Source: Muribaculaceae bacterium | GTDB taxonomy: Bacteria; Bacteroidota; Bacteroidia; Bacteroidales; Muribaculaceae | Assembly: GCA_017547845.1 (NCBI GenBank) | Contig: JAFYNZ010000026.1 | Span: 1,594 to 65,593 of the forward strand | Length of the DNA stretch: 64,000 bases | Reading direction: 5' to 3' | Part shown: positions 1 through 64,000 of the stretch, piece after piece | Layout: each line of letters starts with the position of its first letter | Position numbering within the stretch: the stretch's first letter is position 1 | Program-made: the position numbers and the translations under genes | The notes under the pieces: model-generated | Told to the model about the DNA's origin: nothing | What the model saw: only the letters and a program-made list of their open reading frames with translations | The model's database searches: none

Positions 1-27
1 TTTGCCACATGAAGTAGATTTATCATT

Positions 28-570
28 ATGCGACCGATTTTTCTTATAGGCTACATGGGCAGTGGCAAGACGACTTTGGGTCGTGCTTTGAGCCGTCGCA
101 TGGGTGTCGGTTTTATCGATTTGGACCACTATATCGAGGGGCGTTTTATGCGCACTATTGCACAGTTGTGGTCGGAGCGAGGTGAAGCCGGATTTCGCGA
201 TGTGGAGCGTCGAATGCTGCATGAGGTCGCTGACATGGAAGATGTCGTGGTGGCTTGCGGGGGTGGCACTCCGTGCTATTTCGACAATGTCGACCATATG
301 AATGAGCGTGGTCTGACTGTCTTTTTGGAGGCGAGTGAGTCGCGACTGTTTGCGCGACTGGCGATTAATCGCAGTCGTCGTCCGTTGATTACGGATCTTG
401 ACGATGATGGTCTGCTTCGGTTTATCGGCGAGAGTTTGGCGACACGTCTGCCTCACTATCAGAGGGCTCAGCATCGTTTTTGTGGCGACAGGCTTGAGGA
501 TGCGGAGCAGATTTCGGAGACGGTGGAGAGGTTTGTCGCTGAGTTTGGTCCATTATTAGGAAATAAATAA
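28..570 (+). CDS. aroK: Shikimate kinase
   Basis: Walker A GYMGSGKTT, DLD, GEAGFR, CGGGTP, RRPL motifs; 180 aa. Confidence 0.95.
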   Translation: MRPIFLIGYMGSGKTTLGRALSRRMGVGFIDLDHYIEGRFMRTIAQLWSERGEAGFRDVERRMLHEVADMEDVVVACGGGTPCYFDNVDHMNERGLTVFLEASESRLFARLAINRSRRPLITDLDDDGLLRFIGESLATRLPHYQRAQHRFCGDRLEDAEQISETVERFVAEFGPLLGNK

Positions 571-588
571 TAAAACAATAGATATATC

Positions 589-1689
589 ATGGCAAATAAT
601 AGTGAGCAGGTTTTTATGCCTGAGGAGAATCCGCAGATGATTCAGGAACGTAAGTCGGCTATCCGTCTGGGTCTTGTAGCGAATGACAGTGAGTCGGAGG
701 AAACGCGCTTTCTCTTGACTCCTGAGGCGAGTGGTATGGTCTCGTCGATGGGTTATGAGATAGTGATGGAGTCGGGTGCTTCGATCGACATCAGTTATAG
801 TGATGAGGATTATGTGGAAAATGATGTTCGCATCGCGTTGCGTGACGAGGTGCTGCAATCTGATATTGTGCTAAGTGTGCGTCCGTTGTCGGCTGCAGAT
901 GTGCGCAAGATGAAGTCCGGAGCTACGTTGCTGTGTCTGTTTGACTCGGCATTCTTTGAGCCGGGATTGGTCGATGCGATGCTTGAGTCGAAGGTGACAT
1001 GTGTCTGCTTGGACAATATGTACAGCTCTAATGGCGTGTCTATTTTTGCCAACATACTTGACGAGATTGATGGTCGTGCTGCGGTGATGTATGCTCAAGA
1101 GGGCTTGTCGTTCTTAGGCGAGGGTAAGGGTGTGTTGCTTGCCGGCGTGGCGGGTATCAATCCTTGCGAGGTGCTGATTATCGGCGAGGGCTGCCGTGTG
1201 CAGTCGGCGGCTAAGGCGGCGATTGCAGCAGGAGCGAAGGTGACGCTGATGGACAATGATGTCAGCTCGTTGGCTGAGGCTGAGGCATACTGTGGTGATC
1301 GTCTTTACACAGCGTGCATTCACCCACGCGTGCTTTATAATAAGGTGAAGTCGGCCGATGTGATAATGCTCGATCGTTGCACTCGCACGTTTGAGTTTCC
1401 GAAGCAGTTGTCGGTGGCGATGAAGGAGTCGGTGTATCTGATTGATATCGAGGATACCAAGCCATCGTTGTCGGTGCCTCGCACAGTGGCAATGGCTATC
1501 TCCAATGTGATGATTAATTTCCTCAACGAGTGCTTGCTGAAGGGCGGTATGTCGCAGATGATAGCGACGACTGAGGGCGTGAAGGCCGGTGTCGTGATGT
1601 ATCGAGGCAAATTGGTCGACAAATTGATCGGAATGCATTTGGGTATCCCATGTGTCGATCTCAATATGATGTCGGCAGGGTCAAACTAA
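589..1689 (+). CDS. Alanine dehydrogenase-like protein (AlaDh/PNT fold), degenerate active site
   Basis: ETRFLLTPE, VMESGA, YSDEDY, GKGVLLAGVAG match the Ald scaffold; catalytic and Rossmann motifs are altered. Confidence 0.75.
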   Translation: MANNSEQVFMPEENPQMIQERKSAIRLGLVANDSESEETRFLLTPEASGMVSSMGYEIVMESGASIDISYSDEDYVENDVRIALRDEVLQSDIVLSVRPLSAADVRKMKSGATLLCLFDSAFFEPGLVDAMLESKVTCVCLDNMYSSNGVSIFANILDEIDGRAAVMYAQEGLSFLGEGKGVLLAGVAGINPCEVLIIGEGCRVQSAAKAAIAAGAKVTLMDNDVSSLAEAEAYCGDRLYTACIHPRVLYNKVKSADVIMLDRCTRTFEFPKQLSVAMKESVYLIDIEDTKPSLSVPRTVAMAISNVMINFLNECLLKGGMSQMIATTEGVKAGVVMYRGKLVDKLIGMHLGIPCVDLNMMSAGSN

Positions 1690-1735
1690 GGGAATAGATA
1701 GATTTTTTCTTGAACAGTCGGATTTTTCATTTCGG

Positions 1736-2824
1736 GTGGTCATGAATCGTCTGATACATATCATATCGTCGAAGACTTGGGGTGGCAAGGAGCGTTATGT
1801 GCTCGACATCTGCCGTTGTTTCCGTCAGGAGGGAGCATCGGTGAGTGTCTATACGCGCGATGCCAAGGTGATCGACAATGAATTCAGTGCTTACGGTATC
1901 GATCTGCGTCATGCTCCTTTGGAGGGGGCATATGACGTGGTGTCGGTCGGCATATTAGCCCGCGACTTGCGTCGTGAGCCGGCGGGCACGGTGGTGCATG
2001 TGCATCGTCTTCGCGATGCGTTCCTGGTGTTGATGGCCAAGATGCTGAGTCGTCGCAGAGACATCAGGGTGGTTTTCACTCACCATACATCGAAGGCGGC
2101 GCGACGCCAATGGCTTGCGCAGTGGGTCTATCGTCGTGTCGATGCTCATATCTTTGTGTCCGACATCGCTCGTCGCACATTTTTCTCGACAATTGAACCT
2201 TCGGAAGCAAAGGTCGGTGAGGAACGAGTCAGCGTCATACACAATAGCATCTACTTCGACCAACCGAGTCGCCGAGAAGAGCCTCAGTCGGGCCCTGTAG
2301 TGGCGATGTTTCACGGCAGGTTGTCGCCCGAGAAGGGTGTCGAGGTGCTTATCGATGCGTTGGAGAGCCTGAAGGGAATGAGGACACGACTATGGATTGT
2401 GGGCACGGGCGACCCTGATTATGTCGATGTGCTCAAGCGCAGGGCGTTGTCGCGAGGAGTCTATGAAATGATTGACTGGAAGGGGCATGTCAAAGATGTG
2501 CATGAGTTGATACCGTTGTGCCACTTCGGGGTGTTGCCATCGATGTGGGAGGAAGGTTTCGGCTTGGCCAATATCGAATATATGTCGCATGGTCGACCAC
2601 AGGTGTGCAGTAGCAACGGGGCGCAGCCGGAGTATCTCGACAATGAGGTCGATGCGTTGATGGTGTCGGCCGGAGATGCTGAGGCATTGGGCGAGGCATT
2701 GGTGAGACTTGCCGGCGACAAAGAGATGCGTCAGACGATGGGCGAGCATGCTCATCAGCGATTCTCGGAAGCGTTGTCATGGGATAGGTTTGCGAAGCGA
2801 CTTCGCGAGGTCTATCGTTTCTGA
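1736..2824 (+). CDS. Glycosyltransferase family 4 (GT-B)
   Basis: WGGKERY, GRLSPEKG, PSMWEEGFGLANIEYM motifs. Confidence 0.92.
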   Translation: MVMNRLIHIISSKTWGGKERYVLDICRCFRQEGASVSVYTRDAKVIDNEFSAYGIDLRHAPLEGAYDVVSVGILARDLRREPAGTVVHVHRLRDAFLVLMAKMLSRRRDIRVVFTHHTSKAARRQWLAQWVYRRVDAHIFVSDIARRTFFSTIEPSEAKVGEERVSVIHNSIYFDQPSRREEPQSGPVVAMFHGRLSPEKGVEVLIDALESLKGMRTRLWIVGTGDPDYVDVLKRRALSRGVYEMIDWKGHVKDVHELIPLCHFGVLPSMWEEGFGLANIEYMSHGRPQVCSSNGAQPEYLDNEVDALMVSAGDAEALGEALVRLAGDKEMRQTMGEHAHQRFSEALSWDRFAKRLREVYRF

Positions 2825-3005
2825 TTGACAATGTATAGATTATCGGGGCATAATTCGGAGAGAAAATCGCTTGTCAATAGCTAAAATGGTGAAGTATAGG
2901 GGGATTTGATGTAGAAAACACCATTAAGAGCAGTTAAAAATCATAAAATCAACGGTCAAAAATATGTTTTACAACATGTTTTTGTAATCTATAGATACTT
3001 TTTTC

Positions 3006-3013
3006 TATCTTTG
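3006..3013 (+). promoter_or_regulatory. Bacteroidetes sigma-A -7 element (TATCTTTG)
   Basis: Matches TAnnTTTG in AT-rich DNA upstream of the 3088 ORF. Confidence 0.6.
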
Positions 3014-3087
3014 TACCCGATAAATAATCGATATTACATCACGCTTGAAATAAATAAGAATAACATTAATATTTAACCAAAAAACTT

Positions 3088-6000
3088 ATGAAGAAGCTTT
3101 TTAGCATTTGCTTGGCGGCTTTCATGGTGTTGGTAACGATCGGTGTGAATGCACAGAATCACCAACGTCTTGGCGCTAATGGAGTAGTTCCTGCCAAAGC
3201 ATTTAGTAAGGGTGCTCGCACTCTTTCAGGTAATCCCGACATGAGCCGTGGCATCGTGCCATCCCCGGCAGAGGGAACGTTCTCAGTAGGCACGCCATTC
3301 AAGGCTCCTGCAGGTCCACAACGCATTAGTTCGTCAAAGGGTAACATCATCGGTGTGTCTACATTCTTTGATGGTATGGCTTACTACGACCAAGCATCTT
3401 ACGGCTCGGTAGATGTCAACACGGGTAAGTATGTGGTTTACTCATCAGGTATGGAATTTTTCACTACTGACTCTTACTATAGCGGTTGGCAAGGTGGTTT
3501 CGTACGCGATGGTATTCTTTATATCACCAACTACAGCATGGAAGGTGATGGCACAGTGTCAGTCTATTACAACAAAATCGACGTAGCGACAGGTGAATTT
3601 CTTGGTCGCATCAACATGGGTGGCAAGCTTGAAGCGTTCTGCTACACAATGACTTACGACTTCATGGAGGACATGGTCTATGGTATGTCATTCGATGCTC
3701 AACAAGTGCCTAACCAAATCGTGAAGATTGACCCTAAGACTTGGGAAGTGAAGGCAATCGGTACTAACACTTATAACGCAAACAAGGGTACGTTTATCGC
3801 CGGCGTCGCTTACAATCCGCTTGATGGTGGCATCTACGGTATCCGTGTCGATGGTACATTGGTGACTATCGACAAGGAAAGTGGTGATGTAAGCCTTTGG
3901 GGTTACTTCGACGATGACTCATGGATGGTGATCAACCCATACTCTCAGCCAATGTGCTACAGCCCTAACGATCGCTGCTTCATCGCAATGGTTCGCGACC
4001 AAATGACAGGTGCGGGTGTCTGCTATGCTATCGATCCTGAGTCAATGGAATTGACATACCTTTCTACTTTGACCAATGGACGTCACTGCAACGTGTTGTG
4101 CTGTCTTGACGCTTACGCTCCGGACAACGCTCCAGCAATGCCGTTGATGACTATCAACCACACTGCAGCAGAACTTTCAGGTTCAATTGATATCGAAGTG
4201 CCTTCTCAGACATTCATGGGCAAGACACTTACTCAAAGCGCTATTCAGCTTGATGTGAAGCTCGACGGCACAAGCCTCTTCAGCGGCCAAGTGGCTCCGG
4301 GCTCAGTGAAGACTATCAATTTCTCTACAACAGAAGCCAACCACAAGTTTGAAGCAGTCTGCTCAATTGATGCAGACCTCGTAGGTCCTGTAGCATTACA
4401 GATGGAATACATCGGTAACGACACTCCATTGGCTCCAACCAATGTGAAACTTTCGCAAGACAAAGTTGTGACATGGACAGCACCGGGTGCACTCGGCGTA
4501 TTCAACGGTTATGTCGATGTCGATGCATTGACTTACAACGTTTACATCAACGAAGTGAAGCAAAATGCTGAGCCTATCACAGGCACAAGCTACACCGTAA
4601 CACTTGGCTCAGACTTGGCTGCATACACTGCTAAGGTAGAGGCTGTCGCTAACGGTCACACATCTGCTAAGTCGGCAGCATCAAACGAAATCCTCTATGG
4701 CGATGCAATGGTGCCTCCTTACACATTGGCTCCTACATATGCAGAGTCTCGTCTTTTCTCGGTGGTCGATGCCAACCAAGATGGCTCTACTTGGAAATTC
4801 CAAGGCGATGCATGGATGTGCAGCTACAACTATTTGACTCCTACAGTCAACGACTGGTTGTTCCTCCCAATGACAAACTATAATGACAATACTAAGCTCT
4901 ACAGCGTATCGTTCGACATCAAGAGCTTCTATCCATATCAAGACGAATTCAATGACGTAGAAGTGTTCATCGGCAAGGAAAACAAGCCTTCAGCAATGAA
5001 GAAGCAACTCCTCAAAATGGAAAGCCTCTACGCTCCTGAATTTAGAACTCAGACTGCTAAATTTGCAGTGGAAGAAGCAGGCGTATACTACATCGGTATC
5101 CAGCTCAAGCGTAATGTCGATGGCTCGGGTGTCTATGTGAAGAACTTCTCAGTCAACAACCTCGGCTCAGGTGACGTTCCAGGCGATCCAATCGACATGA
5201 CAGTCACTCCTGCTGCTAAGGGTGAACTCAAGGCAACTCTCGCATGGACTGCTCCTACAGAGACTGCAATCGGCAACACTCTCGATGCAAGCAAGGAAAT
5301 CACATTCAAGGTGAAGAGCCCGGGCGAAAGCGCAGCTAAGGAAGTGAAGGTGCTTCCTGGTCAATCTGCATCAGTGGAAGTCGTTACAATCCAAGGCTTC
5401 AACAACATCAGTGTCGTTCCTTCTAACGAAGTGGGCGAAGGTATCAAATACTTGTATCGCATCTTTACAGGTGTCGACACTCCTAAGAATGTGACAGGCT
5501 TCAAGAGCGTCACTTCAGAAGACAACTTGACAATGTCGCTCTCATGGGATCCTGTGACAGAAGGTGTCAACGGTGGCTACATCGACCCGGAACACTTGTA
5601 TTACGAAATCTACAATCACTATTCAATCTACACTGTGAAGTATGGTCGTACAGAAGGCAATGAGACTACCTACGACTTTACTCCTGGCGCAGTGACAATG
5701 GAATTGTTCAATGTAGGTGCCCGCGCTGTCAATGGTGCTAACGAATCATCGACTGCCTACAGCACAGACATTACATTCAAGAAAGACATGCTCGGCGTGC
5801 CTTACGAAGTGCCAATGCGTGAAGACTTCGTGTCGACAGGTTCAGGCCGTTTCAACACATATCCTTGGACATATGAGACATCAGGCGAATACTCTGCAAG
5901 CCAGATTGAAATCTTCTCTGACCTCTCAGGTCTCGGCATGGATATCACCAACGACTTCGAAGGTAGCGCACTCGTAGCATTCGGTACAGGTGGCGTATCA

Positions 6001-7713
6001 ACTCCTTATGAAATCAGCATTCCTAAGGTGAATACTAAGGGTCACAAGACAGTGTCATTCGGTATGCGCTTCTGGAATCATATGAGCATGGGTCAAATCA
6101 ACATCTATGCTAACCACTATGGCAATGAAGAGCGTCAACACATCGCTCGTATCCTTCCACGTGACTTCGATCGCGGTCAATGGGTTGACTACGCTATCGA
6201 GCTCCCTGCAGACTTCGCTGATTGCGGTTGGGTGCACATCTGGGTGGCTGGTGAACTTAGCGACAACTATGATGCATACGCTATCTTCGATAAATTCGAA
6301 GTATTCGAAAGCGTCAACAACGACTTCAAGATCTCTTCACTCACAGGTGAGGCTGAGTCTATCGCAGGCAACAAAGCTCAATTCTGTGCTGTGCTCGAAA
6401 ACTGTGGTCTCGAAGGCGGTGAAGCCGACGTGAGATTTGACCTCGTTGTTGATGGTGAAGTTTCTAAGGCTAAGGGTGCATCTGTCTACTACGACTATGG
6501 CTACCTCTCAGCAGGTGAATACGTAGAATGCTACGCTGACTTCCTCGCATCTCCTGAACTTGTAGGCAAAGATGTGAAGGTGCGTGCGACAGTCATTTCT
6601 TCTCAAAACGAAGTGACTTCAAACGACGTTAAGGAAATGCAATGGACTATCAACAGCACTGACCAACCTGCTGTCGTAGACTTGACAGGTGAATGGAATG
6701 ATGCTCACGATGCTGTGACATTGTCTTGGTCAACTCCGGATGCTACATATGGTGATTACGACAGCTTCGAAGCATATGAACATCGTCAATGCACTGAGCA
6801 ACTCGGCTCATGGAAGAACATTGACGAAGACGGCTTCTTCCCACAATTCGGTATCCAAGGCCTCATTGACGTTGACGACACTCCACGCGCGTGGGAAGTA
6901 ATCGACGCTAAGGTGCTCGGCACAATGCACGATGCTCGCCTCTGTCCTCACTCAGGCAACAAGTACATCATGGCTCGCTCAATCGCTTACAACGAAGAGA
7001 CTGAAGAGCCACGTCAGAATGCAGACTGGTTGATTTCTCCTGAAGTAGTAGGTGGCTCAACACTCGGTTTCTGGTATGGCACAATCTCTGCTCAATACGA
7101 CGAATATGTGGAACTTTGGGCATCATCAACTACCGACGACATCACTTCATTCACAAAGGTACGCACATTCCACAAGCAGGGTTCTGACTCATGGGAATAT
7201 GTAGAATGCAAGTTGCCTGCAAATGCTAAGTACTTCGCATTGAAGTATGTAGGTTGGGGTCACTTCGGTGCAATGCTCGACGATATCTCATTCGTACCGG
7301 TCAACCTCCTCACTTGGGATATCAAGCACTACAACGTATATCGCGATGGCTCAATGATTGAGTCTGGTGTGGCGACAACAAGCTTCGTTGACGCTTGTGG
7401 CGACAACAACCACTACTACAACGTGACTACAGTCGTGGAAAAGGACGGCAAGGAATACGAAGGTATCTTGTCTAACACATGGTATGGCTGGAGCACCGAC
7501 ATCGACGACATCACAGCGTTGACAGGCGTATATGGCGACAAGGGTGCTATCGCAGTTAAGGGCCATGCCTCTAAGCAAATGGCTGTCTACGGCACAGACG
7601 GTAAGTTTATCCGCCTTGTGACTATCGGTAGCGACAGCGAACGCGTGGCAGCTGATGCAGGTGTCTATATCGTCAAGGTAGGCAACGCAATCGCTAAGGT
7701 GATCGTGAAGTAA
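3088..7713 (+). CDS. Large T9SS-secreted surface protein (propeller-like N-terminus, FN3-like and cleaved-adhesin/choice-of-anchor-J-like domains, C-terminal sorting domain)
   Basis: Signal peptide; VVDANQDGSTW...NDWLFLP and NADWLISP adhesin-like motifs; C-terminal GVYIVKVGNAIAKVIVK resembles a T9SS CTD. Confidence 0.75.
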   Translation: MKKLFSICLAAFMVLVTIGVNAQNHQRLGANGVVPAKAFSKGARTLSGNPDMSRGIVPSPAEGTFSVGTPFKAPAGPQRISSSKGNIIGVSTFFDGMAYYDQASYGSVDVNTGKYVVYSSGMEFFTTDSYYSGWQGGFVRDGILYITNYSMEGDGTVSVYYNKIDVATGEFLGRINMGGKLEAFCYTMTYDFMEDMVYGMSFDAQQVPNQIVKIDPKTWEVKAIGTNTYNANKGTFIAGVAYNPLDGGIYGIRVDGTLVTIDKESGDVSLWGYFDDDSWMVINPYSQPMCYSPNDRCFIAMVRDQMTGAGVCYAIDPESMELTYLSTLTNGRHCNVLCCLDAYAPDNAPAMPLMTINHTAAELSGSIDIEVPSQTFMGKTLTQSAIQLDVKLDGTSLFSGQVAPGSVKTINFSTTEANHKFEAVCSIDADLVGPVALQMEYIGNDTPLAPTNVKLSQDKVVTWTAPGALGVFNGYVDVDALTYNVYINEVKQNAEPITGTSYTVTLGSDLAAYTAKVEAVANGHTSAKSAASNEILYGDAMVPPYTLAPTYAESRLFSVVDANQDGSTWKFQGDAWMCSYNYLTPTVNDWLFLPMTNYNDNTKLYSVSFDIKSFYPYQDEFNDVEVFIGKENKPSAMKKQLLKMESLYAPEFRTQTAKFAVEEAGVYYIGIQLKRNVDGSGVYVKNFSVNNLGSGDVPGDPIDMTVTPAAKGELKATLAWTAPTETAIGNTLDASKEITFKVKSPGESAAKEVKVLPGQSASVEVVTIQGFNNISVVPSNEVGEGIKYLYRIFTGVDTPKNVTGFKSVTSEDNLTMSLSWDPVTEGVNGGYIDPEHLYYEIYNHYSIYTVKYGRTEGNETTYDFTPGAVTMELFNVGARAVNGANESSTAYSTDITFKKDMLGVPYEVPMREDFVSTGSGRFNTYPWTYETSGEYSASQIEIFSDLSGLGMDITNDFEGSALVAFGTGGVSTPYEISIPKVNTKGHKTVSFGMRFWNHMSMGQINIYANHYGNEERQHIARILPRDFDRGQWVDYAIELPADFADCGWVHIWVAGELSDNYDAYAIFDKFEVFESVNNDFKISSLTGEAESIAGNKAQFCAVLENCGLEGGEADVRFDLVVDGEVSKAKGASVYYDYGYLSAGEYVECYADFLASPELVGKDVKVRATVISSQNEVTSNDVKEMQWTINSTDQPAVVDLTGEWNDAHDAVTLSWSTPDATYGDYDSFEAYEHRQCTEQLGSWKNIDEDGFFPQFGIQGLIDVDDTPRAWEVIDAKVLGTMHDARLCPHSGNKYIMARSIAYNEETEEPRQNADWLISPEVVGGSTLGFWYGTISAQYDEYVELWASSTTDDITSFTKVRTFHKQGSDSWEYVECKLPANAKYFALKYVGWGHFGAMLDDISFVPVNLLTWDIKHYNVYRDGSMIESGVATTSFVDACGDNNHYYNVTTVVEKDGKEYEGILSNTWYGWSTDIDDITALTGVYGDKGAIAVKGHASKQMAVYGTDGKFIRLVTIGSDSERVAADAGVYIVKVGNAIAKVIVK

Positions 7714-7751
7714 TCCAGTGAGATAAAACAATTCATTTGCTATATAAGCAG

Positions 7752-7788
7752 TTGGGGAGTATCAGAGATGGTACTCCCCAATTTTTTT
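7752..7788 (+). terminator. Rho-independent terminator
   Basis: ttggggagta...tactccccaa stem followed by T7. Confidence 0.85.
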
Positions 7789-7837
7789 GGTGCTGATTGT
7801 TTCTGCAATCGGTTGAAAATTAGTAATTTTGTGATTG

Positions 7838-7938
7838 ATTGCCGAAGAATGGTCTGATGTGAGCTTCTGAAAATTCCCGGTTTGGGCTACAAAGCGATTT
7901 TGAGAGGTCTCCTGAAGCGAACATTTTTCGAAGGCAAT
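7838..7938 (+). ncRNA. Candidate structured RNA or leader (rod-like fold)
   Basis: Starts just after TAATTTTG (7824-7831); nested pairings 7838-7851/7922-7938 and 7861-7875/7896-7911. Confidence 0.3.
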
Positions 7939-7976
7939 ACGAAAGGTTTTTTAATTCAAAGCAAGCGATAGAAGAG

Positions 7977-9899
7977 ATGAATGCGAAGCGAATATGGTCG
8001 ATGTTGGTGGTCTGGGCATTGTGTGTGGTGTTGAGCCAAGCCGGTGCTCAGAAGACTATGTCGGTGCTCAATACATGGCTCCAACATGATGTGACTGTCG
8101 ACGACCTCAAGGGAATGATGGTGCACGGCACGCTGAAGGTCGATGGCTATAAGGATAGTCAGATGAAACTGATTGCCTACATCTATCACGCACCAGGAAA
8201 AATGATGCCGGACCAAAATGGCAAGTATTGTTCTGCCAACGGTAAGGTCGCTGCCTCTATGGAGTTTACTCCCGAGTCTGACAGCGAACTGTATGGCTCT
8301 ATGGCAATCTTTTTCCCTTACGATGAAATGCATCTCAATGAGGGTACTCACACCTATTACTGTCGTCTGCATCTGATAGCCCCCGACTATACTCGTGCAT
8401 ATGGTGATTATATGCAGTTTGAGGGCACCGTAGAGCCGCAAAAGAAGACAGAGTTCAGAGACCTCCAAGTGCTTAAAACGAGTTTGGAGCATGGTGTGTA
8501 TCAAGAGGGTATTCAGGGTATGAAAGTCTGCACTGAACTAAAAATGTTGGGTTGTAAAAATCGCGAATTGGAGATTTCAGCGAAGTTTTTCGATTCCGAC
8601 AAGCAACCATTGAAGAGTGGCAGCACGATGGTTGATATGGAGGTGAGAAAAGTGTTTATTCCTCACTCAGATGAAATATATCTCATAAAACAGGACTTTT
8701 TTGTACCCTATTTGGGGTTGCCGTTAAAGGCGGGAACCAATACTTATTACTGCAGGGTGAGTCTGACGGATTCGGAGTCAATCTACACTGTCGGCGACTA
8801 TGTGTCGTTTGAGGGTACGGCTCCGGCTCCGGTGAAGAAAAGGGTTGAGGTGCCGAATGTGTGGATTGAGCACGGAGTGACACACAATGGCAAACAAGGT
8901 CTGAGAGTTCACTCGCGGATAGAGATCGATGGTTATACCGGTCAAGAAGTGAAATATGTCTTAGGTCTTTACGATGTCAATAAGAATCCTTACAAGAATC
9001 CACTTGGGAATCAGGTGCTTACAGCCACCTACGAACGCTCTGTGTGGGAAGATTTCTCGTATTTTGTATCCTACGACGACTTGGGCCTCAAGGAGGGTAA
9101 GCATTCCTACTACTTGCTGGTCAATGTCCTGATGGGTGATGGTCAGCGTGGTATCAGCGAATTTGCTTCGTTTGAAGGTACGGTCAGCAGTCCAAGTCAG
9201 CCGCAACATAATCACAACCACAATCATGGTCACAACCATAATCATAATGCGCCAAACCATAGCGGAGGCAAGTTGCAGCAAGCACCTGCCTACCATGGCA
9301 AGCGAGAGGGTAGTTTCTATTATGTCTCTGAGTCGCTTCAGCATGGCCACTTCCGTTTCTATTTTCATAATGGCGACTACATGGCTCAGGCACCGGGTAT
9401 GCTCAACCTTTATGGGTCGTTTGTGAGATATGTCTGTGTAGGCGAGTCGGGTGGGTACTACATCTTCAAGCAGGCCAAGGTGAACCTCAATGGCGGCGTT
9501 GAATACTTGGACTATGCGCCTAAGATGCGAGTGTCGAAGGCTTGGAACGAGATTATCTGCGAGGGTATTGCCTTGGACAAGTCCGACATTGTCTATGTCA
9601 AGGAGGTCAGCGAGGAAGAATATCGCGAGATTTCGCGTCAAAAGGAAGCCTACCTCAATAGTATCGGCATAAATGGCGGCAATTCCGGCAACAATGGCAC
9701 ATCGATCGATATGAGTCCAAGTGGTAGCCATGTCGATAAGGCATGCCAATATTGTGGTGGTGGCGGCGGTTGCAGTTCATGCAATGGCACAGGCCTGAAA
9801 TACAATCCTTGGGGTGGCGGCTACGACACTTGTCCGTCGTGCAACGGCTCGGGCAGATGCTTCAATTGCCGAGGCACCGGCAAGCAAAGCACTTGGTAG
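7977..9899 (+). CDS. Exported hypothetical protein: three tandem repeat domains, His/Asn-rich linker, C-terminal DnaJ-type CxxCxGxG zinc finger
   Basis: Signal peptide; repeats HDVTVDDLKGMMVH / HGVYQEGIQGMKVC / HGVTHNGKQGLRVH, each ending in FEGT; four CxxCxGxG. Confidence 0.7.
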   Translation: MNAKRIWSMLVVWALCVVLSQAGAQKTMSVLNTWLQHDVTVDDLKGMMVHGTLKVDGYKDSQMKLIAYIYHAPGKMMPDQNGKYCSANGKVAASMEFTPESDSELYGSMAIFFPYDEMHLNEGTHTYYCRLHLIAPDYTRAYGDYMQFEGTVEPQKKTEFRDLQVLKTSLEHGVYQEGIQGMKVCTELKMLGCKNRELEISAKFFDSDKQPLKSGSTMVDMEVRKVFIPHSDEIYLIKQDFFVPYLGLPLKAGTNTYYCRVSLTDSESIYTVGDYVSFEGTAPAPVKKRVEVPNVWIEHGVTHNGKQGLRVHSRIEIDGYTGQEVKYVLGLYDVNKNPYKNPLGNQVLTATYERSVWEDFSYFVSYDDLGLKEGKHSYYLLVNVLMGDGQRGISEFASFEGTVSSPSQPQHNHNHNHGHNHNHNAPNHSGGKLQQAPAYHGKREGSFYYVSESLQHGHFRFYFHNGDYMAQAPGMLNLYGSFVRYVCVGESGGYYIFKQAKVNLNGGVEYLDYAPKMRVSKAWNEIICEGIALDKSDIVYVKEVSEEEYREISRQKEAYLNSIGINGGNSGNNGTSIDMSPSGSHVDKACQYCGGGGGCSSCNGTGLKYNPWGGGYDTCPSCNGSGRCFNCRGTGKQSTW

Positions 9900-9959
9900 G
9901 CGTTTACCCTTTGAAGGACTCAAGTCATATAATTACGATAAAACAAGAAAGCGATAGCA

Positions 9960-12900
9960 GTGTTGAACGAACGACAATATAGCAGGATAAACGACATTTG
10001 TGGTTGGGTGGTGTTTGCAATCGCCTTGGCCACCTATTGGCTTACGCTCGAGCCGACGGCATCGTTGTGGGACTGTGGCGAGTATGTCGCACAAGCGGCT
10101 ATGCTCGAGGTGGGACACCCGCCGGGCAATCCGATTTTCATGCTTATGGGCAGAGTGTTTTGCAACTTTGCTTCTGATGCTTCGCAGATGGCTCTGATGG
10201 TTAATGCGATGAGCGGGCTGCTGAGTGCGTTGACCATATTACTGCTCTTTTGGACCATCACGGCGTTGGTGGTCAAGCATATGCGTAAGGGTGAGACGAT
10301 GCCTCGCTCGGCTCTTGTGGCGACGATGGGCAGTGGCGTGGTGGGTGCATTGGCCTACGCATGGAGCGATACATTCTGGTATTCGGCTGTGGAGGCAGAG
10401 GTCTATGCATTCTCATCGTTTTGCACGGCATTGGTCGTGTGGCTCGCATTGAAGTGGGAGCGACGTGCCGACGAGCCTCATTCCGACCGCTATCTGGTGC
10501 TGATAGCCTATGTCATAGGGGTGTCGGTGGCTGTGCATCTGCTCAATCTGCTTTGTATCCCTGCCATAGCACTGATATATGCCCGCCGTCGATGGGGACA
10601 CTTGTCATGGAAACGCACGATGGTGGTGTTGCTCATGTCGTTTGTGGTGGTCGGCTTGATACTGTTCGGACTCGTGCCTGGCTTTGTGAAGATGGCTCAG
10701 GGCATGGAGTTGTGGTGCGTCAACAGTTTGGGAATGCCCTACAATAGCGGGGCGTTGATATATGTGGCAATCGCCGTGGTGCTAATGGCTTGGTCCTTGG
10801 TCGAATTAGCAGTGCAACGCTCAGCATGGCGCGTGCGACTATCTGTGGCTTTGGCGATATTAGTGTCAGGGCTGCTTTGCATCGGCGACGGATTGTTGTC
10901 GCTGGTGTTGCCTGCCGTGATGTGTCTATGGGTACTCTTTTTCGACCGCCGACTCAGTGTGAGACTCTACAATATGGTGGTGTGGAGCATATTTGTGATA
11001 TTCGTAGGCTACTCGAGTTATGCTGTGATATTGCTCCGTGCCAATGCCAATCCTCCGATGAATCAGAATGCCGTCGACAATCTGTTTGCCCTATCGTCGT
11101 ATCTCAATCGCGAGCAATACAAAGCCCATCCGTTGCTATATGGTCCGACTCCCTTCTCGGAGCGTGTCAAACTTGAATACGAGAGCATCGATACGCTTAG
11201 CGGCGAAAGTTCCTACACCTATGGTTCTGCTCATAAAAAGCAAGGCAAACCACGCTATGTCAAGGCTGCAGGCAAGGTCGCACCGGAGTTGACAAGCGGA
11301 TTTGCTACAGTCGACGATTCGCTATCGAATGCCGCGCTGCTTGAGCGTGGTGGCGACTGCTATCTCTTCAACGACTACGACTATGAATATGTCATGACTC
11401 CCGAACTCAACATGGTCTTGCCTCGCATCTTCAGCTCGTCTCACATCGATGCCTACAAAGGATGGACCGGCATGACTCCCGAGAATATGGACAGCGTTGA
11501 GGTCTCTGATGCTGTCAATGCCGATGGCGACTTTGTGGTGATGGCAGATCCATTGACAGGAGAACGCACGGCACGTCGATTGCCTCGCCCTACCTTTGTG
11601 CAAAATATGAGCTATCTCTTTGGTTATCAGATTGGCTACATGTATATGCGCTATTTCATGTGGAATTTCTGTGGCCGACAGAACGACCTGCAGAGTCAAG
11701 GACAAGCCGATGCCGGGAATTTTATCACCGGAATATCGTGGGCAGACGATGCGATGCTTGGCAATCAGTCGCTGATGCCCGACGCTATCGGTCGCGACAA
11801 CAAGGGGCATAATGTCTACTATATGTTGCCGTTGTTGCTGGGTGTGCTCGGCATCATATGGCAGTGCAGACGCTCACGAGATGGTCGTGGACAGGCGTTC
11901 ATGGTATTTATGCTCTTCTTTATGACCGGCATTGCTATTGTCATCTATCTCAATCAGACTCCCGGCGAGCCCCGTGAGCGCGACTACGCATTTGCCGGCT
12001 CGTTCTACGCATTTGCCATCTGGATTGGTATGGGCGTGATGATGCTTTATCGACTGGTGGAATCAGCGACTAAACGGTTGAGGTTGGGCAAAACTGCAGT
12101 CGCTTCGGCAGCCGTTGTCATAGGACTGTGTGTGCCGTTGCAGATGCTCTCGCAGACAGCCGACGACCATGACCGTAGCGGTCGCACGATTGCTCGCGAT
12201 GCGGCAGTCAACTATCTTGAAAGCCTCGAGCCGAATGCCATACTCTTCACCAATGGCGACAACTTCACATTTCCTCTCTGGTATGCACAAGAGGTGGAGG
12301 GTGTGCGTCGCGATGTCAGAATCATCAACCTCGCTTATCTGTCGACCGAGTGGTATGCTTCTCAATTGATGCTCCCTGTCTACAATGCCGCTCCTGTGCC
12401 TACTACTGCCACGCCTCAGGATATCGCGATGCGTCGTCGCAAGATAGCCTATTTCTTCGACTGCGATGCTACGTCGACCGATGCTGTCGAGTCGTTGCGT
12501 GAAATCTATGCCGACTCAGCGTGCGACAATCATCGCCGTCTGCCTCGTGTGGCTCATCCGGTCATCACCGTTCCTCTCGATCGTGAGGCATTGCTCCGTG
12601 CCGGGGTGGTGGAAGAGAGTGATACAGCCCATCTGCCCCAAGTGATGACTATCGACATGCGTAAGATGCTGTCGGGCCGTACATCTTATATCCGCATGGA
12701 CGAACTTTTGATGCTCGACATCATTGCAACCAACGCTGCTAACGGTTGGGAGCGTCCTATCTATTGGATGAATATGTGTAGCGGCAAAGATTTGCTCGGA
12801 TTCTCACCCTATCTGCGCCAAGAGGCTTTGGCTTATCGGTTGACACCTGTCAACCGCGCCGGTTGCATCTCTATTGACACCGATCGCTCACTCGCTGCCG

Positions 12901-13712
12901 TTGATAGATTTGCTTGGGGAGAAAAGACCGCCGACCGCCGACCATACTATGACGATATGAATGGCAAGATGCTGTCCTATCAGCGTCGAATGCTTATAGA
13001 GTTGGCTACGGCCTTAATCGATGAGGCAGAGATGATGCCTCAGCAGAGGACGCAGAAACTCGACGATGCTTTGCGACTGTTGACAATTATCGCCGACTAT
13101 ATGCCCGCGGAAGCATATCGCTATGTGACCTACACCAAGGACTATGTGCCTCGCTCAGAGGCTGTCGATATCGCCCGTTGCTATATCCGTATCTCAGAAT
13201 TTACCCACGATGAGTCGCTGAAGACCATTGCTCGCGATCAGCTCACGACCGCTATCTATGAAGGTGCGAAATACTATCGCTACTATCATTCGCTCGGAAG
13301 CAAGGCTGCATATACGACTGCCTACACCTCGCTCGCGGCTCGCAATTTCTTCGAGGCAATCGACCTCTATCGCCACTACTTCGGCGACGATGCAGAGTTG
13401 AGAGAGAGGTTGTCTTATGTCGATTTCGACAAGGCAGAGAAGTCGTGGAGTCTTTATCACACGCGACAGACCTTGCTGCGCGATGCTCGACCGTTGAGTC
13501 GTTACGATGCCCTTGAGTTGTCGCAGAGAGAGCGTGAGTCGCAGGCTCTGAAGAGTGCTGATAGCACCATGTCGCAACGCTTGCAGCGCTTCGTCAAGCT
13601 TGGAGGCGATATAGAGACGCTACAGTCGTACGCAGAGTTTGCAGAGTTTCCGTTTGAACGATATATCGACACAATAGGGTCCATCGGCGAGGCTTCGTCT
13701 GAGAAAAATTGA
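9960..13712 (+). CDS. DUF2723 family multi-pass membrane protein (TMEM260-like GT-C)
   Basis: TLEPTASLWDCGEY, VGHPPGNP, AVEAEVY, PRERDYAFAGS, GDNFTFPLWY motifs. Confidence 0.85.
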   Translation: MLNERQYSRINDICGWVVFAIALATYWLTLEPTASLWDCGEYVAQAAMLEVGHPPGNPIFMLMGRVFCNFASDASQMALMVNAMSGLLSALTILLLFWTITALVVKHMRKGETMPRSALVATMGSGVVGALAYAWSDTFWYSAVEAEVYAFSSFCTALVVWLALKWERRADEPHSDRYLVLIAYVIGVSVAVHLLNLLCIPAIALIYARRRWGHLSWKRTMVVLLMSFVVVGLILFGLVPGFVKMAQGMELWCVNSLGMPYNSGALIYVAIAVVLMAWSLVELAVQRSAWRVRLSVALAILVSGLLCIGDGLLSLVLPAVMCLWVLFFDRRLSVRLYNMVVWSIFVIFVGYSSYAVILLRANANPPMNQNAVDNLFALSSYLNREQYKAHPLLYGPTPFSERVKLEYESIDTLSGESSYTYGSAHKKQGKPRYVKAAGKVAPELTSGFATVDDSLSNAALLERGGDCYLFNDYDYEYVMTPELNMVLPRIFSSSHIDAYKGWTGMTPENMDSVEVSDAVNADGDFVVMADPLTGERTARRLPRPTFVQNMSYLFGYQIGYMYMRYFMWNFCGRQNDLQSQGQADAGNFITGISWADDAMLGNQSLMPDAIGRDNKGHNVYYMLPLLLGVLGIIWQCRRSRDGRGQAFMVFMLFFMTGIAIVIYLNQTPGEPRERDYAFAGSFYAFAIWIGMGVMMLYRLVESATKRLRLGKTAVASAAVVIGLCVPLQMLSQTADDHDRSGRTIARDAAVNYLESLEPNAILFTNGDNFTFPLWYAQEVEGVRRDVRIINLAYLSTEWYASQLMLPVYNAAPVPTTATPQDIAMRRRKIAYFFDCDATSTDAVESLREIYADSACDNHRRLPRVAHPVITVPLDREALLRAGVVEESDTAHLPQVMTIDMRKMLSGRTSYIRMDELLMLDIIATNAANGWERPIYWMNMCSGKDLLGFSPYLRQEALAYRLTPVNRAGCISIDTDRSLAAVDRFAWGEKTADRRPYYDDMNGKMLSYQRRMLIELATALIDEAEMMPQQRTQKLDDALRLLTIIADYMPAEAYRYVTYTKDYVPRSEAVDIARCYIRISEFTHDESLKTIARDQLTTAIYEGAKYYRYYHSLGSKAAYTTAYTSLAARNFFEAIDLYRHYFGDDAELRERLSYVDFDKAEKSWSLYHTRQTLLRDARPLSRYDALELSQRERESQALKSADSTMSQRLQRFVKLGGDIETLQSYAEFAEFPFERYIDTIGSIGEASSEKN

Positions 13713-13794
13713 CTAACTTTGCAAAGCAAAATTCGACTAGGGTTGTTATAACACGGAGCAAACGGCTGTTTGTCCCCTAAATGCGTATGCAAAA

Positions 13795-15177
13795 ATGAGT
13801 AAATCATCACTTCAACGGTTAAAGATATGGAATGCCTACAAGGCTGAATATAAGACACTTCTTCGACTTGGGTTGCCGGTATTGGTGACGCAATTGGGCA
13901 TCATTGTGGTCAGTTTTGCCGACACGATGATGGTCGGCATGTATGGCACAAAGGAATTGGCTGCCGCATCTTTTGTCAACAATTTCTTCATGGTCGCTAT
14001 CGTCATGCTGATAGGTTTTGCGTCGGGTGTGACACCGTTGGTCGGTGCACTCTATAGCCAGAAGAAAGACCTTGAAGTAGGCCGCACGTTGCGCGTGACA
14101 TCGCATCTCAATGCAGCTGCCGGAGTTGTGTTTACCATCATAATGGGTATAGCCTACTTTTTTCTCGATCGTATGGGACAGCCCGACGAATTGCTCTATC
14201 TCATACGCCCCTACTACCTTATAGTGTTATCTTCGCTTGTGCCTATGGCTATATTCAACTGTTTTCAGCAGACGGCCAATGGCACGACCGACACCGCCAT
14301 GCCGATGTGGATTATGCTCGGCATGAATGTGTTTAACATCTGTGGCAACTATCTACTCATCTTCGGACATCTTGGTCTTCCGGAACTCGGACTTATCGGG
14401 GCTGGTATTAGCACCCTGTTGGCAAGAATTATAGGCATGGTTGTCATCGTGACACTCGTCATGATTCGCCGTCGTTATCGCTCTTATCGCCAAGGATTTT
14501 TGCATCAGCCTGCTTTGTCGGGTGAGCATCGAAAGGCGTTGAAAGTGTCATTGCCGGTGATGTTTCAGAGTGGTGTAGAGTGTCTGTTGTGGTCGTTTGG
14601 CGCAGTAGTCTGTGGATGGTTTGGAACATTGCAATTGGCAGGCTATCAAGTGGTAGTGACCATCAGTCAACTCGGTTTTATGACCTACCTCAGTTTCGGT
14701 ATTGCTACATCTATCCGTGTGGCAAACTATATGGGTGTGCGCGACTATGTGGCTGCCGACCGTATCTCGTCGGCAGGATTGCATCTCAACCTTGTGTTGT
14801 GCACCATAGCCAGTTGTATATTCTGGTTAGGCTCTGACCATCTTATGGGATTGTTTACCGACGACGCTGAGGTGATAGCAGTGGCGGCGACATTGATATT
14901 TCCGTTGATACTCCATCAGTTTGGTGATGCAGTGCAGATCACTTATGCCAACGCTCAGCGTGGCACGTCTCGTGTCACCCCATTATTGTGGGTGTCGATA
15001 ATCTCCTATCTTATGGTGGGCATACCATTGTTGTTGGTGCTCTCTATCACATTCGATATGCAGAGCGTCGGAGTCTACTATAGTTTTTCGGGCGCACTAT
15101 TCCTAGCGGCAATACTCCTCTACAAAGCCTTCAAACGCACCATTCGCCGCGCTTCTGCCGCGCACCCCTCTCGCTAA
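13795..15177 (+). CDS. MATE family efflux transporter
   Basis: About 12 TM segments; DTMMVG, PELGLIGAGIST; TAACTTTG at 13714-13721. Confidence 0.9.
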   Translation: MSKSSLQRLKIWNAYKAEYKTLLRLGLPVLVTQLGIIVVSFADTMMVGMYGTKELAAASFVNNFFMVAIVMLIGFASGVTPLVGALYSQKKDLEVGRTLRVTSHLNAAAGVVFTIIMGIAYFFLDRMGQPDELLYLIRPYYLIVLSSLVPMAIFNCFQQTANGTTDTAMPMWIMLGMNVFNICGNYLLIFGHLGLPELGLIGAGISTLLARIIGMVVIVTLVMIRRRYRSYRQGFLHQPALSGEHRKALKVSLPVMFQSGVECLLWSFGAVVCGWFGTLQLAGYQVVVTISQLGFMTYLSFGIATSIRVANYMGVRDYVAADRISSAGLHLNLVLCTIASCIFWLGSDHLMGLFTDDAEVIAVAATLIFPLILHQFGDAVQITYANAQRGTSRVTPLLWVSIISYLMVGIPLLLVLSITFDMQSVGVYYSFSGALFLAAILLYKAFKRTIRRASAAHPSR

Positions 15178-15311
15178 TCCGAAAAAGACTTGGAGAAAAT
15201 GTCTTAAATCACCCTCTCGCACCAAATATTGGCTTAAAGGTGGTATGATACCACCTAAAATGGTAGTCTTTAACACTTACTCCCCAATCTTGAGGTAAGG
15301 TTATATAGTAG

Positions 15312-15350
15312 CAAAGGAGAAAAAGTCTACGGTAGACTCTTTCTCCTTTG
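15312..15350. terminator. Long hairpin between convergent genes (likely bidirectional terminator)
   Basis: caaaggagaaa-a-agtctac-g-gtagact-c-tttctcctttg. Confidence 0.7.
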
Positions 15351-15375
15351 TGGTATTGTGTTGAAAGGATAGGTG

Positions 15376-16023
15376 TTATTTGCGTTTTTTGAATGTGGCT
15401 GTCTTGGCAGTGATAGCGATTGTCACCACGTTGCCTTCCGACTCGTAGCTGTAGAGAAGGAAGTCGATGTTGTTGCCGTCGTTGTCGACCACATAGGCCT
15501 CGGCTGTCTGTGGGCTGTCAATGGTAGGCAATGACTTGAGAATGATGCGACTGCGGAAGTCTACTCCCTCCATCAGTGCTGCTTTGAATAGTGCCTCTTT
15601 GGCTGTCCATGCGATAACGTTGGCCACTACATCGTCGGCAGGGACCATAGCGAGTTCGTCATCGTTGAGGTAGCGTTCGCGCACCTTGAGCACTTGCTTA
15701 CGCTCCTTTGATTCGACGTCGATGCCGAGAGCTGTGCGTGGAGAGAAGACCGATAGGTCGGCTTCCGGGGTGCGTGGCAATGATGCGACGATAAGCATGT
15801 GGCCGGTGTGGGACACGGAGATACGTGAAGACTCGCCGTCGAGGAATGGAGCGCCCGACTCATAGTGGTCGATGACACGATAGGCGTCCTTGCTGTTTTC
15901 GCTGAACACCTGCTTGGCAAAAGCGACCCAGTTTGGTCCCGACAATTGCTCGTAGCCTGTGATTTCTTCCACTTGTACACCGATCGGGGTGTTATGTCGA
16001 TAATAGATAAATTCGGTTTCCAT
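15376..16023 (-). CDS. 4'-phosphopantetheinyl transferase superfamily protein
   Basis: GAPFL, ISVSHT, GIDVE, WTAKEALFKA motifs; downstream of gldE as is usual in Bacteroidetes. Confidence 0.88.
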   Translation of the reverse strand: METEFIYYRHNTPIGVQVEEITGYEQLSGPNWVAFAKQVFSENSKDAYRVIDHYESGAPFLDGESSRISVSHTGHMLIVASLPRTPEADLSVFSPRTALGIDVESKERKQVLKVRERYLNDDELAMVPADDVVANVIAWTAKEALFKAALMEGVDFRSRIILKSLPTIDSPQTAEAYVVDNDGNNIDFLLYSYESEGNVVTIAITAKTATFKKRK

Positions 16024-16058
16024 AGTTTGTGTGGGGATTAGAGAGTTGTTGAGAAAAG

Positions 16059-17438
16059 TTAGTCCTCCGGGTTGCTTGCGTCACTTTGGATTTCGCTCAT
16101 CACCTTAACGCGGACGGAGATGATGCGATGTCGGCGTATTTCGAGCACCAAGAAACGGCAACGACCGCCGACCACCGACTCGTTTTTGGTCGGGAAGTCG
16201 CCCTTGAGCGAGAGGATAAGGCCGGCAAGTGTTTCGACTTCGCCAATTTCGCCAAACTCTTCCTCTTCTACGCCTGTCACACGGCAGAAGTCGCTAAGCG
16301 AGATTTTGGCCTCAAAGACGTAGGTGTCATCGGATAGTTGCTGATAGAGTTTGTCTTCCTCATCGTATTCGTCATCGATGTCGCCGACAATCTCTTCCAA
16401 GATGTCTTCCAGAGTCACGATGCCTTGTGTGCAACCATACTCGTCGACCACAATTGCGATGTGGGTTTTCTTGCGACGGAAATCCTCGAGCAAGTCGTCG
16501 ATCATCTTCGACTCAGGGATGAAGAATGCGGGACGCAGCAAATTTTGCCACTTGAAAGAGTCGTCGCGTTTGCCGATATAAGGGATAAGGTCCTTGCTAT
16601 AGAGCACGCCCTTAATGTTGTCTTGAGTCTTGTCGTAGACCGGAATGCGAGAGAAACCCGATTGAAGGATAGTCTCGACCACCTCGCTCCAAGAGCTGTT
16701 CCAGTCGATGTCGGTCACATCGATGCGCGACACCATGATTTCCGACACCTCCTTTTCGCCAAACGAAAGGATACCTTCGAGCATCTCTTTGTCTTGTTCC
16801 GACTTGACATCGGAGATTTCGAGTGCTTGAGATAGTTCATCGGTCGAGATGCTATCGGCACGCTTGGTGATGACGCGATTGACGAGCGTCGTAGAGCGAG
16901 CCATCAGTTTGGCCAACGGACCGACAATATTATAGACTACGGTCAGCGGACCGGCTGCAAACAACGCCCATTTCTTCTTGCGACCTTTAGCCACCAACTT
17001 AGGGAAGATTTCGCCAAAGAGGAGCAAGAGGAATGTCAAGAAGACAGTCTGTAGCAAGAAGTCGACCACCGGACTATTAAACACAACAGTCTGGCTGATG
17101 GCAAACGACAGCAAGATGACGAGCGTCACATTGACAAGATTGTTGGATATAAGGATAGTGGCGAGGAGGCGTTCGCTTTGAGAGATGAGGTTGAAAGCCT
17201 TGCTATGATTGTCATCGTCTTGGTTTTCTTCCAGTTCTTCAATGTCTTGCGGAGTGAGTCCGAAGAAAGCGATTTCGCTACCCGACACGAATGCCGACAT
17301 ACAAAGGCAGAGCAAAGCTACGCCTACGATAAGAGCCCAACTCAGCCATGAGTCGGGTGCATGAAACTCGATTACTCGTTGGAGAAGTATTGATAAATTC
17401 ACCGTCAAAGACGGCGTAGGTAAAGGGTCTGTGTCCAA
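16059..17438 (-). CDS. gldE: GldE (CNNM/DUF21-CBS-CorC) protein
   Basis: SGSEIAFF, FGEIFPK, FSRIPVY, VVDEYG..GIVTLEDILEEIVG. Start set at TTG 17438 (MDTDP...) because the 17468 start lies inside the -7 promoter element. Confidence 0.85.
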   Translation of the reverse strand: MDTDPLPTPSLTVNLSILLQRVIEFHAPDSWLSWALIVGVALLCLCMSAFVSGSEIAFFGLTPQDIEELEENQDDDNHSKAFNLISQSERLLATILISNNLVNVTLVILLSFAISQTVVFNSPVVDFLLQTVFLTFLLLLFGEIFPKLVAKGRKKKWALFAAGPLTVVYNIVGPLAKLMARSTTLVNRVITKRADSISTDELSQALEISDVKSEQDKEMLEGILSFGEKEVSEIMVSRIDVTDIDWNSSWSEVVETILQSGFSRIPVYDKTQDNIKGVLYSKDLIPYIGKRDDSFKWQNLLRPAFFIPESKMIDDLLEDFRRKKTHIAIVVDEYGCTQGIVTLEDILEEIVGDIDDEYDEEDKLYQQLSDDTYVFEAKISLSDFCRVTGVEEEEFGEIGEVETLAGLILSLKGDFPTKNESVVGGRCRFLVLEIRRHRIISVRVKVMSEIQSDASNPED

Positions 17439-17466
17439 AATTCGTTCAAAAATTGATTTATGTTGC

Positions 17467-17572
17467 AAAGTTAAGCAAACGAGAGCAGAATACCAAACGA
17501 AATCGCAGATTTCAAGTTTGGTTTATGCCGAGTGCCGCCAAACTTATGAAAAGTTAAGCAAACGAAAGCAGA
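17467..17572. repeat. Dispersed intergenic repeat, copy 1 (full unit plus partial second unit, internal palindrome)
   Basis: aaagttaagcaaacga.agcaga occurs twice; gccgcc(a/g)aacttatgaaaagtta is shared 22/23 with 28976-28998. Confidence 0.7.
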
Positions 17573-17617
17573 CGGACGGTGACTGAATGGGCGTAATTTA
17601 TGTTTAATGGATATTAT

Positions 17618-17682
17618 AACTTGCCGATAACGGCAAAAAGTGCTATATTTGCACAAAAATTCGTAAATAAACTTGCCGATAA
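17618..17682 (+). promoter_or_regulatory. fic promoter with operator-like palindrome
   Basis: ttgccg-ataa-cggcaa (17621-17636), TATATTTG (17644-17651), repeat of aacttgccgataa at 17670-17682. Confidence 0.6.
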
Positions 17683-17685
17683 GAA

Positions 17686-18579
17686 ATGAGTGTGAAATAT
17701 TTTTCGGTAGCAGAGTTCGCTGCAAAACATTGTATCGCAGAACGCACGGTTCGTAACTATTGTGCCCGAGGTGAGCTGGATGGTGCAATACTTGTAGGCA
17801 AAACATGGAGTATTCCTGCTGATGCTGAGATGCCGAGTCGCAAGCATCGCAAACTTAAAGCAATGCCATTGCTGACAGTATTACGACAAGAGAAAGAATC
17901 AAAACTGAAAGGAGGAGTCTATCATAGAACACAGATAGACTTTACCTACAATTCAAATCATATTGAGGGCAGTCGGTTGACGCACGACCAGACTCGTTGT
18001 ATTTTTGAAACCAATACCATCGGTTTTGAGGGCGAGAGTGTGAATGTAGATGATGTGATCGAGACAGTCAATCATTTCCGATGTGTTGACTTGATAATAG
18101 AAAAGGCTGAAGAGCGACTTACCGAAAAGATTATCAAGGAGTTGCATCTGATTCTTAAGTCGGGGACTTCTGATAGTCGCAAGGATTGGTTTGCAATCGG
18201 CGACTACAAACGCTTGCCTAATGAGGTCGGAGGGTGTGTTACGACAGCTCCCGAAGATGTGCATCGACAGCTCAAGATGTTGCTTAAAGAGTATAATGCT
18301 ATCAAGTATAAGACGCTTGACGATATTATCGACATGCATCAGCGCTTTGAGGCGATACATCCGTTTCAAGATGGCAATGGTCGAGTGGGGCGACTTATAA
18401 TGTTTAAGGAGTGTCTTGCAAATGGTCATGTGCCATTCATTATAACCGACGAGTTGAAAATGTTTTATTATAGAGGTCTGCACGAATGGCCGCAGATAAA
18501 GGAATATCTACGTGATACTTGTCTGACTGCCCAAGATAATTATAAACTGATACTTGATTATTTTAGAATCAAATATTAA
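17686..18579 (+). CDS. Fic family protein with N-terminal HTH
   Basis: HPFQDGNGRVGR catalytic motif; SNHIEG inhibitory helix; excisionase-like HTH (SVAEFAAKHCIAERTVRNYC). Confidence 0.92.
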   Translation: MSVKYFSVAEFAAKHCIAERTVRNYCARGELDGAILVGKTWSIPADAEMPSRKHRKLKAMPLLTVLRQEKESKLKGGVYHRTQIDFTYNSNHIEGSRLTHDQTRCIFETNTIGFEGESVNVDDVIETVNHFRCVDLIIEKAEERLTEKIIKELHLILKSGTSDSRKDWFAIGDYKRLPNEVGGCVTTAPEDVHRQLKMLLKEYNAIKYKTLDDIIDMHQRFEAIHPFQDGNGRVGRLIMFKECLANGHVPFIITDELKMFYYRGLHEWPQIKEYLRDTCLTAQDNYKLILDYFRIKY

Positions 18580-18729
18580 AAGGGCTGCTTAGGCATGGCG
18601 AAGATGGCCGGAAGACCGATTTTGTGGATTTTTGCAGTAGAAAAGTGTTAAAAATGCATTGTGGGGGGAGTAAATTAAATTATTTTATGTATATTCGCGG
18701 TCAGTATTAACCTATAAACCTATATTGAT

Positions 18730-19587
18730 ATGAAAACATTAAGATTTTTGGCCATGTTTGCCACAATGATTTGTATGAGCTTGTTAGTGTCTTGTTCCGA
18801 CAAGAATGATGAGCCGGACGGACCGAGCGATCCACCTGCAGAGCTCTTATATACGTTTAGTCAGAACGACTTAAAACTTGACAACACCTTCAACGAGATG
18901 GAGATCCAAGTGGCTAATGCCGACCAATTGGGCGATTGGGAAGTCAATGAATATACCATGAAGGTATACGACCCGAGTGGTGTAAAAGAGTATGTTTTTG
19001 AGCATGATAGTCGCTACTTTGGTATCAATAAGATAGATGCTTCGAAATTTGTGTTACGCGTAGGTGCAAATGGAGGCTATGCTAGAACACTCACTTACAA
19101 ATTTGAAAGCATAGAGAGTGATGCGGTGGGCTATCTTGTCGTAAACCAAGAGATATCCGACAAGCCCGACTACATTTGGGATTATGCGCCACTTTCCCTC
19201 TCTTTTTATGTATATGACGAGCAGGGTGTGAATCTCGTAGATAAAATGAGCAAGGAGGAGCTTTTTGCTGCGCTTACAGTCACTTTCCGTGGTAGTGATT
19301 TTACTCTCGAAGACGGAAAGCCGATGCCTAAACGAGCTATAGCACCGACATGGACTGGTCTTGCCAGAGCGACTGATAGAGAAGGAGAAGATTATTTGAG
19401 TTTTGGCGAGTTTGAAGGTGGTGGTTTCTTTAGAGACGAAGAGGTCGTGATCAAGTGGAGCGATGGCTCGACCGAAACAATTCTATTTAGCTCGCATATT
19501 GAGAAAGCAGGGGAAATCGAAAGCTCATACTCTCTCAACGGTGTAGTTCAGGAAAAAGCCAAGTTCCGTTTCGTCAAAAACTTGTGA
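18730..19587 (+). CDS. Lipoprotein of unknown function
   Basis: Lipobox LVSC followed by the acidic SDKNDEP segment typical of Bacteroidetes surface lipoproteins. Confidence 0.7.
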   Translation: MKTLRFLAMFATMICMSLLVSCSDKNDEPDGPSDPPAELLYTFSQNDLKLDNTFNEMEIQVANADQLGDWEVNEYTMKVYDPSGVKEYVFEHDSRYFGINKIDASKFVLRVGANGGYARTLTYKFESIESDAVGYLVVNQEISDKPDYIWDYAPLSLSFYVYDEQGVNLVDKMSKEELFAALTVTFRGSDFTLEDGKPMPKRAIAPTWTGLARATDREGEDYLSFGEFEGGGFFRDEEVVIKWSDGSTETILFSSHIEKAGEIESSYSLNGVVQEKAKFRFVKNL

Positions 19588-19841
19588 TCTAAAAGGACTT
19601 CATAATTGATGTCGACAGATTGTCGCATCGGAAGAAATACATATTCAAGGGTCGGTTTCGATATAGTCGGAGCCGGCTCTTGAGCATTTCTGTGGCTTTG
19701 TCATGGGGGAGAATATTGGTGAAATCGGGTGTTAAGAGTCTAAATTTCTTTAATTTAAGGTGTAAATGTGGAGAATTGCACATTTTTTTGTAACTTTGCT
19801 CTCTAATATAGTTTTGTTAATCATTTAATCAAAGATATAAG

Positions 19842-21617
19842 ATGTCGTTAGATAAAATTATTTCTCAAGCAGTGTCACGCGCAGTGGCAGAATTGTATGC
19901 TGTGGAAGTGAGTGCAGAATCTATTGTGCCTCAAGCCACTCGTAAAGAATTTGAAGGCAACCTCACTGTGGTGGTCTTCCCATTCCTCAAGGCTTCTCGC
20001 AAGTCGCCTGAAGCTACTGCGACTGAGCTTGGCGAATGGCTCGTGGCTAACGAAGCGGCTGTCGAAAAGTTTAACGTAGTGAAGGGCTTCCTCAACATCA
20101 GCATCAAGTCTGACTTCTGGATTGACGTGCTTAATGACGTGGCTAACGCCGATGATTTCGGTATCAAGCCGGTGACTGATGAGTCGCAGCTCGTAATGGT
20201 CGAATACTCATCGCCTAACACCAACAAGCCTCTCCACCTTGGTCACGTTCGCAACAATCTTCTCGGTTATTCGCTCTCTCTAATCCTCAAGGCTAACGGC
20301 TACAAGGTGGTGAAGACCAACATTGTCAACGACCGTGGTATCCACATCTGTAAGTCGATGCTCGCTTGGCAGAAGTGGGGCGATGGCATCACTCCTGAAA
20401 AGGCAGGCAAGAAGGGCGACCACCTCATCGGCGACTTCTATGTCGAATTTGACAAGCACTATAAGGCTGAACTTAAGGCTCTTAAAGAAAGCGGTCTTTC
20501 TGACGAAGAGGCTGAAAAGCAATCAACTTTGATGCAAGAAGCTCGCGAAATGCTTCGCAAATGGGAGCAAAACGACCCTGAAATCCGTGGTCTCTGGAAG
20601 ACTATGAACGAGTGGGTGTATGCCGGCTTCGACGACACCTACAAGCGCATGGGCGTTGACTTCGACAAGATTTACTACGAGTCAGACACATATCTCGAAG
20701 GAAAGGACTTGGTGCTCGGTGGTATCGAAAAGGGCATCATGTATCGCAAGGAGGACAACTCTGTCTGGGCTGACCTCACTGCCGACGGCCTCGACCACAA
20801 GCTCTTGCTCCGCGGCGATGGCACATCTGTCTATATGACTCAAGACATCGGTACAGCAAAACTTCGCTATCAAGACTATCCTATCGACAAGATGGTCTAT
20901 GTCGTTGGTAATGAGCAGAACTACCACTTCCAAGTGCTCGCATTGCTCCTCGATAAACTCGGCTTCAAGTGGGGTAAAGATCTTGTACACTTCTCTTACG
21001 GCATGGTCGAACTCCCTCACGGCAAGATGAAGAGCCGCGAAGGCACAGTCGTAGATGCCGACGACTTGATGGACGAAATGATCAACTCTGCTGCCGAAGC
21101 TTCTGCCGAACGCATGAAGGATATCCCAGCAGACGAAGCTGCCGAAATCGCTCGCGTCATCGGTCTTGGTGCGTTGAAATACTTCTTGCTCAAGGTCGAC
21201 CCTCGCAAGAACATGATGTTCAACCCTCAAGAGTCTATCGACTTCAACGGCAACACCGGTCCGTTCATTCAATACACCTACGCTCGTATCCAGTCGGTGT
21301 TGCGTCGCGCTCAAGAGCAGGCAGCGGCATTGACAGTGAAGCCTGTGCCATCAGAGAAAGAAGTCACTCTCATTCAGAAGATTGCCGACTTCCCATCAGT
21401 GGTCGAAGATGCAGGTCGCAACTATAGCCCGGCTGTCATCGCCAACTATTGCTACGACCTCGCTAAGGAGTACAATCAATTCTACCACGACTATCCTATC
21501 CTCAAAGAAGAGGACGAAAACGTGCGTGCGATGCGTCTGCTCCTTTCTTCGGTGACAGCTCGCACGCTCAAGAGCGCAGTGGCGTTGCTCGGTATCGAAA
21601 TGCCAAATAGAATGTAA
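19842..21617 (+). CDS. argS: Arginine--tRNA ligase
   Basis: EYSSPNTNKPLHLGH (HIGH), KMKSREG, GNTGPFIQYTYARI, C-terminal GIEMPNRM. Confidence 0.97.
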   Translation: MSLDKIISQAVSRAVAELYAVEVSAESIVPQATRKEFEGNLTVVVFPFLKASRKSPEATATELGEWLVANEAAVEKFNVVKGFLNISIKSDFWIDVLNDVANADDFGIKPVTDESQLVMVEYSSPNTNKPLHLGHVRNNLLGYSLSLILKANGYKVVKTNIVNDRGIHICKSMLAWQKWGDGITPEKAGKKGDHLIGDFYVEFDKHYKAELKALKESGLSDEEAEKQSTLMQEAREMLRKWEQNDPEIRGLWKTMNEWVYAGFDDTYKRMGVDFDKIYYESDTYLEGKDLVLGGIEKGIMYRKEDNSVWADLTADGLDHKLLLRGDGTSVYMTQDIGTAKLRYQDYPIDKMVYVVGNEQNYHFQVLALLLDKLGFKWGKDLVHFSYGMVELPHGKMKSREGTVVDADDLMDEMINSAAEASAERMKDIPADEAAEIARVIGLGALKYFLLKVDPRKNMMFNPQESIDFNGNTGPFIQYTYARIQSVLRRAQEQAAALTVKPVPSEKEVTLIQKIADFPSVVEDAGRNYSPAVIANYCYDLAKEYNQFYHDYPILKEEDENVRAMRLLLSSVTARTLKSAVALLGIEMPNRM

Positions 21618-21738
21618 AAATCCGTAAAACCGACCAAACGATTGGCACACTATTTGACAGACAAGGTTAAACCTCGACAATGTCGGAGTGTCAAAATAGT
21701 GTGACAATCATTTACAAACCATCTAAATAATTAGAAAA

Positions 21739-22461
21739 ATGAATTTTCAAAATCAAAACCCCACAACACCTCCTCCTTTTTACGGGCAGAGGTCAGTAGT
21801 CGATCAGACTAATGCTGTACTTAAACGTGTCTATGTGCGAATGTTCCTCGGATTGCTCATCTCTGCATTCTGTGCAGTCGGTGTGGCAAGTTCGCCTGCA
21901 GCCTTGAACTTCATCTTCGGCAACCAATTGGTTTACTGGGGAATGTTCATCGCAATGATTGCAATGGCTTGGACTATTCCTGCTCGCATCAACAAGATGT
22001 CGACAGGCACATGCCTCATGCTCTTCGCAATCTTCTCGGCATTGATGGGCTGCTCATTGGCTTCAATCTTCGTGATTTATAGCCTTGGCTCAATCGCATC
22101 GACATTCTTCATTACAGCCGGTCTCTTCGGCGTAATGAGCATCTATGGCTACTTCACCAAGAGCGACCTTTCGAAGATGGGTACATTCCTTTCAATGGCG
22201 CTTATCGGCTTGATTATCGCTTCTATCGTCAATATCTTCCTCGCAAGCTCAGGTCTTGGTTGGATTATCTCGTTTGCAGGCGTAATCATCTTCACAGGCT
22301 TGACAGCATGGGATACACAGCAGATTAAGCAACTCGCAGCGATGAATCTCGAACCTTCAATGGCTGACAAATTGGCGACAATCGGCGCATTGAACCTCTA
22401 CCTCGACTTTATCAACCTCTTCCTCTTCTTGCTCCGCTTCCTTGGCGGTAGCCGCGACTAA
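21739..22461 (+). CDS. Bax inhibitor-1/YccA family membrane protein
   Basis: 7 TM segments; TAWDTQQIK and ALNLYLDFINLFL. Confidence 0.93.
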   Translation: MNFQNQNPTTPPPFYGQRSVVDQTNAVLKRVYVRMFLGLLISAFCAVGVASSPAALNFIFGNQLVYWGMFIAMIAMAWTIPARINKMSTGTCLMLFAIFSALMGCSLASIFVIYSLGSIASTFFITAGLFGVMSIYGYFTKSDLSKMGTFLSMALIGLIIASIVNIFLASSGLGWIISFAGVIIFTGLTAWDTQQIKQLAAMNLEPSMADKLATIGALNLYLDFINLFLFLLRFLGGSRD

Positions 22462-22486
22462 CGCAAACCACACCTTAATTATACCG

Positions 22487-22520
22487 AGGGACGTCTCATC
22501 GCGAGGCGTCCCTTTTCTTT
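22487..22520 (+). terminator. Rho-independent terminator
   Basis: agggacgtctc...gaggcgtccct stem with T-rich tail. Confidence 0.8.
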
Positions 22521-22800
22521 CGTCCTTTTTTCATTAAGCATCCGACTCTTTTCCGACAGATATTTCTCGTTCTCTTTGCCTACGAGTCCTTCTCGGTAGA
22601 TGTCGTTTGCACTAGTTCTTCCTCTTCGACAGCCTATGGGCTTGATGTCGGCGACAATGCTTCGAGATGATAGATATAATAGATGGGGTGGATATAACAG
22701 ACATATTAGATGGGGTAGGAGTAGGATGCGTGACTACGCCATATTGGAACTTGCTATGCCTAAAAAGGCAGGGCTTTATTGTCGTCGGAATTTGCGATTA

Positions 22801-22896
22801 CAGAGCTAAACTGATGAAATTTTCATCGTTTTAGCTCTGCTATCGTCGATTGTAGAGCTAAACTGACGATTTTTTCATCGTTTTAGCTCTACAATC
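22801..22896. repeat. Two tandem 37-bp imperfect palindromes (operator-like)
   Basis: 22802-22838 and 22854-22890 are 34/37 identical, each agagctaaa...tttagctct; just upstream of TATCTTTG at 22910-22917. Confidence 0.85.
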
Positions 22897-22946
22897 CAAA
22901 AATCTTATGTATCTTTGCATATCTTCAACCATTTAAATTAGGAAGT

Positions 22947-24377
22947 ATGGCAAAAATCATAGGAAGAAGTAAAGAAATAGCCACGTTAAGACAATACATC
23001 AACTCTGATAAAACCGAGTTTATTGCTGTTTATGGAAGGCGACGTGTGGGAAAGACATTTCTTATAAGGGAAATGTTTAGGAACGAATTTGCTTTTGAGG
23101 TTTCGGGAACTATTGATGGAAAAAAGAGTGAGCAAATGTTCAACTTTACACAAGCGTTGGAACGCTTCGGATATGATGGTTCGGAAAAGCCTACCACTTG
23201 GAATTCCGCCTTTGCCTTACTCCAAAAATTATTAGAAGAAAAAGCTCGAAGTCAGCGATGTATCATTTTTATTGATGAACTTCCTTGTTTTGACACTCCA
23301 AAAGCCGGATTTGTCAGAGCCTTAGACCATTTCTGGAATGGTTGGGCATCTAATTTTTCAAACATAAAGCTAATCGTTTGTGGTTCTGCTACCTCATGGA
23401 TGGTCGATAACATCATAGACAATCATGGTGGTCTCCATAACCGAATCACTCACGAAATACACCTATGTCCGTTCACTCTTAGCGAAGCAGAAACCTACTT
23501 TAAAGAATATGGTTTTGAATGGAATAGACTTTCTGTCCTTCAGGCCTATATGGCGTTGGGAGGTATACCATATTATTATAGTCTGCTCGACAATCGGAGA
23601 AGTCTTGCCCAAAACATTGATAGCCTGTTTTTTCAAGAAGGGGGAGAAATGCGTCGTGAGCACGATCGCCTGTTTAAATCATTGTTCAAATCGCCGGATG
23701 CATACCTTTCTGTTATTAAGGTATTGTCTGAAAACAAGCAAGGACTTTCCAGAGAGGAAATCGCTACACAAGCTAAACTTTCTAACAACGGATATTTGAC
23801 CAAGCTTCTAACCAATCTTGTGAATTGTGATTTCATTCGAGTATTTCAAGTAAAGGAGAAGAAAATCAAGGCAAATGCTATGCTTTACCAGTTGACCGAC
23901 CTTTTTACCTTGTTTCATTATACATTTGCTCAAAAGAAAACGACTGATGAACATTATTGGTCGAATATGCTTGGCACAAGCAAAATGAATTCTTGGTTGG
24001 GTTTGGCTTTTGAGCGAGTGTGTATGTTGCATATCCCCCAGATTAAGACTGCTTTAGGCATCAATCGCATACACACGGAATACTATTCATGGCGAAGCAA
24101 GTATAGCCAACCGGCTGCACAAATTGATCTCATAATCGAACGTGCAGACCAATTGGTCAATATCTGTGAAGTGAAATATAGCGAATACCCATATAGCATT
24201 AGCAAAACGGAAGAAAGCCGATTGCGCAATCGAATAGGGTGTTTCCAAGAAGAGACCCAAACTCGAGGGGGAATCCACTTGACATTTATCACAACTTTTG
24301 GTGTGAAGAAAAATGTCCATAGTGATGCCGTAAAAAACGAAATCACCCTCGACGATTTATTCTCTATGCCAAGATAG
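22947..24377 (+). CDS. P-loop ATPase (archaeal-ATPase-like) with wHTH and C-terminal PD-(D/E)xK-like domain
   Basis: GRRRVGKT Walker A, IFIDE Walker B, GGIPYY, QIDLII...ICEVKY; more AT-rich than its neighbours. Confidence 0.85.
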   Translation: MAKIIGRSKEIATLRQYINSDKTEFIAVYGRRRVGKTFLIREMFRNEFAFEVSGTIDGKKSEQMFNFTQALERFGYDGSEKPTTWNSAFALLQKLLEEKARSQRCIIFIDELPCFDTPKAGFVRALDHFWNGWASNFSNIKLIVCGSATSWMVDNIIDNHGGLHNRITHEIHLCPFTLSEAETYFKEYGFEWNRLSVLQAYMALGGIPYYYSLLDNRRSLAQNIDSLFFQEGGEMRREHDRLFKSLFKSPDAYLSVIKVLSENKQGLSREEIATQAKLSNNGYLTKLLTNLVNCDFIRVFQVKEKKIKANAMLYQLTDLFTLFHYTFAQKKTTDEHYWSNMLGTSKMNSWLGLAFERVCMLHIPQIKTALGINRIHTEYYSWRSKYSQPAAQIDLIIERADQLVNICEVKYSEYPYSISKTEESRLRNRIGCFQEETQTRGGIHLTFITTFGVKKNVHSDAVKNEITLDDLFSMPR

Positions 24378-24438
24378 TCGTTTCTGACACCATCTATATT
24401 GTCGTTCGCTTGAGACTGAGTCGCTGACTTGTGGGGGA

Positions 24439-25488
24439 TTAGAGGGGTTGGCGGAGGGAGCGGGGGATGAGGGTGACGATGCGGTCGGTGAGCCATGGTG
24501 TCCAGAGGTCTTTGAGGCGTGTCAGCAACCAAGCGGCCAGCCATAGGGCGATGAAGATGCCGAGCAGTAGGCCGACGTAGCCCCAGGAGAAGCCGAGGCT
24601 GTCAAACATGGCACGTTGCCAGTTGTAGAGGTATTCGCCGCCGATGCCGTCTTGCAGCAGGTAGACTCCGAATGCAGCGGTCGCCAAGGAGTTGACCCAT
24701 CGGCTTTGGAATGTGAGGCGTGTAAACCAGCATAGGATTGCCGCTTTGGAGAATATGGTCAGAGGGTTGCTCTGCTTGAAGAAGAATTGTCGCATGCTTT
24801 GCTTGAGTGTCGGGGTGTCGAGTATGGCGAGTTCAATACCGATTGAGATGAGTGCCAGCACGATAGATGCGGCGGGAAATACCCATGTCGGTATCTTCTG
24901 CAAGGCTGTCTCTTGACGAAGATAGTAGCCGAGCAGGTAGAGATAGATGAATGTGAAAATGCCTGTGCCCATGATGTCGACGCGGTTGCCGATGATGGCC
25001 ATGGAGTAGAATTCGACGGCTGAGAGTATGAGTATGACAGCACGCAGTTGGGGCAGGGTGAATGAGCGTATACCGCGATTGACTACGGGGCTGACGAGCA
25101 TTAAGATGAAGTAGGTGGCGATGAACCAGTAGCCGGAGTTGGATAGTGGGGCTTTGGCAAATTCGGTCAGTCGCAAGGCGGGGTTGACGTTGTCGAAGAT
25201 GGCTGAAGCGACACCGATGTTGACCAAGAAGAAGAATGCCACGGTCAGTGCGAGTCCGACGACAGATTTCCACGACAGTTTGATGCCGAAAAATCCCGAT
25301 ATCATGATGAAGAGGTCGACGCCTCCCATGCTGAAGCCTTCGAGTATTTCGTAGGCGGGGAAGGTGAATTGCTTGTAGAGCATGCCGTGGCACCAGAAGT
25401 GGTGGAGCATGATGAAGCTCATAGCGACGATGCGCAGCAGCTCCATGTTGGAGTGGCGGATTTTTTTTTCTTCGATTTTGTTGTCCAT
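24439..25488 (-). CDS. Acyltransferase family 3 membrane protein
   Basis: RHSNMELLRIVAM, VDLFIMISGFF, YWFI, FGVYLLQ; multiple TM segments. Confidence 0.85.
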   Translation of the reverse strand: MDNKIEEKKIRHSNMELLRIVAMSFIMLHHFWCHGMLYKQFTFPAYEILEGFSMGGVDLFIMISGFFGIKLSWKSVVGLALTVAFFFLVNIGVASAIFDNVNPALRLTEFAKAPLSNSGYWFIATYFILMLVSPVVNRGIRSFTLPQLRAVILILSAVEFYSMAIIGNRVDIMGTGIFTFIYLYLLGYYLRQETALQKIPTWVFPAASIVLALISIGIELAILDTPTLKQSMRQFFFKQSNPLTIFSKAAILCWFTRLTFQSRWVNSLATAAFGVYLLQDGIGGEYLYNWQRAMFDSLGFSWGYVGLLLGIFIALWLAAWLLTRLKDLWTPWLTDRIVTLIPRSLRQPL

Positions 25489-25536
25489 GATGCGAGATGT
25501 TTATGGAGGGGTGGATTATGCGATGTCTGCATGTGG

Positions 25537-25911
25537 TCAGATGCCTAAAATGTTTCTAACGATGAGCCATGCCAGAGTCAAGACTATTACGCTGAATATG
25601 AAGGGGAGGGAGTAGAAATTGCGGTAGAGTCGGGGGTGATGGAAGCGACGGATTTCCAGCCACACCATGAAGAGTATCACCGGCGACATGGCGAGTAGAA
25701 ATGCGTTGTAGTGCCATGCTGCAACGATGTCGCCTTGTAGCAGGGCATGAAGCATGCGTTGTGAGCCGCAACCGGGGCATTGCCAACCTGTCAGCTTGAG
25801 GAAGAAGCACTGCGGGAAGAGTGCAGAGGTCGTGGGGTCGAATATTGCATAGACAATAATCAACCCCACGATGATGAGTATGATGGCGAGACGCTTGTGT
25901 CGACTTTGCAT
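25537..25911 (-). CDS. DUF2752 family membrane protein
   Basis: CFFLKLTGWQCPGCGSQRMLHALLQGD motif. Confidence 0.9.
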   Translation of the reverse strand: MQSRHKRLAIILIIVGLIIVYAIFDPTTSALFPQCFFLKLTGWQCPGCGSQRMLHALLQGDIVAAWHYNAFLLAMSPVILFMVWLEIRRFHHPRLYRNFYSLPFIFSVIVLTLAWLIVRNILGI

Positions 25912-27017
25912 CAGAATGAGCTCAACAGCAATTCTTTAGAGAGCATAATCGGCAACTGAAGTGTAGTCGAAAGCAGACCAAGCACAAACGATGCGATGAT
26001 CCATGCTTCGGCAGCTTTCGAAGCGCGTTTAGCACCCTCGATGTCGCCGTTGTGGTAGCGTGAACTCACTTGTGCGCTATAGAATATCGCCACGATGCCC
26101 GGCACCATGCAGCAGCATAGAGTCATAATGACCGACCACACAAGATGGGTCGATGGCATCGGCTCTTGCTCTCCGACTTGATTCAGAGGCTGCTGAGATG
26201 GTTGAGGTTGAGGCGCGTATGGCTGAGTCGGTTGCTGAGGAGCAGCATCGACTTCAGGCGTCGGAGGAGGAGTAGCGGCTTGTGGTTGAGGATCATACTT
26301 GATGCTCAACTCGTTGGCCCATTCTTCCTCAGGAGTTGCATTTTTTTTTTCGTTGTCGATGTCGTCGACAGCCATAGCGTAGGAACCGAAGGCCGACTCT
26401 TCTTCAAGGTCGACGATAGACGTCGGAGCAGAAGGTGTCTGCTCGTCTATTTTTTTGAGTGCAGCGACTATGGCACGAGGGTAGAGGTCGTATTCGACAG
26501 GGTGAATTTTTGCCTCAAGGCTCTCGGCAGTCTCTCCTTCGACGAGGTCGATGGCTTGTTGCATGATGATTTCGCCACCGTCGATTTCGTCGGTGACATA
26601 GTGTACGGTCACGCCGCTCTGCTTGTCGCCGGCAGCGATGACAGCCTTATGCACATAGTGCCCATACATGCCTTTGCCGCCGTGGGCAGGGAGCAACGAT
26701 GGGTGAATGTTGATGATGCGTCCTTTGTAGGCGTTGATGATTGCAGAGTCGATTTTGCGCATAAAGCCTGCGAGAACTACGAGGTCGACCTCATTGCGTT
26801 GGAGGATGTCGACCACTTGCTGAGCGTCGTTTTCCCACACAGAGTTTGGCACGTATTGGGTAGGCACGCCGAGTGCTTGCATACGCTCGTGTACGCCTGC
26901 CTTCTGACGGTTGGCGAGCACGACTACGACGCGAATCTTATTGCCTTCGTGGAAGAGGCGCACGATGTTTTCGGCATTTGTTCCGCTTCCCGATGCGAGT
27001 ATTGCTATTTTCTTCAT
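25911..27017 (-). CDS. purN: Phosphoribosylglycinamide formyltransferase fused to a C-terminal CD225/dispanin domain
   Basis: ILASGSGTN, LAGFM, INIHPSLLP, GVTVHYV; Pro/Gln linker; CCCMVPGIVAIFYSAQVSSRYHNGDIEGAKRAS (CD225). Confidence 0.9.
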   Translation of the reverse strand: MKKIAILASGSGTNAENIVRLFHEGNKIRVVVVLANRQKAGVHERMQALGVPTQYVPNSVWENDAQQVVDILQRNEVDLVVLAGFMRKIDSAIINAYKGRIINIHPSLLPAHGGKGMYGHYVHKAVIAAGDKQSGVTVHYVTDEIDGGEIIMQQAIDLVEGETAESLEAKIHPVEYDLYPRAIVAALKKIDEQTPSAPTSIVDLEEESAFGSYAMAVDDIDNEKKNATPEEEWANELSIKYDPQPQAATPPPTPEVDAAPQQPTQPYAPQPQPSQQPLNQVGEQEPMPSTHLVWSVIMTLCCCMVPGIVAIFYSAQVSSRYHNGDIEGAKRASKAAEAWIIASFVLGLLSTTLQLPIMLSKELLLSSF

Positions 27018-27056
27018 AATCAGATGTTTACTATATGGTTAGAGGGGTTTGACTTA

Positions 27057-28895
27057 TCAAAATTTCTGCATGTCGACCAGACGCTTGTAGTAGCCGTTGA
27101 GGGCGAGCAACTGGTCGTGAGTGCCGCGTTCGACAATCTGTCCTTGGTGCATTACGCATATCATGTCGGCATTGATGATGGTCGACAGACGATGGGCGAT
27201 GACCAGCGTGGTGCGATTCTTCATCAGACGCTCAAGTGCCTCTTGCACAAGTCGTTCGCTCTCGGTGTCGAGGGCTGAAGTCGCCTCGTCGAGGATGAGA
27301 ATCGGAGGGTTTTTGAGGATAGCGCGAGCGATGCTGAGGCGTTGACGCTGACCGCCCGATAGTTTGCAACCACGGTCGCCGATGTTGGTCTGATAGCCGT
27401 CGGCGGTATCCATGATGAAGTCGTGGGCGTTGGCGATGCGTGCCGCGGCTTCGACCTCCTCTTGGGTGGCATTTTCAACGCCGAAGGTGATATTGTTGTA
27501 GAACGTGTCATTGAAGAGGATTGCTTCCTGGTTGACATTGCCCATCAGCGAACGTAAATCCTTGACTTTGAAGTCTTTGATGTCGATGCCGTCAATCGTG
27601 ATAGAGCCCGAATCAATGTCCCAAAAGCGTGGAAGAAGGTCGACGAGCGTTGACTTTCCCGAGCCCGACTGACCGACAATGGCGACCGTCTTGCCGGCCT
27701 CAACATGAAGACTGACATTGTCGATGACGCGATGCTCAGAGTCGTAGCTGAAGCAGACATTGTCGAATGCTATCGGCGACTTGTGGGCATCGATTGACTT
27801 GATGTCGACAGGGCATGCAGGATCGCAGATAGGGTTTTCGGCATTGAGGATTTTGTCGATACGCTCCATCGAAGCCATACCTTTTTGTATCGAGTAACCG
27901 GCTTTGGAAAGGTCCTTGGCAGGGTTGATGATGCTATAGAAAATCACCATGTAGTAGATGAACGCTGCGGCGTCGATGGTGCTGTCGCCCGAGAGGATGA
28001 GCGTGCCGCCAAACCATAGCAGCGTGGCGATGGCAGCCGTGCCGAGAAATTCGCTCATCGGGTGAGCAAGCGAGTGACGGCGTTGGATAGCGTTGGAGAT
28101 GCGGAAAAACTGTTGGGCTTCGGCATGGAAACGACCGGTCATCTTGTGCTCGGCATTGAAAGCCTTGATGATGCGCAAGCCGCCGAGAGTCTCCTCGGTG
28201 GTCGATAGTATCTGTCCCCACTGCTGTTGGGCTTCAAGCGATTTGCGTTTGAGGCGGCTACCTACCTTGCCCATGATGTATCCGGCTATCGGAAGCAGCA
28301 CCAGCACAAAGAGCGTCAACTCCCAACTGACCACAATCATCATCACCAAGCAAGCGACAATCATCACCGGATTCTTGAAGAGCATATCGAGAGATGCCAT
28401 CACCGACACCTCAATCTCAGTGACGTCACCCGAGATGCGAGCCATCACGTCGCCCTTGCGTTCGCTGGTGAAAAAGCCGATAGGCAGACTCGTAATCTTG
28501 TCGTACATCTGATTGCGAATGTCGCGCACAATACCGTTGCGCATCGGAATGATGAAATAGGAACTGAGATAGGTCACACCGACCTTGACGAGCGTCATCA
28601 CTACAAGCAGGGCCGCCAGACAAGCGAGAGCCACCGACGCACCATGCTGCTCGATGACCTGCTGCGTATAGTAATAGAAATTGTTGATAGCCACATCCTT
28701 AAACGACTCGGCGCTCCAATCCATATATTGGTAATGCGTCGTATCGATTTGGAAGAGCATCTGAAGGATAGGCACAATAAACGCAAACGAGAAAAGCGTC
28801 ATAAACGCCGCAAGGAGATTGAACACGATGTTCAACACCACATTCCACTTATACGGAGCGACAAAACGTCGCAAAAGCACAAAAAAATCCTTCAC
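27057..28895 (-). CDS. ABC exporter with fused TMD-NBD (MsbA-like)
   Basis: GQSGSGKST, LSGGQRQR, ILDEATSALD, IAHRLST; N-terminal TM domain. Confidence 0.92.
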   Translation of the reverse strand: MKDFFVLLRRFVAPYKWNVVLNIVFNLLAAFMTLFSFAFIVPILQMLFQIDTTHYQYMDWSAESFKDVAINNFYYYTQQVIEQHGASVALACLAALLVVMTLVKVGVTYLSSYFIIPMRNGIVRDIRNQMYDKITSLPIGFFTSERKGDVMARISGDVTEIEVSVMASLDMLFKNPVMIVACLVMMIVVSWELTLFVLVLLPIAGYIMGKVGSRLKRKSLEAQQQWGQILSTTEETLGGLRIIKAFNAEHKMTGRFHAEAQQFFRISNAIQRRHSLAHPMSEFLGTAAIATLLWFGGTLILSGDSTIDAAAFIYYMVIFYSIINPAKDLSKAGYSIQKGMASMERIDKILNAENPICDPACPVDIKSIDAHKSPIAFDNVCFSYDSEHRVIDNVSLHVEAGKTVAIVGQSGSGKSTLVDLLPRFWDIDSGSITIDGIDIKDFKVKDLRSLMGNVNQEAILFNDTFYNNITFGVENATQEEVEAAARIANAHDFIMDTADGYQTNIGDRGCKLSGGQRQRLSIARAILKNPPILILDEATSALDTESERLVQEALERLMKNRTTLVIAHRLSTIINADMICVMHQGQIVERGTHDQLLALNGYYKRLVDMQKF

Positions 28896-28921
28896 AACTG
28901 CTGATTTCTAAATTATGCAAC

Positions 28922-29014
28922 AAAGTTAGTGCAAGGTGAGCGAAAAAGCAAACAAGTTTGCAATTTTTCCGAACCGCCGCCGAACTTATGAAAAGTTAGA
29001 GCAAGGTGAGCAGA
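28922..29014. repeat. Dispersed intergenic repeat, copy 2
   Basis: aaagttag.gcaaggtgagc occurs twice; internal palindrome gcaaac-aa-gtttgc; same architecture as 17467-17572. Confidence 0.7.
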
Positions 29015-29112
29015 GCTGTGAAGGAGGTTTGCTTGACAGCCTTTTGGCCCTTTTAGGCTTGTTGGTCCTTTGTTGGCCTCTCTGTCCACATATCAGCCTA
29101 CCCTTCGGGGTA

Positions 29113-29835
29113 TCAGATATTGACCTTGAGAGCGGCAGCGAGCGAAAGAGCGTCAAACTTGTCGATGAACGAGTAAGACAAAATGCCGATCAAGCCCACC
29201 TCAAAACGGCGGTTGATCTTATAGAAACTGCGACACTCATTGTACATCGTCAGCGGCACATCCATGTGTTGGCAACGATAGATGTCGGAGTAGTGAGTGA
29301 GACTGAAACGCTTCCAGTCGTAAGCCCCGAAGATAGTGAGCTGTCCGCCGTGTCCTGCCTGCGTGTCATAGCGGTAGAGAGGTTCGAGAGTGATAGAGCC
29401 ACACTTGACAGGGATAGTGTAAGCAAGTCCGCCGAAGCACTGAAACGAGTCATAATCGGGAGTGAAATAAGAGCGCACCTCGGCATGCAGATAGAGAGGC
29501 ATAGTCCAGAACTTTTGTTCCCAGATGAGCTGCGTATAGAGCCAACGGTCCTTAAACCCGACAGTCCCCACCTCGACATAGGCATAACCCAAGTGATTCT
29601 TGCCCCAACCCGTCGTTTCCGAGATGAGTTTCAGCTCATTAGCCGTCGAATACGACGTCATAAACACACTCGTAATCTCCGACCTCCCCTCCTCAGTAGT
29701 GGCTTGAGAAGTGGCTGCTTTATCAATGCTTAAAGATGATGTAGGCGTATTAATGGAGTCAAGAGTCGTTGCAGACTGAGCGAATGTAGATAACGCATAA
29801 AATGCTAAAATAGTAGTTAATATTGTGAGTCTCAT
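29113..29835 (-). CDS. Exported protein, probable outer-membrane beta-barrel (DUF5020/Tsx-like)
   Basis: Signal peptide; alternating aromatic beta-strand pattern; WEQKFWTMPLYLHAE resembles DUF5020. Confidence 0.45.
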   Translation of the reverse strand: MRLTILTTILAFYALSTFAQSATTLDSINTPTSSLSIDKAATSQATTEEGRSEITSVFMTSYSTANELKLISETTGWGKNHLGYAYVEVGTVGFKDRWLYTQLIWEQKFWTMPLYLHAEVRSYFTPDYDSFQCFGGLAYTIPVKCGSITLEPLYRYDTQAGHGGQLTIFGAYDWKRFSLTHYSDIYRCQHMDVPLTMYNECRSFYKINRRFEVGLIGILSYSFIDKFDALSLAAALKVNI

Positions 29836-29994
29836 GTTGTTAGGGTGTTAATTGACTATGATTTAATGCTGTAAATATATGACAAAGGTAGTAAAAAATG
29901 GGGATTTAGCACCTAAAACGGGGTTAATTTTAAGGGAGACGGGGGGGAGGGGGATGGGCGAAATATAGCAAAAAATGGTAAAATTGGGATTGGA

Positions 29995-30026
29995 TTTGGT
30001 CAAGTCAGGACAAAGTGTTACTTTTG
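29995..30026 (+). promoter_or_regulatory. Canonical -33/-7 promoter of the steroid reductase operon
   Basis: TTTG-N20-TACTTTTG. Confidence 0.7.
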
Positions 30027-30055
30027 CTTTTTAAATTAGAAAAAGGATTATTGCT

Positions 30056-30838
30056 ATGGAGGAAATGTTCAAGCCTGAGGTCTTCAATATGGTGCTGATA
30101 ACGATGTCGGTGATGGCAGTGTTTGTCTTTGTGTGCCTGCTGAAGGTTGAAGCCGGTTATGGCGTGGCTTATACTAAGAAGTGGGGCCCGGCGGTCAATA
30201 ATAAGTTGGGCTGGGTGCTCATGGAGGCTCCGGCGTTTATCGCTATGGTGGTGTTGTGGCTGCTTAGCGATAGGGCGTGCGATGGGGTGAGGTGCACTAT
30301 GGCGGCGTTGTTTTTGTTTCACTATTTTCAGCGTTCGTTTGTGTTTCCGATGCTTATCAAGGGAAAGAGTGTGATGCCGTTGTCGGTGATTCTGATGGGT
30401 GTCACTTTCAATACGATTAATGCCTATATGTTGGCAGGTTGGCTTTTTTATGTGAGTCCTGCGGATTATTATGGGGGATGGTCGTGGCTTATGTCGCCGA
30501 TGTTTATCGTGGGACTTGCGGTGTTTGTCGCCGGCATGGCTATCAATTGGCATTCCGACTACATAATCCGTCACTTGCGTAAGCCGGGCGATACGGGGCA
30601 TTATATCCCACGCGGCGGAATGTTTCGCTATGTGACGAGTGCCAATTATTTGGGCGAGTTCATGGAGTGGTGTGGCTTTGCGTTGCTCACATGGTCGTGG
30701 GCGGGCGCAGTGTTTGCTTTGTGGACTTTTGCCAATCTTGCTCCTCGTGCTCGTAAGCTTCATCAGCGTTATGAACGCGAGTTTGGCGATGAATATAAGA
30801 AACTGAATAGAAGATATATACTACCATTTATATATTAA
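30056..30838 (+). CDS. 3-oxo-5-alpha-steroid 4-dehydrogenase (steroid 5-alpha-reductase family)
   Basis: GWVLMEAP, HYFQRS, INWHSDYI, IPRGGMFRYVTSANYLGE, NLAPRA motifs. Confidence 0.92.
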   Translation: MEEMFKPEVFNMVLITMSVMAVFVFVCLLKVEAGYGVAYTKKWGPAVNNKLGWVLMEAPAFIAMVVLWLLSDRACDGVRCTMAALFLFHYFQRSFVFPMLIKGKSVMPLSVILMGVTFNTINAYMLAGWLFYVSPADYYGGWSWLMSPMFIVGLAVFVAGMAINWHSDYIIRHLRKPGDTGHYIPRGGMFRYVTSANYLGEFMEWCGFALLTWSWAGAVFALWTFANLAPRARKLHQRYEREFGDEYKKLNRRYILPFIY

Positions 30839-30842
30839 GGAT

Positions 30843-32072
30843 ATGAAACTGTTTACTCCATATAAAATAGGACCGGTCGAGTTGCGTAATCGCACAATTC
30901 GCTCGGCGGCATTTGAAGGCATGGGTAAGGATAATGGTCCTACTCAGAAACTTCGCGACTATCATGTCAGCGTGGCTAAGGGTGGTGTCGGCATGACGAC
31001 TTTGGCTTATGCAAGTATCTGTGAATCAGGGTTGTCGTTTAAGACGCAGCTGTGGTTGCGTCCGCAGATTGTGCCTGAGTTGCGCAAGATCACCGATGAC
31101 ATACATGCTGCCGGAGCTAAGGCTTCGATTCAGATAGGCCATTGTGGCAATATGACTCACATGTCGACGGCGGGTTGCATACCTGTCGGTCCGTCGACGG
31201 GTTTTAATCTCTATTCTCCGACAATAGTCAGGGGGCTGAAGGCTGATGAGTTGCACACGTTGGCGTCGCAGTTTGGTGATGCTGTGGTGACGGCTCGCGA
31301 TGCCGGATTTGACTGCGTTGAGGTGCATGCCGGCCACGGCTATCTCATCTCTCAATTCCTCTCGCCTTACACCAATCGTCGTCGCGATGAGTTTGGCGGA
31401 ACGCTCGATAATCGTATGCGTTTCATGCGTATGTGTATGGAGGAGGTGATGAGGGCTGCCGGCAATGATATGGGCGTGCTTGTCAAGACCAATATGTGTG
31501 ACGGATTCAAGGGCGGGCTGGAGATAGATGACTGTCTGACAGTGGCTAAGGAACTTGAGAACCTTGGCGCACATGCCATCGTTTTGTCGGGTGGCTTTGT
31601 GAGCAAGGCGCCGATGTATGTGATGCGTGGCGAGATGCCTATCTATACGATGACTCACTATATGAAGCAGTTGTGGCTCAAATATGGCGTGCGTCTTGTC
31701 GGTAAGTATATGATTCCGAATGAGCCGTTTAAGGAACTCTATTTCTTAGATGATGCTCGTCGATTCCGCAGCGAGTTGAAGTGTCCGTTGGTGTATGTCG
31801 GTGGGGCTGTGTCGCGTGAGGGTATCGACAAGGTGCTCGACGAGGGCTTTGAGTTTGTGCAGATGGGTCGTGCGTTAATCAATGACCCTGAATTTGTCAA
31901 TCATCTTCGTCAAGGAGCAGAGCGTTGCGACTGCGATCATGTCAACTACTGTATCGCTCGCATGTACTCGGAAGATATGGCATGTCATAAGCATTTGTGT
32001 AATCTTCCTCCTAAGATACTCAAGGAGATAGAGCAAATCAAGCGTAGAGATGAGCAACAAAATCGTCGCTAA
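30843..32072 (+). CDS. NADH:flavin oxidoreductase (Old Yellow Enzyme family), putative steroid 5-beta-reductase
   Basis: LRNRTIRSA, QIGHCG, EVHAGHGYLISQFLSP, RDEFGG, GRALINDP. Confidence 0.88.
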   Translation: MKLFTPYKIGPVELRNRTIRSAAFEGMGKDNGPTQKLRDYHVSVAKGGVGMTTLAYASICESGLSFKTQLWLRPQIVPELRKITDDIHAAGAKASIQIGHCGNMTHMSTAGCIPVGPSTGFNLYSPTIVRGLKADELHTLASQFGDAVVTARDAGFDCVEVHAGHGYLISQFLSPYTNRRRDEFGGTLDNRMRFMRMCMEEVMRAAGNDMGVLVKTNMCDGFKGGLEIDDCLTVAKELENLGAHAIVLSGGFVSKAPMYVMRGEMPIYTMTHYMKQLWLKYGVRLVGKYMIPNEPFKELYFLDDARRFRSELKCPLVYVGGAVSREGIDKVLDEGFEFVQMGRALINDPEFVNHLRQGAERCDCDHVNYCIARMYSEDMACHKHLCNLPPKILKEIEQIKRRDEQQNRR

Positions 32073-32865
32073 AAAGTCGTTGCGAGCCGTGGTGACCGGT
32101 GCGAGTTCGGGCATAGGTCTCGAATTTTGCCGTCGTCTCGCCGAGATGGGTCACAACCTTGTGATGGTGAGCAATCAGGAAAGCGAGTTGATACGCTATG
32201 GTGCTGAAATATCGCAGAAACATGGTGTCGAAGTGTCGACCTATGCGCTCGACTTGACGGAGGAGAATGCAGCGTCGAAGTTGCTTTATTTCTTGTCGTC
32301 GCACAATTTGGTGGCAGATATTCTCATCAATAATGCGGGTATCTTCTCGTTTAACGAGGTGCTTGAGACGCCGATGCAGAAGATAAATCTGTTTACGGAC
32401 CTACATATCAAGTCGATGACCGAACTATGCTGGTATTTCGGTCGCGAGATGCGCAGCAGAGGGGGTGGCTACATTCTCAACATGTCGTCGATGTCGTGCT
32501 GGATGCCGATGCCGGGCATTGCGATGTATTCGGCTACGAAGGCCTATATCCGTGTCTTCTCTCGCGCGTTGCATTATGAACTGAAGGACAGCGGTGTGAG
32601 TGTGACAGTGGCTTGTCCGGGTGGAATAGCGACCGACCTTTTCGGTCTGCCTGCGCATCTGAAGAAACTTGCTGTCAGACTGGGTGTGCTCGACACGGCA
32701 GAGTCTTTTACACGCAAGGCAGTGAAGCAGATGTTTCGCCGTCGTCAGCAGTATATCAATGGTTGGCTCAACCGTTTCTCGATATTCTTTATCGGTGTAA
32801 TGCCGACATCGGTCAGAATGCTGGTGAAGCATAAATTGTTGGACAAAAACATACGCAAGCCATGA
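32050..32865 (+). CDS. Short-chain dehydrogenase/reductase, putative 3-beta-HSDH
   Basis: TGASSGIG, NNAG, YSATK; overlaps the upstream gene. Confidence 0.85.
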   Translation: MSNKIVAKKSLRAVVTGASSGIGLEFCRRLAEMGHNLVMVSNQESELIRYGAEISQKHGVEVSTYALDLTEENAASKLLYFLSSHNLVADILINNAGIFSFNEVLETPMQKINLFTDLHIKSMTELCWYFGREMRSRGGGYILNMSSMSCWMPMPGIAMYSATKAYIRVFSRALHYELKDSGVSVTVACPGGIATDLFGLPAHLKKLAVRLGVLDTAESFTRKAVKQMFRRRQQYINGWLNRFSIFFIGVMPTSVRMLVKHKLLDKNIRKP

Positions 32866-33626
32866 CACCGGTCTTCACAGGATTTTATCTGCTGACCGGT
32901 GCGACAGGTGCAATCGGCAAGGAGATAGCACGCGACTTGGCTTCGAAGGGAGAGAAGTTGATACTCGCTGTGCGCAACATGGATAAAGCCAACGAACTCC
33001 GTGAAGAGTTGCTCAGAGACTATCCGCAGTGTCAAACGATAGAGACGCTGAAACTTGATTTGGCTGACGAGCAGTCGGTCAGAGATGCTGTCGAGACGCT
33101 TGACTGCCGGCATATAGGTGGGCTGAAAGGTGTTATCAACAATGCCGGGGTGATGAGTCGTCGCTATGGCGTTGACTCGCAAGGGAGAGAGCTGACCATG
33201 GCCGTAAACTATTGCAACACGCGTCTGCTGGTGGAGCGGCTCAAGGATAGAGTGGAGACCGGGGGCGTGATAGTCTTTACAACATCGTTGACACGCTTCT
33301 TACATCGTCGCAAGGACTATCCTATCAGATTTGAAGCCAAGAGATTCTCGCAATTAGGCACCTACGGGCAGTCGAAGCGCATGATAACAGAGTATGCGCG
33401 TCAATTGGCAGTGGAGTTAAAGGGCAGAGTAAGAGTGAATTGTGCCGACCCGGGCATCGTCGATACAGGCATGATTTCGATGCAACGATGGTATGACCCG
33501 ATAGCCGATGCGCTTTTCCGTCCGTTCATACGCAGTCCACGCCAAGGAGCAGAGCCTGCATTGAGAGCGACATATGCTGAGGCGAGTGGCAAAATCTATT
33601 GCCGCCGTCGCATTCATGAGATATAA
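32862..33626 (+). CDS. Short-chain dehydrogenase/reductase (retinol-dehydrogenase-like)
   Basis: TGATGAIG, NNAG, YGQSK; ATGA overlap with the upstream gene. Confidence 0.85.
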   Translation: MTPVFTGFYLLTGATGAIGKEIARDLASKGEKLILAVRNMDKANELREELLRDYPQCQTIETLKLDLADEQSVRDAVETLDCRHIGGLKGVINNAGVMSRRYGVDSQGRELTMAVNYCNTRLLVERLKDRVETGGVIVFTTSLTRFLHRRKDYPIRFEAKRFSQLGTYGQSKRMITEYARQLAVELKGRVRVNCADPGIVDTGMISMQRWYDPIADALFRPFIRSPRQGAEPALRATYAEASGKIYCRRRIHEI

Positions 33627-33671
33627 TAATCAGAAAATCAGATAAATACAATCATAAAAATCATTGCAGTT

Positions 33672-34274
33672 ATGAAAGCAAAAATATTAATGCTGTTAGT
33701 CGCGCTACTTATGGGTAATCTTAGTGTGATGTCTCAAGACGTTATAGAGTCAAATGGTAGTGTTACTGTAGGGAGTCATAAAGATCACTATTGGGTGGAC
33801 TTGGGTTTGTCGGTGAAATGGGCAACACGCAACATGGGTGCTGAAGATGCCCATAAGGTAGGTAGTTATTATTCGCGTGAGAATGGATCAGACCCGGCAG
33901 CTACGATCTGGGGAGGCAATTGGCGTATGCCGACAATCGATGAATGGGTTGAACTTGTCTTGAATTGTGACTGGAAGTGGATTAAGTCAGAAGAGTTTAC
34001 CGGTGCGTTAGGCACAAGCAAGAATAATGGAGAGAAGATCTACTTGCCAGTCAGTGGTTACAAATATAAAGGTAAGATTATGGAGCCGGAAGTTGGTGAC
34101 TATTGGAGTAGTAGTCCAGGCTCTTGTCGACCGGCGGAAAGGAGTGAAGCGTTAGTGTTTTTTGATATGAATACTATGACGCTTGTTGGTCCGAAGAAGG
34201 GAGAGGTTTATTTTGATGATACTGATATGGAAAAGGTTTATAAATTGCAAATTCGTCCGGTACTTGATAAGTAA
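33672..34274 (+). CDS. Exported protein of the Bacteroidales 'VDLGLSVKWA' family (DUF1566/FISUMP-like)
   Basis: Signal peptide; WVDLGLSVKWATRNMGA, WRMPT..EW.EL, YWSSS, IRPV. Confidence 0.65.
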   Translation: MKAKILMLLVALLMGNLSVMSQDVIESNGSVTVGSHKDHYWVDLGLSVKWATRNMGAEDAHKVGSYYSRENGSDPAATIWGGNWRMPTIDEWVELVLNCDWKWIKSEEFTGALGTSKNNGEKIYLPVSGYKYKGKIMEPEVGDYWSSSPGSCRPAERSEALVFFDMNTMTLVGPKKGEVYFDDTDMEKVYKLQIRPVLDK

Positions 34275-34312
34275 ATACTTGCAGATGCGATAGCACACGC
34301 AGATATTATAAT

Positions 34313-34343
34313 AAAAGCGAGGATTTATGTCTTCGCTTTTTTT
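34313..34343 (+). terminator. Rho-independent terminator
   Basis: aaaagcgagga...tcttcgctttt with T run. Confidence 0.75.
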
Positions 34344-34523
34344 GTTGCTTGAGGATAGGGGCTATAGTTTAAATAGAAGGTTTTGGGGTGTGCAATGGTG
34401 TGGCAGTGGCGGGGAAGGAGATGGTTAATGAGTGTTAAAGTGGAAAACGGGGAATTAGCGACCTAAGGTGTTGTGTTGTAGTTTGTTGTGATGTTTTTGT
34501 GCTTAGGTGTGTCAAAATACAGG

Positions 34524-34555
34524 TTTGCGTGTTTCAATAAATCATTGTAACTTTG
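34524..34555 (+). promoter_or_regulatory. Canonical host -33/-7 promoter upstream of the capsid module
   Basis: TTTG-N20-TAACTTTG, about 50 nt upstream of ATG 34606. Confidence 0.7.
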
Positions 34556-34605
34556 CATTGTCTTAATCAAATGAGACGCGAATTAAGTAATATCTTATTT
34601 AAATT

Positions 34606-35157
34606 ATGGAAAAGAATCAAACTGAAAAATTGGTGACCAATGTGTCATCTGATGTACTGACTGACGAGCGTAATTGTTGTGGCGGGGTGCAGTCGGGAGA
34701 GTGTAGTGAAGCCCATGATGAGGCAAGTGAAATCAATGGTATGGTCGATGAGGTGAAGCTGTCTTTCGTAGATGAGGCGGAGGTGCAATCAGGTGCTGAA
34801 GTTGCAGTGAAGACAGATGATGTCGGCGACAGTAGCGGTGCAGATGCTGACAGTGTAGAAAACTCAGAATCAGCGATAAATTGCGATGCAGAGTTCGGTG
34901 ATCTCAACGATGTTGTCGGTGAAAGAGTGTCTAAGGAGGAGATCGGGAAGAGCGACGGTGTGAAACTGGTTTATACGCAGGCAGATGTGGAGCGACTGAT
35001 CGGCGAGGCGTATTTGCGAGGACGCAACGAGGCTGTCGAGCGCAAGATTCGTCAAGACTCATCGCTTGGTCTGGGTGGTCGCAGAAAGGATCGCGTCGGA
35101 CTCGAGCGATATATCGTAGGTCGCCCATCGGTGTGGCAAGATAGAAATCAATTGTAG
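34606..35157 (+). CDS. Acidic hypothetical protein, putative capsid scaffolding protein
   Basis: Very D/E-rich with a helical C-terminus (ADVERLIGEAYLRGRNEAVERKI); directly upstream of the capsid gene. Confidence 0.45.
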   Translation: MEKNQTEKLVTNVSSDVLTDERNCCGGVQSGECSEAHDEASEINGMVDEVKLSFVDEAEVQSGAEVAVKTDDVGDSSGADADSVENSESAINCDAEFGDLNDVVGERVSKEEIGKSDGVKLVYTQADVERLIGEAYLRGRNEAVERKIRQDSSLGLGGRRKDRVGLERYIVGRPSVWQDRNQL

Positions 35158-35269
35158 TATAGAAAAATATTGAATGCATTGAAAAGATAGGACAGGAGTA
35201 TTATTGAAAATCAGCGATAATATCAGCAAACAAACAACTTTATTTATTCACTTAAACAAGTTTTTATTT

Positions 35270-36487
35270 ATGGAAAATCAAAGAAATCATTTGACAGATG
35301 GTGTGAGCAATGGTACACACCTCAGCGGCTTGCCGTTGACAACTGAGATTGCCGACATTGCGGCACCGGGCTTATTGACCAATGCCATCGACAAGGCGGT
35401 GGTGAAGATTCGTCCGATGGCGACACCGATCGACCAAATCAGCCGCATGGGACATGTGCGCAGTGTGGACTCAATGGATGTGGACTACTATTCGGTCGAT
35501 ACACGCGTCGACAGCGATAGCGTCTTGTCGGCTGTGGAGTCATCGGAGTCGACTGACGGCAATCCTCTCTACCTTTTGACGGTGGCTCATCCATCGCGTT
35601 TTGAGGCTACAGAGACCTTTGCCTATGGAGAGAGTGGTGTGGAAAATGTCGGTTATGTGGTGGAGAAAAATGCCGATGGCACATTGCTTTGTGCCTCAGT
35701 GAAGGGTGACTTGTCCGACCTTTCGTCGGGTGGTCGTATCATCCGTATGGGACGCGCTGCGACACAACTTGATGTGCAGTCGCCACAGTTCTCGGCATTG
35801 CCGGTGAAGAACACCAACTATTGCCAAATCTTCAAGATGCAGATTGAGCAGTCGGTGGTGATGAAACTCAGTCACAAGGAGATCGGTTGGGATTTCACCG
35901 ACCAGCAGGAAGCGGCGGTCTACGATATGCGTATGGGTATGGAGAAGCAATTCCTTTTCGGCAAGAAGGCGAAGGTCTACGATCCACGCAAGCAGGAGAC
36001 GGTGAAATTCACAGGTGGCATATGGGACCAGGCCGGCAAGGATATCGATGTCAGTCTTGAGGACTTCGATTCTCGAGCGTTGGTCGACTTGCTTCGCAAT
36101 GCGTTCACCGATAACTCCGGCAGTCGTCGCAAGGTGCTTGTGGCAGGCTCGGAATTGATAACGGCACTCAATCGTATCGAGAACACACATGTCATTACGG
36201 CTCGCGACCAAGTGACAGCGTGGGGTATCGACTTTTCAGAATTGCAATCGAAATTCGGACGCCTCTATGTGGTCTTCTCCGATATTTTCGATGTGATGGG
36301 TATGCCGGGCAATGGTATAATCATCGATCCGGAATATATCCAGAAGCATGTGTTCATTCCGTTCAATGCCGAGCGACTCGACCTCAGAGGTAGCGGTCAG
36401 CGCAATACAGAGGCTATGGTATTGACCGAGGCGAGCTGTCTGACACTCCGTTACCCTGACGCACATGCTCGAGTGATCGGTGCATAG
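35270..36487 (+). CDS. Major capsid protein-like (DUF5309/SU10-type, HK97 fold)
   Basis: IRPMATPIDQI, NYCQIF, DMRMGMEKQFLFG, FTGGI, WGIDF...SKFGRL, EASCLTLRYPDAH follow the N-arm/spine-helix/P-domain pattern; ATG 35270 follows an AT-rich leader. Confidence 0.75.
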   Translation: MENQRNHLTDGVSNGTHLSGLPLTTEIADIAAPGLLTNAIDKAVVKIRPMATPIDQISRMGHVRSVDSMDVDYYSVDTRVDSDSVLSAVESSESTDGNPLYLLTVAHPSRFEATETFAYGESGVENVGYVVEKNADGTLLCASVKGDLSDLSSGGRIIRMGRAATQLDVQSPQFSALPVKNTNYCQIFKMQIEQSVVMKLSHKEIGWDFTDQQEAAVYDMRMGMEKQFLFGKKAKVYDPRKQETVKFTGGIWDQAGKDIDVSLEDFDSRALVDLLRNAFTDNSGSRRKVLVAGSELITALNRIENTHVITARDQVTAWGIDFSELQSKFGRLYVVFSDIFDVMGMPGNGIIIDPEYIQKHVFIPFNAERLDLRGSGQRNTEAMVLTEASCLTLRYPDAHARVIGA

Positions 36488-36501
36488 TGTTCCCAATAGT
36501 T

Positions 36502-36533
36502 GTGGCGACTATGTCGTCGGGCGTTGTCGCCAC
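36502..36533 (+). terminator. GC-rich hairpin after the capsid gene (stabiliser or partial terminator)
   Basis: gtggcgac...gtcgccac stem with no long T tail. Confidence 0.5.
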
Positions 36534-36629
36534 GGCTTACCTTCTTCTTACGCGACTTTTAGATTGTATTACGAGGGAGCATCTGCCAATTCCTTTATTC
36601 TTGCTCCCTAAAAATTAATGTAACTGACT

Positions 36630-37160
36630 ATGATTAAACAATTTAGTGAAGATGAAATGCTCCGTATATGGCGTGATAGGGCGGGCTATGTCGATGCAAG
36701 ATGCGACTGCGTGGTGGAGTATGTCGACGGTGTTGATAACGACCGTCGGTTGCTTGCCGACATCAGGCGATGGTATGCCGACTTGCTACTGAATGCCCCG
36801 GTTGACCTATTGCCGACCGAAAATCTTGCCACGGAGGCAACGGTAACAAAGATAAGCGACCATAGTGCTCGCATCGACTTGCCATCGCGAGGCGTGAGAC
36901 TGCTCGGGCTACGCTTCAAAGGCGAGGAGCAAGAGGTGACGACATTTTACAGTCCCGGTTCAAGAGTGGAGCGTCTATACAGCGATCCGAGCGTGAGGAT
37001 GTACAGCCGTCAGATTGCTATCGCCTATGGGCGTAGTGTGGAAGTTGTCGGTGGGAAATGTGACGAATTGCTATCGTTGCGCATGGTGGCAAATCCTAAG
37101 GATGGCGCGTTTGTGTTTGACGAGTCGTTGTTGCCACGACTCATAGATATGGAGCGATGA
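36630..37160 (+). CDS. Hypothetical protein, possible head-tail adaptor
   Basis: 176 aa; helical start followed by a beta-rich region; position after the capsid gene. Confidence 0.35.
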   Translation: MIKQFSEDEMLRIWRDRAGYVDARCDCVVEYVDGVDNDRRLLADIRRWYADLLLNAPVDLLPTENLATEATVTKISDHSARIDLPSRGVRLLGLRFKGEEQEVTTFYSPGSRVERLYSDPSVRMYSRQIAIAYGRSVEVVGGKCDELLSLRMVANPKDGAFVFDESLLPRLIDMER

Positions 37161-37540
37161 GGTGGGTGGCAATCTTGACTGCAGTCGTGATGTTTGTCGG
37201 TTGTCGCCCGAGTGTGGAGGTGGTCGAGAGGGTGAGATATGACACATTGCTCGTGATGAGTCGCCATAGCGACACGATAGTCAACGCCGACAGTGTGATA
37301 ATCCGTGAGCGTCTGCGTGGCGACACGTTGCTGATAGAGAAGGAGCGAATCATCAGGCGTGAACGCATAAGAACAGTGTGCGACACTATCCGCGAGCATC
37401 GAGTCGACTCAGTGCCTGTGGTGGTCGCAGCGACCACTGCGACTGATAACCATAGGGGAAACGATAACCTTTGGACAGTGGTGATAGTCGGACTCGTTGT
37501 GGGACTGATACTATTAATGATAAACAGGATAAGAAATTGA
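37157..37540 (+). CDS. Putative unimolecular spanin (lipoprotein with C-terminal TM)
   Basis: N-terminal lipobox FVGC, beta-rich DT/DS repeats, C-terminal TM LWTVVIVGLVVGLILLMI followed by basic residues. Confidence 0.6.
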   Translation: MRWVAILTAVVMFVGCRPSVEVVERVRYDTLLVMSRHSDTIVNADSVIIRERLRGDTLLIEKERIIRRERIRTVCDTIREHRVDSVPVVVAATTATDNHRGNDNLWTVVIVGLVVGLILLMINRIRN

Positions 37541-38991
37541 TGGATAATATATTAGACAAAGATAGCGCATTGCTGAAGGTGGCAATGCAAGCGTGGGAGT
37601 CGCTCGAGATGCTGCGTCAACGACGCCGAAGATTGAAGGGGTTTGCTTATGGTCGACAATGGTGCGACATGGTGCGCGACTCTCAAGGACGAGTGATGAG
37701 CGAAGAGCAATATCTGATAGAGAATGGGCGTGTGCCGATCACCAACAATCTGATACGCCAACTTGTGAAGAGCATCGTGGGGCGTTATCGCTATATGGCA
37801 GCCAAGGCTGATGGAGAGGAACTCGCTCAAATGCTCAGCCGCAAGTCGGAAGCCGGAGTCAGGTCGCTTGATGACTATGACGCAAGAGCGCTCGAAGAGT
37901 TCTTGATATCGGGGTGTGTGGTGCAACGCATCAGTGATGAGGTAGGGCATGGTGCAGGGGTAGAAAATGTCAGCCCTGAACGCATCTTTCTCCATCGTCT
38001 TGATGGCTCGTCGGCCGGTGGCAATAGATTGATAGGTGTGTTGCACGATATGCCGTTGACGACAATGTTGCAGCGATTTGGCGATGGGACAGTAGAGCGT
38101 CATGAGGCTATCAAACGCCTCTATGCCGGCAAGGTTGGCGCGGTGAGGCCCTTGGGAGGAGAGTCGGCATCGATAGTGTTTTCGGAGCCGTCGCAAGCAG
38201 GGTGTTGCCGAGTGATAGAGGTGTGGGAATACTTGCCGAGCGAGTTGCTGCGATGCCACGACCGACGCAGTGCCGAGTATTTTGTGGAGGACTATAGTGA
38301 TGAGGTGATGGCGCGACTTGAGACGGAAAACAATCGTCGTCGCAAGACCGGCGAGCCGAGTGTCGACCATTATCTCGATATCACCGAGTCGTGGCGTTGC
38401 TCATGGCTTGCACCGAGTGGCGAAGTGCTGAGTCGCTATTGGGCTACCGGCAAGGAGAGTCATCCGTTTGTGACGCGATTCTATCCGCTGATAGATGGCG
38501 AGGTGCATTCGATGGTGGAAGATGTGGTCGATCAGCAGAAGTATGTCAATCGACTCATCTCGTTGCTCGACAGCGTGATAGCATCGTCGGCCAAGGGTGT
38601 GCTGCTTTACCCGACCGACCAGTTGCCAGAGGGGTTTACTTGGCGTGATATGCGTCGTATCTGGTCAAATCCGAGTGGTGTCTTGCCTTTCAAACGCACA
38701 TCGAAGACCGTGATGCCTCATCAAGTTCACTCAAGCGGATCGTCGTCGGGTGCTTCCGAAATGCTTCGTCTGCAACTCGAACTGTTTGACGAGATTTCGG
38801 GCACTACCGGGGCATTGCGTGGCAAAAGTTCGCACGCCACCGGGGCAGAAATGCTGCACACCGAGTTGGAAAACGGCACAATATCGATGCTCGATATGCT
38901 GGCATCGTTTCGTGCGTTTATCGACGAGCGAAATGCTCGCTTGAGATGTGTCAATAGTGATATAAACCGTAATAACTGTCAAGAATTATGA
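37540..38991 (+). CDS. Portal protein-like (P22/podovirus type)
   Basis: YGRQW, GRVPITNNLIRQLVKSIVG, RVIEVW, HPFV..FYP.IDGEVHSMVEDVVDQQKYVNRLIS, FDEISG; TGATG overlap at 37538-37542. Confidence 0.75.
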   Translation: MDNILDKDSALLKVAMQAWESLEMLRQRRRRLKGFAYGRQWCDMVRDSQGRVMSEEQYLIENGRVPITNNLIRQLVKSIVGRYRYMAAKADGEELAQMLSRKSEAGVRSLDDYDARALEEFLISGCVVQRISDEVGHGAGVENVSPERIFLHRLDGSSAGGNRLIGVLHDMPLTTMLQRFGDGTVERHEAIKRLYAGKVGAVRPLGGESASIVFSEPSQAGCCRVIEVWEYLPSELLRCHDRRSAEYFVEDYSDEVMARLETENNRRRKTGEPSVDHYLDITESWRCSWLAPSGEVLSRYWATGKESHPFVTRFYPLIDGEVHSMVEDVVDQQKYVNRLISLLDSVIASSAKGVLLYPTDQLPEGFTWRDMRRIWSNPSGVLPFKRTSKTVMPHQVHSSGSSSGASEMLRLQLELFDEISGTTGALRGKSSHATGAEMLHTELENGTISMLDMLASFRAFIDERNARLRCVNSDINRNNCQEL

Positions 38992-41078
38992 TGACATATT
39001 CAATGCAACTTGCTCGACATCAGCAAGGTAAACAATTCAGGCGCACTTCCGAAGGCGGGCTTCTTCCGCAGTGTGAAGGCGATGTCGCACTGTGTCAGAA
39101 TCTTAGAGAACTTGTCGCCGGCGAGTTGATGGCGACAGGCGTGCCGACTCAGGTGGTGGAGAGTGGCGATAGTGTGGTCGGTGTCGATGTCAGAGGCGAG
39201 ATAACCACCATATTTGTTGTCACCAATGCAGGCGAACTGAAGATAGCCGGCACGCTCGACTATCGCAACGAGTTTACGGCATGCGGCGACATCATCGGTG
39301 AGCCACGACAAGGCATCAAGGGGTGTGCATCGGTCGGAGCGTTTGTGGCGTTTCTGCTCGACGACGGCAGTCTCTACTATCTGCTGTGGGACTATGACTT
39401 GCTGTGCTACAGGACGCTTGGAGCGTTGCCCGGCGTGCCCGATGTGACGATAGACACGGTCGACCGGACGGAGTTCACGACTACGGTCGAGGGGGTGACA
39501 TTCAAGGAGGCTGTGGCAGATATGCGTAGTGGCGTGCCGTCGGAAGTGACTGCTCAGGTCGGTAAAAAACTTGAGGAGGCATGGCAAAAGGTGGTCGAGC
39601 AGGCTCATGGTGCAGGATTGTGGGTGCAACCTGCGGAAGTGATGCTTGTCTATCGCATGTGGGACGGACAGATATTACACACGACTGCCCCCGCGACAGT
39701 CGGGGTGGGCTATCAAGGCTACGACCGTCTGTCGGTGCCATTGCGTTTTGATGCAACTCAAGGCTTTGTGGGCACATCTGATGTGTCTATGCGAGTGAAG
39801 GGCTATCGCATTTCGGTCAATGCCGAGCGGATAGCATCTCACTGGAGTGATGTGATAGCACAAGTAGAGGTATGGGTGAGCCGAGAGCAAGAGGTGGTCA
39901 TGGTCGGAGCGTTGCCGGCGATGAGTCAGACGCAGTCGGGTAGCAACTATTATCTATCGACATTCTTACCGACCTACCCTCAAGAGGATATGCAAGCAGG
40001 ACTGAGTTTCTGCGAGATGGGCCGACACTCGTTTTATGACTCGGATATGGCATTGCAGACTTCACTGACGAGGACCGGCAAAGTCACTTACAGTGCAGTG
40101 CGTCCTGTGGCGAGCAAACTGACTGAGAGGGTGGATTGTCTGCATGGCAGGGGCGACTTTCTGCATGTGGTCAAAGGATTGAGTCTGACGACAATGCGTC
40201 GCGGCAATCCGTTGTCGGTGATGTCGACGACGGAAAGTGTCGGTGGTAAGGTCTACGCTATGGCATCGCAGTGCATCGGTGGTGGTGCCTATACGCGTCA
40301 GTTTGTCTATCTGTTCACCGACCACGGCATCGTGGCATTGACACACAAGGCTGATGGCAGTCATGCCAATTGTCGTGTCATTTCGCCTGCCGTTGTCGCC
40401 GGTGCAGCACTGGTAGCGACCACATCGTCGGGGGTGTATGCTTTGTCGGTCGATGGGACGCTATTGTTGATTCGCGATGCCAAGGTCCACACCTTGCTCA
40501 CGGGACTCAGCGAGTGTCGACAACTTGGTTGGAACGCTTGTCTCAACGAGTTGTGGCTCGTGCCTGATGCCGATCCGGAATCGTGGCAAGTGTCGATAGT
40601 CTTGCAGATATATATGGACTATCGGGCATATCTGTCGACCATTATTCCGCAGAAGATAGTGTCGTCTGACGGCCTATTGCTATATGAGCAACGTGTCGGC
40701 GATAGAGTGCAACTGATGAATCTATCGGATGAAGATGTCGACCGAGCGCATCGACCGCAGTGTCGCTGGCTTTCATCAGTAGTGGAGTTTGATCGTCGTG
40801 AGCGACCGGTGAGACTTGATGTCGGACTTTCGGGCGACGATGTCTGTACGACAATCTCTGTGATACGCCATCAGGGGTGGTCAAGAGGCTCGGAGAGCGG
40901 CTTGCCCTTGATGACGGCTACAGTCGAGGGAAAAGTCTGTCGCCCGATAGCGTTGAGGGCATTGCCGGGTGCCAAATCGTTGGTGTCGTGCCGAGAGCCG
41001 CTGCGCTGTAGTGTGTCGGTTTGTGGACGCTTTGATTCGTTGATGGGGTTGCGATTTGATACGCGAGTATCGCCGTAG
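38988..41078 (+). CDS. Hypothetical beta-rich protein, possible tail nozzle/stabilisation protein
   Basis: 696 aa; ATGA overlap with the portal gene; EGDVALCQNLR start and propeller-like segments (FVYLFTDHGIVAL). Confidence 0.35.
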   Translation: MMTYSMQLARHQQGKQFRRTSEGGLLPQCEGDVALCQNLRELVAGELMATGVPTQVVESGDSVVGVDVRGEITTIFVVTNAGELKIAGTLDYRNEFTACGDIIGEPRQGIKGCASVGAFVAFLLDDGSLYYLLWDYDLLCYRTLGALPGVPDVTIDTVDRTEFTTTVEGVTFKEAVADMRSGVPSEVTAQVGKKLEEAWQKVVEQAHGAGLWVQPAEVMLVYRMWDGQILHTTAPATVGVGYQGYDRLSVPLRFDATQGFVGTSDVSMRVKGYRISVNAERIASHWSDVIAQVEVWVSREQEVVMVGALPAMSQTQSGSNYYLSTFLPTYPQEDMQAGLSFCEMGRHSFYDSDMALQTSLTRTGKVTYSAVRPVASKLTERVDCLHGRGDFLHVVKGLSLTTMRRGNPLSVMSTTESVGGKVYAMASQCIGGGAYTRQFVYLFTDHGIVALTHKADGSHANCRVISPAVVAGAALVATTSSGVYALSVDGTLLLIRDAKVHTLLTGLSECRQLGWNACLNELWLVPDADPESWQVSIVLQIYMDYRAYLSTIIPQKIVSSDGLLLYEQRVGDRVQLMNLSDEDVDRAHRPQCRWLSSVVEFDRRERPVRLDVGLSGDDVCTTISVIRHQGWSRGSESGLPLMTATVEGKVCRPIALRALPGAKSLVSCREPLRCSVSVCGRFDSLMGLRFDTRVSP

Positions 41079-41160
41079 TCAATGCAGAAAAACCGACAAA
41101 AAAGCGTAATATTAGCATTTATTAACAGATGAGTGCAAAAAGACGGCATTGCAAGCATCG

Positions 41161-41168
41161 TATCTTTG
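41161..41168 (+). promoter_or_regulatory. -7 element TATCTTTG
   Basis: Consensus match about 130 nt upstream of a small ORF. Confidence 0.55.
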
Positions 41169-41296
41169 CACTGTCAAACGATAGCAACGCTCTCAGACGA
41201 CTCAGGTTGAAGGAGACAGTCTCGACAAGAGTAGCGACCGGAACTTGCTTCGTCGGACACAATAGACGAATTTACAAACTTCTAAAATATAATCGT

Positions 41297-41389
41297 ATGA
41301 AAAAGCGTGTTCCATTCTCGTTGGTGTTGGTTTACCTCATGGGTGCCACAGTGTTGTTGCTCAATCTTAAGAACTATATTTTGTATTAA
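41297..41389 (+). CDS. 30-aa hydrophobic small protein
   Basis: MKKRVPFSLVLVYLMGATVLLLNLKNYILY; AT-rich translation leader, own promoter element and downstream hairpin. Confidence 0.45.
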   Translation: MKKRVPFSLVLVYLMGATVLLLNLKNYILY

Positions 41390-41446
41390 ATGGCTTAGTA
41401 CGATAGTATTGCTGATCTTAAGAAATGTAAGTAGTAATAGATGCGA

Positions 41447-41491
41447 AATCGTCGGTCAGTCAAGGATTAAAGTCTTGATTGTCCGACGATT
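41447..41491. terminator. Hairpin between convergent transcripts
   Basis: aatcgtcggtcagtcaagg...tcttgattgtccgacgatt. Confidence 0.7.
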
Positions 41492-41525
41492 AGTTGTTTT
41501 ATAATGCAATATCAGAGTACGGATA

Positions 41526-42407
41526 TCATCGCGCTCCCCAAAGCAATTTATTACGCAAAGTGGTAGCAAAATTGTCGTTGTTGCGACGCATTACGAGCAT
41601 CGGAAACTCCGCTTTGCGGATGGTGATTGTAGAGCCACAAGGCAGACTGTAGGAGCGTCCGTCGAGACTGATGCGATAGGTCTTGGCTCTGGAGACAGTG
41701 CACGCTTGAATGATAGCGTCGGAGTTGATGACCAGAGGACGCATTGTCAGTGAGTGAGGAGCCACAGGCAAGAGCACCCAGTTGTCGATAGTAGGGCGAA
41801 GGATAGGTCCGCCGACCGACATGTTGTAGCCGGTCGAGCCTGTCGGAGTAGAGACAAGCAGACCATCGGCAAGGTAGTCGGTGAGGAAGGAATTGTCGAC
41901 TTTGGTCTGCACCGTAATCATCGAAGCAGTGTCTTGCTTGAGGATGGCCACTTCGTTGAGGGCATACGGCCAGAAATCGTCGGGGATATAGGGTGCTTCG
42001 AGTCGAAGCATGGAGCGTTGCTCGATGGTGAGGTTGCGATCGGTGATGTCGTCGACGATCGACTTGGGGTCTTCGATATCGCACATTGAGAGAAAGCCGA
42101 GGTGTCCGGTATTAATGCCGAGAATCGGAATCTGTCGGTTGCCCACCCATTGGGCTGTGCGTAGGAATGTGCCGTCGCCACCGATGCTCAGAGCGGCTTC
42201 GGCTTCTGACGGAATCTCCATTGCACTAAGGCAAGACTCCGGGATGTCGATTTTGTCGAGAAGATACTTGTAGAGGTTGGGGTGAATGACTATCTGAAAA
42301 CCATTGTCTTGGAGGAGTCGGAGCAAGTCGGCGATTTTCGACAAGTATTGTTCTTGGCGACGGCTGCCGTAGATGGCTATTGTGCGAGGGGTGGAGTTTG
42401 GAGTCAT
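41526..42407 (-). CDS. nadK: NAD kinase
   Basis: GGDGTFL, GINTGHLGFL, ALNE, DGLLVSTPTGSTGYNMSVGGP. Confidence 0.95.
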   Translation of the reverse strand: MTPNSTPRTIAIYGSRRQEQYLSKIADLLRLLQDNGFQIVIHPNLYKYLLDKIDIPESCLSAMEIPSEAEAALSIGGDGTFLRTAQWVGNRQIPILGINTGHLGFLSMCDIEDPKSIVDDITDRNLTIEQRSMLRLEAPYIPDDFWPYALNEVAILKQDTASMITVQTKVDNSFLTDYLADGLLVSTPTGSTGYNMSVGGPILRPTIDNWVLLPVAPHSLTMRPLVINSDAIIQACTVSRAKTYRISLDGRSYSLPCGSTITIRKAEFPMLVMRRNNDNFATTLRNKLLWGAR

Positions 42408-42421
42408 AGGTAGATAGGGTG

Positions 42422-42961
42422 TTAAACGTTAAGAAACACAGCGAGTTGCGCGAGTCGCTCGGCGGCTATCTCTGCATCGACGCAATTGCGACTATGAGTC
42501 GACGTGACCTCGTAGCCGTGGCGCATCAATGATGCTGCGACAGCCGAAGGGTCGGTGTGTCGCACTCGCAGAGTCGCGACGATGTCGTCGTCTTGAGTAG
42601 GAGAAGTGAAGAGGTCAACCAGATGGGCATCGGCATCTTCCACGGCTCGAGCGATGTGAGACGCACTATAGTCCCGGTGGTGGCAACGGATAGTAATCAC
42701 CGAGCTGTCGTCACGCATCACGACCATTGACGCCAATCCATCAAGCAGCGATGCTCGGTCGATGTAACCGATAGTCGTCTGCCCATCAGCGACGGCAAGG
42801 ATTCCGGTGGGAGTGTCGTTGATTCTGCTGATTAATTCGATGATATGCGTGTCGGCATCAACGGTGCAGAAACTCGCTGATGTCGAGATGTCGCGGGGCG
42901 TATCTTGCTGAGATGTAGCCGAAATGCTCAGTGTAGGTGATAGTATATCCTTTGCTGTCAT
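42422..42961 (-). CDS. CBS-domain protein with ACT-like C-terminus (shortened)
   Basis: Degenerate CBS plus DYSASHIARAVEDADA...RHGYEV; usual neighbour of nadK in Bacteroidetes. Confidence 0.65.
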   Translation of the reverse strand: MTAKDILSPTLSISATSQQDTPRDISTSASFCTVDADTHIIELISRINDTPTGILAVADGQTTIGYIDRASLLDGLASMVVMRDDSSVITIRCHHRDYSASHIARAVEDADAHLVDLFTSPTQDDDIVATLRVRHTDPSAVAASLMRHGYEVTSTHSRNCVDAEIAAERLAQLAVFLNV

Positions 42962-43132
42962 AAAAAATCGTTGATAAAATAGGGTAAAATTGAAATATTT
43001 TATCTATTTTTGCACTCCAATAATCAAAGATTATAGAAGCGATAAACCAACCATCAGTCAAAGGTACAATATTTGTGCCATATTGCAAAATAAATGTGTG
43101 GAAATCGCGTGGTAAATGTAAATAAAAGATAA

Positions 43133-43855
43133 ATGATGACAAAATTAAGTGTAAATATCAATAAAGTGGCAACGCTCCGCAATGCGCGTGGCGAGAATAT
43201 GCCTGACGTTCAGAAATTTGCAGTCGACTGCGAGTCATTCGGCGCACAGGGCATCACTGTGCACCCTCGTCCCGACGAGCGACACATCACTCGTCAAGAT
43301 GTATTCAAGTTGCGTCCTATCGTGAAGACCGAATTCAACATCGAAGGCTATCCAAGCGAGGATTTCATGCAACTCGTGCTTCAAGTGAAGCCGGAGCAAG
43401 TGACTCTTGTGCCTGACAAGCCGGGCGACTTGACATCATCGGCCGGTTGGGACGTGATCAACAATATGGAGTTCTTGACAGGTATCGTCGACCGCTTGAA
43501 AGAGGCAGGTATTCGCTCATCGATCTTCGTAGGTGCTGATGCTGAGCAGATTAAGGCTGCTGCCAAAGCAGGTGCCGATCGTATCGAACTCTACACAAAG
43601 CCATACGTTGACAACTATGCTAAGGACCGCGATGCGGCTGTAGCACCATTCGTCGAAGCGTCTCAGGCTGCTCACAACGCCGGTCTCGGTGTCAATGCCG
43701 GTCACGACCTCAATCTCGAGAATCTTCGTTTCTTCTATCAGTCATTGCCTTACCTCAATGAGGTGTCGATCGGCCATGCCATCATCAGCGACGCCCTCTA
43801 CATGGGTATCGAAGCAACTGTAAAGGCTTATCGTGAATGTTTGAAAGAAGACTAA
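43133..43855 (+). CDS. pdxJ: Pyridoxine 5'-phosphate synthase
   Basis: [39 protein letters not shown]. Confidence 0.96.
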
Positions 43856-43883
43856 TCATAACGTATTAAAAAATAGTTGAACT

Positions 43884-44528
43884 ATGCCGACAACTGCCCC
43901 CGAACAAACCCTCTCGCTTTGGGACTTGACTCTCCAAGGTGGTGTGATAATGATTCCTCTCGCAGTGATGCTATTGGTGAGCATCTACATCCTTGTCGAA
44001 CGCTACATCGTAATCCGTCGTGCTTCGCAAGAAGATGCGACCTTTATGAAGCGTATCCGCGACTATATCCACGATGGCGAGATCGAGAGTGCGACAAAAT
44101 TGTGTAAGAAGACCGACACGCCTTACGCGCGTCTTATCCATAAAGGTATCACTCGCATCGGTCGTCCGATGAACGATGTGCTTGTGGCTATCGAAAACAC
44201 CGGCAACATCGAAGTCTCTGCCTTGGGCCGAGGCTTCACATGGCTGTCTACCACAGCGGCTGCTGCGCCGATGATTGGCTTCTTGGGCACAGTGACCGGT
44301 ATGATTGAGGCCTTCTTCGATATGTCGAAAGCAGGCACAGCATCTAATATCGCGGTGCTATCCGATGGTATCTATGAGGCATTGGTGACTACAGTTGCCG
44401 GTCTTATCGTCGGCATCGTGGCATTGTTTGCCTACAACTTCCTTGTCTCTCGTGTCAATCGCGTGATGAACAATCTCGAAGCGAAGACAATGGAGTTTAT
44501 GGACCTTCTTAACGAACCATCTGCTTAA
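43884..44528 (+). CDS. exbB: MotA/TolQ/ExbB proton channel
   Basis: APMIGFLGTVTGMI, EALVTTVAGL. Confidence 0.9.
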   Translation: MPTTAPEQTLSLWDLTLQGGVIMIPLAVMLLVSIYILVERYIVIRRASQEDATFMKRIRDYIHDGEIESATKLCKKTDTPYARLIHKGITRIGRPMNDVLVAIENTGNIEVSALGRGFTWLSTTAAAAPMIGFLGTVTGMIEAFFDMSKAGTASNIAVLSDGIYEALVTTVAGLIVGIVALFAYNFLVSRVNRVMNNLEAKTMEFMDLLNEPSA

Positions 44529-44545
44529 GATAAACCGTTTGCAAC

Positions 44546-45043
44546 ATGGCACTTAAGAAGCAATACTCATCACAAGCCGCATTCTCGATGTCGTCGATGA
44601 CCGACGTCATCTTCTTGTTGCTGATATTCTTCATGGTGACTTCGACGCTCATCAATCCTGCCGCTATCGAGGTCAATCTCCCACAAAGCAGCGAGCAGAC
44701 ATCGTTGAAGCCGGTGACCGAAGTCTACATGGACAGCCTCTACAATCTATATATGGTGGAAAACCGTCGCGACTCTGTGGCTGAAAAGAAGGAGCCGCGT
44801 CAAGTGTCGCAACAAGAGCTCGTCGCTGCGTTGACATTGATTCAGCAGCAAGACTCATTGCGAGCTGTGGCTCTCTATGCCGACACCAAAGTGGAGTATG
44901 GCAAAGTGATCGAAATACTTGACATGGCAGCACGCAGCAATCTCAAAATGGTGCTCGCCACTAAACCATCGCAGCAACTGCCTCAGACTGAGCAGTCGAC
45001 ACTGGTCGATGTGCCTGTCGTAGAGTTCCCGGCTGCAAATTAA
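44546..45043 (+). CDS. exbD: ExbD/TolR
   Basis: SMTDVIFLLLIFFMVTS, VNLP, LYAD. Confidence 0.9.
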   Translation: MALKKQYSSQAAFSMSSMTDVIFLLLIFFMVTSTLINPAAIEVNLPQSSEQTSLKPVTEVYMDSLYNLYMVENRRDSVAEKKEPRQVSQQELVAALTLIQQQDSLRAVALYADTKVEYGKVIEILDMAARSNLKMVLATKPSQQLPQTEQSTLVDVPVVEFPAAN

Positions 45044-45061
45044 TCCAAGCACGCAAAGTCG

Positions 45062-45814
45062 ATGAAGTTCACTATCTCTCGCGAAAGACTCATAGCCTTG
45101 GCGGTCACAGCAGTGGTCGCCCTCATGCTATTGCTATGGCTCATGGTGGCGACTCTCGGTCGTGACAAAGAAGCACTGACCAAGATGCAGCCACCGATAG
45201 AAGAGGAGCAAGAGATATTTATCGACCCGGAATTGCTGACTCTCGGCGAGCCTGACGCTGTGACCAAAGACAAGCCGGCTCCCGCACCATCGGGACAGCC
45301 CGAGCAGTCGGAAGCTCCGTCAGACAAATTGGTAGTGCCCGGCGAGAAAACCGAGCCTTCGCAATCGACAGAGAAACTGGTGTCGACCACTCATGAAAGC
45401 ACACTCCAGACCAAAGAGCCGACCAAGACCGAAGAGCCTGAGTCGAAGATAAACTCTACTATGAAAGACAAGTTCTCCCCTAAAAACGGTAAGACTGAAG
45501 GCAACGATGAGTCCGTAGGGGCAGGTGGGACAGGTAGCGGCGTGGCAGGTAGTGTCAACGGACGCTCATTCCTCGGTTGCTCATTGCCATCGGTCAGCGT
45601 CAACAAGGCAGTAACAATCTATGTGAGCATCACAGTCGACGAAAACGGCAAAGTGATAGAGGCACGATTTAAGAGCGACAAGGGCGCAGGCGCCGGCAAT
45701 CAGACACTGCGCAACGCCTGTGTCAAGGCTTCGTACAACGCTCGTTGGTCGGTCAAGAAAGGTGAGCCTCGCGCCACCGGCACAATCACCTGGAATCTCC
45801 GCCCCCGCTCCTGA
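45062..45814 (+). CDS. TonB-like energy transducer
   Basis: N-terminal TM, Pro/Glu/Lys linker, TonB_C-like ITVDENGKVIEA...GTITW; follows exbBD. Confidence 0.75.
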   Translation: MKFTISRERLIALAVTAVVALMLLLWLMVATLGRDKEALTKMQPPIEEEQEIFIDPELLTLGEPDAVTKDKPAPAPSGQPEQSEAPSDKLVVPGEKTEPSQSTEKLVSTTHESTLQTKEPTKTEEPESKINSTMKDKFSPKNGKTEGNDESVGAGGTGSGVAGSVNGRSFLGCSLPSVSVNKAVTIYVSITVDENGKVIEARFKSDKGAGAGNQTLRNACVKASYNARWSVKKGEPRATGTITWNLRPRS

Positions 45815-45856
45815 TTAATGGCGAGGGGCTAATGATAACAATTTACAGAACTGTTT

Positions 45857-48805
45857 ATGAAAACACTGTTTAGATTAAGACTAATAGTTTTGCTGTTGGT
45901 ATTGTGTTGTGTGTCAATTGCGGGAGCACAAAGCGGTATCAGCGTTAAGTCGTTTATGGAGTTGACGCAAGACCTCGACGCACGTGTAAGTTATCCTGAG
46001 TTGGACCAAAATGGTCATAAATGTGCGCTGGTCAAGGTCTATACTACGGAGAGCAATTTCTCGTTTGACAATGGATTGCTTGGAGTGACAAAGGTGATTC
46101 ATAAGCCGGATCTCTCTGAGTGGTGGGTATATCTGCCGGCAAAGACTATGAAGTTGAAGATAATGCATCCTCAACTCGGTCATCTAAAAGACAGTGAAGG
46201 AGGCTACTATTATTTCCCGTCTCCTCTAAAAGAAGCGACTTGCTATTACATGGAACTTACAACTGCCAAGGTGACGGTGGTTGTGGAGGAAGAGCGCAAG
46301 CAGACAGGTTTCTTAATTATAAATAGTCAACCGGAAGGAGCAGATATCTATCTGACTGAAGATGGGGTAGAGAATTATGCCGGTCAGACACCTTTTCAGA
46401 AGAAATTGACCTATGGAAGTTATAATTATCGCCTAAAGAAGTCGTTATATCACGACGAAGTGGGAGTAGCTGTAGTAGACAACACCAGAGTAGAGCAAAA
46501 GATCGTGTTGCGTCCGGCATTTGGCTCTCTTCGAATCACATCGACTCCGTCGGGTGCAAAAGCTTCACTTCAGAACGATCTTCGTTCCTACACCACTCCA
46601 TGCACCATTGAGCATATTCCGTCAGGACAACATCAAGTCAGCATAGTAGCCCCACGATATGCCTCGTTTTCTCGTGTCGTGGATATTATCGATGGTCAGC
46701 AGACAGAATTGGATGCCACGCTTGATGCTCGCTTTGCAACGGTGACTATCAATTCGCTTCCGGGTGCAACAATTAAGGTAAATGGACAAGAAAAGGGTCG
46801 TGGTAGTTATAGTGAAGAACTCGGAGAGGGTATATATGATATCGAGGTTTCTCTCAAAAGTCATCGTAGCGTAACGCGACAGATAGAGGTCGTGGCAAAG
46901 CAACCACAAACTCTCACTATTGAGCCGACGCCAATTTATGGCATGCTTGATATTATCACAAATCCAATGTATGCCAACGTGACAATCAATGGCAAGAGTT
47001 ATGGCGATACCCCATTAAGCATCGAAAAAATGCTCATTGGCGACTACGAAGTAGTACTCAGTAAGGCCGGTTATGCTTCAGTGACCAAGCGAGTTTCAAT
47101 CACCGAAGGCACTCAATCGACCATCGAAGCCACCTTGCCACAAGGACGCGAAATGACAATAAGCAGCGATGCTTCGGGCGATGATGTTATTGTAGATGGC
47201 ACAAAAGTAGGCGTGACGCCATTGACTACAAACCTCGCTTTCGGTAAGCATACTATAGAACTTCATCGTGCAGGTAAAACAACAAAGGCAGATGTAAATA
47301 TCACAACCTCCGGCAATGAGAAGGAGATAGTATTGGCATTTGGATTATTGATGCCTCGTTGGAGTGCTAATGTTACAGCATCGCAGAAAGCAGTCTTGCA
47401 AAAATTGATAGACAGCATGGTTAAGGTAGAAGGAGGTACATTCACAATGGGAGCAACTTCCGAGCAAGGTTGGGAAGCTGAGAGTGACGAGAAGCCTACA
47501 CACAACGTTACGCTCTCAGACTACATGATAGGTAAAACTGAGGTGACTCAGGAGTTGTGGCAAGCCGTAATGGGAAGTAACCCGTCTAATTTTATTGGAA
47601 ATCAGTTGCCTGTAGAGATGGTGTCATGGAATGATTGTCAGGAATTTATAAAGAAACTAAACTCACTGACGGGGTTGAATTTCCGACTACCGACTGAAGC
47701 AGAGTGGGAGTATGCGGCTCGTGGTGGTAATAAAAGTAAAGGCTATAAATACTCGGGAAGCAACGATGTCAATAGCGTGGCATGGTATGATAGCTATTTA
47801 TCATCAATGACACACACTGTTGCGACTAAGTCTGCAAACGAATTGGGACTCTATGATATGAGTGGCAATGTATGGGAATGGTGCAGTGATAGGTATGGAG
47901 ATTACAGCAGTGGCTCGCAGACAAATCCTAAGGGACCAACTTGGGACTCTCACCGCGTGAGCCGTGGCGGTAGTTGGTTCGACGGCGCGAGGGACTGCCG
48001 GGTGTCGTGTCGCAACAGCGACTACCCAGACGACAGGTACATCACCCATGGGCTGCGCCTTGCCCTCGCTGAAGGAGAAGAACCGGAGACACCGGATGAG
48101 CCGGAGTTTGAATACAAGACATACACAGTCAATGGCGTATCGTTTGATATGGTGTCGGTTGCAGGAGGAACATTCACAATGGGAGCGACCTCGGAGCAAT
48201 GTTGGGATGCTGAAAGTAAAGAAAAACCTGCACACCAAGTTACGCTTTCGGACTACATGATATGCAAGACAGAAGTGACGCAAGAGTTGTGGCAAGCTGT
48301 GATGGGTAAAAATCGATCAAGATTTAAGGGTGATAATTTGCCTGTGGAAAATGTGTCATGGAATGATTGTCAGAAGTTTATAAAGAAATTAAACAAACTC
48401 ACAGGCTTGAATTTCCGACTACCAACTGAAGCAGAGTGGGAGTATGCAGCACGTGGTGGCAACAAGAGCAAAGGCTATACATACTCAGGAAGCTATGACA
48501 TTGATAGCGTAGCATGGTACACATTTACTACTAATGATAGTGGAACAAAACCGGTAGCAACTAAAGCTCCAAACGAGTTGGGATTATATGATATGAGTGG
48601 TAATGTATATGAGTGGTGTAGCGATTGGTATGGCGATTATAGCAGTGACTCGCAGACCAATCCCCAAGGACCAACTTCGGGCTCTTACCGCGTGTGCCGT
48701 GGCGGTAGTTGGCGCTACTACCAGAGGCGCTGCCGAGTGTCGTTTCGCGACTACTACAGCCCAGGCCTTAGGTACGAAGGCTTGGGGCTGCGCCTTGCCC
48801 TATAG
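45857..48805 (+). CDS. Secreted PEGA-repeat protein with two FGE-sulfatase/CLec-fold domains; probable DGR target
   Basis: Signal peptide; PEGA repeats (INSQPEGA, ITSTPSGA, ITNPMYANV); two copies of GGTFTMG..TEVTQELW..RLPTEAEWEYAARGG..NELGLYDMSGNV..RGGSW..GLRLAL. Confidence 0.9.
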   Translation: MKTLFRLRLIVLLLVLCCVSIAGAQSGISVKSFMELTQDLDARVSYPELDQNGHKCALVKVYTTESNFSFDNGLLGVTKVIHKPDLSEWWVYLPAKTMKLKIMHPQLGHLKDSEGGYYYFPSPLKEATCYYMELTTAKVTVVVEEERKQTGFLIINSQPEGADIYLTEDGVENYAGQTPFQKKLTYGSYNYRLKKSLYHDEVGVAVVDNTRVEQKIVLRPAFGSLRITSTPSGAKASLQNDLRSYTTPCTIEHIPSGQHQVSIVAPRYASFSRVVDIIDGQQTELDATLDARFATVTINSLPGATIKVNGQEKGRGSYSEELGEGIYDIEVSLKSHRSVTRQIEVVAKQPQTLTIEPTPIYGMLDIITNPMYANVTINGKSYGDTPLSIEKMLIGDYEVVLSKAGYASVTKRVSITEGTQSTIEATLPQGREMTISSDASGDDVIVDGTKVGVTPLTTNLAFGKHTIELHRAGKTTKADVNITTSGNEKEIVLAFGLLMPRWSANVTASQKAVLQKLIDSMVKVEGGTFTMGATSEQGWEAESDEKPTHNVTLSDYMIGKTEVTQELWQAVMGSNPSNFIGNQLPVEMVSWNDCQEFIKKLNSLTGLNFRLPTEAEWEYAARGGNKSKGYKYSGSNDVNSVAWYDSYLSSMTHTVATKSANELGLYDMSGNVWEWCSDRYGDYSSGSQTNPKGPTWDSHRVSRGGSWFDGARDCRVSCRNSDYPDDRYITHGLRLALAEGEEPETPDEPEFEYKTYTVNGVSFDMVSVAGGTFTMGATSEQCWDAESKEKPAHQVTLSDYMICKTEVTQELWQAVMGKNRSRFKGDNLPVENVSWNDCQKFIKKLNKLTGLNFRLPTEAEWEYAARGGNKSKGYTYSGSYDIDSVAWYTFTTNDSGTKPVATKAPNELGLYDMSGNVYEWCSDWYGDYSSDSQTNPQGPTSGSYRVCRGGSWRYYQRRCRVSFRDYYSPGLRYEGLGLRLAL
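47945..48067 (+). repeat. Putative DGR variable region 1 (internal)
   Basis: 123-nt copy related to 48680-48802; differences concentrated at codon positions 1-2 of NNC codons. Confidence 0.75.
48680..48802 (+). repeat. Putative DGR variable region 2 (C-terminal)
   Basis: Same pattern as VR1; ends at the stop codon with shared ggg ctg cgc ctt gcc ct. Confidence 0.75.
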
Positions 48806-48866
48806 GTTACTTGGCATCCGTCTCATATCCTAAGTCTTTGCAGTGCAATAATGCTCAAGAGTATAA

Positions 48867-48903
48867 AAGCCTTCGCTCGACTATTCCGGCCGAGCGAAGG
48901 CTT
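48867..48903. terminator. GC-rich hairpin downstream of the PEGA/FGE gene
   Basis: aagccttcgctcg-N11-cgagcgaaggctt perfect 13-bp stem. Confidence 0.65.
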
Positions 48904-49301
48904 TGAAGGGGCAGGCTATTGCTAACTTTAAGGTTTGGTATCCCTTTGGATGAATCGAGGGTGTATGATTGGGTAAAAAATCGTAATCGTTGGCAAATCT
49001 TGGTGAAATATCGGGTTAAGTTTGTGGAAATCATCAACAATTTGTAATTTTGTGAATTATTATATTAGGGTAGGTGTCGACCATCGTGTCGTCGCTCGAT
49101 GCTTGATGTAGTAATCTCTCGCTGCAAGCTGTCATTGGATAGTGAGGTGGTGGGATACAGATAAGTGTGTAAAACAATGTTGTCTAAGGCTTCAGCGATA
49201 AGGTCAGTCTCACTTCTGCAGGAGGGACGATGACAATGAAGCAACAGGCAATTGAATTAATTAAATCCGTGAAACAATAGGGATTTCCCAAAATAGCGAA
49301 T

Positions 49302-50144
49302 ATGGAAGAAAACTATGAAATAAAGCCGGAGGTCTTGACCTATGAAGATGTTGTCGAGATGGCTCCATTTTTTAAGGGACGTAGAAAGTTGGTTAATGCT
49401 ATCTTTCGCTTGTTGGCGATTGACAAGGTGAATGGCGTGCATTCGCGTCATTACACCAAGCCCGGTATTCCGTTTTCTCACGCCTTGATAGAAGAGGAGT
49501 TCAAGATTGGTCTGCGTGTCGATAATGAAGAGGTGTTGGAGCGTTTCAAAGAGGGAGCGTTTATCACTGTGAGCAACCACCCTCTCGGAGCGTTGGACGG
49601 CATAACGTTGCTCCATCTTGTCGGTCGTCATCGCCCTGACTTTAAGGTGATGGTCAACATGTTTTTGAATCACATTTCGGCGATGCGTCCGAGCTTTATC
49701 GCAGTCGATCCGTTTGCGAGCGACGACCCTGTGAAGAAAGCGACATCGGTCAAAGGGATTCGCGAGGCGATTAAGCGTGTGAAATCGGGCAGTCCTATCG
49801 GATTCTTCCCTGCAGGTGCGATGTCAAGAGTCAACAAGGAACTACGCATCATGGACCGTGAGTGGCAGCCGACAATCCTCAATCTTATTCGCAAGTTGGA
49901 GGTGCCGGTGGTGCCAATCTATTTCCACGACCGTAATAGTGCGATTTTCAATATCTTGGGCGCTATCAGTTGGCAGTTGCGCACATTGCGTCTGCCGACA
50001 GAAGTGTTCTTGCGTCAGGGCAAGCAGATGCACATCAGCATCGGCGAGCCAATCTCGGTCGAAGAGCAGAAGCAATGTGGCTCAATCGAAGAGTTGGGCA
50101 AGTATTTATACGACAAAACATATTCACTTAGAAGCTATAAGTAA
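49302..50144 (+). CDS. Lysophospholipid acyltransferase (PlsC superfamily)
   Basis: VSNHPLGALDG (HxxxxD), FFPAG, VVPIYF. Confidence 0.88.
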   Translation: MEENYEIKPEVLTYEDVVEMAPFFKGRRKLVNAIFRLLAIDKVNGVHSRHYTKPGIPFSHALIEEEFKIGLRVDNEEVLERFKEGAFITVSNHPLGALDGITLLHLVGRHRPDFKVMVNMFLNHISAMRPSFIAVDPFASDDPVKKATSVKGIREAIKRVKSGSPIGFFPAGAMSRVNKELRIMDREWQPTILNLIRKLEVPVVPIYFHDRNSAIFNILGAISWQLRTLRLPTEVFLRQGKQMHISIGEPISVEEQKQCGSIEELGKYLYDKTYSLRSYK

Positions 50145-50150
50145 TAATAT

Positions 50151-51425
50151 ATGAATGGCAATGTCAACATATCGGCTGAAGTGCGTCAAGCCATGCAGCG
50201 ATTCTCAATCGTGGGTAACTCTCCGGCACTCATCAATGCAGTGCAGAGAGCCATCAAGGTTGCTCCGATTGACCTGTCGGTATTGGTGACAGGAGAGAGT
50301 GGTAGTGGTAAGGAGTTTTTTCCGAAGATTATCCACAACTACGGCTCTCGTAAGCACAACAAGTACATCGCAGTCAACTGTGGCGCAATCCCGGAAGGCA
50401 CGATCGACAGCGAATTGTTTGGCCACGAGAAAGGGTCGTTCACCGGTGCTATCTCAGCTCGTAAGGGCTACTTTGAGGAGGCCAATGGTGGCACAATATT
50501 CCTCGATGAAGTGGCTGAATTGCCGATGACCACGCAGGCGCGACTGTTGCGTGTGCTTGAGACGGGTGAGTTTATCAAGGTGGGCTCGTCGGCTGTACAG
50601 AAGACCAATATCCGCATCGTTGCAGCGACCAATGTCGACCTTGTCAAGGCTGTGGCAGAGGGCAAGTTTCGTGAAGACCTCTACTATCGTCTTTCGACCA
50701 TACAGATTCAAGTGCCGCCGTTGAACGCTCGTGGTGGTGATATTGCGTTGCTTGCCAGAATGTTTGCAAGCAATTTTGCTGAGAAATATATGACTCCTCA
50801 AGTCACATTCAGCGAAGATGCACGCCGTGTCATGATGCTATATCGTTGGCCGGGCAATGTGCGTCAGCTCAAGAATGTCGTGGAGCAGATAGCACTCTTC
50901 AATGCCGGCGAAGAGGTGTCGGGTGATGTGCTTAAAGAATACTTGCCGAAGACCGGCATGGAAGGCACTTCGCTTGTCGCTGCACCGCGCACTGTCTCTT
51001 ATGAGGCTGAGCGCGAGATACTCTGGCAGATGATCAGCGTTATGAAACGTGAGCTTGACGAGCTCAAGAGTGTGATGTCGCAGGGTGTCGATGTGAGTAC
51101 GACTCCCGGCGTAATCGATGATCAACGACCATTCCCGGTTTCACCTCGTGCGTCGATAAAATACCCCGAGGAGGATTATGTGCAGGCAGAAGAGTCGATT
51201 TCGCTTGACGACGATGAACGCGACCCACTCATTCGTCCACTCAAACGAAGTGCCGCTGTCAGAAGAAGAGCGTCCGAAGAGCCGATTTCGCTTGAAGACA
51301 CCGAGCGAGAAGCTATCATTCGCGCCCTTGAACGCAATGGTGGCTCACGCAGAAAGGCCGCAGAGGAATTGGAGATTTCGGAGCGTACGCTTTATCGCAA
51401 AATAAAGGATTACGGATTAGACTAA
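50151..51425 (+). CDS. Sigma-54-interaction-domain AAA+ regulator with Fis HTH
   Basis: GESGSGKE, SELFGHEKGSFTGA, FLDEV, FREDLYYRL, WPGNVRQL, ISERTLYRKIK. Confidence 0.92.
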   Translation: MNGNVNISAEVRQAMQRFSIVGNSPALINAVQRAIKVAPIDLSVLVTGESGSGKEFFPKIIHNYGSRKHNKYIAVNCGAIPEGTIDSELFGHEKGSFTGAISARKGYFEEANGGTIFLDEVAELPMTTQARLLRVLETGEFIKVGSSAVQKTNIRIVAATNVDLVKAVAEGKFREDLYYRLSTIQIQVPPLNARGGDIALLARMFASNFAEKYMTPQVTFSEDARRVMMLYRWPGNVRQLKNVVEQIALFNAGEEVSGDVLKEYLPKTGMEGTSLVAAPRTVSYEAEREILWQMISVMKRELDELKSVMSQGVDVSTTPGVIDDQRPFPVSPRASIKYPEEDYVQAEESISLDDDERDPLIRPLKRSAAVRRRASEEPISLEDTEREAIIRALERNGGSRRKAAEELEISERTLYRKIKDYGLD

Positions 51426-51965
51426 ATGCGACTTATGGATATGAAGACAGTGTTGCGTAAGACCTATCTATATATCGTGGCATGCATAGTGATGCTTGCT
51501 ACGCAAGGGTGTACGATAAGCTACAAGTTCAATGGTACGGCCATCAACTACGACATCTATCGCACAATCGATGTCGGCGAGTTTCCGATTCGTGCGGCGT
51601 TGGTCTATCCTCCTTTGCAACAGACATTTGAGAACGAATTGCTTGATGCCATCTCTCGCCAAACGCGTCTGCAAGAGGTGGACTCTAATTCCGACCTCGA
51701 GATGACGGGCGAAATCACAGGCTACACCTTGACACCGCAAGCCGTAGGCGAAGATGCTTATGCTACACAGACGCGTCTGACTATCACCATTCGCGTCAGA
51801 TACACCGACAATAAGAATCCGTCCAACAGCAAAGACGAGAACTTCTCGGCCTATCGCGACTTCTCGAGTTCAGAGATGTTGACAGATGTGCAAGACGAGT
51901 TGTGTCAGCAGATTTGCGAAGAGTTGGTCGACTTGATATTTAACTCAACGCTTGGTAACTGGTAG
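51426..51965 (+). CDS. lptE: LPS assembly lipoprotein LptE (Bacteroidetes type)
   Basis: Lipobox TQGC-TISYKFNG; TRLTITIRVRY; IFNSTLGNW; conserved context. Confidence 0.8.
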   Translation: MRLMDMKTVLRKTYLYIVACIVMLATQGCTISYKFNGTAINYDIYRTIDVGEFPIRAALVYPPLQQTFENELLDAISRQTRLQEVDSNSDLEMTGEITGYTLTPQAVGEDAYATQTRLTITIRVRYTDNKNPSNSKDENFSAYRDFSSSEMLTDVQDELCQQICEELVDLIFNSTLGNW

Positions 51966-51974
51966 AATACGACT

Positions 51975-52727
51975 ATGGATACAAGATTGAAAGCATCGTT
52001 GAACGGAAATGCCACGCTGACAGATGTCGACATCGCTCAGTGGGCGAAGAGCGACCCATATTTTGTGGTGCCTAAAGTGTTGTTGCTCACCGATGGAGAG
52101 AAACCTGATGCAGAGAGCCGTCGAAGGTTGATTGCTCAGTTGGCAATCGCTGTAGGCGACAGAGAGGAGTTGGCGTCGGTGGTAGGCGATGATGTGCTAT
52201 CGTTCGGCGACTTTTATCCCGATGCCGAGGTGCAGAAGGTCAGCACGACGAGCGTGATCGACTCATTCCTCGACACATTCGCGCCGGCAGATAGCAAAGA
52301 GACAGAGTTGCTCTCAAAGGTGTTGTTCAGCACCACCCCCGATTATGCGGCACAATTGGCCTACGAAGAGCGTCACAACCCGGTGACTGTCGATGGTCCG
52401 AAGAGCGAGGCCGATCGTCTGATAGATCGTTTCATCGATATGGATCGCGGTGGAGAAGCGAAGCCGGAGACCCCTGCTGTCGAGACTCCGAAAAGTGACG
52501 AATCGGAAAAATTGACCAATGAGACGGCTCCGACCAAAACTGTCGCTCAAGAGTCGGAAAATACCTCATTGACTGAAAGTTTTGCCCGCGTAATGATAAA
52601 AAACGGCAATTATCGCAAGGCTTTGCAAATTATTACCGAGTTAAGTTTGAATAATCCGGAAAAAAGTATTTACTTTGCAGACCAAATCCGATTTTTGAAA
52701 AAATTGATTATTAACGAAAATAACTAA
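51975..52727 (+). CDS. Conserved hypothetical protein with C-terminal TPR-like helix
   Basis: LTESFARVMIKNGNYRKAL...PEKSIYFADQIRFL; lies between lptE and secG. Confidence 0.75.
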   Translation: MDTRLKASLNGNATLTDVDIAQWAKSDPYFVVPKVLLLTDGEKPDAESRRRLIAQLAIAVGDREELASVVGDDVLSFGDFYPDAEVQKVSTTSVIDSFLDTFAPADSKETELLSKVLFSTTPDYAAQLAYEERHNPVTVDGPKSEADRLIDRFIDMDRGGEAKPETPAVETPKSDESEKLTNETAPTKTVAQESENTSLTESFARVMIKNGNYRKALQIITELSLNNPEKSIYFADQIRFLKKLIINENN

Positions 52728-52735
52728 TACGAAAA

Positions 52736-53098
52736 ATGTACATCTTTTTATCAGTTTTGATTGTAATCGCATCGTTGCTTTTGATTGGTGCTGTGTTGAT
52801 TCAAAAGTCTAAGGGCGGTGGTTTGGCTTCAAACTATGCAAGCGGCAACCAGATTATGGGTTATCGTAAGACAACAGACTTCATCGAGAAGGCAACTTGG
52901 GGTCTTGCTATCTTCATCTGCGTATGCGCTATCGCTTCTGCATTCACAGTTCCTCACGCTGTAAATAAGTCTGGCATCGAGCAAGTACAAGCTCCTGCGA
53001 CTACTAACACTGCTGCTCCTGCTGCTGAAAAGCAAGCTGCTCCTGCTCCTGCCGCTGAAGCTCCTGCTGCAGAAGCCCCAGCTACTCCAGCTAACTAA
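52736..53098 (+). CDS. secG: Preprotein translocase subunit SecG
   Basis: VLIQKSKGGGL, FIEKATW; two TM segments and an Ala/Pro tail. Confidence 0.93.
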   Translation: MYIFLSVLIVIASLLLIGAVLIQKSKGGGLASNYASGNQIMGYRKTTDFIEKATWGLAIFICVCAIASAFTVPHAVNKSGIEQVQAPATTNTAAPAAEKQAAPAPAAEAPAAEAPATPAN

Positions 53099-53129
53099 GC
53101 AATCGATTAGATTAGTCTCATATCACGAC

Positions 53130-53160
53130 TGAGAGTATTGAATCTTCAATGCTCTCATTT
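53130..53160 (+). terminator. Hairpin terminator after secG
   Basis: tgagagtattgaa-tc-ttcaatgctctca-ttt. Confidence 0.65.
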
Positions 53161-53302
53161 GTCGTATCTTGTCGGATGTATACGATAGGGGATGTATCCG
53201 ATAGAATTTGTTAATAGCGTGAACTAAATTAATTGTCGGTTGTTATTTGCATGCAAGGCGAAAAAGTTTGCCTTGTATCAATGACTTAAAACCGATAATG
53301 CT

Positions 53303-54628
53303 ATGAATAAACACTTGTCTGTCACGCTATGCTTGTTGCTGTTTGTTTCTGTCGGCGGAGCGCAAACACTGACTCTCGACTCATGTCGTCGTCTCGCTGT
53401 CAACAATAGCAAGACCATCAAGGTGGCTCAGGAAAAAATCAATGCAGCCCGTTATGAAAGGAAAGCCGCTCGGTCGTTATATTTCCCGGCGTTGGATTTT
53501 AATGCTATCTATTTTCATAACCAGCATAATGTCTCGCTATTCGGTCATAGCGATTTGTTGCCGGCTATTTCGTCGTTATTGACTTTTGATGTCCGAAATG
53601 TTTATGCCGGAGCGTTGACCTTGACTCAGCCGGTCTTTACGGGAGGAAAAATCATGACTTTAAATAGGATGGCAGACAGAGCCGGAAAGATTGCAGGTTA
53701 TGAATACGAAAACGCAGTTCAAAATATTGTATTTCAGGTGGATGAAGCATATTGGACTGTCGTTTCGTTGCAAAGTAAATGCGTCCTTGCCGATAGCTAT
53801 GTCTCGCTGCTCGACACATTGTCGTTTAACGTCAATGAAATGTACTTGCAAGGGGTTGCGACAAAGAGTGATTGCCTTTCTGTCGAGGTTAAGAGCAGCG
53901 AAGCAAGATTGGCACAACTTAAGGCAAATAACGGGTTGTCTTTGGCAAAAATGGCATTAGCGCAATTGTGTGGGCTTGAGATCACCGACGATTTCGAAAT
54001 TGCAGATAATTTAAGTTTGGAAGATAAATTGAATGTTATGCCAAATTCGGTTGATATTCTGCACGTTTATGATAAGCGTCGCGATATCAGGATGTTGGTT
54101 GAGGCAGTCGATTTATCTCGTCAGAATGAGCGATTGGCGTTGTCGGAAATGTTGCCTAAATTAGTGGTCGTTGGGGCATATGCCTTCACAAATCCTAATT
54201 TGATAGATGGATTTGAAAACAGGTTTGGGGGAGGATTCAGTGTGGGAGCGACACTTTCGATACCACTTTGGCATTGGGGTGGCAATTACAACAAATTGCG
54301 GTCGGCAAAGGTACAAACCGCAGTGTCGCGATTAGTGCTTGAAGATGCTGAGGAAATGGTCGAATTGCAAGTGCGACAGGCTGAACAGCGACTCAAAGAA
54401 GCCGAAACGGCTGTAATGATAGCAGATAAAAATTTATCGTTGGCAGAGGAGAATATGCGTAACGCCAATCTTGGTTTTGAAGAAGGAGTTGTCGCTGTGG
54501 ATGTGGTGCTGGCTGCACATGCGGCATGGAGGCAAGCTAAAGCTGAGGCGCTTGATGCGCATATAGCGTTGAGGTTGGGGTCTTTGCATCTTCAGAAAGT
54601 TATGGGTGAAGAGCTTGACGACAGATAA
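53303..54628 (+). CDS. TolC family outer-membrane efflux protein
   Basis: Signal peptide; LTLDSC, LTQPVFTGG, LSIPLWHWG. Confidence 0.9.
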   Translation: MNKHLSVTLCLLLFVSVGGAQTLTLDSCRRLAVNNSKTIKVAQEKINAARYERKAARSLYFPALDFNAIYFHNQHNVSLFGHSDLLPAISSLLTFDVRNVYAGALTLTQPVFTGGKIMTLNRMADRAGKIAGYEYENAVQNIVFQVDEAYWTVVSLQSKCVLADSYVSLLDTLSFNVNEMYLQGVATKSDCLSVEVKSSEARLAQLKANNGLSLAKMALAQLCGLEITDDFEIADNLSLEDKLNVMPNSVDILHVYDKRRDIRMLVEAVDLSRQNERLALSEMLPKLVVVGAYAFTNPNLIDGFENRFGGGFSVGATLSIPLWHWGGNYNKLRSAKVQTAVSRLVLEDAEEMVELQVRQAEQRLKEAETAVMIADKNLSLAEENMRNANLGFEEGVVAVDVVLAAHAAWRQAKAEALDAHIALRLGSLHLQKVMGEELDDR

Positions 54629-54686
54629 CATTTTTAGGTGTCAAATATTAGCTGAAAAATATAGAAACTCAAAATAAGCAAAAAGT

Positions 54687-55691
54687 ATGAATACGGATAA
54701 TCATTCAAGACAGGTAGTCAAGAAGAAAGAAAAAGATTTGACAGTTATGGTTGTGGCTATTATAATGGCAGTGGCGCTCGTGTCGATTTTGGGTTTTGTG
54801 ATGATAAAACCACCACAACCGACTGTGCAAGGTCAAGTGGATGCAGAAGAAATCAGAATATCAGGAGCACTGCCTGGCAGGGTTGAAAAAATCTATGTAA
54901 ACGAAGGAGATAGAGTGACAAAAGGTGATACGTTGGTGAAAATATATTCTTCGTTGATGGAGGCAAAATTAATGCAAGCAAAAGCAATGGAGCAAGTTGC
55001 ATCGGCAACAAATAAGAAGGTCGATAGCGGCACTCGGGATAAAATAATAGATGCAGCGCGTGAAGTGTGGCAACAAGCCGTCGCAGCATTATCGATAGCG
55101 CAAAAGACTTATCAGCGCATGGAGAGACTGTTTGCTCAAGGAGTCATCAGTGAGCAGAGAAGAGATGAGGCAGAGGCTGCATACGAAGCAGCATCGGCGG
55201 CAGAGAAAGCCGCTTTAAGTCAGTATGAATTGGCAAAAGAGGGAGCGCAGAAGGAAGACAAAGAAGCATCAGCGGCAATGCTTTCTGCAGCCAAGGGTGG
55301 TGTTGATGAGGTGGATGCGTTTATGGACGACACTTATCTGACAGCGCCCGAAGACGGGGTGATTACAGAAATTTACCCTCGCGTCAGCGAATTGGTTGCG
55401 ACCGGTGCTCCGATGATGTCGTTGCTGAAAGATGATCTTTGGATAGAGTTTAATGTCAAAGAGACGATGTTGCGAGAGGTCGGAGAAGATAGCGTGCTGA
55501 AAGTCTATCTTCCGGCGCTTGATAAAACGATAGAGGCAAAAGTCTTTTATATAAAGGACATGGGGACTTATGCCAATTGGCAAGCGACCAAGGCGACAGG
55601 CGACTATGATGTGCGTACGTTCAGAGTGAAAGCACGACCGAATGTGTTAGTCGAAGGATTGCGTCCGGGAATGTCGGCAGTGCTTCGTTAA
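54687..55691 (+). CDS. HlyD family periplasmic adaptor
   Basis: PGRVEKIYVNEGDRVTKGDTL, LTAPEDG, GLRPGMS. Confidence 0.9.
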   Translation: MNTDNHSRQVVKKKEKDLTVMVVAIIMAVALVSILGFVMIKPPQPTVQGQVDAEEIRISGALPGRVEKIYVNEGDRVTKGDTLVKIYSSLMEAKLMQAKAMEQVASATNKKVDSGTRDKIIDAAREVWQQAVAALSIAQKTYQRMERLFAQGVISEQRRDEAEAAYEAASAAEKAALSQYELAKEGAQKEDKEASAAMLSAAKGGVDEVDAFMDDTYLTAPEDGVITEIYPRVSELVATGAPMMSLLKDDLWIEFNVKETMLREVGEDSVLKVYLPALDKTIEAKVFYIKDMGTYANWQATKATGDYDVRTFRVKARPNVLVEGLRPGMSAVLR

Positions 55692-55706
55692 GGATAGGAG
55701 GGGAAG

Positions 55707-56867
55707 ATGAAGAGTTTTATATTGGTATTCAAGCGAAGTGTCAGACCATTGGCAAGTCGGCGGATTTATTGGCTGACGATGGTTGTCATGCCATTGTTTT
55801 GCATGATTTTTCTGACCGATTTGCTTCGCGAGGGATTGCCTATAAAGGCGCCGGCTGCCGTGGTGGATTACGATAGGTCAGAATTATCGCGACGTATGAT
55901 TCAAAGTCTTAATGGCGCGCAAATGTCAAGGATTACAGCCGTCTATGACAATATCGGAGATGCCCGTCGAGCGATGCAACGAGGTGAAATCTATGGGTTC
56001 TATCTGATACCGGAAAATTTCCAATCCGACCTTTTGTCAGTTCGAACGCCTACTGTTTCGTACTATACCAATATGGCATACTATGTGCCTGCTTCGTTGC
56101 TTTATAAAAATTTTACGGCTTCGGCATTGTATGCAAAGGCTGATGTGCTATCCGGGTTGCTTACGGATGTCGGCGTTGATACAGAAGAGATTGTCCCCCT
56201 GCTTCAGCCTATTAATATAGAAGTCAGAGGGTTGTCAAATCCGTGGTTGGATTATGCTGTCTATTTGTGTAATTCGTTTGTCCCTGCGATAATGCAATTG
56301 ATGATATTTCTAACGACGGCATTTGCTGTCTGTCAAGAGATGAAGCGAGCGACTTCGCCGTTGTGGTTGCGATTGGCAAAGGGGTCGGTAATCAGGGCAT
56401 TGTCGGCAAAACTTTTACCTCAGACCATTGGCTGGCAGATAATGATGCTATTTATGCTGTGGTGGTTCTATGGCAAGAATGGATTTGTGATGAATGGTTC
56501 GTGGGGGTGGATGATTTTGTCGGAGATGATGTTTGTGCTTGCGTGTCAAGGATTTGCTCTTTTTGTAGTCGGAGTGTTGCCAAATCTTCGTTTGGCTTTG
56601 TCTGTCGGAGCGTTAGTCGGGGTCTTGTCATTTTCGATAGGGGCATTTTCTTTTCCGTATGAAAGTATGTATGGAAGTATAGGAGTATTCAGTTGGTTGG
56701 TTCCTGTCAGATATAATTTCTTAATATATATCGATCAGGCGTTGAATGGCATAGATGTATATTACTCAAGAATTTTTTATGTTGCGTATATAGTGTTTAT
56801 GCTGCTTCCGTTGTTGGTGATTAAGCGATTGAAACGCGAATTGTTGAATCCGGTGTATGTGCCATGA
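55707..56867 (+). CDS. ABC-2 type permease
   Basis: AVVDYDRSELSR, NPWLDY, C-terminal TM bundle. Confidence 0.85.
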   Translation: MKSFILVFKRSVRPLASRRIYWLTMVVMPLFCMIFLTDLLREGLPIKAPAAVVDYDRSELSRRMIQSLNGAQMSRITAVYDNIGDARRAMQRGEIYGFYLIPENFQSDLLSVRTPTVSYYTNMAYYVPASLLYKNFTASALYAKADVLSGLLTDVGVDTEEIVPLLQPINIEVRGLSNPWLDYAVYLCNSFVPAIMQLMIFLTTAFAVCQEMKRATSPLWLRLAKGSVIRALSAKLLPQTIGWQIMMLFMLWWFYGKNGFVMNGSWGWMILSEMMFVLACQGFALFVVGVLPNLRLALSVGALVGVLSFSIGAFSFPYESMYGSIGVFSWLVPVRYNFLIYIDQALNGIDVYYSRIFYVAYIVFMLLPLLVIKRLKRELLNPVYVP

Positions 56868-56879
56868 AATCAAAATGTT

Positions 56880-58052
56880 ATGCGACGTAGAATTAGACTT
56901 TTTGTACATAGAATTGTCAGTGAGTTTCGGTCGGAAATAAAAGCAGTGGTCAGCGATTTGGGAGTAATGATATTTGTCGTATTGCTCCCATTGGCATATC
57001 CGGTGGTCTATTCGCTGATCTACAATCCGGAAGTTGTCAAGGATGTCAAGGTAGTAGCAATCGACGACGATAGAAGCAGTCTCAGCAGGGAATTGATTCG
57101 CAATATAGATGCTTCTCCGGAGGTTGATATAATCGGCTATGCTCCTAATATGGATGAGGGTAAAAATATGATGAATATGCACCGGTGCTATGGACTGCTT
57201 TATGTGCCGGAAGGATTTCAGTCGTCGCAGCAAAGAGGCGAGCAGGCGTATGCGATACTATATAGTGACATGAGTCTATTGCTGAGGTATCGAGCGATGT
57301 TGGTGGCGGCGACGAATGTTGCACAACAAATGAGTGCAGAAATCACAAGTATGCGCCTTGCCGCCGACGGAAGCGAAACGATAATATTGGGTGATATACA
57401 AGACGTCTTTGAGATAAAATCGGTGGCAATGGGCGATACTACAGAAGGTTTTGACTCGTTTGTTATGCCCGGAGTCTTGATTTTGATTTTTCAGCAGTGC
57501 ATTATTTTGGTCATCGGAATGCGAGGAGGAGCCAAAAACGAGATGTCCTTGTATAAAACGCATGATAAGAAGCGTGGTGGAAAACACGTGACAGATAAAT
57601 TGATAGGACAAATAGCATGTTATGCGACATTGTTTGTCCCGATAATGATTTATTTGACATACTATGTGCCATTGATGTTTTCGTTTCCAATGATAGGAGA
57701 TGAGTTTGAGATATTATTGTTTTTGGTGCCGATGATGTTGGCTTCCATATTCATGGGTCTGATACTTCAGCGTTTTGTCAGTGAAAGAGAAGCAGTTTTT
57801 ATGATATGGGTAGTGACCTCTATCGTATTCTTGTTTTTGTCGGGGTTGACATGGCCACGCTATGCGATGTCGGATTTGTGGTTGGCGTTGGGCTCGTTTG
57901 TTCCTGCGACATGGGGCATTGAGGGCTTTGTTTTAATGAATTCCTGTGGTGCTGATTTGAGCCAAGTCGGAAAACCTTATTTTATGCTATGGTTGTTGTC
58001 GTTGTTATACGCTTGCGGTGCAATCGCAGTGATGCGATTAAGGCGGAATTAA
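56880..58052 (+). CDS. ABC-2 type permease
   Basis: AIDDDRSSLSRELIR, PGVLILIFQQ, FLSGLTWP. Confidence 0.85.
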   Translation: MRRRIRLFVHRIVSEFRSEIKAVVSDLGVMIFVVLLPLAYPVVYSLIYNPEVVKDVKVVAIDDDRSSLSRELIRNIDASPEVDIIGYAPNMDEGKNMMNMHRCYGLLYVPEGFQSSQQRGEQAYAILYSDMSLLLRYRAMLVAATNVAQQMSAEITSMRLAADGSETIILGDIQDVFEIKSVAMGDTTEGFDSFVMPGVLILIFQQCIILVIGMRGGAKNEMSLYKTHDKKRGGKHVTDKLIGQIACYATLFVPIMIYLTYYVPLMFSFPMIGDEFEILLFLVPMMLASIFMGLILQRFVSEREAVFMIWVVTSIVFLFLSGLTWPRYAMSDLWLALGSFVPATWGIEGFVLMNSCGADLSQVGKPYFMLWLLSLLYACGAIAVMRLRRN

Positions 58053-58241
58053 GACAGAGGAATTAATGGAACCCCCCATAATTCAGCCCATTAAATACTA
58101 TATTTTGTTATTTTATTTTAAATAGTGGTGGAAATGAGAATATTTGGTTATCTTTGCAAATAGATATTGGTCATATTGCAGATGATGTGATAGACTTTAA
58201 TAATGGTGCTTTTTGGAACAAATTTTGTTGCAATCTAAATT

Positions 58242-60473
58242 ATGACCCAAGATAAACAAATGTCTCATCAAGAAGAGGAGCACATGATAGAATCTGCCTA
58301 TCAAGAGGTGCTACAAGCATATATAAACTCTAATCATCGAAAGAAAGTAGAGATTATAGAGCGAGCTTATCGATTTGCTCGAGAGGCTCATAAGGGTGTG
58401 CGCCGTCGCAGTGGCGAGCCCTATATTCTTCACCCTATCTCTGTTGCCAAGATTGTGATTTCCGAAATGGGACTCGGGTCGACATCTATCTGTGCGGCAT
58501 TGCTGCACGATGTGGTGGAGGACACTGAGTACACCAAGGAAGACATCGAGGCAGGGTTTGGCAAAAAGATTGCCGACATTGTCGAGGGTTTGACTAAAAT
58601 CTCCGGCGGTATTTTCGGCGACAAGGCATCGGTGCAAGCGGAGAATTTCCGCAAGTTGCTACTTTCGATGTCGACCGATGTCAGAGTGGTGCTTATCAAG
58701 ATGGCCGACCGCCTTCACAATATGCGCACACTCGGCTCAATGCGTCCCGAAAAGCAATACAAGATTGCCGGCGAGACGCTTTATGTCTATGCTCCGTTGG
58801 CTCATCGTCTGGGTCTGTTTAAGCTCAAAAATGAGTTGGAAGACCTTGCTTTCAAGTATGAGCATCCACAGCGCTACAAGGAGATTATGGAGTATGTCGA
58901 CCAGTCGCAACAGCACCGCGACAAGATAGTCGAAGAATTTGTCGCGCCGGTGCGTCGCAAGCTCGACGAAGCCGGATTTACCTACGAGATTGCCGCTCGT
59001 GTCAAGAGTGCCTACAGCATCTACAACAAGATGGAGAAGAAGCATGTTTCGCTCGATGAGATTTACGACATCTATGCTGTCAGGGTGGTGTTCGAGAACG
59101 AAGACGACGCCCTCGAGAAGATACGTTGCTGGCAGATCTATACTTTCTTTACCGATGGCCACCGCACTCACCCCGACCGTCTGCGTGACTGGCTGAGTAC
59201 GCCTAAAGCCAATGGTTATCGCGCTCTCCACCTCACTGCTATGGGTCCCGAGGGCAAATGGATTGAGGTGCAGATACGCTCTCGCAAGATGCACGAGATT
59301 GCCGAACTCGGTTATGCCGCCCACTGGAAATACAAGACAGGCGACCACGACGATGACTCGGAACTCGACAACTGGATGAATACCATCAAGGACATCCTTG
59401 CCAATCCCGAGCCGAGTGCAATCGACTTTCTCGATACTATCAAGCTAAATCTCTATGCATCAGAGATATATGTATTCACCCCGAAGGGTGACCTGCAGAC
59501 ATTGCCGAAGGGTGCGACAGTGCTCGACCTTGCGTTTGCAATCCACACCCAGCTCGGTACGCACTGCATAGCCGGCAAGATCAACCACCGTCTTGTGCCG
59601 TTGTCCTATGAGCTTTCAAGTGGTGACCAAGTCGAAATCATCACCTCCGAAACTCAGACACCACAAGTCGAATGGCTGCAATATTGCCACACGGCCAAGG
59701 CGCAGAGCAGCGTTCGCTCGATCCTTCGTAAGGACCGCCGCACTCTCATTGCCCATGGCTCACGACTCTTCGCCGACTTCATGGCCAAAGAGGGTATCAC
59801 TCCGACCAACGAGATTATCTCTAAGATTTTGGGCCGTTTCCACCTTCAAAATCGCGACGAACTCTACGAAATGCTCGCTCGCGACGAGATACTCTTGCCG
59901 GTCGACGAATTGCATAAGATGAACGAGGAGAGCAAGCAGTCGCTATTCAGCAAGTTGCTCCGCAACCCATTCTCTACCAAAAAGAAAGAGGAGACCGATA
60001 GCGAGCCTCGTCAGAAGATTAATCGCAAAGAGGTCTATGTGCTTTATCCTCACGACAAATCGCCCAACTATCGCATCGACAGTTGTTGCTCTCCGATTCC
60101 GGGCGACGACGTGCTCGGTTTTGTCGACGATGAGGAGAGAGTGGTGCTTCACCGTGCCGACTGCGTAGCGGCAACGCGACTGAAGAGCACTTATGGGCAT
60201 CGTCTGGTGGCGACGCGCTGGGAGGGCTTGTCCGACCGCTTCGTGGTGACTATCAGCATTGATGGCATCGACCGCATGGGTATGCTGGAGGACTTGACCA
60301 AGGTGTTGACGCGCGAACTAAGCATCAACATTCGCGGACTGAACATATCAGCCCACCACGATGTTTTCCACTGCGACTTGACGGTGCAAGTCGATTCGAC
60401 TGCTACGGTCGACTTGATTTGTGCATCGCTTAAGAGGATTGACGGTGTTAAATTTGCAAAACGTATTTCATGA
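58242..60473 (+). CDS. rel: Bifunctional (p)ppGpp synthetase/hydrolase (long RSH)
   Basis: RRSGEPYILHP, LLHDVVED, KMADRLHNMRTL, GYRALH, EVQIR, TGS and ACT domains. Confidence 0.95.
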   Translation: MTQDKQMSHQEEEHMIESAYQEVLQAYINSNHRKKVEIIERAYRFAREAHKGVRRRSGEPYILHPISVAKIVISEMGLGSTSICAALLHDVVEDTEYTKEDIEAGFGKKIADIVEGLTKISGGIFGDKASVQAENFRKLLLSMSTDVRVVLIKMADRLHNMRTLGSMRPEKQYKIAGETLYVYAPLAHRLGLFKLKNELEDLAFKYEHPQRYKEIMEYVDQSQQHRDKIVEEFVAPVRRKLDEAGFTYEIAARVKSAYSIYNKMEKKHVSLDEIYDIYAVRVVFENEDDALEKIRCWQIYTFFTDGHRTHPDRLRDWLSTPKANGYRALHLTAMGPEGKWIEVQIRSRKMHEIAELGYAAHWKYKTGDHDDDSELDNWMNTIKDILANPEPSAIDFLDTIKLNLYASEIYVFTPKGDLQTLPKGATVLDLAFAIHTQLGTHCIAGKINHRLVPLSYELSSGDQVEIITSETQTPQVEWLQYCHTAKAQSSVRSILRKDRRTLIAHGSRLFADFMAKEGITPTNEIISKILGRFHLQNRDELYEMLARDEILLPVDELHKMNEESKQSLFSKLLRNPFSTKKKEETDSEPRQKINRKEVYVLYPHDKSPNYRIDSCCSPIPGDDVLGFVDDEERVVLHRADCVAATRLKSTYGHRLVATRWEGLSDRFVVTISIDGIDRMGMLEDLTKVLTRELSINIRGLNISAHHDVFHCDLTVQVDSTATVDLICASLKRIDGVKFAKRIS

Positions 60474-60499
60474 TAAATGATTGATAATAAGCAGATAAG

Positions 60500-62539
60500 A
60501 TGATGAAAAAGATATTCACAAAACTCAACATGCTCAGAGTGGCATTGTTTATCGGCGCTCTGGCTTTGATACTGCTGTCGTTGCCTCGCACCGACCACAA
60601 GACCTACATCTACGAGGTGAATCACCCTTGGAGTTATCCACTCTTGACAGCACAGTTTGACGTGCCTATATTGCCTGACTCATCAGCTATCATAAAGCTT
60701 CAGGACAGCATTGACCGACAGTTTGTGCCGTTTGTAATAGAGGAACGCGAAATAGCCGAGCAGAATATCGAGGCATTCCGTAAGGTGGTCAAAGAAAACA
60801 ATGTGGTGGAGGGGGATTGGCTCGTCTCCATGCTCAGCACGATTTACAATAGGGGTATCCTCGACAATTCTGTCCATGAGCGAGTGGTGCAAGGCGATAT
60901 GGACCATCTACGCACCACCCACCACGACGAGGCCGACAATTTCATCTCCTCGCTCCCTGCATCGTCGATGCTCACATCTCGTCAGGCTTATCTGCTCATC
61001 GACTCCATCTATAGCACCAAAGTCACCAAGGTGGACCTGTCGGTGTCGCAAATCAACAACTATCTCGAGCCTAATGTGCTTCCCGACAAGGAGGCTGACG
61101 AGAAATTCCGCAACCAAGAGTATCTTAACGTGACCGGTGCTCAAGGCATCATAAAGCAGGGACAACGCATCGTCGACCGAGGTGAAATCATCACTCCTCA
61201 GATTTACAAAAACTTGCAAGTCTACGAGACCATGTTGTCGCAAAACTCATCGATGTCGGGTAGCGAAAACTTCTACATGCTCGGACAGGGTGTCTACATT
61301 CTGATAGTGCTTGGCATGTTCTATCTCTTCTTGATGGTCTATCGCAAAAGTTTGTTCAACAATGTGCGACAGATCACGTTCTTGATGACGTTTATCACAC
61401 TCTTCACGGTGTTTACGATATTCATGGCAGAGTACTTCACGCTGGGATTGTATCTCTCGCCATTTGCAGCCGTGCCGGTCATCATCTTGATATTTTTTGA
61501 CTCACGCACAGCGATATTCTCACTCATTGCATCGGTATTGCTATGTGTGTTGGTTGCGCCTAACCAGTTCCAATTCATCTTCATAGAGATGGTGGTGGGA
61601 CTTGTGGCGACATTCAGCATTCAGCAGTTGTCGCGTCGTTCGCAATTGTTGCGCACCGCGCTGTATGCGTTCATCTCCTACTCTATATGCTACGTGGTGA
61701 CATTCGTGCTCGACAATGGCAGCATAGATGCTCTCAGTTGGCGTGTCTTCACTGTATTTGGCATCAATTCCGTAATCCTCTCGTTTGCCTATGTCTTGAT
61801 TTTCGTCATTGAGAAGGTCTTCGGTTTCACATCGACTGTGACTCTTGTAGAACTTAGCGACATCAACAATCCGTTGCTTCGCCGTCTTGCAGAGCAAGCG
61901 CCGGGCACGTTCCAACACTCAATTCAGGTGTCGACACTTGCAGCCGATGCTGCCAGAGCCATCGGAGCCAATACGCAGCTCGTGCGTACAGGTGCTCTCT
62001 ATCACGACATTGGCAAGATGGAGAGCCCGATATTCTTCACCGAAAATCAGCATGGTGTCAATCCTCACAACGGACTCGACCCCGATGTCAGCGCGCGCAA
62101 GATTATTTCTCACGTTACAGCCGGCTTGAATCTCGCAGCCAAAGAGAAACTCCCGAGAGTGATACGCGACTTCATCTTGGAGCACCACGGCAAGGGTGTG
62201 ACCAAGTATTTCTACACTACGGCTCTCAATGAGGCGGGCGACCAGCCTGTCGACAAGGCAGCGTTCACATATCCCGGTCCTAATCCTCATAGCAAGGAGA
62301 CTGTCATCATGATGATGGCTGACGCCATCGAGGCGGCATCTCGCAGTCTGAAGACCTACACATCTGAGTCTATCGGCAACCTTGTCGACAACATTATCGA
62401 CGGTCAGATGATGGACGGTCTCTACAAGGATTCGCCGATTTCGTTCCGCGAGATAGAGATTGTCAAAAATACGTTCAAAATGCGTCTGGGCACAATCTAC
62501 CATTCGCGTGTGGAATATCCGACGCTTAATCGCCCTTGA
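60500..62539 (+). CDS. 7TM-HD (HDIG) phosphohydrolase, PgpH-like
   Basis: Extracytoplasmic domain, 7 TM, APGTFQHS, YHDIGK, FTENQ, EHHG, MADAIEAASRS. Confidence 0.9.
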   Translation: MMKKIFTKLNMLRVALFIGALALILLSLPRTDHKTYIYEVNHPWSYPLLTAQFDVPILPDSSAIIKLQDSIDRQFVPFVIEEREIAEQNIEAFRKVVKENNVVEGDWLVSMLSTIYNRGILDNSVHERVVQGDMDHLRTTHHDEADNFISSLPASSMLTSRQAYLLIDSIYSTKVTKVDLSVSQINNYLEPNVLPDKEADEKFRNQEYLNVTGAQGIIKQGQRIVDRGEIITPQIYKNLQVYETMLSQNSSMSGSENFYMLGQGVYILIVLGMFYLFLMVYRKSLFNNVRQITFLMTFITLFTVFTIFMAEYFTLGLYLSPFAAVPVIILIFFDSRTAIFSLIASVLLCVLVAPNQFQFIFIEMVVGLVATFSIQQLSRRSQLLRTALYAFISYSICYVVTFVLDNGSIDALSWRVFTVFGINSVILSFAYVLIFVIEKVFGFTSTVTLVELSDINNPLLRRLAEQAPGTFQHSIQVSTLAADAARAIGANTQLVRTGALYHDIGKMESPIFFTENQHGVNPHNGLDPDVSARKIISHVTAGLNLAAKEKLPRVIRDFILEHHGKGVTKYFYTTALNEAGDQPVDKAAFTYPGPNPHSKETVIMMMADAIEAASRSLKTYTSESIGNLVDNIIDGQMMDGLYKDSPISFREIEIVKNTFKMRLGTIYHSRVEYPTLNRP

Positions 62540-62684
62540 ATAGTGGAATTAAGCGGTGTATAACACTTTGAGACTCAGTCGATTGTGCGACTTATTAACA
62601 TATTAAGTTTGTTTAGCACAAAAAATTGTGAATTCTCGTCTAAATATTATTACTTTGCACTCAATTTCACAGAATAACTGAAAA

Positions 62685-63485
62685 ATGGGTAAAATAATAG
62701 CCATAGCAAATCAGAAGGGTGGTGTCGGAAAGACCACCACAGCTATCAACCTTGCTGCCTGCCTCGCGGCCGACGGCAAGAAGGTGTTGCTTATTGATGC
62801 CGACTCTCAAGCCAATGCTACATCGGGTCTGGGTATCGACCCTAAAGAGCCGGAAGCATCTATCTACGAATGCCTCGTAGACGACTATCCGATAAAGAGC
62901 GCGATGCAGCCGACTTGTGTCAAGGGCTTGAACATCGTTGTCTCTCGTATTGACTTGGTCGGTGCTGAGTTTGAACTCATCAATCGTGAGCAGCGTGAGC
63001 GCGTGTTGCAGAAAGCAATCGCGCCGGTAGTAGATGATTTTGACTGCATTTTGATTGACTGTAGCCCGTCGTTGGGCTTTATCCCGGTCAACGCCTTGAC
63101 GGCTGCCGACTCGGTGATTATCCCTGTGCAAGCGGAATATTTTGCACTCGAAGGTATCAGTCAGTTGCTCAATACTATACGCATCATCAAGAGCCGACTC
63201 AATCCGTCGCTCGAAATCGAGGGCTTCTTGTTGACCATGTACGACGCTCGTCTTCGTCTTGCCAACCAGATCTACGAAGAACTCAAGGGCTACTTCGCAG
63301 AGATGGTCTTCTCGACCGTTATCCCTCGCAATATCAAGCTCTCGGAAGCTCCAAGCCACGGCCTTCCTGTTATCCTCTACGACAACGACAGTCGCGGTGC
63401 GATCAGCTATCGTCAGCTCGCTAAAGAACTCGTCAGCCGCAATCGCAAGGCGAAAGCCGCTGCTAAAAAGAACGCTAACCAATAA
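62685..63485 (+). CDS. parA: Chromosome partitioning ATPase ParA/Soj
   Basis: NQKGGVGKTTT, IDADSQANAT, IDCSPSLG, EAPSHG. Confidence 0.95.
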   Translation: MGKIIAIANQKGGVGKTTTAINLAACLAADGKKVLLIDADSQANATSGLGIDPKEPEASIYECLVDDYPIKSAMQPTCVKGLNIVVSRIDLVGAEFELINREQRERVLQKAIAPVVDDFDCILIDCSPSLGFIPVNALTAADSVIIPVQAEYFALEGISQLLNTIRIIKSRLNPSLEIEGFLLTMYDARLRLANQIYEELKGYFAEMVFSTVIPRNIKLSEAPSHGLPVILYDNDSRGAISYRQLAKELVSRNRKAKAAAKKNANQ

Positions 63486-63491
63486 TCCAAT

Positions 63492-64000
63492 ATGGCTCAG
63501 AAACGTAACGCACTCGGAAGAGGTCTCAACTCCCTGATTTCGATGGGAGACATTCGCACTGACGGCTCGTCGGCTATCAGCGAAATCAGTCTCGACCTTA
63601 TCAGTCCAAATCCCGACCAGCCACGTCGCAACTTCGACGAGGAGGCGCTCGAGGAATTGTCGGCTTCAATCCGTGAGTTGGGCATCATTCAGCCTCTATC
63701 GTTGAGAAAACTCGATGACGGCACATATCAGATTATTGCCGGTGAACGTCGTTGGCGTGCATCTCGCATGGCGGGATTGACCACAGTCCCTGCTTATGTG
63801 CGCACTGTCAGCGATGTCGAAATCACCGAAATGGCGCTGATCGAAAACATTCAGCGTGAGGACCTCAATGCTATCGAAATCGCATTGACTTTCAAGAAAC
63901 TCATCGACCAATACGACCTTACACAAGACCGTCTCTCGGAGCGTGTCGGCAAGAAGCGTGCGACTATCGCCAACCACCTTCGCCTGCTCAAGCTCCCTGC
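63492..64000 (+). CDS. parB: ParB/Spo0J (runs off the window end; absent from the ORF track)
   Basis: MAQKRNALGRGLNSLI...NPDQPRRNF...GIIQP...IAGERRWRA...ALIENIQREDLN. Confidence 0.95.
   Translation, partial: MAQKRNALGRGLNSLISMGDIRTDGSSAISEISLDLISPNPDQPRRNFDEEALEELSASIRELGIIQPLSLRKLDDGTYQIIAGERRWRASRMAGLTTVPAYVRTVSDVEITEMALIENIQREDLNAIEIALTFKKLIDQYDLTQDRLSERVGKKRATIANHLRLLKLP

Follow-up and report, generated by a model that had tools for sequence, protein, structure and literature searches.

The window, a 64,000-nucleotide stretch of a Muribaculaceae genome, carries six intact open reading frames that run in the same direction at 34606-41078 (from ORF calling and translation). We refer to these six genes as the module and list its features, together with those of a second locus discussed below, in Table 1. 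The original prediction described a capsid, portal and spanin operon driven by a host promoter and set among ordinary chromosomal genes, and most of this layout is confirmed. The six frames are co-oriented and uninterrupted, and the last four genes are coupled by short overlaps (ATGA at 37157, TGATG at 37540 and ATGA at 38988). The promoter belongs to a motif class with 8 matches in the window, where 0.31 would be expected by chance (motif search). The flanks on both sides are host genes, with a steroid 5-alpha-reductase, OYE and two SDR genes upstream and NAD kinase, PdxJ and ExbB downstream. The hairpin noted 3' of the capsid gene also folds strongly: the RNA of region 36480-36635 reaches -46.8 kcal/mol (z = -3.89), and none of 200 shuffles folds as well. 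It is probably an attenuator or stabiliser that would set the stoichiometry of the capsid. In composition, the module has a GC content of 0.53 versus 0.50 for host genes, and the codon usage of the two correlates at 0.79.

Table 1. Features of the module in the window and of the second locus, on contig C17 of the same genome.
Feature	Position	Strand	Basis or remark
Promoter TTTG-N20-TAACTTTG, Bacteroidota housekeeping type	34524..34555	+	about 50 nt 5' of the first gene
o1, 183 aa, acidic, scaffold-like	34606..35157	+	role from position and C-terminal motif
Major capsid protein, SU10/DUF5309 type, 405 aa from ATG	35270..36487	+	PF17236, phrog_26635
Stable hairpin	36498..36537	+	in the 142-nt gap 3' of the capsid gene
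o3, 176 aa, predicted head-to-tail adaptor	36630..37160	+	AlphaFold and Foldseek
o4, 127 aa, lipoprotein (lipobox FVGC) with C-terminal TM helix	37157..37540	+	sequence
Portal, P22-like, short form, 483 aa	37540..38991	+	PF16510, phrog_156
o6, 696 aa, predicted tail nozzle (T7 gp12 / SU10 / P22 gp10 type)	38988..41078	+	AlphaFold and Foldseek
c143, 143-aa unknown protein	C17 4583-5014		
TerL (large terminase)	C17 5054-6553		phrog_2
cc117, Rz-like TM/coiled-coil protein	C17 6575-6928		
Amidase_2/phrog_822 endolysin	C17 6925-7344		

Two of the six proteins are assigned by profile, and they are the SU10-type capsid and the P22-type portal that had been proposed from motifs. The capsid matches SU10_MCP at 2.1e-47 (162.5 bits against a Pfam gathering cut-off of 24.1) and its PHROG family at 4e-75. 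The portal matches P22_portal at 1.7e-10 (40.5 bits against a cut-off of 26.1, over profile positions 200-403 only) and its PHROG family at 1.7e-21, the latter match spanning most of the protein. An alternative capsid start exists at a TTG (35204), with the ATG at 35270 the more likely one; for the portal, 37540 is the more likely start. In the window genus the capsid lacks an N-terminal hydrophobic extension that is found in other genera.

The remaining proteins (o1, o3, o4 and o6) match no Pfam or PHROG family, and for o3 and o6 we rely on predicted structures. The AlphaFold model of o3 (pLDDT 87.7) has as its best Foldseek matches the neck or adaptor chains of podophages: crAss001 7qoj_D at 4e-4 (TM 0.50), Carin-1, SU10 7z47_A/B and A4. 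For o6 (pLDDT 87.9), every one of the best 19 matches is a nozzle or tail-tube chain of a podophage, at E values from 1e-11 to 2e-7 and a TM of ~0.4. On these models o3 is predicted to be a head-to-tail adaptor with the podophage T7 gp11-type fold and o6 a tail nozzle. In relatives a small ORF always lies 5' of the capsid gene; the o1 family has a common C-terminus (GYLRGRNEA...R.SVWD), and the C-terminal end of o1 matches a protein of Bacteroides phage BF1-TP2 whose gene directly precedes that of the capsid. Position and motif together suggest a scaffold-like protein. The name spanin, given to o4, follows from topology only (a lipobox and a C-terminal TM helix, as in the T1 gp11-type spanin, conserved in the closest congener, G075), and o4 is at most a candidate spanin. 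The gene sits between adaptor and portal, away from the endolysin; it has a homologue with equal topology only in L013 (the locus of G075) and L014, and is a lineage-specific insert. With a dN/dS of 0.47 (at saturated dS) it is also the least constrained gene of the module.

To call this operon minimal was an overstatement, because packaging and lysis genes lie at a second locus of the same genome (G000:C17, or L012), which comprises c143, TerL, cc117 and an amidase. The genes reported as absent have accordingly to be divided: integrase, replication and att features are indeed missing from the window, and so are terminase and endolysin, yet a search of the genome for the latter two finds both on C17. 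This locus is flanked by the host genes SufCDS and FKBP and, like the module, stands behind a host-type promoter. Its TerL is 51% identical to the TerL found 3' of the nozzle gene in G006, and a four-gene locus of the same type is present and intact in G075. In G006, nozzle and TerL are separated by a 203-aa ORF, which was set aside as the antisense of a host peptidase U32 gene. The c143 protein has no Pfam or PHROG family, and its Atlas feature search score of 0.78 is below the useful level. The set includes no clear small terminase (c143 being without a family), and no gene for a tail fibre or for receptor binding was identified. The flanks of the loci examined, the window and C17 included, contain no integrase, replication gene or repeat boundary, and neither a regulatory module nor att features occur in or beside the window module and the related loci examined.

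How widespread is this gene set? Profile searches across the family find the capsid (profile A2) in 358/401 genomes, which represent 34 of its 35 genera, nearly always as one intact copy; the portal (profile A3) in 143/151 genomes and all 35 genera; TerL in 139/151; and the nozzle (profile A5) in 73/81, where it mostly adjoins TerL. A search with the single capsid sequence (5/41 in 40 relatives) had given the picture of a patchy mobile element, which the profile search overturned. The genes occupy separate host-flanked loci whose arrangement varies by genus: in most genera they are dispersed singly among host genes, with two loci in the window genome and up to three or more in other genera. 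Elements like the -7 element of the window promoter are also found 5' of dispersed homologues in other genera; by eye, the regions upstream of the dispersed genes have no common regulatory motif beyond the general promoter. Outside the clade, a strong match occurs in 0 of about 140 other Bacteroidales families, and 6 further families have a match in every genome sampled. In the window genus itself the capsid is patchy (kept in 12/29 species), and the 17 congeners that lack it are all at least 97% complete.

The descent of the capsid can be read from its tree, in which each of the 26 genus or family labels forms a monophyletic group and the 25 changes required are the minimum possible, against a mean of 58 for shuffled labels. 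The capsid thus follows the host genera exactly, as expected of vertical inheritance, with the window genus on a long branch. Across 14 pairs, several of which have unsaturated dS, the capsid shows a dN/dS of 0.02-0.13, far from the values near 1 that decay would give; in the comparison with G075 it is 0.037, and that of the portal 0.14. Four genes, those for the adaptor, the nozzle, o1 and o4, change quickly, at a dN/dS of 0.2-0.47 with dS saturated; for the C17 genes the saturation of dS leaves no dN/dS value. Nor does the capsid come close to any known phage or viral contig: its relatives in viral collections are only 29-35% identical, and the set is nearly absent from 2.9 million viral contigs. 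Related portal and TerL pairs of true prophage type do circulate in Muribaculaceae.

TerL is the gene in which the window genus departs most from this picture. The protein belongs to its family by profile (7.5e-15 to 1e-18 against phrog_2), TerL of other genera matches T4 gp17 at 1e-8, and in alignments the KARQWGGST motif and the remainder of the N-domain, the ATPase with Walker A and B motifs, are invariant. Nearly all other genera keep both the ATPase and the RNase-H-type nuclease motifs (VDVGG..D, ESNT.E and HDD). In the window genus the nuclease catalytic motifs are lost or the entire C-terminal domain is deleted, and what is left of this domain varies greatly (G000 and G075 are 26% identical there) next to an ATPase domain that is 79% identical between congeners. 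Because the C-terminal domain is hypervariable or deleted and has no catalytic residues, headful cutting by this TerL is doubtful. That the short forms still carry a DF[FLI] motif at their very C-terminus speaks for selection and against decay. In some species of the genus TerL is cut to the ATPase domain and a C-terminal tail. The window assembly in addition has an in-frame TAG at codon 85 of TerL, at C17:5306-5308. A conspecific cluster of 136 member sequences, 98% identical, is intact and has Ser at this codon, so the stop is a strain-level change or an assembly error. Recoding of TAG is unlikely, since relatives as well as conspecifics have Ser there, one base away in TCG.

Taken together, we consider that the six genes encode one half of a viriform (head, neck and nozzle) derived from an SU10/P22/T7-like podophage and inherited vertically, with a mechanism like that of a gene transfer agent (GTA), and put this at roughly 60%. 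Its two parts differ in strength. Domestication, as opposed to random decay, is well supported by the second locus, the folds, the family-wide presence, the tree and the dN/dS values; gene transfer is what we infer from the genes. Two traits of GTAs and viriforms are found here, namely phage structural genes that are fixed in the host, vertical and under purifying selection, and the lack of the set's own replication, integration and excision genes, combined with a spread over several loci. The role under selection is probably the building of GTA-like particles. In such a scheme a host signal of some kind would lead a fraction of cells to express the set; scaffold and capsid would build a procapsid on the portal, and TerL would drive DNA into it. 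Adaptor and nozzle would then seal the portal and form a very short tail, and the amidase and membrane proteins would lyse the cell and release particles with host DNA, as in a GTA. The window genus is a derived form, its genes re-clustered or still clustered, and given the loss of the TerL nuclease, the losses of the capsid and the TAG, the system in this genus or strain may be weakened, shifted in function or inactive. A broader and more tentative proposal, to which we give less than even odds, is that Muribaculaceae and a few sister families hold a family-old, podovirus-derived GTA in the form of scattered host-wired genes, the first in Bacteroidota, with a nuclease-less packaging ATPase in the window genus. 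In the literature we found no description of a GTA or a domesticated capsid in Bacteroidales or Muribaculaceae.

Conservation and vertical descent fit any host function, and the set could be domesticated for a role other than DNA transfer: interference with infecting BF1-TP2-like podophages, in which capsid, portal or scaffold would act as a decoy; a PBSX-type particle that kills like a bacteriocin; or a shell for protein or other cargo. The prophage-type portal and TerL pairs in the family would be targets for interference, no receptor-binding protein was found, and the window genus keeps capsid, portal, adaptor and nozzle intact beside a TerL without nuclease motifs or C-terminal domain. However, the ATPase and nuclease motifs retained outside this genus are difficult to account for unless DNA is packaged, the portal makes up a DNA channel together with adaptor and nozzle, and lysis genes are linked to the set, so we regard such a role as unlikely, though worth serious weight. 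Slightly less probable still is that the window genome or genus holds a relic of the family system that has lost its function here. The stop in TerL, its degenerate nuclease domain, the capsid gene missing from 17/29 congeners and the long branch of the genus all suit a relic, but the six window genes and the three other C17 genes are intact, dN/dS against G075 is low for capsid and portal, the conspecific TerL has Ser at the position of the stop, and the conserved ATPase domain and the DF[FLI] end of the short forms speak for constraint. A defective prophage remnant or a mobile satellite (a PICI-like capsid-forming island) would account for a compact 6.5-10 kb block of phage structural genes, for flanks that vary between species (a sign of mobility that we dropped after the tree and the dispersed single-gene loci) and for the patchiness in single-sequence searches, but it is largely refuted and very improbable given the missing integrase, replication, regulatory and att features at the loci examined, the scattering of the genes one by one between host genes in most genera, a copy number of one in 34/35 genera, a fully congruent tree with strong purifying selection, and near absence from viral contigs.

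The Muribaculaceae, most of them uncultured, rank among the most abundant gut bacteria in mice, ruminants and some humans. If the GTA-like reading is right, a vertically inherited particle system shared by almost the whole family would give gut communities a major and so far overlooked channel for gene exchange or phage interference, it would contribute 'bacterial' DNA to virome preparations from the gut, and GTA-like domestication would extend to Bacteroidota and to SU10/P22-type podophages. The capsid, the portal and the TerL-nozzle pair offer markers for re-reading virome and transductomics data. The nuclease-less TerL of the window genus, if correctly read, would imply an altered packaging mode or cargo and makes this variant a natural experiment on such a system after the loss of DNA cutting.

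Among known systems, the FpGTA of Faecalibacterium prausnitzii has a podovirus-like origin and two loci (head and packaging; structural and lysis), has genes for neither replication nor integration and occurs almost throughout its host clade; its particles, proteomics and DNA of about 8.5-9 kb are described, along with candidate TerS, tail-fibre and RBP genes (PMC12946183). The Muribaculaceae set resembles it as a podovirus-type set on the chromosome of a gut commensal, split between loci, clade-wide and without replication or integration genes. It differs in that the FpGTA host belongs to Bacillota, no sequence relationship between the two was found, and the Muribaculaceae set occupies single-gene loci that can number three or more, with no fibre identified. 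Capsid-forming satellites (cf-PICI) are likewise small islands with their own capsid, portal and head-tail connector and no tails, but they carry integrase, replication, regulation and att sites and are patchy and horizontal, none of which holds here. The nearest true viruses are the temperate Bacteroides phages BF1-TP2, BKO1-TP3 and BS-TP4 and phage SU10, with capsids 35% identical and, in SU10, the same adaptor and nozzle folds; their genomes, complete at 64-68 kb, encode regulation, lysis, fibres and replication, their portals are longer, and they are not vertically inherited host genes. With RcGTA-type agents of Alphaproteobacteria the set shares phage origin, vertical descent, purifying selection, host promoters, a multilocus arrangement and the inability to propagate itself. 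RcGTA, however, is siphovirus-like, with a long tail, an HK97-type capsid with protease and the regulators CtrA and GafA, whereas the Muribaculaceae set derives from a podovirus, with an SU10-type capsid, a P22-type portal and a predicted T7-type adaptor and nozzle.

Muribaculaceae, in our reading (probability roughly 0.9), domesticated a podophage particle gene set, and the module in the window is neither a prophage remnant nor a mobile island. A scan of species-representative genomes returned 299 loci encoding relatives, with titles almost all from Muribaculaceae or Bacteroidales; IMG/VR gave a single match (29% identity), and three Bacteroides phages in the phage collection matched at 35% identity. 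A single-sequence search, together with flanks that differ between species, had raised the reading of a patchy element, which family-wide profile counts overturned: the capsid profile finds a single intact gene in 358 of 401 family genomes (260/293 of high quality) and in 34 of 35 genera, and the portal, large terminase (TerL) and nozzle profiles find 143/151, 139/151 and 73/81 genomes, respectively. At the level of the order, strong matches are confined to Muribaculaceae and six other families, each positive in every sampled genome, and about 140 further families had none.

Each genus has its own characteristic layout of the set. Most genera have the genes scattered over three places (scaffold-like with capsid; portal with or without adaptor; TerL with nozzle), each flanked by host genes and each carrying its own host-type -7 element. 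Some family genomes have an additional, weaker portal match (open frame of about 650-670 aa) beside a TerL match of 700-760 aa; such pairs resemble true prophages that are relatives of the domesticated set's ancestor.

Descent was followed in a maximum-likelihood capsid tree of 70 sequences with 26 genus or family labels and two phage outgroups. All 26 labels are monophyletic, and the tree requires 25 label changes, as few as there can be; shuffling gives a mean of 58. Capsid dN/dS lies between 0.02 and 0.13 in 14 within-genus pairs, several with dS of 0.1-0.8. Between the window's genome and its closest congener, G075, the ratios are 0.14 (portal), 0.21 (nozzle), 0.27 (adaptor), 0.30 (first ORF) and 0.47 (fourth ORF), all below 0.5 despite saturated dS.

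In the window itself, the original prediction of six intact, co-oriented ORFs was confirmed; the stop/start overlaps are as it described, the hairpin is stable, and composition and codon use are similar to those of the host (see table). Pfam and PHROGs give no family match for the four ORFs other than capsid and portal. The promoter motif class is strongly enriched across the window (8 found, 0.31 expected). Host genes flank the module, with NAD kinase, PdxJ and ExbB downstream and metabolism genes upstream; the latter, a steroid 5-alpha-reductase-like protein, an OYE flavin oxidoreductase and two SDR genes by Pfam assignment, form a tightly coupled operon whose substrates may be bile acids or steroids. 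An 86-aa ORF 3' of the nozzle gene is gene-like only in its last 30 codons, and the small hydrophobic peptide that these encode, MKKRVPFSLVLVYLMGATVLLLNLKNYILY, might be a membrane protein tied to the module.

Coordinates and assignments of features (L, locus, L012 lying on contig C17 of the window's genome; G, genome; C, contig; unprefixed positions are in the window)
Feature	Location	Assignment or evidence
Promoter TTTG-N20-TAACTTTG	34524-34555	motif search
Six-ORF module	34606-41078	
SU10/DUF5309-type major capsid protein	second ORF	PF17236 2e-47; phrog_26635 4e-75
P22-like portal	fifth ORF	PF16510 1.7e-10; phrog_156 1.7e-21
Stop/start overlaps	37157, 37540, 38988	
Hairpin 3' of capsid gene	36498-36537	z = -3.9
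Upstream operon	30056-33626	Pfam
86-aa ORF	41129-41389	ATG at 41298; -7-like element near 41160
Terminase locus, gene order	L012	SufC-SufD-SufS, 143-aa unknown, TerL, 117-aa protein, Amidase_2 endolysin, three FKBP genes
117-aa protein	L012	N-terminal TM segment, coiled coil; weak Rz-like match
Amidase_2 endolysin	L012	phrog_822 2.6e-61
ATAGA(T/C) repeats	L012:4200-4340	
TAG, TerL codon 85	L012:5306-5308	
Peptidase U32 gene	L033:15335-16753 (G006); same position in L026-L029	76% identical to copy on C6 of window's genome
Peptidase_M15_3 gene	L109:5543-5941 (G056)	endolysin-type
Short TerL	L017:15341-16300, L018:15205-16167, L021:15089-16009; P0021, P0031-P0036 among others	306-320 aa
Extended capsid	L102:5860-7269, L105:5995-7434 (-), L108:5857-7269, L111:5842-7278, L117:5995-7401 (-), L120:5995-7401 (-)	
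Weak second portal	G057:C3:104104-107813, G143:C56, G067:C32, G105:C18, G176:C8, G180:C21, G152:C8	

For the 176-aa and 696-aa proteins we made alignments from relatives and predicted both structures. The former (pLDDT 87.7) matches podophage head-to-tail adaptor/neck chains of crAss001, Carin-1, SU10 and A4; the latter (pLDDT 87.9) matches tail nozzle proteins, all 19 best structure matches being podophage nozzle/tail-tube chains, including A4, Kp7, SU10, T7 gp12 and P22 gp10. We infer that the first ORF encodes a scaffold-like protein: its family consists of small acidic proteins, always encoded just before the capsid gene, with a common C-terminus (GYLRGRNEA...R.SVWD) that recurs in Bacteroides phage BF1-TP2, in the product of the gene upstream of its capsid gene. 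The 127-aa ORF, found only in the sub-lineage of the window's genome, encodes a lipoprotein that has a TM helix at its C-terminus. Most genera other than the window's have a capsid ORF of about 470 aa, whose N-terminus is extended by some 55 aa that include a hydrophobic helix and in several cases end in a lipobox-like L-x-x-C. No such extension is present in the window's genus or in G047. It would be odd for a capsid protein to be anchored in the membrane or exported.

A large terminase gene follows the nozzle gene in the congener G006, and using it as query against the window's own genome recovered a homologue (51% identical) on contig C17, in a locus preceded by a host-type promoter. The 143-aa unknown, TerL, the 117-aa protein and the endolysin stand in identical order at a second locus in G075. 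The orphan terminase and endolysin that had been predicted elsewhere in the genome are thus both found. Repeated ATAGA(T/C) units are abundant between sufS and the terminase-locus promoter. In several congeners a host peptidase U32 gene sits on the opposite strand between nozzle gene and TerL. In G056 a Peptidase_M15_3 gene lies directly 5' of the solitary portal gene, so lysis enzymes of differing families join differing parts of the set across genera.

The window's genus is derived. TerL in other genera is 614-667 aa long and keeps the RNase-H-type nuclease motifs VDVGG..D, ESNT.E and HDD; in this genus the C-terminal domain is hypervariable and without them (26% identity between the window's genome and G075, against 79% in the ATPase domain). 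In some species this domain is cleanly deleted, leaving an ATPase-only form with the conserved DF[FLI] tail. Such short forms, which still end in the DFF of the long ones, recur in several species and many database clusters. The capsid gene is kept in just 12 of the genus's 29 species, the capsid-less ones being at least 97% complete, and in the capsid tree the genus has a long branch. The TAG in the window genome's TerL is read as a strain-level change or an assembly error, because G006 and G075 both have Ser at this codon, as does a conspecific cluster of 136 sequences that is 98% identical.

As to function, a GTA-like particle would be the leading candidate across the family, at even odds or a little less judging from gene content; it is favoured because portal, adaptor, nozzle, linked lysis genes and, in most genera, a complete terminase are retained. 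Neither a fibre or receptor-binding protein nor a clear small terminase was found. The data also allow a host function other than transfer, such as phage interference or a killing particle. In the window's genus transfer would be less probable than in the family at large, and the data allow partial decay in the window's lineage.

A literature search for a system of this kind in Bacteroidales or Muribaculaceae found no paper describing one. Among published systems FpGTA of Faecalibacterium comes closest; it is podovirus-like, lies in two operons and has experimental support (PMC12946183). RcGTA-type agents have the same evolutionary pattern but are siphovirus-derived, unlike this set of podophage origin. 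What the window contributes is a clustered, nuclease-less variant in its genus, with a two-locus layout and signs of erosion.

What the first reader, a model, noticed from the sequence alone, without database searches (positions are those of the whole stretch)
47945..48802. Two DGR-type variable regions in one secreted protein, with no RT or template nearby
Seen by manual codon alignment of 47945-48067 against 48680-48802 (41 codons): 21 identical, 2 synonymous, 18 non-synonymous. Fifteen of the 18 keep the third base, and in 13 it is C (e.g. ttc/cgc, gac/tac, ggc/tac, agc/tac). A 32-codon block just upstream shows the opposite pattern, with 9 synonymous and 4 non-synonymous differences. Knowledge: DGRs mutate adenines of AAC-rich templates and rewrite the C-terminal end of CLec/FGE-fold domains. 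Inference: both domain ends are overwritten from one TR resembling tct aac cgc gtg aac cgt ggc ggt agt tgg aac aac aac...ggg ctg cgc ctt gcc. That would make this a remote (trans) chromosomal target with an internal and a terminal VR, i.e. a bivalent hypervariable binder on a PEGA stalk.
Basis: partly seen in the sequence, partly recalled or inferred. Interest (0 to 1): 0.8.

Follow-up and report, generated by a model that had tools for sequence, protein, structure and literature searches.

The report
Orphan retroelement-written tips, one surface protein
A secreted Muribaculaceae protein carries two lectin-fold domains whose tips were both rewritten by a diversity-generating retroelement (DGR), but the retroelement is not in this genome; such tandem, remote and leftover DGR targets are all already known.

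Summary
Window 47945-48067 and 48680-48802 are the C-terminal ends of two tandem FGE/C-type-lectin domains of a 982-aa signal-peptide + PEGA protein. They have the full DGR variable-region (VR) footprint:
- a GC jump (0.63-0.66 against 0.44);
- NNC codons;
- few third-position differences (5/41 against 74/176 in the rest of the domain);
- differences on the adenines of a real, homologous Muribaculaceae template repeat (25/35 A sites against 7/85 non-A sites, p=7e-12).

The best solved relative is TvpA, the Treponema DGR variable protein.

No DGR reverse transcriptase, HRDC accessory gene or template was found in the 90%-complete assembly, the 220 genus genomes, or the viral, metagenome, phage and plasmid collections searched.

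Fifteen of 17 other Muribaculaceae genomes with this VR type also lack the enzyme. One 99%-complete genome lacks exactly the cassette that its congener has. Orthologues at least 98% identical share the same VR, and more distant ones are fully re-randomised.

Most likely these are frozen, orphaned VRs. A live remote target with an unassembled cassette is not excluded. Triple-FGE, remote and leftover targets are published, and this scan has noted the same kind in another Muribaculaceae genome. It is a new member of a known kind.

The parts
45857..48805 (+). Target gene, 982 aa: signal peptide, five PEGA repeats, two tandem FGE-sulfatase/C-type-lectin-fold domains
   Evidence: ORF, translation. 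Pfam PF08308 PEGA (5 stretches, E=1e-47) and PF03781 FGE-sulfatase (2 stretches, E=1e-99).
47411..48064 (+). FGE/CLec domain 1 (internal)
   Evidence: PF03781 match at G000:C23:49004-49657, which is window 47411-48064.
47945..48067 (+). VR1, internal DGR-type variable region (41 codons), followed in frame by an acidic linker
   Evidence: GC 0.66 against 0.44 upstream; third base C in 23/42 codons. Codon pattern. Differences from VR2 fall on A sites of the homologous template.
48146..48799 (+). FGE/CLec domain 2 (terminal)
   Evidence: PF03781 match at G000:C23:49739-50392. Best solved relative is TvpA, 2y3c, E=2.2e-40, against 6e-25 or weaker for the other chains, true FGEs among them.
48680..48802 (+). 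VR2, terminal DGR-type variable region (41 codons), directly before the TAG stop
   Evidence: GC 0.63 against 0.43. Aligns residue for residue with the C-terminal stretch of TvpA. Searches also apply.
48803..48837 (+). Stop codon plus about 32 nt of 3' flank conserved at terminal VRs of this family; function unknown
   Evidence: The same flank follows the terminal VR on G000:C66. Its first 18 nt or so were also read after three VRs in congeners G157 and G179. It is absent after the internal VRs.
48866..48904 (+). Strong hairpin, probable intrinsic terminator of the operon
   Evidence: 14-bp stem in the centroid fold; z=-3.2 for the 136-nt stretch.
43884..45814 (+). Upstream same-strand genes: exbB, exbD and a 250-aa protein with a hydrophobic N-terminal stretch and a Pro/Glu-rich spacer (context, not part of the VRs)
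   Evidence: PF01618 MotA_ExbB and PF02472 ExbD. The 250-aa protein has no Pfam match; its sequence is.

Best explanation
The gene encodes a secreted PEGA-stalk protein with two tandem TvpA-like FGE/C-type-lectin domains.

The last 40 or so codons of each domain were overwritten by mutagenic retrohoming from one and the same DGR template repeat. That template was an AAC-rich, otherwise GC-rich sequence of the kind carried by the HRDC-RT-TR cassettes of related Muribaculaceae. This happened after the two domains had diverged, and each copy drew its own set of adenine substitutions.

Shown: the footprint, the shared template and the absence of any writer in the assembly.

Inferred: the cassette has since been lost, or was only ever a transient mobile visitor. 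The two VRs are then frozen leftovers that still give the protein two different binding tips but are no longer being diversified in this strain.
For: DGR footprint:
- Reversed codon-position pattern and GC jump.
- VR1/VR2 differences fall on 25/35 adenine sites against 7/85 other sites of a real Muribaculaceae template, p=7e-12.
- Among the four GC-rich VRs of this genome, only 3 of 70 invariant columns are A, and 40 of 50 variable columns contain an A.
- In 17 distinct orthologue VRs the hypervariable columns largely coincide with those that differ between VR1 and VR2, and 262/272 residues there are reachable from NNC codons.
- TvpA is the best solved relative and aligns through the VR.

One template for both VRs:
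- 36/41 third positions are identical, against 58% elsewhere in the domain.

No writer found:
- The only RT in the genome is a 552-aa Drt/AbiA-like protein on another contig.
- Two DGR RTs and the HRDC protein give no DGR-type hit by tblastn: nothing for the RTs, and one 60-residue HRDC-domain match (E=3e-7) on contig C18 that I did not examine. Two real templates give no template-like hit by blastn.
- No template turned up in the genus (220 genomes), in a 25-mer scan of 185,579 species genomes, or in viral, metagenome, phage and plasmid collections.

Orphan state is usual in the family:
- Congeners G157 and G179 (99% complete) carry the same VR family and no RT at all.
- 15 of 17 VR-bearing Muribaculaceae genomes of other genera lack a DGR RT.
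- G241 has the target and the downstream gene but about 160 bp where G505 has the 1.78-kb cassette. Its VR still differs from the G505 template at 18/36 A sites against 8/90 other sites.

Frozen VRs:
- Nine orthologue pairs at least 98% identical outside the VR have 96-100% identical VRs. Pairs at 90-97% are saturated at about 0.6.

Precedent:
- Leftover targets occur in T. denticola isolates lacking the RT and template (PMC4891356).
Against: - The assembly is only 89.8% complete, in 69 contigs. A cassette on an unbinned mobile element would be invisible.
- The two VRs look undecayed: full GC jump and no clear neutral change at non-adenine positions. The last rewriting was therefore recent relative to the divergence of the two domains.
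- Orthologues only 7-10% diverged already have fully different VRs, so a writer has been active repeatedly in this clade.
- No read data or population data for this exact strain could be examined. The exact protein is on record from two further contigs in ENA, and the nearest other sequences are at most 81% identical over domain 2.
Confidence: 0.55

Rival explanations
1. Live remote target. A resident DGR of the HRDC-RT-TR type lies in the missing 10% of the genome or on an unbinned element. It currently diversifies both VRs here, and the two on contig C66, in trans.
For: - The VRs are undecayed and share one template.
- The assembly is incomplete and breaks inside FGE repeats.
- HRDC-type DGRs with FGE-type templates exist in the same genus (G077) and family (G505, G451).
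- The HRDC architecture is that of the Treponema DGR, which has the most non-adjacent targets on record (seven), and a triple-FGE target appears to be diversified in all three domains (PMC5758913).
Against: - No RT fragment or template in any of the 69 contigs; the one HRDC-domain match, on contig C18, was not examined.
- The HRDC-type DGRs examined in the family (G077, G505) have a single adjacent target.
- Near-complete relatives with the same VR family have no RT.
- Close orthologue strains show identical VRs.
Confidence: 0.3
2. Episodic trans-writing by mobile cassettes. DGR cassettes on phages or conjugative elements pass through the population and rewrite any resident VR whose conserved scaffold they match. 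They are then lost, so the VRs are re-randomised between lineages without a resident DGR.
For: - Step-like relation between overall identity and VR identity.
- Clean presence/absence of the cassette between congeners.
- Most VR-bearing genomes lack the RT.
- A 25-nt scaffold is identical in templates and VRs from five phyla.
Against: - No matching template in 2.9 million viral contigs, 50,697 phage records or 72,556 plasmids.
- The cassettes seen sit between chromosomal genes with no mobile-element genes in the stretch read.
- Recombination of whole VR alleles between strains would give the same step pattern.
Confidence: 0.1
3. Not a retroelement product. This would be an ordinary duplicated domain whose tip evolves under strong diversifying selection, with gene conversion keeping the framework identical.
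For: Mosaicism among paralogues and orthologues suggests recombination in this family.
Against: - Selection does not explain retention of third-base C while positions 1 and 2 are both replaced in 7 of the 15 non-synonymous codons that keep their third base.
- It does not explain the codon usage and GC foreign to the gene.
- It does not explain the near absence of invariant adenines.
- It does not explain why the changes sit on the adenines of a real template.
Confidence: 0.03

Closest known systems
TvpA and the other FGE-type targets of the Treponema denticola DGR (PDB 2Y3C; PMC4891356)
   Same: - FGE-sulfatase-type C-type-lectin fold with the VR in the last 40 or so residues, and the same framework (RV.RGGSW...C.V..R...SPG.R...LG.RLA), at E=2e-40.
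- An HRDC-type cassette in relatives.
- Targets far from the cassette.
- Target genes left behind in isolates that have neither the RT nor the template.
   Different: - Here two domains, each with a VR, sit in one protein on a PEGA stalk with a signal peptide. No lipobox is evident by eye, unlike the lipoprotein targets of Treponema.
- The organism is a Muribaculaceae.
- No cognate template is known in any strain.
Target gene with three tandem FGE-sulfatase domains in the GenBank DGR survey (PMC5758913)
   Same: More than one FGE domain in a single target gene; there all three 'appear to become diversified'. Internal VRs followed by more coding sequence.
   Different: That example has its RT and template. 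Here none is found, and the domain count is two (possibly four in the paralogue split over contigs C62 and C66).
HRDC-RT-TR cassettes of Muribaculaceae MAGs (L015/G505 = CAZCEB010000024.1; G077; G451)
   Same: The template has the same length and reading frame as VR1 and VR2, and most of its non-adenine positions are identical to them. It lies next to a 332-aa DGR RT and an HRDC protein.
   Different: - VR1 and VR2 mismatch the L015 template at 13-15 of 85 non-adenine sites, mostly near the 3' end, so it is a relative and not their template.
- In the two cassette genomes checked (G505, G077) the template matches one adjacent target only; G451 was not checked.

Membership tests
DGR target / variable region | VR lies at the C-terminal end of a C-type-lectin (FGE-type) fold domain | tested here: met
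   Two PF03781 domains ending at 48064 and 48799. The TvpA alignment runs through the VR.
DGR target / variable region | A cognate template repeat exists that differs from the VR only at its adenines | tested here: not met
   No template found in the own genome, the genus, the family sample, a 25-mer scan across GTDB, or viral, metagenome, phage and plasmid collections. Records of this genome or near relatives may be left out of the collection scans.
DGR target / variable region | Substitutions are adenine-specific | tested here: inconclusive
   Proxy tests only. VR1/VR2 differences fall on 25/35 A sites against 7/85 non-A sites of a homologous template. Only 3 of 70 invariant columns are A. 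Strongly suggestive, but the true template is missing.
DGR target / variable region | A DGR-clade reverse transcriptase is present in the same genome | tested here: not met
   PF00078 finds one RT, which is Drt4/Drt3b/AbiA-like. Two DGR RT queries give nothing. The genome is 89.8% complete.
DGR target / variable region | Variable codons are of the AAY-derived NNC type, which cannot become stop codons | tested here: met
   13 of the 15 non-synonymous codons that keep their third base end in C. 262/272 residues at the hypervariable columns of orthologues are NNC-compatible.
DGR target / variable region | Ongoing diversification: within-population variation confined to the VR | not testable with these tools
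Indirect evidence points the other way: orthologue strains at least 98% identical share their VR.
Formylglycine-generating enzyme (SUMF1/FGE), as the public annotation of relatives reads | Catalytic cysteine pair and enzyme-level similarity | not tested
   Only indirect. The TvpA match (E=2e-40) is 15 orders of magnitude better than any true FGE, and all NCBIfam enzyme models score far below their cut-offs. Active-site residues were not examined.

The most novel reading that the evidence does not exclude
Muribaculaceae keep a standing family of single- and multi-domain FGE/lectin surface proteins whose tips are rewritten only episodically. The writers would be HRDC-type DGR cassettes that come and go and act in trans on every resident VR sharing a DNA-level scaffold conserved across genera. 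A strain such as this one, with four fresh VRs in two proteins and no cassette, would be the normal state between visits.
Probability: 0.15. Interest if true: 0.6.

Novelty: new member of a known kind. Interest (0 to 1): 0.3.

Why it matters
- The public name of relatives ('SUMF1/EgtB/PvdO family nonheme iron enzyme') is misleading. The protein is a TvpA-like variable binder with two independently randomised tips.
- It adds a Muribaculaceae example of tandem VRs and of targets without a cassette.
- In this family most genomes with such VRs lack the reverse transcriptase. DGR surveys that start from the RT therefore miss most of the diversified proteins of these gut bacteria.
- It does not open a new mechanism.

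Tried and rejected
- **Contig C66 VR as template.** I tested whether the AAC-rich VR at G000:C66:5607-5747 could be the template. It lies at the end of an ORF with the same stop and flank, and it mismatches VR1, VR2 and C66b at 13-16 of 89 non-adenine sites. Rejected.
- **The contig C40 RT as writer.** It is unrelated to DGR RTs (no hit even at E<=10) and has no template-like repeat. Rejected.
- **Pattern scans for the template.** Five viral scans, one genome scan and one metagenome scan returned only other DGR families.
- **Phage and plasmid BLAST.** No match.
- **Near-identical alleles of this gene.** The exact protein is on record from two further contigs in ENA, whose samples I could not trace, and no other sequence was above 81% identity for domain 2. 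The population test was therefore impossible.
DNA of the orthologue contigs (up to 65 kb) could not be fetched to look for a cassette.
- **Transition/transversion comparison.** The gapless comparison with the upstream block is spoiled by an indel, so I did not use it.
- **Hairpin after VR2.** Folding the DNA just after VR2 showed no strong hairpin adjacent to the VR, only the distal terminator.
Full report
**What is there**

The finding lies in one ORF, window 45857-48805 (+), 982 aa. Pfam gives a signal-peptide-bearing protein with five PEGA repeats and two FGE-sulfatase domains (PF03781, E=1e-99). On the genome the two domains are window 47411-48064 and 48146-48799. The window is G000:C23:1594-65593, in a 2.32-Mb, 69-contig, 89.8%-complete assembly. 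Close protein relatives are named as Muribaculaceae MAG proteins. The two blocks of the finding are the last 41 codons of each domain. The first is followed in frame by an acidic linker, the second by the stop codon.

**Check of the observation**

Fifteen of the 18 keep the third base, which is C in 13.

| Codon position | Differences in the VR | Differences in the other 176 aligned codons | Fisher p |
|---|---|---|---|
| 1 | 15/41 | 27/176 | – |
| 2 | 13/41 | 19/176 | – |
| 1 + 2 | 28/82 | 46/352 | 2.7e-5 |
| 3 | 5/41 | 74/176 | 2.5e-4 |

So the VR reverses the usual pattern. GC jumps from 0.44 and 0.43 in the 300 nt upstream to 0.66 and 0.63 in the blocks.

**What it is**

Several lines agree that these are DGR variable regions.

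- **Fold.** The best solved relative of domain 2 is TvpA, the Treponema denticola DGR variable protein (2y3c), at E=2.2e-40, against 6e-25 or weaker for all other chains, true FGEs among them. The alignment runs residue for residue through the VR.
- **A real homologous template.** A 25-nt stretch of the VR framework, scanned over 185,579 species genomes, hit 11 loci. One of them (L015, an uncultured Muribaculaceae MAG) is an AAC-rich template repeat lying directly after a 332-aa RVT_1 protein and an HRDC-domain protein. Its genome holds one adjacent VR at 84% identity. The template aligns without gaps to VR1 and VR2. The positions where VR1 and VR2 differ are 25 of its 35 adenines, against 7 of its 85 other bases (p=7e-12).
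- **Internal signature.** Among the four GC-rich VRs of this genome, 70 of 120 columns are invariant and only 3 of those are A. Forty of the 50 variable columns contain an A.
- **Orthologues.** In 17 distinct VRs of orthologues from other assemblies, the hypervariable columns (3, 6, 12-14, 16, 17, 22, 24-27, 30, 32-34) largely coincide with the columns that differ between VR1 and VR2. At those columns 262 of 272 residues belong to the 15 amino acids reachable from NNC.

Ordinary diversifying selection with gene conversion does not explain third-base retention, the foreign codon usage, or the link to template adenines.

**One template, written after the domains diverged**

The two domains differ at 42% of third positions outside the VR, but at only 5 of 41 inside it. 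Two of those five (CGG/CGA and CTC/CTA) involve an A. Both ends were therefore homogenised by the same template and then, or thereby, randomised independently.

**The writer is not found**

| Where searched | What was searched for | Result |
|---|---|---|
| Own genome | RT (PF00078) | One hit: a 552-aa protein on contig C40, best NCBIfam matches Drt4, Drt3b and AbiA, all far below cut-off |
| Own genome | Two DGR RTs and the HRDC accessory protein (tblastn) | No DGR-type hit: the RT queries give only chance-level matches (E 0.06 and weaker); the HRDC query gives one 60-residue match on contig C18 (E=3e-7), not examined |
| Own genome | VR1, VR2 and two real templates (blastn, word size 7) | Only the C-termini of other FGE domains |
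| 219 other genomes of the genus | VR DNA | Two related VRs (G157, G179), no template |
| G157 (81% complete) and G179 (99% complete) | RT | No RT at all |
| 400 other family genomes | VR DNA | Related VRs in 17 genomes; the only template was that of L015 (the same genome as G505) |
| Viral contigs | Five pattern scans | Four scans empty; one hit a single VR-like locus (L012), not a template |
| Metagenome contigs | One pattern scan | Only other DGR families |
| Phage and plasmid records | VR DNA | No match |

Collection scans may leave out records of this genome or its nearest kin, so this is 'not found', not 'absent'.

**Is the orphan state real or an assembly gap?**

Three results favour a real orphan state.

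- Of the 17 VR-bearing genomes of other genera, only 2 have a DGR RT. Of the 10 that are at least 90% complete, only 1 has one.
- G241 (99% complete, 30 contigs) and G505 share the target gene and the downstream MutS2-like gene at 86-87% identity. G505 has the 1.78-kb HRDC-RT-TR cassette between them, and G241 has about 160 bp. The G241 VR still differs from the G505 template at 18/36 adenines against 8/90 other sites. [quoted passage not shown]
- Among full-length orthologues, nine pairs at least 98% identical outside the VR have 96-100% identical VRs. Pairs at 90-97% identity have already dropped to about 0.6, the saturation level. Rewriting is therefore rare or episodic at strain level.

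Against this:
- The assembly lacks a tenth of its markers and breaks inside FGE repeats.
- VR1 and VR2 look undecayed.
- Re-randomisation between 7-10%-diverged orthologues shows that a writer has acted repeatedly in the clade.

I put frozen leftover VRs at 0.55, a live remote target with an unassembled cassette at 0.3, and episodic trans-writing by mobile cassettes at 0.1.

**Family context in this genome**

PF03781 matches 19 places, about 17 domains in roughly 7 genes, most of them in tandem arrays of two to four domains.

| VR group | Domain tips | GC of the tip |
|---|---|---|
| Full GC jump and NNC signature | Four: the two here and two on contig C66 | 0.56-0.66 |
| Intermediate | Three: C62 3840-4508, C62 4599-5267, and the last domain on C8 | 0.50-0.58 |
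| No jump over the upstream sequence (or, in two tips, 0.06-0.07) | The rest | 0.37-0.50 |

This gradient fits repeated writing followed by decay towards host composition.

**Comparison with what is known**

- Non-adjacent and remote targets are published: 45 of 372 DGRs, up to seven targets for Treponema, whose cassette is the HRDC architecture (PMC5758913).
- Leftover targets in cassette-less strains are published (PMC4891356).
- RT-centred metagenome surveys state that they cannot see remote targets (PMC8144416).
- This scan has already noted the same kind of thing in another Muribaculaceae genome (e1-2163110).

The finding is therefore a sound new member of a known kind. The family-level frequency of cassette-less VRs is its most useful by-product.

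**Function, inferred**

The protein would be a secreted protein with two independently randomised lectin-type binding tips on a PEGA stalk. The gene is the last of a same-strand run: pdxJ, exbB, exbD, a 250-aa protein with a hydrophobic N-terminal stretch and a Pro/Glu-rich spacer, then the target. Some orthologues carry a TonB_C domain after the VR (P0018, E=1.5e-21). These hint at a link with TonB-dependent uptake that I did not pursue.

Orthologue contigs could therefore not be read.

Noticed in passing
L059:1231-3078 (G241) against L079:526-3991 (G505): Two congeneric Muribaculaceae genomes share a DGR target gene and the downstream MutS2-like gene. Only G505 has the 1.78-kb HRDC-RT-TR cassette between them, and G241 has about 160 bp. 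This is a clean presence/absence of a whole DGR cassette with the VR left behind.
   Followed up: partly
Loci L059-L078 (17 genomes): Fifteen of 17 Muribaculaceae genomes of other genera that carry a GC-rich FGE-type VR homologous to this one have no DGR-type RT, including nine that are at least 90% complete.
   Followed up: partly
L013-L023: The 25-mer CCGCGTGNNCCGTGGCGGTAGTTGG is identical in FGE-type templates or VRs of MAGs from Muribaculaceae, Treponema, Pirellula, Ignavibacteria and Verrucomicrobiales. This DNA-level conservation across phyla suggests either transfer of cassettes or a constraint on the template itself.
   Followed up: no
window 48803-48837; also G000:C66 below 5607, L049, L050, L053: About 32 nt after the stop codon of terminal VRs (TAGGTTACTTGGCATCCGTCTCATATCCTAAG) recur on G000:C66, and their first 18 nt or so after three VRs in two other genomes of the genus. 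Internal VRs lack them. No strong hairpin is predicted there.
   Followed up: partly
window 43133-45814, and orthologues P0018 and P0024: The target gene closes a same-strand run: pdxJ, exbB, exbD and a 250-aa protein with a hydrophobic N-terminal stretch and a Pro/Glu-rich spacer. Some orthologues have a TonB_C domain (PF03544, E=1.5e-21) fused after the VR. A DGR-type binder joined to TonB parts is unexplained.
   Followed up: partly
L009:1135-2793 (G000:C40): This is the only reverse transcriptase of the genome, 552 aa. It scores weakly with Drt4, Drt3b, group II, AbiA and retron models, all far below their cut-offs. It is an unclassified defence-like RT.
   Followed up: no
G000 contigs C61 (start), C62 (both ends), C66 (end): Three contigs end inside the same FGE-domain repeat (…KSRGHKYSG…). 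The lipoprotein gene at C62:3693-5720 probably continues into C66:6695-5610, which would give a four-FGE protein with four VR-like tips.
   Followed up: no
window 48146-48805 (P0122): The protein on record from NCBI for this 68,842-bp contig is only the last 218 aa (domain 2, starting MVSVAGG). The ENA record has the full 982-aa protein. The deposited annotation may therefore truncate or split the gene.
   Followed up: no
I found no evidence linking them to the VRs.
   Followed up: no
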